Positions 1 through 26,659 of a DNA stretch of 26,659 nucleotides are shown here, in pieces (positions within the stretch are counted from its first letter, which is position 1; every line of letters starts with the position of its first letter). The notes beneath the pieces are model-generated. The model was not told where the DNA came from. It searched no databases and saw nothing but the letters and a program-made list of their open reading frames with translations. The stretch comes from an uncultured Lachnospiraceae bacterium. Lineage in GTDB: Bacteria > Bacillota > Clostridia > Lachnospirales > CAG-274. The DNA lies in the NCBI GenBank assembly GCA_964388305.1, contig CAYMAA010000010.1:1-26659 (forward strand), read 5' to 3'. Both the position numbers and the translations under genes were made by a program.

Positions 1-103
1 TGTTTTAAATTGAATATGCCGAAGGGCAAATAAATTTTTTACTTCCGTATGGTAAAATTTTCACAAAAAATTCTAAAAATATATGGAAATGTTATTTAAT
101 ATG

Positions 104-112
104 TGGTATAAT
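104..112 (+). promoter_or_regulatory. Extended -10 promoter candidate for pgi (TGgTATAAT)
   Basis: tgtggtataat has TG one nt upstream of TATAAT (107-112). The -35 is weak (tggaaa at 84-89). It lies ~80 nt upstream of the pgi start. Confidence 0.4.
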
Positions 113-191
113 AATTAAAAATTAACAGTCTGCCGATATTTGTGTTGGCAGTTTTTACAAACTATGTTTATAATTTTATGGAGGGATGAAT

Positions 192-1526
192 ATGTCTATT
201 AATCTTAAACTTGCAGGCGTTAAAAACTTTGTAAGAGATGAAGAGTATGCTAAAATTGAACCTATGGCAAAGCTTGCCAACGAGCTTGTTTACTCTAAGG
301 AGGGCGCAGGCAGCGACTTTTTGGGTTGGGTTAATTTACCTTTTGACTATGATAAAGAGGAATTTGCAAGAATTAAGGCGGCAGGAAAGAAAATTCAAGG
401 AGAGAGCGAAGTACTTGTTGTTATAGGTATTGGCGGCTCATACCTTGGCGGAAGAGCTGCTTTGGACTTTATTAAGGGTATGTTTTACAACAGCAAAAAG
501 CACCCCGGCACACCCGATGTTTACTTTGTGGGCAACAACATAAGCTCCGAGTATTTAAGCGACATTGTTGAAATGATTGGCGACAGGGATTTTTCCGTAA
601 ACATCATTTCAAAATCGGGAACAACAACAGAGCCTGCCATTGCTTTCCGTTTATTTAAAAAGCTTTTGGAAGATAAGTACGGCAAGGAGGGCGCTGTTGG
701 CAGAATTTACGCAACAACAGACAAGGCAAGAGGAGCGCTTAAAAACTTTTCCGACAAAGAGGGTTATGAAACATTTGTTGTACCCGATGACGTAGGCGGA
801 AGATTTTCCGTTTTAACACCTGTTGGTCTTTTGCTTATGGCTGCGGCAGGTATTGATATTGACGCTGTTATGAAGGGCGCTGCCGACGCCGCCGAAAAAT
901 ACAAAGGACTTGACAACGAGTGCGGCAAGTATGCTGTTACAAGAGCTTTACTTAACAAAAAGGGCAAGGTTATTGAAATTTTGGCAAACTATGAGCCATG
1001 CCTTACAATGTTTGGAGAATGGTACAAACAGCTTTTTGCAGAGTCTGAGGGGAAAGACCAAAAGGGTACATTCCCTGTTTCCGCAAACTTCTCAACAGAC
1101 TTACATTCCATCGGCCAGTTTATTCAGGACGGAACAAGAAATATGTTTGAAACCGTTTTATGGGTAAAGAACTCCAAAAAGGACGTTGAAATTATTTTTG
1201 ATGAAGAAAACATTGACGGACTTAATTTTGTTGCGGGAAAGACAATGCAGTATGTAAATTCCAAGGCTTATGCAGGCACATACCTTGCACATATTGACGG
1301 CGGTGTGCCTACAATGGTTATTGAAATTGAGGATACAAGCGAATACAGCTTTGGCGAGATAGTTTACTTCTTTGAAAAGGCTTTGGCTATAAGCGAATAT
1401 TTACTCTCGGTCAATCCCTTTGACCAGCCCGGTGTGGAAAGCTACAAGAAGAATATGTTTGCTCTCTTAGGCAAACCGGGTTACGAAGACGCTAAAGAAG
1501 CTCTTGAAGCAAGACTTATTGACTGA
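192..1526 (+). CDS. pgi: Glucose-6-phosphate isomerase (Firmicute short type)
   Basis: 446-aa ORF with PGI hallmarks ([26 protein letters not shown]). The ATG at 192 sits ~7 nt after GGAGGG, whereas the ORF-track ATG at 186 abuts the SD. Confidence 0.95.
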
Positions 1527-1564
1527 TTGTTACTAACAGTGTTTTCATAATAATAAAAACAGCG

Positions 1565-1601
1565 CCACCGATTGACAGTTTTGTTAGTCGGTGGTTTTGT
1601 T
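1565..1601 (+). terminator. Rho-independent terminator after pgi
   Basis: CCACCGA (1565-1571) pairs with TCGGTGG (1588-1594) and is followed by TTTTGTT. Confidence 0.7.
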
Positions 1602-1614
1602 GGGAGGAATTGGA

Positions 1615-2106
1615 ATGAGATTTAATTTTTGCCCTGTATGCGGAGAAAAGCTTGGCACAAAGGAGTTAGGCGACGAGGGCAAAGTGCCTTTTTGCCAAAA
1701 ATGTAATCGGCCGTGGTTTGACGGCTTTGCCACCTGCGTTATAGGTCTGGCGGCAGACGGTGACGAGTGCGTTGTGCTAAAGCAAAACAGTCTTTCCGAA
1801 AAGTATTATGTGCTTGTTTCGGGATATGTTAAACCCTTTGAAAGAGCGGAGGACGCTATGATAAGGGAGATTGAGGAGGAAATAGGCCTTGCGGTTTTGG
1901 ATATGCGTTTTACGGGTACTTATGCCATGGAGGGCAAGAGTATGCTAATGCTGGGTTTTATTTGTAAATGCAAAAAAGGAAAGCTGAAAACAAGCTGCGA
2001 GGTTGACCATGCAAGGTGGGTTAATGTTAAGGATGCGGCAGATATGATGCACCCCGGGGGAAGCGTAAGCCGCAGAATTGTTAATGAGTATTTGGAGAGC
2101 TTATAA
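1615..2106 (+). CDS. NUDIX hydrolase with N-terminal zinc ribbon (NudC/NADH pyrophosphatase-like)
   Basis: CPVCG...CQKC zinc ribbon, plus a Nudix box GYVKPFERAEDAMIREIEEEIGL (GX5EX7REUXEEXGU). The ATG at 1615 follows GGGAGG; the ORF-track start at 1591 lies inside the pgi terminator. Confidence 0.85.
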   Translation: MRFNFCPVCGEKLGTKELGDEGKVPFCQKCNRPWFDGFATCVIGLAADGDECVVLKQNSLSEKYYVLVSGYVKPFERAEDAMIREIEEEIGLAVLDMRFTGTYAMEGKSMLMLGFICKCKKGKLKTSCEVDHARWVNVKDAADMMHPGGSVSRRIVNEYLESL

Positions 2107-2107
2107 T

Positions 2108-2431
2108 ATGAGGGTAGTTTATTTTATTGCCGGGGTTTGCCTTGCGCTTATAGGACTTGTGGGACTTGCTTTGCCGGTTATTCCTCAAATGCCCTTTTTC
2201 TTTTTGGCGCTTCTGTGCTTTATGAGGGTTTCCGAACGGTTCAGACAATGGGTAAAGGGACTTTGGATTTATAAAAGATTTTTAAAAAGATTTGAAGAAA
2301 TCCCCAAAAGACAAAAAATTGTTTTGGGGATAGTAGGTGTGTTTGTTTTTGCCGTGGTTTTAAGTATTGTCGGCGGCATTTTATACTACCTGACAAATAA
2401 TGATTTTTTTGAATTATTTTTAATTGGCTAA
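2108..2431 (+). CDS. DUF454/YbaN-family small inner-membrane protein
   Basis: MRVVYFIAGVCLALIGLVGLALPVIPQMPFFFLALLCF is a typical YbaN N-terminus. The ATG at 2108 follows the NUDIX stop by one nt. Confidence 0.75.
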   Translation: MRVVYFIAGVCLALIGLVGLALPVIPQMPFFFLALLCFMRVSERFRQWVKGLWIYKRFLKRFEEIPKRQKIVLGIVGVFVFAVVLSIVGGILYYLTNNDFFELFLIG

Positions 2432-2884
2432 GAATACTCCAAAATTGAGATAGGCTGCGAAACAGCACCATATAAGATAGGGTATTTGGAGCTTTGCCGC
2501 TTTGGAACTCAGCTTATTAAACTCAAATATCATTGCAAGTATGGCGGCTATAAGGCAAATGAGCCATACAAAGGCAATAAAGTAGAGCTTTGCGTTAAAG
2601 AAAAGAGGAGTCCAAAAAAAGTTAAAGAACAGCTGTAAAAGGTAGACCTTTACGGCATTTTTTTTATCTCCTTTAGGTGAGGACAGGGCAATATAAAAGG
2701 ATATTCCCATAAGAGCGTAAAGAATTGTCCAAACAATGGGGAATACAAATGACGGGGGCGTTAGAGGCGGTTTATTTACAAGAGAAAACGCCTGTATGCC
2801 CTTTTTGCTTATTAAGGCGGAAAGTCCGCCTGTAAGCAAGGGAAACAGTATTGATAAAATAAGCCTTAAATTAATTTTTTTCAT
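2420..2884 (-). CDS. tspO: TspO/MBR-family tryptophan-rich sensory protein
   Basis: 154-aa protein with five TM segments and TspO-like motifs (PPSFVFPIVWTILYALMG, FFNFFWTPLFF, IPYLIWCCFAAYLN). Confidence 0.85.
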   Translation of the reverse strand: MKKINLRLILSILFPLLTGGLSALISKKGIQAFSLVNKPPLTPPSFVFPIVWTILYALMGISFYIALSSPKGDKKNAVKVYLLQLFFNFFWTPLFFNAKLYFIAFVWLICLIAAILAMIFEFNKLSSKAAKLQIPYLIWCCFAAYLNFGVFLAN

Positions 2885-2934
2885 AATTACCTCCCGACGG
2901 TATTTATTAGTATTATATTAAAAGACCGGCTTTT

Positions 2935-4101
2935 TTAGTACCATCTTGTGGCAGGGAGAGAGTTATTTATTGTATTTGTAAAGAGTATTTGATGAACGTC
3001 TACTATACCATCGGTAAAGGCTGCGGCACAGGAGCAAAGATAAAGCTCCCACATTCTGACAAATTTTTCATCAAACATTTGTTTAATTTGGCTGCGGTTT
3101 GCCTGAAACGCACTGTTCCAGCAGAGCAGTGTTTTTACATAGTGACGGCGGAGACTTTCCGTATCCAATACATTAAAGCTTTGGTTTGCCGAAATAGATA
3201 TTATTTCTCTCAGGCTTGGTATTGTGCCGCCGGGGAAAATGTATTTTTTAAGCCACGGGTTGCCGGGGTTTTCCTTTAAAGCGCTTATAAAATGTAACAG
3301 AAAAAGTCCTCCCGGTTTGAGTATTTTTTTAACTGTGGACATAAATATGCCATAGTTGGGTCTGCTGACGTGTTCCAACATACCTACGCTTACAACTCTG
3401 TCAAATTTTTTATTCAAGGTCGGCAGGTCACGATAGTCCATAAGCCTTACCTCCAAAAGATCTTCAAGATGGTTTGCGGCTATCTGTTCTTCAAACCTTG
3501 CTTTTTGCTCTTTGCTGAGAGTTATGCCCGTGCCCTTAATGCGGTATTTTTTGGCGGCTTCTATAAGCAAAAAACCCCAGCCGCAGCCTATATCGCACAG
3601 TGTCATACCTTCCTTAATATACAGCTTTTTCAGTATGCGGTGTACCTTGTTGTACTGGGCGGTTTCGAGAGTATCCTCCGGGGATTGAAAATAACCGCAG
3701 GAATAGCTCATGGTATCATCAAGCCAAAGCTTATAAAAATTATTGCCTATGTCGTAATGAGATGAAACCTGCTGTTTTTGACTGCTTTTTTCGGTATGAG
3801 GAAACATTATTTTTCTTAAAAGCAGCTTGTTTTCGGAAAAGCTGTTTATTTGGCTTAAAAAGCTGCACAGGGTAGTGTATAAATCCCCCTCGATTTCTAT
3901 ATCGCCGTTCATGTATGCCTCGCCCAAGGTTATGGAGGTGCTTTTCAACAGGCTTGAAATACGGGGCGCTTTGTTGATTTTTACCGTAAATACAGGCTCG
4001 CCTGTGCCTATAGCGTATTCTTTGTTATTAAGTATCATTTTAAATGGCTGTTTGTCAAATTTTTGAATATAATTTATAAATTGTTTTTCTGCCATGTGCA
4101 T
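2935..4101 (-). CDS. cfa: Cyclopropane-fatty-acyl-phospholipid synthase
   Basis: 388-aa protein with a SAM methyltransferase motif (LCDIGCGWG) and a CFA-synthase-type N- and C-terminus (HYDIGNNFY, MWELYLCSCAAAF). AAGGAGG lies 8 nt upstream of the ATG. Confidence 0.9.
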   Translation of the reverse strand: MHMAEKQFINYIQKFDKQPFKMILNNKEYAIGTGEPVFTVKINKAPRISSLLKSTSITLGEAYMNGDIEIEGDLYTTLCSFLSQINSFSENKLLLRKIMFPHTEKSSQKQQVSSHYDIGNNFYKLWLDDTMSYSCGYFQSPEDTLETAQYNKVHRILKKLYIKEGMTLCDIGCGWGFLLIEAAKKYRIKGTGITLSKEQKARFEEQIAANHLEDLLEVRLMDYRDLPTLNKKFDRVVSVGMLEHVSRPNYGIFMSTVKKILKPGGLFLLHFISALKENPGNPWLKKYIFPGGTIPSLREIISISANQSFNVLDTESLRRHYVKTLLCWNSAFQANRSQIKQMFDEKFVRMWELYLCSCAAAFTDGIVDVHQILFTNTINNSLPATRWY

Positions 4102-4332
4102 ATATACTGCCTCCTTTATTTAGAGTATTTGCGCTTTTGGAATATTTATACATACAAGGCATACTGAAATTAATATGATGGTATGCACACCTGCCTGTTA
4201 ACAGTTTTTGTACGGGACTTCATTGAAAGGCAATAAATACTCGCATTTTTATTTATGCTTACATTATGTCATATTTTGAAAACAAATAATATTATACGAA
4301 AAATTTTTCAGTGCTTAACAATTTTTGATGTA

Positions 4333-4628
4333 ATATAAAGACACCCTGCTAAAAGGCGGCCGGCCGAGCCTCTATGAAAGGAGATGAAACTGCTATGACA
4401 TACTTCGATATAATTTTTTGTATGCCGTTATATAGTTTTTGTATGCTGCACATTACATAGCATTAACATATATTGCAACTTTTTGTAATGAAAAAGACCG
4501 CCCTTACAGCAATTAAGTTGACGGTCTAATTTGTAGATTTAATCTGCATTTAAGTTCGCCGACCAACCGCCCTTTAAGCGGGGTGTCGTTGAGAGGTGAG
4601 TATCAGCAGTACCCACCTTTCTATTTGT
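4333..4628 (-). ncRNA. Candidate structured ncRNA, copy 1 (~296 nt), family unassigned
   Basis: - Predicted TSS ~7 nt downstream of the promoter at 4635-4663.
- 5' hairpin GGUGGGUA/UACUCACC (4592-4620).
- Long closing helix between 4557-4587 and 4340-4369, followed by UUUAUAUU.
- Internal terminator-like hairpin at 4495-4527, followed by UUUUUC.
- Hairpin 4367-4391 with loop AUCUCCUUUCAUA.
- Several pairs are G-U on the minus strand but C-A mismatches on the plus strand. Confidence 0.6.
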
Positions 4629-4634
4629 ATTTAC

Positions 4635-4663
4635 ATTATACTATTTTTTCAAAATAAAATCAA
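4635..4663 (-). promoter_or_regulatory. Sigma-A-type promoter of ncRNA copy 1 (TTGATT-17-TATAAT)
   Basis: Read on the minus strand: TTGATT (4663-4658), a 17-nt spacer, then TATAAT (4640-4635). An identical hexamer arrangement occurs in copy 2. The -35 lies inside the palindrome AAAATAAA-N7-TTTATTTT (4651-4673). Confidence 0.7.
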
Positions 4664-4696
4664 TATTTATTTTGGATTTATTTTTACAAAAATTCT

Positions 4697-4754
4697 TTTG
4701 ATATTTGACAAATTATGCTATGTAATTTGATATTTGACAAATTGAGCTGCGTAA
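4697..4754. repeat. Two adjacent 29-bp direct repeats between the RNA copies
   Basis: tttgatatttgacaaattatgctatgtaa (4697-4725) and tttgatatttgacaaattgagctgcgtaa (4726-4754). The first 18 nt are identical. Each contains the 11-bp palindrome ATTTGaCAAAT. Confidence 0.8.
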
Positions 4755-4988
4755 AACAAAAAGACATCCTTCTTAAAGGGCGGTTGGTCAAGCCTCTATG
4801 AAAGGAGGTGAGGCTGCTATGACATACTTCGATACAATTTATCGTAGCTCATCGTAATGAAAAAGACCGCCTTTACCGCAAATGAGCCGGCGGTCTGATT
4901 TGCGGGTTAAAACCCATATTTTTTATTGCAGACCAACCGCCTTTTAAGCAAGGTGTCGTTGAAAGGCGAGTATTGATACTGCCCGCCT
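4754..4988 (-). ncRNA. Candidate structured ncRNA, copy 2 (~235 nt), family unassigned
   Basis: - Predicted TSS ~7 nt downstream of the promoter at 4995-5023.
- 5' hairpin GGCGGG/CUCGCC (4962-4990).
- 27-bp closing helix between 4931-4957 and 4763-4789, followed by UUUUUGUUUU.
- Internal hairpin AGACCGCC/GGCGGUCU (4864-4896), followed by UUUUUC.
- Hairpin 4791-4815 with loop ACCUCCUUUCAUA. Confidence 0.6.
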
Positions 4989-4994
4989 TTTGTT

Positions 4995-5023
4995 TTGTAC
5001 TCACATTATACTATACCTTAAAA
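4995..5023 (-). promoter_or_regulatory. Sigma-A-type promoter of ncRNA copy 2 (TTGATT-17-TATAAT)
   Basis: Read on the minus strand: TTGATT (5023-5018), a 17-nt spacer, then TATAAT (5000-4995). The same palindrome spans the -35 (5011-5033). The block 4993-5070 closely matches 4633-4700. Confidence 0.7.
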
Positions 5024-5199
5024 ATAAAATCAATATTTATTTTGGATTTATTTTTATAAAATTTCTTTTGCGGTGTTATGCGGGTTTTGCCGTATAATGG
5101 CAGGCTTTTGCGCTAACAAACGGTGTGTTTATAGGGATTTTAGAGTGACCTTGCGAATTTATTATCAATTCGGAATTTATGCCGCAGAGTTATTTTTGC

Positions 5200-5226
5200 T
5201 TGACATAAACGCCAAAATGGTATACT
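5200..5226 (+). promoter_or_regulatory. Candidate rny promoter (TTGACA ... TGgTATACT)
   Basis: TTGACA at 5200-5205, a 15-nt spacer, and an extended -10 aTGgTATACT (5221-5226). It lies ~180 nt upstream of rny. Confidence 0.45.
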
Positions 5227-5407
5227 ATATTAGTAGTACTGTAAATAAATTTTTGTAATTAATTAAAGGGGATTTTTTATGTTTCCTCATATATAGTACA
5301 TATTTATTAAAGTACTTGCCGCTTTTTGTTTTCCGACTGAGCATTAAGGTTTACAAAGGGCAGCCCATGTACATTGAAAATTAAATAAGGAGGTATCAGT
5401 ATCTATT

Positions 5408-6952
5408 ATGCAACCAATTATTATAATAACAGCGGCTGTTTTGATTTTGGCATTGGCTGTTGGATATGCCGTTGGATACATTATGAGAAAAAAGACTGCT
5501 GAGGCAGCCATTGGTTCTGCAGAAAAAGAGGCTGAAAGCATTATCCTTGAGGCAAAAAAGACTGCCGAAACAAGAAAAAAGGAAATTCTTGTAGAGGCAA
5601 AGGAAGAAAGCCTTAAAACAAGAAATGAGCTTGAAAAGGAAGTTAGGGAAAGAAAAACCGAGCTTCAGAGAAGAGAAAAGCAGTTGCAGCAAAAGGAAGA
5701 TAACCTTGACAGAAAGTCCGACTCTTTAGATAAGCGCAGCGATCAGCTTGCTAAAAGAATGGACAATGTAGACAAAAAACTCAAGCAGGCGGAGGAGCTT
5801 CTTACGCAAAGAGAATCCGAGCTGCAAAGAATTTCCGGACTGACAACGGAAGAAGCAAAAGCACTTATATTATCTTCTCTTGAAGAAGAGCTTAAACATG
5901 AAAAGGCTGTTTTAATCAAGGAATATGATACAGCTATTAAGCAGGACTGTGAAAAAAAAGCACGCGAAGTTATTGCGAGCGCTATTCAAAGATGTGCGGT
6001 AGACCACGTTGCCGAAAGCACGGTATCGGTAGTTACACTGCCAAATGATGAGATGAAAGGCCGTATTATAGGCAGAGAGGGCAGAAACATCAGGGCTCTC
6101 GAATCTCTTACAGGTGTTGAATTTATTATAGACGATACACCCGAGGCTGTTATTCTTTCCGGGTTTGACGCAATGAGAAGAGAAATTGCAAGAATTGCTC
6201 TTGAAAGACTTATTGTAGACGGAAGAGTACACCCTGCAAGAATTGAAGAAATGGTTGAAAAGGCTACCAAAGAGGTAGAGCAGAATATGAGAGAAGAAGG
6301 CGAAAGCGCCTCCTTTGAAACGGGAGTGCATAATCTCCACCCTGAAATTATCCGTCTTTTGGGTAAGCTGAAATTCAGGACAAGCTATGGTCAAAATGTG
6401 CTAAAGCACTCCATAGAGGTATCTCACCTTTGCGGCATTATGGCGGCAGAGCTGGGGTTAGATACTACCCTTGCAAAAAGGGCAGGTCTTTTGCACGATA
6501 TAGGCAAGGCAATAGACCACGATATGGACGGCTCACACATAGAGCTTGGTGTAGCTCTTTGCCGAAAGTATCACGAATCACCAATTGTTATTAACGCTGT
6601 AGAGGCTCACCACGGTGATGTAGAGCCTGAGAGCATTGTAGCTGTTCTTGTACAGGCGGCAGATGCTATTTCAGCAGCAAGACCCGGCGCAAGAAGAGAA
6701 ACGCTGGAGTCGTACATTAAACGGTTGGAATCCTTAGAGAATATAGCTTCTTCATTTGAGGGAGTTGAAAAAACATTTGCAATTCAGGCAGGCAGGGAAC
6801 TGCGAATTATAGTTATACCTGAGATTGTAGATGATGACGGCATGAAAATTCTGGCAAGAGATATTGCCGAAAAAATACATAACGAGTTGGAATATCCCGG
6901 CAAAATTAAAGTAAATCTCATAAGAGAAACAAGGGCGGTAGATTACGCCTGA
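5408..6952 (+). CDS. rny: Ribonuclease Y
   Basis: 514-aa protein with an N-terminal TM helix, a long charged coiled coil, a KH domain ([15 protein letters not shown]) and an HD domain (HSIEVSHL...LLHDIGKA). AAGGAGG lies upstream. Confidence 0.95.
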
Positions 6953-6974
6953 TATACCGATATTTCAAAGCTTT

Positions 6975-7007
6975 GGGGGTGTTTACAAAATGCCCCCTTT
7001 TTATTTT
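6975..7007 (+). terminator. Rho-independent terminator after rny
   Basis: GGGGG (6975-6979) pairs with CCCCC (6993-6997) and is followed by TTTTTATTTT. Confidence 0.7.
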
Positions 7008-7026
7008 ACAAAAAAAGGAGAAACCT

Positions 7027-7560
7027 ATGAAAAAAGTATTAATTGGGGTAATGGCGGCAATTTTTTTGGCAGGCTGTACCGCCGAGAAAAGGGACACACA
7101 GGGTTTGACAGGCATTGAGGCTGTTTCGCAGGACGGTTCGGTAACCATACTTTTGCCCGATAACACATTTATGCCGTCGGATGAGGGGTCTAACCACATG
7201 GATTTTGACTCTGAAAAAGGATATATTCACACGGAATGGGGAGATATTAACATTGAAGAAATCAGCGGGGCGCTGCCTCAGAATAAATCCGACGTTGAAG
7301 CGCTTTATACCGGTGTTGATGCGGATATTACGGTTAATGACGTAAGCTATGATGACAAAAATGGCGTAAAAACCTACATATCCTCAGTGAGCTTAAAAAA
7401 CTATGTTGAAGAAGGCTCTGAGGAGCCTGAAAGCTTTACCGTGCTGGAATATGTTGCTTCTTATGAGGACAAATATTATTATGCAACGGCGGATGTTTAT
7501 GATGAGGAAAGCGAGGATATTATATTAAAAAGCCTTAAAACCTTTGGCAGCACAAAGTAA
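7027..7560 (+). CDS. Acidic lipoprotein of unknown function (paralog 1)
   Basis: MKKVLIGVMAAIFLAGC signal peptide with a lipobox. AAGGAG lies upstream of the ATG at 7027; the ORF-track start at 6973 lies in the rny terminator. Confidence 0.7.
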   Translation: MKKVLIGVMAAIFLAGCTAEKRDTQGLTGIEAVSQDGSVTILLPDNTFMPSDEGSNHMDFDSEKGYIHTEWGDINIEEISGALPQNKSDVEALYTGVDADITVNDVSYDDKNGVKTYISSVSLKNYVEEGSEEPESFTVLEYVASYEDKYYYATADVYDEESEDIILKSLKTFGSTK

Positions 7561-7569
7561 AGGAGAATA

Positions 7570-8136
7570 ATGATGAAAAAACACATACTAATAATTTTTG
7601 CGGCTGCGGCGCTTGCTACTGCCGCCTGCGCAAAAGCCGATGCTCCCGCAGATGAAATAACCGAAACAACAACGGAGCAAATTGCGGAAGCAACGAAAGA
7701 AACAAATAACAACATAAGCTTTAATATATCTTCCGAGCTGTTTGAAAAAACGGGGGAGGGTCAAAACGAGATATACTACGGCTCTGATAACGGAAATATT
7801 GTAATTGCCGAAAAAACGGAAGAAGAGGACAGCATTTATGCAACCCTGCCCGAAACGGAGGAGCAGGTGACGGCGCTGTTTAACGGTTTGGAGGGAAGCT
7901 TTGACATTAAAGAATTCAGCCTTGAACAGGAAGGTGAAGCTAAAATTTATAAGGTTGTGGTAGATATTAGAAACCTGAGAACGCCTAACTCATCGGAGGA
8001 CGAGGGCGCAAGCTATATAATGGTTGAATATATAAATTCCACACCCCAAGGCTATAAGGACGCTTATGCCGAAATATACAATACAGACGTATTGATTGAC
8101 GTTAAGAAGGCATTTTCAAAATATATTGAAGGCTAA
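7570..8136 (+). CDS. Acidic lipoprotein of unknown function (paralog 2)
   Basis: MMKKHILIIFAAAALATAAC signal peptide with a lipobox. AAGGAG lies upstream, and the ATG at 7573 is better spaced. The C-terminal half is alignable by eye with the preceding ORF. Confidence 0.7.
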   Translation: MMKKHILIIFAAAALATAACAKADAPADEITETTTEQIAEATKETNNNISFNISSELFEKTGEGQNEIYYGSDNGNIVIAEKTEEEDSIYATLPETEEQVTALFNGLEGSFDIKEFSLEQEGEAKIYKVVVDIRNLRTPNSSEDEGASYIMVEYINSTPQGYKDAYAEIYNTDVLIDVKKAFSKYIEG

Positions 8137-8153
8137 AATTTCAGAGATAACCT

Positions 8154-8945
8154 TTACTTTTTTCTGAACGGCAGACAGATTAACAAAGCAGCAATTCCCA
8201 CAAGCACAACAGCTCCCCCGGGGGCAACATTGCAAAAGCAGGATATTGTAAGGCCTGCCATTGTAAAAATTACAGCAAACAAAACGGAAAGCAGAACAAC
8301 CGATTTATAGCTTTTTGCAATAAGCAGGGCGGCGGCAACAGGTATTACCATAAGTGAGGAAATAACAAGAGCGCCCACAGTCCTTGCGGAAACGCTTACC
8401 ACCACCGCCGTCATAAGAGTAAATACAAAATTTATTGTTTTAACCTTTACTCCCGAAAGCATAGCGCCCTCTTCGTCAAAGGCAATGTAAAAAAGCTCTC
8501 TGTAAAGCACAATAAAAACACTTATAACAAGTACGGAAAGACCTACAACAAGCCATGTTTCCTGTGGGGATACAGCAACTATTGAGCCGAACAAAAAGCT
8601 GTTAAAGCTGCCCGTGTTGTTTACAAGTCCTGAAAACACCGCCGCAAGACCTACCCCTAACGAAAGTACAACCGCCGTGCCTATTTCTGAATAGTGGGGG
8701 AAAAATTTTCTGAAAAATTCTATAGCCAAGGCAGCCAATGCCGCAAAAGCAACCGCCGTGCCTATTGGACTGAAAGATGCCCAAAGACCTATCGCAACAC
8801 CTGCCAAGCTTGCGTGAGAAAGGGCGTCTCCTATATTTGAAAGCCTTTTAAGCACAATAATATTTCCAATAAGAGGGGTCATAACGGAAATAACAAAGCC
8901 TACCAAAAAAGCTCTCTGTATAAAGCCGTAAGTAAAAATTTCCAT
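8154..8945 (-). CDS. znuB: Zinc/manganese ABC transporter permease (ZnuB/AdcB-like)
   Basis: Multi-TM ABC-3 family permease. The internal ATG (MEIFTYGFIQRAF) starts one nt after the ATPase stop; the ORF-track start at 8996 overlaps the ATPase gene. Confidence 0.85.
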   Translation of the reverse strand: MEIFTYGFIQRAFLVGFVISVMTPLIGNIIVLKRLSNIGDALSHASLAGVAIGLWASFSPIGTAVAFAALAALAIEFFRKFFPHYSEIGTAVVLSLGVGLAAVFSGLVNNTGSFNSFLFGSIVAVSPQETWLVVGLSVLVISVFIVLYRELFYIAFDEEGAMLSGVKVKTINFVFTLMTAVVVSVSARTVGALVISSLMVIPVAAALLIAKSYKSVVLLSVLFAVIFTMAGLTISCFCNVAPGGAVVLVGIAALLICLPFRKK

Positions 8946-8946
8946 A

Positions 8947-9684
8947 TTAATGCTCCTCCTCCGTTTTGCGGTGATTGTGAGCGGCTCCCACCGCATAGTT
9001 GAATTTTAAAAATTCTTCTGTTTTATACATTTTGCACGGCTCGTTTTCCGCAAGAACAAGTATTTTGTTGGAGTGGTGTATAACAGAGCTTAAATCGTGT
9101 GTTACCATAATTATTGTATAACCCTTTGCGTTAAGCTCTCCCAGCAGGCAGCAAATACTGTCCGCCGCATTAACATCTACACCTACGGTAGGCTCGTCCA
9201 AAAAAATAATTTTAGGCTTGCTTACTATTGCCTTTGCCATAAACACCCTTTGCTGCTGACCGCCTGAAAGCCTGCCTATAAGCCTGTTTTTAAACTTCAG
9301 CATACTTACCTGTTCAAGGGCTTGGTCTGTTTTTTCATCATCTTCTTTGTTATAAAACCTTAAAAAGCCTTTTCGGGAGTAAAGACCTGCCTTAACCACC
9401 TCTTTAACCGTTGCGGGAAAGCTTTGATTAAACCCCGTGGCTTTTTGTGATACATACGAAATTTTTGAATAATCTTTAAATTTGTCCGATGGTATGCCGT
9501 CTATAAATATTTGACCCTTTTGCATTTTGAGTATGTTTAATATAAGCTTTAGCAGGGTGCTTTTTCCTGTTCCGTTACTGCCCAGCACGCAAACAAAGTC
9601 GCCCTGTTCCACTTCAAAGGAAACATTTTTTAATATATTTTTATCGGGATAATCAAAAGACACGTTTTTTACTTCAAGCACCAT
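8947..9684 (-). CDS. znuC: Zinc/manganese ABC transporter ATP-binding protein (ZnuC/AdcC-like)
   Basis: Walker A GSNGTGKST, ABC signature LSGGQQQR and Walker B IIFLDEP. Confidence 0.9.
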   Translation of the reverse strand: MVLEVKNVSFDYPDKNILKNVSFEVEQGDFVCVLGSNGTGKSTLLKLILNILKMQKGQIFIDGIPSDKFKDYSKISYVSQKATGFNQSFPATVKEVVKAGLYSRKGFLRFYNKEDDEKTDQALEQVSMLKFKNRLIGRLSGGQQQRVFMAKAIVSKPKIIFLDEPTVGVDVNAADSICCLLGELNAKGYTIIMVTHDLSSVIHHSNKILVLAENEPCKMYKTEEFLKFNYAVGAAHNHRKTEEEH

Positions 9685-9687
9685 ATT

Positions 9688-10629
9688 TTAATCCCCCTCG
9701 CCGTCATTCTTTTTTAACTCAGTAAGGTTATCGTACATAACATCAAAATAGCTTTTGCCTGCCTTAACCTGCTCTGCGCTAATACCCTCAAATGAACATA
9801 TAGGGAAAACCCTTATTCCCAAATCCTCAGCTATGGCTTTGGCGGTTCGTCCCTCAGTTAAGCTATCATAAAATATACATTCAATATTGTTTTTCCTAAT
9901 ATATTCGTATATTTCCTTAACTTTTTGGGGTGAGGGATCTCCGCTGCCGCCCATGCCCTCAACAGCCTCCTGACTTAATCCGTAGCTTGTGCATATATAG
10001 CCGTAAGCGCCGTGGCTTACTACAATGTGTTTGTTTTTAAGGCCGCCAAGGACGGTTTTGCAGGCATTATCCAGCTCTATTGCCTTTTTTTCAAAAATCT
10101 CGTAATTGTTTTTGTAGTATTCTTCGTTTTTGGGGTCTGCCTCGCAAAAGGCGTTGCATATATTTTTTGCCTCAATGCAGGCATTTAGGGGATTCAGCCA
10201 AACATGAGGGTCGGCGTCCTCTTGTTGGGGTTCGCTCTCTTTATGCCGGTGTTCCTCGCCCTCTTCATGCCCGTGTTCATATCCGTAGTTGATTTTGCAG
10301 CCCTGTGATGCCTCAACAAAAATCAGCTTATTGTTTTCAACGGATTTTTTAACCCTTTCAACAAAGCTTTCCATTCCCAAGCCGTTGTATATAAATATAT
10401 CGGCTTTTTCAAGAGAAAGCATATTTCCCACACTCAGCTCTCTGTCGTGAGGCTCTCCGCCGTTTGGCACTAAATTTATGATTTCCGCTTTTTCTCCGCC
10501 AATTTGTGCGGCAAAGTCCGCCATTGCCCAAAATGAAGTGCATACATTTATTTTTTCGCTTTTGTTAAAATTGCCTCCGCAGCCGCAAAAAACAGAGCAA
10601 ATAAAAATTATTAAAAATATTTTTTTCAT
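9688..10629 (-). CDS. znuA: Zinc ABC transporter substrate-binding lipoprotein (ZnuA/AdcA-like, cluster A-I)
   Basis: MKKIFLIIFICSVFCGC lipoprotein signal. A His/acid-rich loop (GYEHGHEEGEEHRHKESEPQQEDADPH) is typical of zinc-specific ZnuA proteins. The ATG at 10629 is preferred over the upstream TTG at 10638. Confidence 0.85.
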   Translation of the reverse strand: MKKIFLIIFICSVFCGCGGNFNKSEKINVCTSFWAMADFAAQIGGEKAEIINLVPNGGEPHDRELSVGNMLSLEKADIFIYNGLGMESFVERVKKSVENNKLIFVEASQGCKINYGYEHGHEEGEEHRHKESEPQQEDADPHVWLNPLNACIEAKNICNAFCEADPKNEEYYKNNYEIFEKKAIELDNACKTVLGGLKNKHIVVSHGAYGYICTSYGLSQEAVEGMGGSGDPSPQKVKEIYEYIRKNNIECIFYDSLTEGRTAKAIAEDLGIRVFPICSFEGISAEQVKAGKSYFDVMYDNLTELKKNDGEGD

Positions 10630-10666
10630 AATAATCAACCTTATTGCTAAATCGGTGTTTTCCTAA

Positions 10667-10694
10667 ATTATAACACAAACAAGATTTTTGTAAA
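10667..10694 (-). promoter_or_regulatory. Candidate znuACB promoter (TTTACA-16-TGtTATAAT)
   Basis: Read on the minus strand: TTTACA (10694-10689), a 16-nt spacer, then TATAAT (10672-10667) preceded by TGt. Confidence 0.55.
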
Positions 10695-10772
10695 TAAAAA
10701 ATTCATAAATTTTTGCTTTTATAAAATTTGGAAAATTTATGAAATGTTATCATAGCATTTTTAAATATGGGG

Positions 10773-10801
10773 TTGCAATGGGACGGTGAATGTTATATAA
10801 T
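10773..10801 (+). promoter_or_regulatory. Candidate rib operon promoter (TTGCAA-17-TATAAT)
   Basis: TTGCAA at 10773-10778, a 17-nt spacer, then TATAAT at 10796-10801. It lies ~85 nt upstream of the FMN aptamer. Confidence 0.6.
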
Positions 10802-10885
10802 TAATTTTAAGGAGCTGTTGACTAATTATCGCTTTGCGTTTTTCGGATAAAATCCGCTTCGGTTAATTAATCGGCGCTTCATTAG

Positions 10886-11020
10886 AAAAAATCTTCAGGG
10901 AAAAGCTGTTTTGCAGTTTGTAGGTGAAAGTCCTTATCGGCGGTAAAGCCCGCGAGCCTTTTGGCTGATTTGGTGAAAGTCCAAAGCCGACGGTTAAAGT
11001 CCGGATGGAAGAAGATAAGA
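10886..11020 (+). promoter_or_regulatory. FMN riboswitch (RFN element) aptamer
   Basis: Matches conserved RFN segments: AUCUUCAGGG, GGUGAAAGUCC, AUCGGCGGUAAAGCCCGCGAGCC, GGUGAAAGUCCAAAGCCGACGGUUAAAGUCCGGAUGGAAGAAGAU. P1 is AUCUUC/GAAGAU. It sits directly upstream of ribD. Confidence 0.92.
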
Positions 11021-11054
11021 CTGTTTTTTATAATATTTAGGCAGATTTTATTTT

Positions 11055-11088
11055 GATACCCTGACGCTTTTTGTTGGGGTATTTTTTG
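11055..11088 (+). terminator. FMN riboswitch expression-platform terminator
   Basis: ATACCC (11056-11061) pairs with GGGTAT (11077-11082) and is followed by TTTTTT. It lies between the aptamer and the ribD RBS. Confidence 0.7.
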
Positions 11089-11104
11089 TTAGGAAGTGAT
11101 TTAT

Positions 11105-12193
11105 ATGGAAAATGCCGAGTTCTATATGAAAATGGCTTTGGAGCAGGCATTGTCGGGAAAGGGGTTTGTAAGCCCAAACCCAATGGTAGGGGCGGTTATT
11201 GTAAAAAACGGAAAGGTTTTGGCAAAGGGTTATCATCACAAATACGGCAGTTTACACGCAGAAAGGGACGCTTTTGCCAATTTAACCGAGGACTGTGCCG
11301 GCGCGGATATGTATGTTACTTTAGAGCCGTGCTGTCATTACGGAAAACAGCCGCCCTGCACCGATGCGATTATTGAGCATGGCATTAAAAGAATATTTAT
11401 AGGCTCAAAAGACCCAAACCCCATTGTAAACGGCAGGGGCAGGGCAATTTTGCAGGCTGCGGGCATAGAGGTGCATGAGGGCATTTTAAAGGAAGAATGT
11501 GATAGAATAAACCATATTTTCTTTCATTATATTACAAAAAAAATTCCCTATTATGTGTGCAAATATGCAATGACGGCGGACGGCAAAATTGCCGCTTATA
11601 CAGGTGACTCCAAATGGATAAGCTGTGAAGAGGCAAGGCAAAGGGTACATCGTATGCGAGGTGAATACAGAGGAATTATGGCAGGCATAAACACTGTATT
11701 AAGTGATGACCCTATGCTTAATTGCAGAACAGAGGGACTTAAAAGTCCCGTAAGAATAATTTGCGATTCCCGTTTAAAAATACCTGTTGAAAGCAAAATT
11801 GTTAAAACCGCAAAGGAGTACGAAACAATTGTGGCAACCGTAAGCAGGGATAATGAAAAAATTGAAAGGCTGAAAAAAGCAGGGGTGCAGGTTATTGCAA
11901 CATCGGCAAACAATGGTCAGGTAAACCTGAGGGAGCTTTCCGCAAGGCTTGGAGAAATGAAGATTGACAGCATACTTGTTGAGGGCGGCGGAGAGCTTAA
12001 CTTTTCCGTTATGAAGGCAGGCTTGTGCAAGAGGATTTTTGCTTTTATCTCCCCTAAAATTTTGGGAGGGAGCATGGCAAAAACGCCTGTTGAGGGAGCC
12101 GGCATTGAGCGTGTTAAGGATTGCTTAAAGCTTAATTTGCTTTCTGTACAAAAAACCGGTGACGATGTGCTGTTGGAATATGAGGTGATATAA
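11105..12193 (+). CDS. ribD: Bifunctional diaminohydroxyphosphoribosylaminopyrimidine deaminase / 5-amino-6-(5-phosphoribosylamino)uracil reductase
   Basis: Deaminase zinc motifs HAE and PCxxC (LEPCCHYGKQPPC), plus a C-terminal reductase domain. The ATG at 11105 lies 8 nt after AGGAAG. Confidence 0.92.
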   Translation: MENAEFYMKMALEQALSGKGFVSPNPMVGAVIVKNGKVLAKGYHHKYGSLHAERDAFANLTEDCAGADMYVTLEPCCHYGKQPPCTDAIIEHGIKRIFIGSKDPNPIVNGRGRAILQAAGIEVHEGILKEECDRINHIFFHYITKKIPYYVCKYAMTADGKIAAYTGDSKWISCEEARQRVHRMRGEYRGIMAGINTVLSDDPMLNCRTEGLKSPVRIICDSRLKIPVESKIVKTAKEYETIVATVSRDNEKIERLKKAGVQVIATSANNGQVNLRELSARLGEMKIDSILVEGGGELNFSVMKAGLCKRIFAFISPKILGGSMAKTPVEGAGIERVKDCLKLNLLSVQKTGDDVLLEYEVI

Positions 12194-12838
12194 ATGTTTA
12201 CGGGTCTTATTGAAGAGGTGGGAACGGTTGTTTCCATAAACGGCGGCGGAGATTTTGCAAGGCTTAATATAAGCTGCAAAAAGGCGCTTGAAAACACAAG
12301 TGTTGGGGACAGTATTGCCGTAAACGGTTTATGCCTTACGGTTACGGAGCTTGGTGAAGATTGCTTTTTTGCAGATGTTATGGCGGAAAGCCTAAGACGC
12401 AGCTCTTTGGGCAGGCTCAAGCCGGGCGGCAGAGTTAATTTGGAAAGAGCTATGGCGGCAGACGGCAGGTTTGGCGGACATATTGTAAGCGGCCATATTG
12501 ACGGAACGGGAAAGGTGCTTGGAATGGTTAAAGAGGGCATTGCGACTGTTGTGGAAATCGGCGCAGGCTTTGAACTTTTGCATTATATTGTGGAAAAAGG
12601 CTCTGTTGCCATAGACGGCATAAGTCTTACGGTTATGAGTGTTGGCAAAAGCAGCTTTAAGGTTGGGGTTATACCTCACACAGGGGGAGAAACCACACTT
12701 TTGGACAGGCGCTTTGGAGATATGGTAAACATAGAAACAGATGTTTTGGGAAAATATATTGAAAAGCTTTTAAAAAACGGCAGACCTGCGGCGGAAGAAG
12801 AGCTTACGGCTGAGTTTTTGGCAGAAAACGGGTTTTAA
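12194..12838 (+). CDS. ribE: Riboflavin synthase (alpha chain)
   Basis: MFTGLIEEVG N-terminus and duplicated lumazine-binding repeats (GDSIAVNGLCLTV and GSVAIDGISLTV). Confidence 0.92.
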   Translation: MFTGLIEEVGTVVSINGGGDFARLNISCKKALENTSVGDSIAVNGLCLTVTELGEDCFFADVMAESLRRSSLGRLKPGGRVNLERAMAADGRFGGHIVSGHIDGTGKVLGMVKEGIATVVEIGAGFELLHYIVEKGSVAIDGISLTVMSVGKSSFKVGVIPHTGGETTLLDRRFGDMVNIETDVLGKYIEKLLKNGRPAAEEELTAEFLAENGF

Positions 12839-12850
12839 GGAGGTACTGCT

Positions 12851-14059
12851 TTGGAAAGGTTTATAACAAACACCATTGAAGAAGCCATTGAGGACATAAG
12901 GGCAGGAAAGATGGTTGTTACCATTGACGATGAGGACAGAGAAAACGAGGGCGATGTTATTGTTGCCGCAGAGTTTGCGGACACGGCAGCGGTGAACTTT
13001 ATGGCAAGCCATGCAAAGGGACTTATATGTATGCCCATGAGCGGCGAATATATTAAAAAATTGGGTTTAAAGCCTATGGTTGAGCATAATACGGACAATC
13101 ACGAAACGGCATTTACGGAATCCATAGACCATATAAGCACTACCACGGGCATATCTGCTTATGAGCGTTCAGTTACTGCAATGATGGCGGCAAGGGACGA
13201 TGCAAAACCGAGAGATTTCAGACGGCCCGGGCATATGTTTCCTTTAGAGGCAAAAGAGGGCGGAGTGCTTAAAAGAATTGGTCACACTGAAGCAACGGTG
13301 GATTTGTGCCGTTTGGCAGGACTTAAACCCATTGGCTTGTGCTGCGAAATTATGAAAGATGACGGCACAATGGCAAGAAGGGACGACCTTGTGGAGTTTG
13401 CCGAAAAATACGGTCTTAAACTGATTACAATAGCAGACCTTGTGGCTTACCGCATTGGCAGGGAAAAGCTTGTGGAATGCGTTGCGAAGGCAAAAATGCC
13501 TACTCACTTTGGCAAATTTGAAATTTACGGATATGTAAACAAGCTAAACGGAGAGCATCATGTTGCCCTTGTTAAAGGCGATGTTGCGGACGGAAAGCCT
13601 GTTTTATGCAGAGTTCACTCAGAGTGCTTAACAGGTGACGCTTTGGGAAGCTGCCGATGTGACTGCGGACAGCAATACAGAGCCGCTATGAATATGATTG
13701 AAAAAGAGGGGAGAGGCGTGCTTGTTTATATGAGGCAGGAGGGCAGAGGAATTGGACTTATTAACAAGCTCCGTGCTTATGAGCTGCAGGATAAGGGTAT
13801 GGATACCGTTGAGGCAAACCTTGCGCTGGGTTTTCCCGAGGATTTAAGGGATTACGGAATTGGGGCGCAAATTCTTGTGGATTTAGGCGTTAAAAAGCTC
13901 AGACTTATGACAAACAACCCCAAAAAAGTATCGGGACTTTCCGGCTACGGCATAGAAATTGTGGAAAGAGTGCCTATTCAGATAGAGCCAACTGAGGCTG
14001 ACGAATTTTATTTAAAGACTAAAAAAGAAAAAATGGGTCATTATTTGGACAATGTGTAA
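12851..14059 (+). CDS. ribBA: Bifunctional 3,4-dihydroxy-2-butanone-4-phosphate synthase / GTP cyclohydrolase II
   Basis: DHBP synthase domain ([10 protein letters not shown]) and a GCH-II zinc site (CxxxxxxxxxxCxC: [17 protein letters not shown]). TTG start lies 8 nt after AAGGAGG. Confidence 0.9.
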
Positions 14060-14080
14060 TTTTAAAGGAGGAATTTTATT

Positions 14081-14542
14081 ATGAAGATTTATGAGGGAAA
14101 ACTGACAGCAAACGGAATCAGAGTGGGAATTGTATGCTCAAGATTTAATGAATTTATTGTTTCCAAGCTTCTTTCGGGAGCTTTGGACGGACTAAGACGT
14201 CACGATGTGGAAGAGGACAACATAAGCGTTGCATGGGTACCCGGGGCATTTGAACTGCCTGTTATCGCTCAAAAAATGGCTGAAAGCGGAAAGTTTGATG
14301 CGGTAATTTGTTTGGGTGCGGTTATAAGAGGCGCCACAAGCCATTATGACCTTGTTTGCGCCGAGGTAAGCAAGGGTATTGCCCAAACATCGCTTAAAAC
14401 AGGTATTCCTGTTTTATTTGGAGTTGTTACAACGGATACCATTGCGCAGGCTGTTGAAAGAGCAGGCACAAAGGCAGGCAACAAGGGTTATGACTGCGCT
14501 CTTTCCGCACTGGAAATGGTTAATCTTATTAAAGAGCTTTAA
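14081..14542 (+). CDS. ribH: 6,7-dimethyl-8-ribityllumazine synthase
   Basis: 153-aa protein. VPGAFELP, the typical lumazine synthase motif, is present. AAGGAGG lies upstream. Confidence 0.93.
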
Positions 14543-14555
14543 GCAATACATATTT

Positions 14556-14606
14556 AGGCGCTTTTGACCTTGGTTTTGCTGCCAAAGGCTTGAAGGCGCC
14601 TTTTTT
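14556..14606 (+). terminator. Rho-independent terminator of the rib operon
   Basis: AGGCGC (14556-14561) pairs with GCGCCT (14596-14601), with additional inner pairing, followed by TTTTTT. Confidence 0.7.
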
Positions 14607-14808
14607 ATTAAGTTTTTAAAAAAATCTATAAAAAGAGGTTGGCTTTAATGAGAACATAATTTGTATGTGGAAATTGATGAGGAAAACAATGAAATTAATA
14701 TATACATAGACAGCAAAATTGACGGATAATACTATAATTTTGCGGCAAAAGAAAAACACAAATGAGCAAACCCGAATAATACTTTTGTAACCAAGCGCTA
14801 AGGCTTGC

Positions 14809-14906
14809 GGCGGGGCGGTGGCGGCGTCAGCGGTGCCGCCGTCGCCCCGCCCTCGCCCCCACGGGTCAACTGTTTTGTACAGCTAAAAGCTGTACAAAAC
14901 GGTTGA
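14809..14906 (+). other. Two adjacent long hairpins: a GC-rich 17-bp stem and a 19-bp AT-rich stem
   Basis: - 14809-14825 pairs with 14835-14851 (GGCGGGGCGGUGGCGGC / GCCGCCGUCGCCCCGCC).
- 14866-14884 pairs with 14888-14906 (UCAACUGUUUUGUACAGCU / AGCUGUACAAAACGGUUGA) with a 3-nt loop.
- The wobble positions pair only on the plus strand. Confidence 0.6.
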
Positions 14907-14923
14907 GCAGCAAAAGCTGTTTT

Positions 14924-15595
14924 TTAAATCATACGGGCATTTTTATATTCTCCCGTGCATTTAAACTGTACCCGGTCGCATATATTTTCCGCATGATCGC
15001 CTATTTTTTCAAAGTATTTTGCTATCATAAGCAAATCTATGGCGGAATTAATGCTTTGCAAATCCTCCTCAGATGAGGTTTTTAATATTTGGGAAATCTC
15101 AAGCACAACCTTTCCGAAAAGACTGTCTGTTTCATCATCAATTTTAATGATTTTTTTGGCAAATTCTGTATCCCTGTTTATGTATGCGCTTAAAGCATTG
15201 GAAACCATATATCTTGCAAGCTCTGCCAGCTTTGGTATGTGCATAACGGTATTAAAGCTGTTTTCATCTTTAAGTCTTAAAACTATTTCTGAAATATCCC
15301 CTGCATGGTCGCCTATTCTTTCCATATCCGTTACTATTTTAAGGGCGGCTGTTACCGTTCTTAAATCCTTGGCAACAGGCTGCTGCCTTAAAATAAGTGA
15401 AAGGCATTTGCTTTCAATATTTCTTTTCATATCGTTTATTACTCTGTCATTTTCCATAACCTTTTTTGCAAGGGCATAATCCCTGTTTTTAAATGCGGTA
15501 ATGGAGCTTGTAATGGAGTCCTCCACTGCCGCACCCATTTTTATAAGCTCTGTATTAAGCTGTTCCAATTCATAATCAAAATTACTTCTTGTCAT
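14924..15595 (-). CDS. phoU: Phosphate signalling complex protein PhoU
   Basis: 223-aa protein with two PhoU repeats, each carrying the E/DxxxD-type motif (ERIGDHAGDI, EKIGDHAENI). It is the last gene of the pst operon. Confidence 0.9.
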   Translation of the reverse strand: MTRSNFDYELEQLNTELIKMGAAVEDSITSSITAFKNRDYALAKKVMENDRVINDMKRNIESKCLSLILRQQPVAKDLRTVTAALKIVTDMERIGDHAGDISEIVLRLKDENSFNTVMHIPKLAELARYMVSNALSAYINRDTEFAKKIIKIDDETDSLFGKVVLEISQILKTSSEEDLQSINSAIDLLMIAKYFEKIGDHAENICDRVQFKCTGEYKNARMI

Positions 15596-15609
15596 TTTAT
15601 GCCGCCTCC

Positions 15610-16365
15610 TTAACCAAATCTTCCTGTAATATAGTCTTGCGTGCGTTTATCCTTCGGGTTTGCAAAAACATCAACGGTTTTGCCGTATTCTATCATTTCA
15701 CCTACAAGAAAAAAGGCGGTATTGTCGGAAATTCTGGCGGCCTGCTGCATATTGTGGGTAACTATTGCGACAGTATAATTCTTTTTAAGGCTGTCCATAA
15801 GCTCCTCAATTTTTAATGTGGAAACAGGGTCTAAAGCTGAGGTTGGCTCGTCCATTAAAATAACCTCAGGCTTTACGGCAATGGCTCTGGCTATGCACAG
15901 CCTTTGCTGCTGACCGCCGGAAAGACCCAAAGCGGATTTTTTGAGCCTGTCCTTAACCTCGTCAAAAATTGCGGCGCCGCGCAGACTTTCTTCCACAATT
16001 TCATCTAACCGGGAACGCTTTTTAATGCCGTGAATTTTTGGGCCGTAAGCCACATTATCATAAATACTCATAGGAAAGGGATTTGGCTGCTGAAAAACCA
16101 TACCGACCTTTTTTCTCAGCAATGCGGTGTTTACCAAGGGAGAGTAAATGTTTTCATCGTCTAAAAGTATTTCCCCCTCAATCCTTACATTTTCAACAAT
16201 ATCGTTCATTCGGTTAAGGGTTTTTAAAAATGTGGATTTTCCGCAGCCCGACGGGCCTATAAAGGCTGTTATTTCTTTTTCGGGTATATTCATATTAATA
16301 TTTTTTAAAGCGTGATTTGTTCCGTAGTATAAATTGAGATTTGTAACACTTATTTTAGTTTTCAT
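15610..16365 (-). CDS. pstB: Phosphate ABC transporter ATP-binding protein
   Basis: Walker [10 protein letters not shown], signature LSGGQQQRL and Walker [12 protein letters not shown]. PstB-type N-terminus. Confidence 0.93.
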
Positions 16366-17212
16366 TTGATGCTTTTCCTCCTATAATTTTTGTTAGGCTG
16401 TTTATTATAAGCACAGTTACAAGGAGTACCAATGCTATGCCGAAAGCGTTGTCATATTCCGCTTTTGCCATTTGCAAATACATTTGAATGGTGAGAGTGC
16501 CGCCGGGGTCTGCGATGTGACCTATAATTGCCTTTGGCAGAAGATAGCCGCTGCCTGCGGTAAACAAAAGCGCTGCGGATTCTCCCGCAATTCTGCCAAT
16601 GCTTAAAATTACTCCTGTTATAATTCCCGGCAAAGCGCAGGGGAGTATTATGGTTCTTATAATGTGCCACTTTGCCGCACCCATGCCCAAAGCGCCGCTG
16701 CGGTAGCTGTCGGGTACTGTTTTAAGAGATTCCTGAGTGGTGCGGATAATTATTGGCAGTACCATAAGGGAAAGGGTAAGGCAGCCGCAAATTATTGAAA
16801 AGCCAAGCTTTAGCGCAGCGCCGAAAAACACCATTCCGAAAAGACCGTAAATAATTGAGGGTATGCCCGAAAGGGTTTGTGCGGTAAATTCTATCAGCTT
16901 TACAAGCCTGCCCTTTTTGGCATATTCCGTTAAATAAACGGCGGCGCCTATGCCAATTGGTGCGGCAATAAGCAGTGTTATTACCACAATGTAAACAGTG
17001 TTAATTATGTTGCCGAGTATACCGAATGTGCCTTTAAGTGTGCCGGGTACCGTTGTTAAAAACTCCACGCTTAACGAGGACAGACCCCTTACAAGCACAT
17101 AGCCCATAATGCCCAAAAGCAGACCAACGGAAAATGCGGCGCTGAGCCATATAAAAGCCGTTAAAACAACATCTGAGGGCAAAATTCTTTTTTTGCAAAT
17201 TGAATCAGTCAT
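16355..17212 (-). CDS. pstA: Phosphate ABC transporter permease PstA
   Basis: Six-TM permease with an EAA-type loop. The ATG at 17212 (MTDSI) is preceded by GAAAGGGG and overlaps the pstC end by 8 nt; the ORF-track start at 17233 is a TTG. Confidence 0.88.
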
Positions 17213-18188
17213 TTTGTTTTGCCCCTTTCTCAAATATAATGTTTATAAATATGTTAATAAGCATTATAAACACAAACAGCACAAGACCTATTGTAAAAAG
17301 CGCCTGTCTGTGAAGTCCCGAGGAATAGGACATTTCCGAAACTATGCCCGTTGTTAAAAAACGCACGGAGTTAAACGGCAGGGGCATATTTACGGTATTG
17401 CCCGAAACAAGCACTATTGCCATTGCCTCGCCTATTGCCCTGCCAACACCCAAAACTATTGCGGTAACGATGCCGGACTTTGCGGCAGGAAGTACTATAT
17501 GGAATATTGTTTGAATTTTTGTTGCCCCAAGTCCGAGAGAAGCCTCTCTGAGCTGATTGGGAACGGCTCGCAGGGAGGTTTCCGACACATTTATAACCGT
17601 TGGAAGTATCATAACGGCAAGCACCAGTATGGCGGCAAGGAGGTTTGCCCCTCCCGTAAATGTATGGTTTGGGGAGCTTTTGAAAATTGCAAGCTCCAAT
17701 TTATACATAATAGGGTTTATAATTAAAAGTCCCAGCAGTCCGTAAACTATTGACGGTATGCCTGCAAGCAGCTCTATGGCAGGCTTTACTGCCTTGGCAA
17801 GCCTTTTGTTGGCTGTTTCCGAGAGAAAAACCGCCGTAAGCACCGCAATGGGTACGCCTAAAACTATTGCCGCAAGTGTGCCTATAATTGATGTAAGAAC
17901 TATGCAGGCTATGCCAAAATGCGGCTCTGCCGCCGTTGGCTGCCAAGTTGAACTGAAGAGAATATTGCCAATGCCTATTTTGAAAAGGGCGGGTGTGCCG
18001 GAAATTATCATATATGCGGTAATTGCGGCTACGGCAAAAACAGCGCACAAGCCGCACACCGTAAATATTATTTCCATAATTATCTCTATAATGCTTTTGG
18101 CATTGCCGCTGTGTTCCGTAATGGCTTGAGTATCGGCTTTTTGATGGATTTTTAAAGGTATTTCCGCAATATTATTCATATACATCAC
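17205..18188 (-). CDS. pstC: Phosphate ABC transporter permease PstC
   Basis: Multi-TM permease next to pstS. The start is ambiguous (GTG 18188, ATG 18185, ATG 18179); 18179 is best spaced from GGAG. Confidence 0.88.
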   Translation of the reverse strand: MMYMNNIAEIPLKIHQKADTQAITEHSGNAKSIIEIIMEIIFTVCGLCAVFAVAAITAYMIISGTPALFKIGIGNILFSSTWQPTAAEPHFGIACIVLTSIIGTLAAIVLGVPIAVLTAVFLSETANKRLAKAVKPAIELLAGIPSIVYGLLGLLIINPIMYKLELAIFKSSPNHTFTGGANLLAAILVLAVMILPTVINVSETSLRAVPNQLREASLGLGATKIQTIFHIVLPAAKSGIVTAIVLGVGRAIGEAMAIVLVSGNTVNMPLPFNSVRFLTTGIVSEMSYSSGLHRQALFTIGLVLFVFIMLINIFINIIFEKGAKQND

Positions 18189-18194
18189 TCCAAT

Positions 18195-19061
18195 TTATTT
18201 TGCTGAAATAAGACCTGCATCTGCTATAATTTTTTGACCCTCTTCACTGTTTATATAGTCAAAAAGCGCTTGTACCGCAGGGGACTGTTCGCTTATTTTG
18301 CCTTTTGTTGCCATAACAAAGGGGCGGCAAAGAAAGTATTTTCCTGCTTTTATGTTTTCCGGGGTTGCCTTGACGCCGTCTAAGCTTATTGGCTTAACGG
18401 TGTCATCAATTACATCTAATGAAACATAGCCTATAGAGCCGGGAGTGGATGCCACCTTTGCCATAACCGCACCTGTGGAGTCAATCTCCTGCGCGTATTT
18501 GCATTTGTCCTCAAGATCTAAAAGCTCTTCAAAGGCGCTTCTTGTTCCTGAGCCTGCCTCTCTGCCTATTACAACAATATTGCTGTCTGAGCCGCCTGCG
18601 TCTTTCCAGTTGGTTATTTCTCCGCTGTAAATTTTTGTGAGCTGCTTCTTTGAAAGGTTGGTTACGGGGTTTGACGTATCTGCAACCACACCTATGCCGT
18701 CTATTGCCACAATGTTTTCTTCAATGCCTGCCGCTTTTTCTTCATCTGTAAGATTACGGGAGGAGTTGCCTATGTCTGCCGTGCCGTTTGTTACCGCCTC
18801 AATGCCTGCTCCCGAGCCTGTAAACTCTGCCGTTGCGGTTACTTTGGGGTATTTTGCCATAAATGCCTCGTTTAGCGCAGTTGCAAGCTTTTCCATGGAG
18901 GTAGAGCCGCTCATGATAATTGTTCCGCCAACCTCTTCATCGGCAGATGCTGTTGTGCCTGCTGACGGGTCTTTCTCTTGTGAGCCTGCGCCTGTGCAGC
19001 CTGCGGCTATGTTTAATACAAAAATGGCTGATAATGCTGCTTTTAATAAATTCATTTTCAT
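18195..19061 (-). CDS. pstS: Phosphate ABC transporter substrate-binding lipoprotein PstS
   Basis: MKMNLLKAALSAIFVLNIAAGC lipoprotein signal, plus PBP motifs (GSTS, FTGSGAG, REAGSGT). The ATG at 19061 lies 9 nt after AAAGGAG; the ORF-track start at 19109 is a TTG. Confidence 0.9.
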   Translation of the reverse strand: MKMNLLKAALSAIFVLNIAAGCTGAGSQEKDPSAGTTASADEEVGGTIIMSGSTSMEKLATALNEAFMAKYPKVTATAEFTGSGAGIEAVTNGTADIGNSSRNLTDEEKAAGIEENIVAIDGIGVVADTSNPVTNLSKKQLTKIYSGEITNWKDAGGSDSNIVVIGREAGSGTRSAFEELLDLEDKCKYAQEIDSTGAVMAKVASTPGSIGYVSLDVIDDTVKPISLDGVKATPENIKAGKYFLCRPFVMATKGKISEQSPAVQALFDYINSEEGQKIIADAGLISAK

Positions 19062-19124
19062 TTTAAATTTCTCCTTTTTAAATTTGCTGAAGTTTTTTGT
19101 TTTACGCAAGAATTATATTATGGC

Positions 19125-19177
19125 ATTATGTTTTAAGCTATCTATTTTTTGTTAGAAATTTGTAAGGAGTTTGTTAA
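19125..19177 (-). promoter_or_regulatory. Pho-regulated pst promoter: three phased PhoP-type boxes plus a -10
   Basis: The minus strand reads TTAACAaactcCTTACAaatttCTAACA. The hexamers start at 19177, 19166 and 19155, an exact 11-bp phasing that matches the Bacillus TT(A/T/C)ACA Pho-box repeat. A CATAAT -10 (19130-19125) lies ~19 nt downstream. Confidence 0.65.
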
Positions 19178-19303
19178 GAATTTTGGGATATGCAGGTATT
19201 CTTTAAGTATAAGGCTTGTTTATATTACTACGCTGTAGCCGCTCTTTTCCCTGTGAACAGCCGATATGTACGGCTTTTAGGAAAGCATTGAGTACAAACA
19301 TCG

Positions 19304-19332
19304 TTGACTGTACACATATAAATAAGTAAAAT
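19304..19332 (+). promoter_or_regulatory. Candidate promoter of the MazG-like pseudogene (TTGACT-17-TAAAAT)
   Basis: TTGACT at 19304-19309, a 17-nt spacer, then TAAAAT at 19327-19332. It lies ~20 nt upstream of GGGAGG and the ATG. Confidence 0.5.
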
Positions 19333-19353
19333 AAAAATATGGGAGGAATTGAT

Positions 19354-19673
19354 ATGGAGGGAAAAACAACAGTAAAATATTTACAGCGGTATATAAAGCA
19401 AAAGGACTATCACCCCGAATTGTTAAAGGACTATTTTTTAAAGCTGTCCGAAGAGGTCGGGGGGAGCTTTCCCGTGCTATGAGAAAAGGGTTTAAAGCAT
19501 AAAACAGTAAAGATATAAAAGGGACTGTTGATGAGGAATTATGGGATGTAATTTATTATGCTATTGCCATCGCAAATTTATATGGTATTGATTTGGAGCA
19601 GGTTATAAAAGCCAAGGAAGAAATGAACAGACGAAAATATTCATCATCTGTTGTATTTGAAGAAAACAGATAA
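19354..19673 (+). pseudogene. MazG-like nucleotide pyrophosphohydrolase, disrupted by a frameshift and a nonsense codon
   Basis: - Frame 1: MEGKTTVKYLQRYIKQKDYHPELLKDYFLKLSEEVGG then stops at 19480-19482.
- The expected continuation, ELSRAMRKG, is in another frame from 19464, after a G6 run (19459-19464).
- An in-frame TAA at 19500 precedes IKGTVDEELWDVIYYAIAIANLYGIDLEQVIKAKEEMNRRKY. Confidence 0.75.
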
Positions 19674-19782
19674 TTTTATGTATAATTGTGCTTGTGCTTT
19701 GTTACGCTATGTACCAATAACCGCCAAGTAATATGCCCTGTTTAAAATACTATGGACTTATATGGCGGTTAGAAGTATAGGA

Positions 19783-21396
19783 TTACGGGTTTTCCGTAAT
19801 AATTTTTCTTAAAGGTAAAATAAATGACGGTGAAACGGAAAGCTCATCTATGCCGTAAGAAATAAAGAGGGAAGTGAGGGAGGTATCCGCTCCCAGCTCG
19901 CCGCATATTCCTGCCCATATACCTGCGGAATGTGCATTTTTAATTACTTTTTTAATTGAACGCAGCAGAGCAGGGTGGTGGGGGTTGTTTATATTATCCA
20001 GTTTGGGGTTTTGCCTGTCTATTGCCAATGTGTACTGAGCAAGGTCGTTTGTGCCTATGCTGAAAAAGTCCGCATATTTTGCAAGCTCGTCACTCATTAT
20101 TACTGCCGCCGGGGTTTCAATCATAACGCCCTGTTGTATGCCTTTATTATATTTAACTCCATCTCTGTCAAGCTCTTCCATAACCTCTTTTACAATTTCC
20201 TTTGCTTTTTTTACTTCCTCAACGGAAATTACCATTGGATACATTATTGAAATGTTGCCAAATGCGCTTGCCCTTAAAATTGCACGGAGCTGTGTTTTAA
20301 AAATGTCCTGTCTGTCCAAACAAATTCTTATGGCTCTGTAGCCCATGGCAGGGTTATCCTCTTTTCCCAAATTAAAATAATCCGCCTGTTTATCCGCGCC
20401 CAAATCCAAAGTTCTTATAATTACCTGCTTTCCTGCCATTGTTTCCGCAGCTTTTTTGTAAGCGGAAAACTGCTCTTCCTCCGTTGGAAAGCTTTTTGCG
20501 CCCAAATAGAGAAATTCACTTCTGAAAAGACCTATTCCATCCGCATCATTTTCCAAAACCGCTCCCAAGTCCTCGGGTTTGCCTATATTAGCATAAAGCT
20601 TTATTTTTTTGCCGCCTTTTGTAACGGTTTGTTTGCCTTTAAGAGTTTTTAAAAGCTCCTGTTTTTCTTTGTCGGCTCTTTTAATTTCCGTATATTCTTT
20701 AAGCGCTGCTTCGTCGGGTTCTATTATAAGAATACCCTTGTAACCGTCTGCTATGGCTGTTTTGCCCTGCCAGCTTTCATCAATGCTTATGCCTGTAATT
20801 GAGGGTATATTCATAGTTCTTGCAAGAATTGCCGTATGGGAGTTGGCTGAGCCTTGTTTTGTTACAAAAGCCAAAAGCTTGCTTTTATCAAGGCTGATTG
20901 TTTCACCCGGAGCCAAGTCATCTGCGGCAATTATGGAGGGCTTGGAAAGAGCTGCGGTATATGCCGAGCCTGTTAGAAGTGAAATAAGCCTTTCGGTTAT
21001 GTCCTTAACATCGGCGGCTCTTGCCTTAAAATATTCGTCCTCCATATTTGTAAAAATTTCAAAAAAATCATCACCTGTTTTTGCGGCGGCATATTCCGCA
21101 TTAACCTGCTGATTTTCAATTTTATCCCTTATGGCATTGTTAAAGTCCTCATCTTCAAGCATCATTTTATGCACTTCAAAAATTGCCGCATTTTCTTCCC
21201 CGACTTCTTTCAAGGCTTTTTCGTACAGCTTGTCAAGCTGTTTTTCCGCATTTGCTTTGGCCTCGTTAAATCTTTCAAGCTCCCGTGGAATGTCATATAT
21301 TTTAGTTCTTCTTACCTGTTGCTTTTTATCCTTCAAAAAAGAAATCTCGCCAATGGCAATCCCTCTGAAAATGGCTTTTCCGTTGTAAATTTTCAT
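19783..21396 (-). CDS. ptsI: Phosphoenolpyruvate-protein phosphotransferase (PTS Enzyme I)
   Basis: 537-aa protein with the active-site His region (GSANSHTAILAR) and a C-terminal PEP-utilising domain (IGTNDLAQYTLA). Confidence 0.95.
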   Translation of the reverse strand: MKIYNGKAIFRGIAIGEISFLKDKKQQVRRTKIYDIPRELERFNEAKANAEKQLDKLYEKALKEVGEENAAIFEVHKMMLEDEDFNNAIRDKIENQQVNAEYAAAKTGDDFFEIFTNMEDEYFKARAADVKDITERLISLLTGSAYTAALSKPSIIAADDLAPGETISLDKSKLLAFVTKQGSANSHTAILARTMNIPSITGISIDESWQGKTAIADGYKGILIIEPDEAALKEYTEIKRADKEKQELLKTLKGKQTVTKGGKKIKLYANIGKPEDLGAVLENDADGIGLFRSEFLYLGAKSFPTEEEQFSAYKKAAETMAGKQVIIRTLDLGADKQADYFNLGKEDNPAMGYRAIRICLDRQDIFKTQLRAILRASAFGNISIMYPMVISVEEVKKAKEIVKEVMEELDRDGVKYNKGIQQGVMIETPAAVIMSDELAKYADFFSIGTNDLAQYTLAIDRQNPKLDNINNPHHPALLRSIKKVIKNAHSAGIWAGICGELGADTSLTSLFISYGIDELSVSPSFILPLRKIITENP

Positions 21397-21414
21397 AATA
21401 TTACCTCACATACA

Positions 21415-21672
21415 TTATAAATTATTTTTAAAGAAGCTTTCCATTTCCAAAGCATCGGCTTTTTCGTTTTCTCCCGTAACCTGAACATTAATTTCATCGC
21501 CCTTTTTTATGCCGAGGCTCATAATTGCCATAAGCCTTGTTGCCTCGGCAGATTTGCCCCTTGCGTTTATAACTGTTTTGGAAGAAAGCTCCTTTGCCTT
21601 TTTTACCAACAGTGACGCAGGTCTTGCGTGAATACCCACACTGTCCTTTATTACATAATTAAAACCAACCAT
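21415..21672 (-). CDS. ptsH: Phosphocarrier protein HPr
   Basis: His15 motif GIHARPAS and the regulatory Ser46 context (GKSAEA...IMSLG). The ATG at 21672 lies 8 nt after GGAGG; the ORF-track GTG at 21681 lies inside the SD. Confidence 0.92.
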   Translation of the reverse strand: MVGFNYVIKDSVGIHARPASLLVKKAKELSSKTVINARGKSAEATRLMAIMSLGIKKGDEINVQVTGENEKADALEMESFFKNNL

Positions 21673-21703
21673 TAAAAGCACCTCCGCAAATTTTTAATAT
21701 TTA

Positions 21704-23809
21704 TTATTTAACATTTAAAATTTTATCTCCTGCTTTTATATTGCCTGTTATTATAAGTTCTGCTTCGTTAAAATCGTCTGTATTGGTAACTATTACAGGC
21801 GTAACGGTTTTGCAGCCTGCATTTTTAATTGCCTGCAAATCCGCTTCTCCCAGCAAATCTCCCGTTTTTATTCTTTGACCGCTGCTTACCTTCATTTTAA
21901 AAGGCTCTCCCTTTAAATTTACGGTTTCAAGTCCGATATGAATAAGCAGCTCTATTCCATCATCGGAAATAAGTCCCAAAGCGTGCTTTGTATCGTAAAC
22001 CATTTGTACCTTGCCGTTAAACGGCGCGTAAATTTTGCCGTTTTCAGGCTCTATGGCGGCGCCCTTTCCCAACATTTGCGCAGAAAATACCCCGTCATTT
22101 ATATCCGAAAGGGGTATTACCCTGCCCTGCATGGGCGCACACACAAAGCCGCCCGTTACATTCTTTTTAACGGCTTTGCTTTTATTAACAGCAGGCTCTT
22201 CATTGCCGCCTCCTGCAAGATAGTCCTCAAGATTGGATTTTATAACCGTTACGTTAGGGCCGTAAACAACCTGTACACCTTTGCCCTTGTGGATTACTCC
22301 CGATGCGCCTGTGGCTTTTAACGCAGCATCATCTACAAGGTCGGATTTTAAAACCGTTACTCTTAATCTTGTGGCACAGCAGTCTATATCGGAAATATTT
22401 TCTTTTCCGCCCAGTCCCTGAATTATTCTTGCGGAAACGGAATTGCTGCTTGAGGATGCTTTTGCGGCATTTACATCTGCTTTTGTATAGAGCTTTGTTT
22501 CCGTGTCATCGTCCTCCCTGCCCGGGGTTTTAAGATTATACTTTTTAATAAGAAATGTGAATATAAAGTAATACAGCAAAAAGTATATTATACCTGCGGG
22601 GATTATGCGCAGCCAGCTTGTTTTGGCATTTCCCTGCAATATGCCGAACAGGAAAAGGTCTATAAGTCCGCCGGAAAAGGTTAAGCCGACCGCAATGTTT
22701 AAAATGTGCGCCAGCATATAAGCCGTGCCTGCGAGTACTACCTGTACCGCAAAAAGCAGAGGAGCAACAAATAAAAATGAAAACTCAATAGGCTCGGTTA
22801 TGCCCGTAAACATACTTGCAAGGGCGGCGGAAAGGAGCAGGCCGCCCGCCTGCTTTTTCTTTTCAGGCTTTGCGCAGCGGTACATGGCAAGAGCCGCACC
22901 GGGCAAACCAAATATCATAAATATAAACTCTCCGGAAAAATATCTTGTGGCATCTGCACTGAAGTGGGTTATATTGGCGCTGTCAGCAAGCTGGGCGAAA
23001 AATATATTTTGTCCGCCCTCGTAAACCCTGCCTGCAACCTCGGCGGCGCCGCCAACGGCTGTTTGCCAAAAGGGCATATAAAAAACATGGTGCAAGCCAA
23101 AGGGTATAAGGGCTCTTTTTATAAGTCCGAAAATGAGTGTGCCAAAGTAACCCGTGCCTGTAACAAGACCGCCCAAGGCGTAAATGCCCGTTTGAACCGT
23201 AGGCCATATAAGCTCCATAAGTATGCCTGCAAACATATAAACAAGTGTGGAAATTATGGGAACAAACCTTGTGCCGCCAAAAAAGGAAAGCGCATTTGGC
23301 AGCTTTATTTTATAAAATCTGTTGTGGAGCGCGGCAACACCCAAACCCACTATTATACCTCCGAAAACACCCATTTGCAGGGATTGTATGCCGCATACGG
23401 AGGTTATTGTTCCGCTTAATACGTTTGAGGATACAGCGCCGTCGGGCAAAATAGAGCCTCTTATTTGCAGCATGGCATTTATGGAGGCGTTCATAACAAA
23501 ATAAGCTATTACGGAGGCAAGGGCGGCAACCTCTTTCTCTCTTTTTGCCATTCCCAAAGCAACACCAATGGCAAAAATAAGGGGCAGATTGTCAAAAATT
23601 ACGTTCGCCGCATTATTCATAACTACCAATAATGCGTGAAGTAATGTTCCCTCTCCCAAAATTGACGTTAAACGGTAGGTTTCTATTGTTGTTTGGTTTG
23701 TAAATGAACTGCCCAAGCCAAGCAGCAAGCCTGCAATAGGCAATATTGCAATGGGCAGCATAAAGGAGCGTCCGACCCTTTGCAGTGTGCTGAAAACTTT
23801 ATCTTTCAT
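21704..23809 (-). CDS. PTS EIICBA component, glucose/maltose/N-acetylglucosamine family
   Basis: 701-aa protein: an N-terminal EIIC membrane domain, an EIIB Cys motif (DIDCCATRLRV), and a C-terminal EIIA-Glc domain with its His region (LIHIGLETV). GGGAGG lies 7 nt upstream of the ATG. Confidence 0.9.
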   Translation of the reverse strand: MKDKVFSTLQRVGRSFMLPIAILPIAGLLLGLGSSFTNQTTIETYRLTSILGEGTLLHALLVVMNNAANVIFDNLPLIFAIGVALGMAKREKEVAALASVIAYFVMNASINAMLQIRGSILPDGAVSSNVLSGTITSVCGIQSLQMGVFGGIIVGLGVAALHNRFYKIKLPNALSFFGGTRFVPIISTLVYMFAGILMELIWPTVQTGIYALGGLVTGTGYFGTLIFGLIKRALIPFGLHHVFYMPFWQTAVGGAAEVAGRVYEGGQNIFFAQLADSANITHFSADATRYFSGEFIFMIFGLPGAALAMYRCAKPEKKKQAGGLLLSAALASMFTGITEPIEFSFLFVAPLLFAVQVVLAGTAYMLAHILNIAVGLTFSGGLIDLFLFGILQGNAKTSWLRIIPAGIIYFLLYYFIFTFLIKKYNLKTPGREDDDTETKLYTKADVNAAKASSSSNSVSARIIQGLGGKENISDIDCCATRLRVTVLKSDLVDDAALKATGASGVIHKGKGVQVVYGPNVTVIKSNLEDYLAGGGNEEPAVNKSKAVKKNVTGGFVCAPMQGRVIPLSDINDGVFSAQMLGKGAAIEPENGKIYAPFNGKVQMVYDTKHALGLISDDGIELLIHIGLETVNLKGEPFKMKVSSGQRIKTGDLLGEADLQAIKNAGCKTVTPVIVTNTDDFNEAELIITGNIKAGDKILNVK

Positions 23810-23913
23810 TGTACTTCCTCCCTTGTGTTAAAAATTGTACCATTAAAAGAATTATAGATGTTATTATTAGCTATCTTGAAAAAAATATGCTTTTAACAAT
23901 TTTAAAAAATTTG

Positions 23914-23942
23914 TTGATAGGTTTAAAAGAAAATGTTATAAT
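23914..23942 (+). promoter_or_regulatory. Candidate promoter of the GH105 gene (TTGATA-17-TATAAT)
   Basis: TTGATA at 23914-23919, a 17-nt spacer, then TATAAT at 23937-23942. The ~110-nt leader contains an 8-bp hairpin GGGGUUGC/GCAACCCC (24019-24039). Confidence 0.6.
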
Positions 23943-24060
23943 ATTTAAACCGGGCAGAAAAAACAATCTTAAAAATACTGAGAATTGCCGAAAGACTTTC
24001 AGTGAACGGTTATTGGGAGGGGTTGCGCAGTGCAACCCCCTTATATGCGGAGGTACGGAT

Positions 24061-25140
24061 ATGGATAAAAATATTTTGCTTAAATATGCGGAGGATATTG
24101 TAAAAACATTTATGAAAAGGTATAAAGCCGAGGAGCTTCCGCCCGCCAATAAATTTCATTACCACCAGGGTGTGTTTTTAAACGGTGTTGAACGGCTTTA
24201 TGCCATTACAGGCAATACTGAATACTACGACTATGTAAAGGCATATTGCGACAATTATATAGACAGTGACGGAAATTGCCCTCTTTGCGGATTAGACCAG
24301 TTTGACGATATGCAGCCTGCAGCGCTTTTGTTTTTGCTTTATAAAAAAACAGGTGATAAACGCTACAAGCTTTTTATGGACACAATAGCCGATGCAATAG
24401 AAAAATTCCCCAAAAATGCTTTAGGTGGAGTATGGCACAAGCTTAACCTAAAAAACCAAATGTGGCTGGACAGTATGTATATGATGGGTATTTTTACAGC
24501 TATGTACGGAAAGCGCTTTGGTGTGGATTATTTTGAAGATGTTGTTTACAGGCAGGCAGAGCTGATGTTTGAAAATATGAGAAGTGAAGAAACAGGCCTT
24601 TTGTACCATGCGTGGGACGACAGCAAACAGGCTGATTGGGCAAACCCTGTAACAGGCTGTTCCCAAAGCCATTGGGGCAGAGCTTTGGGTTGGTATGTTT
24701 CCGCCCTTTCGGAGCTTTGCGGAATTTGGGGAGCAAAAAGCCCTCATTATAACAAAATTGTGTTTATGTTAAACAGCGTTATAAAAGCCATAGCAAAATA
24801 TCAGGATGAAGAAACGGGCCTTTGGTATCAGGTGGTTGATAAAACGGATAGCAAGGGAAACTGGCTTGAAACAAGCTGCAGCGCTCTTTTTGTTTATGCC
24901 ATGGCAAAGGGCGTAAATGAGGGCGTGCTTGGCGCTGAATATATTGAAAATATTGAAAAAGGCTGTATGGGTGTTATCAGCCGCCTGCAAAATGACGGTG
25001 ATGATGTGCTTATAAACGGGGTTTGCAGAGGAACCGGAGTCGGAAGTGAAGAATTTTATTTTAAACGCCCTGTGGTTGTAAATGATTTGCACGGAGCAGG
25101 CGCTGTGCTTTATATGCTTTTGGAAACATTCTCTTTATAA
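24061..25140 (+). CDS. Unsaturated rhamnogalacturonyl hydrolase (GH105, YteR/YesR-like; GH88-related)
   Basis: Family-typical segments: HYHQGVFLNG, MWLDSMYM, HWGRALGWY. The ATG at 24061 lies 7 nt after GGAGG. The ORF-track start at 23809 runs through the promoter region and is not credible. Confidence 0.85.
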   Translation: MDKNILLKYAEDIVKTFMKRYKAEELPPANKFHYHQGVFLNGVERLYAITGNTEYYDYVKAYCDNYIDSDGNCPLCGLDQFDDMQPAALLFLLYKKTGDKRYKLFMDTIADAIEKFPKNALGGVWHKLNLKNQMWLDSMYMMGIFTAMYGKRFGVDYFEDVVYRQAELMFENMRSEETGLLYHAWDDSKQADWANPVTGCSQSHWGRALGWYVSALSELCGIWGAKSPHYNKIVFMLNSVIKAIAKYQDEETGLWYQVVDKTDSKGNWLETSCSALFVYAMAKGVNEGVLGAEYIENIEKGCMGVISRLQNDGDDVLINGVCRGTGVGSEEFYFKRPVVVNDLHGAGAVLYMLLETFSL

Positions 25141-25321
25141 TATTTAAAAATTATTTCAGTTTTTTAAAAGGAAAATCGGAGTTTGTATAGAATTTATATA
25201 ATAAGAGGATAAGGAGAGGCTGCTCCTGTTCACATTTAATAAAAAAATAAAAAAATAAGGAAACAGCATATACATATAAAAAACTAAACAGCAGTTTCCA
25301 TATATTTGGGAGGTAATTACA

Positions 25322-25732
25322 ATGGTGAAGTTGCTTGTATCCGCAAAAGGCGAGGGTAAAACCAAAAGGCTGATTGATATGGCTAACAAGGCTCAGCTGG
25401 AAGCAAGAGGAAATATTGTTTTTATAGATGATAACAGAAAGCATATTTATGATATTAATTCTGCTGTAAGATTTGTAGAAACATCTGATTGCGAATTTTA
25501 TAATTTTAGAGAATTTGTTGGCTATCTTTTGGGCATTCTCTCACAGAACAGCGATATTGAAAAGATTTTTGTAGACGGACTTTACAAGATTATTGAATCC
25601 TTGAGCGATGAGGATTTAGTTAAGCTTGTTAAAAGATTGGTAGTAATTTCAAAAACTCATGAGGTTGAGTTTATTATAGGAATGTCCAGCAGCAGCGATA
25701 TTCCCGGTGAAATTAAAGAATATATCATCTGA
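25322..25732 (+). CDS. Small hypothetical protein with a P-loop-like motif
   Basis: 136-aa ORF with GGGAGG 8 nt upstream. It has a near-Walker-A (SAKGEGKTK) followed ~25 residues later by a Walker-B-like IVFIDD. I do not recognise a family. Confidence 0.6.
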   Translation: MVKLLVSAKGEGKTKRLIDMANKAQLEARGNIVFIDDNRKHIYDINSAVRFVETSDCEFYNFREFVGYLLGILSQNSDIEKIFVDGLYKIIESLSDEDLVKLVKRLVVISKTHEVEFIIGMSSSSDIPGEIKEYII

Positions 25733-25754
25733 TTTACATGATTTTTGAAGTATC

Positions 25755-25783
25755 GGTTCCTGTGCAGAGCATAGGAACCTTTT
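25755..25783 (+). terminator. Rho-independent terminator after the small ORF
   Basis: GGTTCCT (25755-25761) pairs with AGGAACC (25773-25779) and is followed by TTTT. Confidence 0.65.
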
Positions 25784-25929
25784 AATATACAGCCATAGCT
25801 CGAAAAAGAACTGAATGAGAAGGAACTGAACAAAAATGAACGTAAACCGACAGTTAAAGCTCGAATAATTAACAGCATAAGATTGTTAAGTGACTTGCAG
25901 ACTTGTATATGGATAAGAGCTATGGTTAC

Positions 25930-25963
25930 GGGCAGAAAAATCATAAAACCGGTTTTTCTGCCC
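25930..25963. repeat. Palindromic GGGCAGAAAAA...TTTTTCTGCCC hairpin element
   Basis: 10-11 bp perfect arms. The arm sequence recurs in the hairpin at 26126-26161 and once unpaired at 23952-23963. TATGGT lies on both flanks (25921-25926 and 25964-25969). Confidence 0.5.
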
Positions 25964-26125
25964 TATGGTGGATATTAATGAGAAAGAACATTATAATTTC
26001 TCTTATAAATAAAGATAACCCCAAATAAACAAAACAGCGGAAAACAGCGCATTTTGGCGCAATAAATCGTATGAGTACGAAAAAATAAGAGCCGCAGGCA
26101 TGTGTTAAAAACGGGTTATAAACGG

Positions 26126-26161
26126 AAAGGCAGAAAAATCAAGGAGGATTTTTCTGCCTTT
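26126..26161 (-). terminator. 15-bp hairpin downstream of the CAP-domain gene (possible terminator)
   Basis: AAAGGCAGAAAAATC pairs with GATTTTTCTGCCTTT. On the minus strand it is followed by CCGUUUAU, a weak U-tract. It lies ~75 nt past the stop at 26237. Confidence 0.4.
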
Positions 26162-26236
26162 AGCTTTGCGTATTATTTTAGCCTTGTCCGCTTAGCGGCA
26201 GGTACTTGGTCATTATCCCTACCGCTTATATATGTA

Positions 26237-26659
26237 TTAGTTTGTAAAAATTTGTACCCAATATGGCGTGCCGTTTTTAACAACATAGCCTACGCCCAGT
26301 TTGCCATAGGAGGAGTTTAAAATGTTTGCCCTATGCCCTTCGGAGTTCATCCATGAGGTCATAACAGCTTCGGCGTTTTTTTGACCGTAGGCTATGTTCT
26401 CGCCTGCGTGTGTGTATGAAATTCCAAGCGTTTTAAGCATTTCAAAAGGTGTGCCGTATGTGGGCGAGGTGTGGCTGAAATACCCGTTATCCGCCATATC
26501 CTGAGCTTTAAGCGTTGCCGCATTGTTAAGCTGCGAGCTTAAAGAAAGGGGCGATAAGCCTGCCGAGGCTCTTTCCTTATTTACAAGAGAAAGTATTTGT
26601 TGCGCCATGGAGGAATTTACGGCAGGTGTTTGAGTAGTCTGCTCCGTGGTTTGCTCCGC
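26237..26659 (-). CDS. CAP/SCP/PR-1-like (YkwD-family) secreted protein, 5' end outside the window
   Basis: CAP-domain motifs (NKERASAGLSPL, GYFSHTSP, GENIAYG, GHRANIL). The reading frame stays open to the window edge through a T/Q/E-rich linker, so the true start lies beyond 26659. Confidence 0.8.
   Translation of the reverse strand, partial: AEQTTEQTTQTPAVNSSMAQQILSLVNKERASAGLSPLSLSSQLNNAATLKAQDMADNGYFSHTSPTYGTPFEMLKTLGISYTHAGENIAYGQKNAEAVMTSWMNSEGHRANILNSSYGKLGVGYVVKNGTPYWVQIFTN

Follow-up and report, generated by a model that had tools for sequence, protein, structure and literature searches.

Two tandem copies of a cfa promoter region resemble paired genes for small regulatory RNAs in a clostridial genome

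Within the window (the whole 26,659-nt stretch of DNA that was analyzed, part of a clostridial MAG), the cfa gene for cyclopropane-fatty-acyl-phospholipid synthase occupies positions 2935 to 4101 of the minus strand (Pfam CMAS, E = 4e-95), and rny, recognized by Pfam as the gene for RNase Y, occupies 5408 to 6952 of the plus strand, with a promoter at 5200 to 5228 that is kept in relatives. The gap between these genes contains a duplicated unit of ~370 bp, with copy 1 at 4333 to 4700, copy 2 at 4754 to 5070, and an identity of about 83%. rny is divergent from the units; cfa has the same orientation as the units and lies downstream of both. A repeat search of the window aligns 4350 to 4700 with 4774 to 5070 in families D1, D3, and D4 (75 to 85% identity, spacing 369 to 424), and this search and a MAFFT alignment, in which we compared the copies column by column, bear out the tandem duplication claimed in an earlier note on this DNA. 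The same note's statement that the gap has no credible open reading frame (ORF) is also correct, as none exceeds 44 amino acids (aa) and no small ORF has a Pfam match. The units meet at a junction (4697 to 4754) of two 29-bp tandem repeats (D5, 86%), each with a TTGACA, where a plus-strand promoter-like TTGACA-18-GATATT is found at 4705 to 4734. A stretch of ~55 nt (4412 to 4466, minus strand) is present in copy 1 only, as an alignment gap against copy 2; it displaces and lengthens a small plus-strand ORF (4395 to 4460, 21 aa) and includes 15 nt that match the junction repeat in inverted orientation. By the gene content of the window, the units lie among ordinary housekeeping genes of the chromosome, free of mobile-element genes and of prophage context, a setting that counts in favor of small RNA genes.

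The cfa promoter, an extended −10 element (TGaCATAAT) at 4263 to 4271, belongs to a third, partial and degenerate copy at 4220 to 4293 of the minus strand, which comprises the cfa promoter with the first part of the cfa leader and is homologous to the promoter, 5' hairpin (P1), and linker of the units (71 to 74% identity over 58 to 82 nt, z = 6.8 to 6.9 against shuffles). Family D2 of the repeat search has three copies, spaced at 372 and 370, and since the cfa promoter/leader is a degenerate third copy, the locus is a 2.5-copy tandem duplication of the cfa promoter region with a 370-bp period; our covariance model R1 gives the third copy only 10.7 bits. The description of the two copies as self-contained was therefore half true: the stretch from their promoter through the 5' hairpin to the linker has its paralogue in the cfa promoter/leader, which makes the units part of a tandem duplication ending in cfa. 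Both units and the present cfa promoter would thus descend from the tandem ~370-bp duplication of one promoter-leader segment, and, given this shared origin, the units are probably expressed under cfa-related conditions. The same architecture suits a reading that we regard as rather unlikely, in which a cfa promoter-leader with a once-perfect inverted repeat was duplicated twice at the ~370-bp period and the upstream copies are now decaying, although they may still fire as promoters with functionless products. Three copies at regular spacing, the last grading into cfa, fit such a relict. Bacterial deletion bias, however, should clear a useless 700-bp tandem repeat before it reaches 17% divergence, and a tandem repeat that is still undeleted at ~17% divergence argues for maintenance.

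The near-consensus minus-strand promoter reported by the earlier note is present in both copies as TTGATT-17-TATAAT, at 4663 to 4635 in copy 1 and 5033 to 5005 in copy 2, each with 10 of 12 consensus positions; both hexamers are unchanged between the copies, the spacer has four differences, and the predicted transcription starts lie near 4628 and 4998, respectively. The AT-rich upstream block (4664 to 4700 in copy 1, where block and promoter together span 4635 to 4700; 5034 to 5070 in copy 2) had been called conserved, and rightly so: its outermost 17 nt have two differences, the next 41 columns are identical through the −35 hexamer, and a 23-nt core of the block occurs only in the two units within the window. 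In copy 2, this block contains an imperfect palindrome (I5; arms 5019 to 5036 and 5039 to 5056) that lies partly over the promoter, and it is a possible UP element or regulator site. Promoters in the same register, with unchanged hexamers and a long stretch of perfect identity before them, count in favor of small RNA (sRNA) genes, and perfect conservation of the hexamers and upstream stretch against a background divergence of ~17% speaks against a decaying relict.

Each copy is best read, from its motifs, as a minus-strand transcription unit that has a promoter of its own and, farther along that strand, terminator-like hairpins and U-tracts of the intrinsic type. The predicted full-length RNA is ~246 nt in copy 2 (4753 to 4998, from the start to the U-tract UUUUUGUUUU at 4753 to 4762; minimum free energy [MFE] −88.8 kcal/mol, z = −6.55) and ~297 nt in copy 1 (4332 to 4628; MFE −96.6 kcal/mol, z = −6.4). 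Its 5' end would be formed by P1 as a protective hairpin (4593 to 4619 in copy 1; 4963 to 4989, AAGGCGGG...CUCGCCUU, in copy 2), followed by a linker, CAACGACACC, that is the same in both copies, as had been claimed. The copy 2 P1 folds with −9.7 kcal/mol on the minus strand and −9.1 kcal/mol on the plus strand, where UUGUUUUG comes after it and 6 of the 8 nt past the hairpin are U; P1 thus also looks like a plus-strand terminator, which counts against the sRNA reading.

A closing helix of 27 to 30 bp whose 3' arm leads straight into a U-tract was likewise described correctly. This helix, P2, pairs 4558 to 4587 with 4340 to 4369 in copy 1, directly before the terminal U-tract UUUAUAUU (4332 to 4339), and 4931 to 4957 (GACACCUUGCUUAAAAGGCGGUUGGUC) with 4763 to 4789 in copy 2, where 23 of the 27 pairs are Watson-Crick, 1 is G-U, 2 are A-C, and 1 is G-A (the arms 4931 to 4960 and 4760 to 4789 are 83% complementary; I3). 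The minus-strand fold of copy 1 also has hairpins P3 (4533 to 4547) and P6 (4366 to 4392), and a terminator scan flags a local terminator-like hairpin at 4358 to 4342. The P2 arms, 27 to 30 bp around 140 to 190 bp, resemble the terminal inverted repeats of a MITE, which could have inserted upstream of cfa and later been duplicated, and short-read assemblies of the same strain break within the repeats: Logan contigs L001 and L002 are identical except at their ends, and both stop there. The sequencing runs SRR10165005 and SRR10165007 include this organism. Tandem copies alone explain such breaks, and contigs that end inside the repeats are uninformative on copy number. No further copy exists in the 26.7-kb window or in any collection searched, no target-site duplication flanks the arms (AAAAA and GTTGA in copy 2), and the homology with the cfa leader continues into the 5' arm, past the edge that such an element would have. 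A MITE origin is very improbable.

The internal hairpin mentioned in the earlier note does exist, and it is more accurately an intrinsic-terminator-like hairpin, P4, that is followed by UUUUUCAUU in both copies. It lies at 4495 to 4527 in copy 1 (−11.7 kcal/mol; U-tract at 4491 to 4495) and at 4856 to 4896 in copy 2 (GACCGCC...GGCGGUC; −14.3 kcal/mol), where 6 of the 8 nt past the extended stem are U and the last pair of the stem takes in the first U of the tract; 18 nt at P4, GGCGGTCTTTTTCATTAC, are identical in the two copies. An RNA of ~140 nt is therefore predicted besides the form of ~250 to 295 nt, and the size first proposed, ~235 to 296 nt, takes no account of termination inside the unit at about 140 nt. 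The RNA would end at P4 unless the P2 5' arm paired first with the P4 5' arm, in which case it would extend to P2 and its U-tract. Both terminators and their U-tracts are kept in both copies, a further point against a relict.

These elements could instead control cfa in cis, an arrangement that we consider distinctly unlikely. cfa would then have three tandem promoters, and transcripts from the distal ones would stop at P4 or P2 unless a factor or antiterminator permitted read-through by favoring the pairing of the two 5' arms, so that the units would be conditional attenuators or insulators and not trans-acting RNAs. They are co-oriented with cfa and directly upstream of it, with promoters paralogous to the cfa promoter. 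The P2 5' arm and the P4 3' arm share GGCGGU, while GACC..CGCC is common to the P4 5' arm and the P2 3' arm, which amounts to a four-segment terminator/antiterminator layout; the MFE structure of the 143-nt form of copy 2 has the antiterminator pairing, P2 5' arm with P4 5' arm. Yet to read through into cfa, a transcript would have to get past as many as four terminators, two in series per unit, with the copy 1 promoter standing between copy 2 and cfa. Moreover, cfa has its own extended −10 promoter, the cfa genes of relatives have no such leader, Rfam recognizes no ligand- or protein-binding motif, and Rfam and inspection of the small ORFs found no known aptamer or leader peptide in the units.

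The conserved core of copy 2, UAUCGAAGUAUGUCAUAGCAG, together with hairpin P6, spans 4790 to 4836 of the minus strand. The 13-nt loop of P6, ACCUCCUUUCAUA, is an anti-Shine-Dalgarno (anti-SD) sequence that includes CCUCCUUUC, and a CAU stands just 5' of P6, 10 nt upstream of CCUCC. As 5'-GUCAUAGCAGCCUCACCUCCUUUC-3', the minus-strand core is complementary to an SD and an AUG in the correct order, with the anti-SD accessible in the predicted P6 loop. A 21-mer and a 17-mer of the core match exactly between the copies and are absent from the rest of the window. The least-changed internal stretch of the units is 45 nt long, with three changes, all G-U compatible on the minus strand, and holds the anti-SD loop with an anti-AUG at the natural distance, which counts in favor of the sRNA reading; by our estimate, identity runs of 17 to 21 nt are about what chance gives at 83% identity, as a relict would have it. 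We tentatively favor the reading that the units are sibling minus-strand sRNAs that pair with translation-initiation regions. Transcription would proceed from a promoter of the sigma-70 type, preceded by a palindromic, AT-rich site that both copies conserve, and the long form, carrying the conserved 5'-CAU-N10-CCUCCUUUC-3', would pair with the SD and start codon of an mRNA and block translation initiation. Ranked by pairing energy among the 25 start regions of the window, cfa comes 3rd and rny 17th, an uninformative order, with no outstanding target and, by duplex energy, no privileged pairing of the units with the local cfa start region. We also considered the SD/ATG of the units as an inverted copy of the cfa start, that is, an antisense RNA made from its own target; the local alignment did not rise above shuffles, and we rejected this origin.

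Among known systems, the Streptococcus csRNAs are CiaR-dependent, multicopy sibling sRNAs with strong promoters and terminators of their own (PMC3091779). They are described as a pair of stem-loops whose anti-SD lies in the single-stranded stretch that separates them, and this unpaired segment, complementary to SD and AUG (CAU in 53 of 61), has been proposed to block translation initiation (PMC3091779). In our units, 5'-CAU-N10-CCUCCUUUC-3' is likewise the most conserved core of the RNA; the units differ from csRNAs in their length of 140 to 295 nt, their 27- to 30-bp closing helix, the location of the anti-SD inside a hairpin loop, the lack of an Rfam family match, and their presence in a clostridial MAG, not a streptococcus. 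The CiaR-type direct repeat has the consensus TTTAAG-N5-TTTAAG. Upstream of the unit promoters there is none; matches in the window at up to two mismatches are no more frequent than chance would give, and the single match within a unit (4538 to 4554, plus strand) falls in the transcribed part, not upstream of the promoter. Tandem sibling sRNAs that arose by local duplication, each with its own promoter and terminator, also include LhrC1-5 of Listeria, whose C/U-rich loops pair with SD regions, PrrF1/PrrF2 of Pseudomonas, and OmrA/OmrB of E. coli. Our units are similarly adjacent paralogues, each with its own promoter and terminator motifs, but they have no sequence or structure similarity to those RNAs, which are shorter and conserved across species, whereas the units are orphans and their duplication takes in the promoter of a neighboring protein gene.

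On the plus strand, the same core forms a textbook ribosome-binding site, with GAAAGGAGGTGA at 4800 to 4811 and an ATG at 4819. What we read as an anti-SD is equally well a perfect SD with ATG on the other strand, which counts against the sRNA reading and raises a coding/antisense rival that the earlier note missed. It is quite improbable, in our view, that the units are type I toxin-antitoxin (TA)-like pairs, in which a plus-strand mRNA with a strong SD, a short ORF, a long 5'-3' helix, and an end at P1 and its U-tract would be repressed by the minus-strand RNA as an antisense. GAAAGGAGGTGA-N7-ATG is nonetheless a stronger Firmicute initiation region than any gene start in the window (−21.5 kcal/mol for the SD against a model of the 16S rRNA 3' end, compared with −14.9 for the best real gene start), the SD, ATG, and first five codons are the same in both copies, the fold of the plus strand is as good as that of the minus strand, P1 is followed on the plus strand by UUGUUUUG or UCUAUUUG, and in both copies promoter-like sites precede the plus-strand unit by 20 to 40 nt. 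Toxin mRNAs of the hok-like and aapA-like kinds typically have a long closing helix that joins their 5' and 3' ends. Like the Firmicute type I TA loci (C. difficile CD2517.1-RCd8; B. subtilis bsrG/SR4 and txpA/RatA; E. faecalis par), the units have a short strong-SD ORF facing an RNA gene, predicted hairpins that act on both strands (P4 and P1), and a long-range helix around the ORF.

Coding potential, however, is not conserved, which counts in favor of the sRNA reading. The peptides, 21 aa in copy 1 (MTYFDIIFCMPLYSFCMLHIT) and 12 aa in copy 2 (MTYFDTIYRSSS, 4819 to 4857), or 28 and 19 aa from an upstream ATG, share only the five residues MTYFD and diverge through a frame-breaking, non-triplet 55-nt indel. 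Type I toxins are described as hydrophobic proteins of 28 to 60 aa with a transmembrane helix and a charged C terminus (PMC6563280); the peptides of the units are too short, with no predicted membrane helix, no charged C terminus, and no Pfam match. Nor is there a convincing toxin promoter, as the plus-strand promoter-like sites (9 to 10 of 12 positions) are nonhomologous between the copies and at the AT-rich background level (13 found; 7.6 ± 2.9 expected). On the plus strand, C-A mismatches interrupt P6 and P4 of copy 1, and the locus has no prophage or mobile-element context.

Two variants of the sRNA reading also strike us as improbable. In one, the sibling sRNAs would mimic the 3' end of 16S rRNA; a hairpin loop displays UCACCUCCUUUC, which is identical at 12 of 12 positions to the Firmicute anti-SD tail, with an anti-AUG at the natural distance. 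Such mimics would compete with ribosomes for strong initiation regions generally, not for one target, and, born from the cfa promoter and co-regulated with it, would tie membrane-lipid remodeling to a global damping of translation initiation. In the other, both strands would be expressed as a new sense/antisense pair.

The earlier note had argued for selection on RNA structure, and a closer comparison of the copies did not support this argument. The compensatory change in the 5' hairpin is real (pair 16/34 of P1, U-A versus C-G), but only three pairs have changed on both sides (one in P1, two in P3), and 57 of 500 shuffles do as well; with two sequences only, covariation cannot be tested. All copy differences in P2 are one-sided, and its imperfections (about 10) equal the number of arm differences between the copies, as expected for the neutral decay of a perfect inverted repeat. 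These observations, together with the nonsignificant covariation, support a relict, against which the three double compensations in P1 and P3, counted in favor of sRNA genes, must be set. The strand-specific G-U wobbles exist at the positions quoted earlier, and the minus strand of copy 1 keeps P6, P4, and part of P2 paired only by means of G-U, a point in favor of sRNA genes, but across all positions the bias toward one strand is weak and not significant (about 10 minus-favoring versus 5 plus-favoring wobbles, p = 0.30), and we rejected wobble counts as a means of calling the strand. Of the three supports once given for a minus-strand noncoding RNA, the promoter and terminators stand and the wobble bias does not. 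Folding energy was rejected for the same purpose: minus-strand z scores against shuffles are about −6.4 to −6.6, those of the plus strand are −6.1 to −6.7, and, as both strands fold equally well, folding energy does not identify the strand.

Searches for relatives show the element to be an orphan. At gathering thresholds, Rfam 15 (including raiA, 6S, ROOL, HEARO, OLE, csRNA, and type I antitoxin RNAs) found in the whole window only an FMN riboswitch at 10887 to 11020, and at E <= 10 it gave five chance-level matches in 4100 to 5410 (12 to 23 bits against thresholds of 37 to 55), in agreement with the earlier failure to assign the units to a known RNA family. The homologue search that the earlier note proposed found none in any collection searched or in the syntenic loci of relatives. 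Pattern CATAGCAGNNTCANCTCCTTTCATAGAGG had no match in GTDB genomes or JGI metagenomes; the looser GTCATAGN9CTCCTTTCATA had 13 GTDB matches, all ordinary gene starts on the opposite strand; CTATGACATACTTCGATA had six metagenome matches, all bare 18- to 21-mers; and a 17-mer scan gave two chance matches in viral contigs. A blastn search of the 756-bp region against plasmids and phages had no match, and the concatenated six-frame translation of the unit (793 aa) gave nothing at E <= 10 against 5.8 billion predicted proteins. The neighbors of cfa all differ in its relatives (66 to 68% aa identity; L005 to L011), none of which has such a cfa leader; those of rny all differ in its relatives (84 to 87%; L031 to L042), where blastn finds only the rny promoter/start region. 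In the window and the relatives' loci, R1 finds only the two units; an extra match in L042, within a spore-permease gene, was spurious. No homologue means neither covariation support nor evidence of MITE-like scatter, and the resulting lack of phylogenetic support counts against the sRNA reading, as the orphan status counts in favor of a relict.

As far as their sequence goes, the units resemble two genes for small regulatory RNAs derived from a duplicated cfa promoter region, with translation-initiation control as a candidate function. If expressed, they would be a lineage-specific sibling sRNA pair in an uncultured clostridial gut or environmental lineage for which, to our knowledge, there is essentially no sRNA biology; a clear case of common ancestry, by tandem duplication, between an sRNA gene and the promoter of a protein gene; and, through the anti-SD/anti-AUG core, a directly testable mechanism. 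If not expressed, they are a cautionary case of apparent sRNA genes, in which a decaying tandem duplication with an inverted repeat can yield promoters close to the consensus, terminators, a fold with z = −6, and a handful of compensatory changes. Either way, the finding opens no long-standing question, and, for an orphan element, its reach is narrow. In E. coli and Salmonella, the RNAs RydC, ArrS, and CpxQ act, with Hfq, on the long 5' untranslated region of the cfa mRNA. The RNA-like units thus adjoin, and share the promoter of, a gene that is a known hub of RNA regulation, but RydC, ArrS, and CpxQ are encoded away from cfa, act on a proteobacterial leader, and showed no homology to the units. 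As to the lineage, the nearest relatives of the RNase Y are 84 to 87% identical to it; proteins labeled Eubacterium sp. CAG:274 and Oscillospiraceae are among those of the next tier, at 74%.

The gap of 1.3 kb that separates cfa (Pfam CMAS, E = 4e-95; 2935-4101 on the minus strand) from rny (Pfam RNase_Y_N, KH, and HD domains; 5408-6952 on the plus strand) contains no open reading frame (ORF) longer than 44 aa, and its small ORFs have no Pfam match. A repeat search of the window pairs 4350-4700 with 4774-5070 through three direct-repeat families at 75 to 85% identity, and MAFFT aligns the two copies (copy 1, 4333-4700; copy 2, 4754-5070) end to end, except for a stretch of ~55 nt specific to copy 1. 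Read on the minus strand, each unit comprises an AT-rich upstream block, whose outermost 17 nt differ at 2 positions between the copies and are followed by 41 identical columns through the -35 hexamer; a promoter, TTGATT-17-TATAAT, in agreement with the consensus at 10 of 12 positions; a 5' hairpin (P1); the linker CAACGACACC; and a closing helix of 27 to 30 bp (P2), which encloses the smaller hairpins P3, P4, and P6 and whose 3' arm adjoins UUUUUGUUUU in copy 2 and UUUAUAUU in copy 1. The repeat families, the alignment, and the promoter matches bear out the duplicated unit described at these positions in an earlier note on this DNA; the observation is sound, and its reading as a pair of minus-strand noncoding RNA genes is plausible but was overstated.

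What that note missed is a third copy. Three members make up the direct-repeat family D2 (4238, 4610, and 4980; spacings of 372 and 370), and the segment at 4220-4293, immediately upstream of cfa, is 71 to 74% identical to the promoter, P1, and linker of both units (alignment z = 6.8 to 6.9 against shuffles). All copies are oriented toward cfa. Because the third copy aligns with both units, the locus is made up of 2.5 copies of the cfa promoter-leader segment, duplicated in tandem. This homology crosses the boundary of any supposed MITE; there is no target-site duplication, no other copies were found in the window or in the collections searched, and we consider a MITE most improbable. The cfa promoter apparently has an extended -10 element (TGaCATAAT, 4263-4271, minus strand) and a poor -35, and its paralogs in copies 1 and 2 have TTGATT as the -35 hexamer and TATAAT as the -10, with no TG. 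Promoter paralogy suggests that the regulation of cfa and that of the units are related. An imperfect palindrome with 18-nt arms (the inverted repeat I5, 5019-5056 and 4649-4686) lies across the -35 region of each unit promoter, within the perfect-identity stretch, and is found neither in the cfa-proximal copy nor elsewhere in the window. This palindrome may serve as an operator or activator site, and the invariance of the palindromic block at both unit promoters and its absence from the cfa copy suggest an additional regulator for those two promoters. The junction between the units (4697-4754) holds two 29-bp tandem repeats, 86% identical, each containing a TTGACA as well as the palindrome AATTTG..CAAATT. 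The copy 1-specific stretch includes, at 4449-4463, 15 nt that match them in inverted orientation (4 of 1,000 shuffles score as well); this match could be a protein-binding site or the trace of a rearrangement by which the 3' half of copy 1 was displaced.

No relatives of the element were found, which makes it an orphan. A search of Rfam, proposed in the earlier note, returned no relevant family for the units; strict pattern scans gave 0 matches in GTDB species representatives and 0 in JGI metagenomes, every match of the loose scans was either a bare k-mer or an ordinary gene start read on the other strand, and blastn against plasmids and phages gave no match. R1, a covariance model derived from the two units, recovers nothing but these, with the cfa leader scoring 10.7 bits (one further match, inside a coding gene, was rejected as spurious), and a concatenated six-frame translation had no match in a set of 5.8 billion predicted proteins. 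The best cfa relatives reach no more than 66 to 68% identity and lie in other contexts, and the unit is absent beside them. RNase Y relatives at 84 to 87% identity, named Clostridiales and Eubacterium sp. MAGs, have a different upstream neighbor each time (dnaJ, an aminotransferase, a gerA operon, a MatE gene), and the sole parts of the gap common to them are the rny promoter, TTGACA-17-TACTAT (5200-5228), and the rny start region (5360-5407). Below them, at 74%, comes a tier among whose members are Eubacterium sp. CAG:274 and Oscillospiraceae. Some RNase Y relatives have a gene-free rny leader of ~600 nt (5317-6001 in locus L031). Directly downstream of rny in the window lie two ORFs of ~190 aa (6973-7560 and 7570-8136, plus strand) without a Pfam match, and genes of ~200 aa after rny are positionally conserved in all relatives examined. 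Contigs of the same strain from two SRA runs are identical and stop inside the repeats, that of SRR10165007 in copy 1 and that of SRR10165005 in copy 2; the end of the latter sets the copy 1 version of the promoter spacer beside rny-proximal sequence, and could be an assembly chimera or a strain with another copy arrangement.

Folding energy is uninformative on strand, with z between -6.4 and -6.6 for the minus strand and between -6.1 and -6.7 for the plus strand. The P2 inverted repeat accounts for most of this signal; taken alone, the 5' half gives z of -2.5 to -2.8, and the 3' half is not significant. The G-U positions cited in the earlier note are present, but the overall strand preference is not significant: over every helix in both copies, with the P2 arms of copy 1 misregistered by one bulge, the minus strand is favored at ~10 positions and the plus strand at 5 (P = 0.30), and a hand tally from the minimum free energy (MFE) pairs gives about the same ratio. 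Only three pairs are changed on both sides (one in P1, two in P3), a count that, with two sequences compared, 57 of 500 shuffles match or beat. In P2 all inter-copy differences are one-sided and equal the imperfections in number, as expected if a perfect inverted repeat decays neutrally. Such decay fits a relict duplication, as do the orphan status and the lack of statistical support; a relict accounts less readily for the fact that the promoters are intact, the upstream stretch invariant, and the terminators kept, and that a 700-bp tandem repeat has persisted to 17% divergence; we regard a relict as unlikely, if worth serious consideration. The case for the minus strand, read from sequence, rests on the near-consensus promoters, conserved with intact hexamers, a diverged spacer, and an invariant upstream stretch; on two putative U-tract terminators; and on two G-U pairs that keep P6 of copy 1 intact on the minus strand only.

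P4, overlooked previously, resembles a terminator: its hairpin (GACCGCC...GGCGGUC), of -14.3 kcal/mol for copy 2 and -11.7 kcal/mol for copy 1, is directly followed in both copies by UUUUUCAUU, inside an 18-nt identical stretch; the promoter/terminator scan missed it solely because its loop exceeds 8 nt. Termination there would yield a predicted RNA of ~140 nt. GGCGGU is common to the 5' arm of P2 and the 3' arm of P4, and therefore the 5' arm of P4 is able to pair with either. These two possible partners can form a terminator/antiterminator layout, and in the 143-nt form of copy 2 the antiterminator pairing is the MFE structure. Alternative pairings and the orientation of the units would suit a cis-acting attenuator of cfa, which would need read-through of up to four terminators; the units contain no recognizable sensor element, and we judge this improbable.

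The best-conserved internal segment spans 45 nt with 3 changes between copies, and its 21-mer and 17-mer cores are exact in both copies and unique in the window. On the plus strand the core reads GAAAGGAGGTGA-N7-ATG-ACA-TAC-TTC-GAT, by its motifs a perfect Firmicute initiation region, and scores -21.5 kcal/mol against a model of the 16S 3' end, versus -14.9 for the strongest of the real gene starts in the window. Its minus-strand reading is 5'-CAU-N10-CCUCCUUUC-3', which places the anti-SD in the P6 loop of 13 nt. The conserved core is ambiguous between strands, an ambiguity that had gone unseen. Its perfect SD/ATG, the long 5'-3' helix, and hairpins that look functional on both strands would fit a type-I-TA-like sense/antisense pair. 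The plus-strand peptides, however, of 21 and 12 aa, have MTYFD alone in common, are separated by a frame-breaking indel, and possess none of the defining features of type I toxins (PMC6563280). The plus-strand promoters are also unconvincing: promoter-like sites matching 9 to 10 of 12 positions lie 20 to 40 nt upstream but are non-homologous between copies, and sites of this type abound throughout the AT-rich gap (13 found against 7.6 +/- 2.9 expected). We hold such a pair to be distinctly improbable. P1 is followed on the plus strand by UUGUUUUG or UCUAUUUG, terminator-like in appearance. A 20-nt similarity (85%) between 4977-4996 (P1/U-tract of copy 2, TACTGCCCGCCTTTTGTTTT) and 5313-5332 on the plus strand (rny leader, TACTTGCCGCTTTTTGTTTT) may be fortuitous or reflect a terminator-like motif common to the two.

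The reading that we tentatively favor is a pair of sibling sRNA genes on the minus strand. Transcription would start near 4628 and 4998, P1 would cap the 5' end, and termination would occur at P4 (~140 nt) or, after antiterminator pairing, at P2 (~250 to 295 nt). The long form would expose the anti-SD loop and the anti-AUG in an order and spacing fit for pairing with a translation-initiation region, the same logic by which the csRNAs of streptococci have been proposed to pair with such regions (PMC3091779). The units do carry these motifs and are paralogous to the cfa promoter; we infer that they are transcribed with these RNA ends and act in trans on targets, and no privileged pairing target is apparent within the window. 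There is a slim chance that the units mimic the 16S 3' end and compete globally for strong SDs, or constitute a new sense/antisense module. If real, the sibling sRNAs would be lineage-restricted base-pairing RNAs with an anti-initiation-region seed, a kind already known; their evolutionary tie to the promoter of the neighboring gene is a tidy feature, and the reach of the finding is narrow. Elsewhere in the window, an FMN riboswitch (RF00050, 10887-11020, plus strand; 89.3 bits, gathering score 66.2) immediately precedes a ribD-ribE-ribBA-ribH operon (11096-14542), an ordinary and known arrangement.
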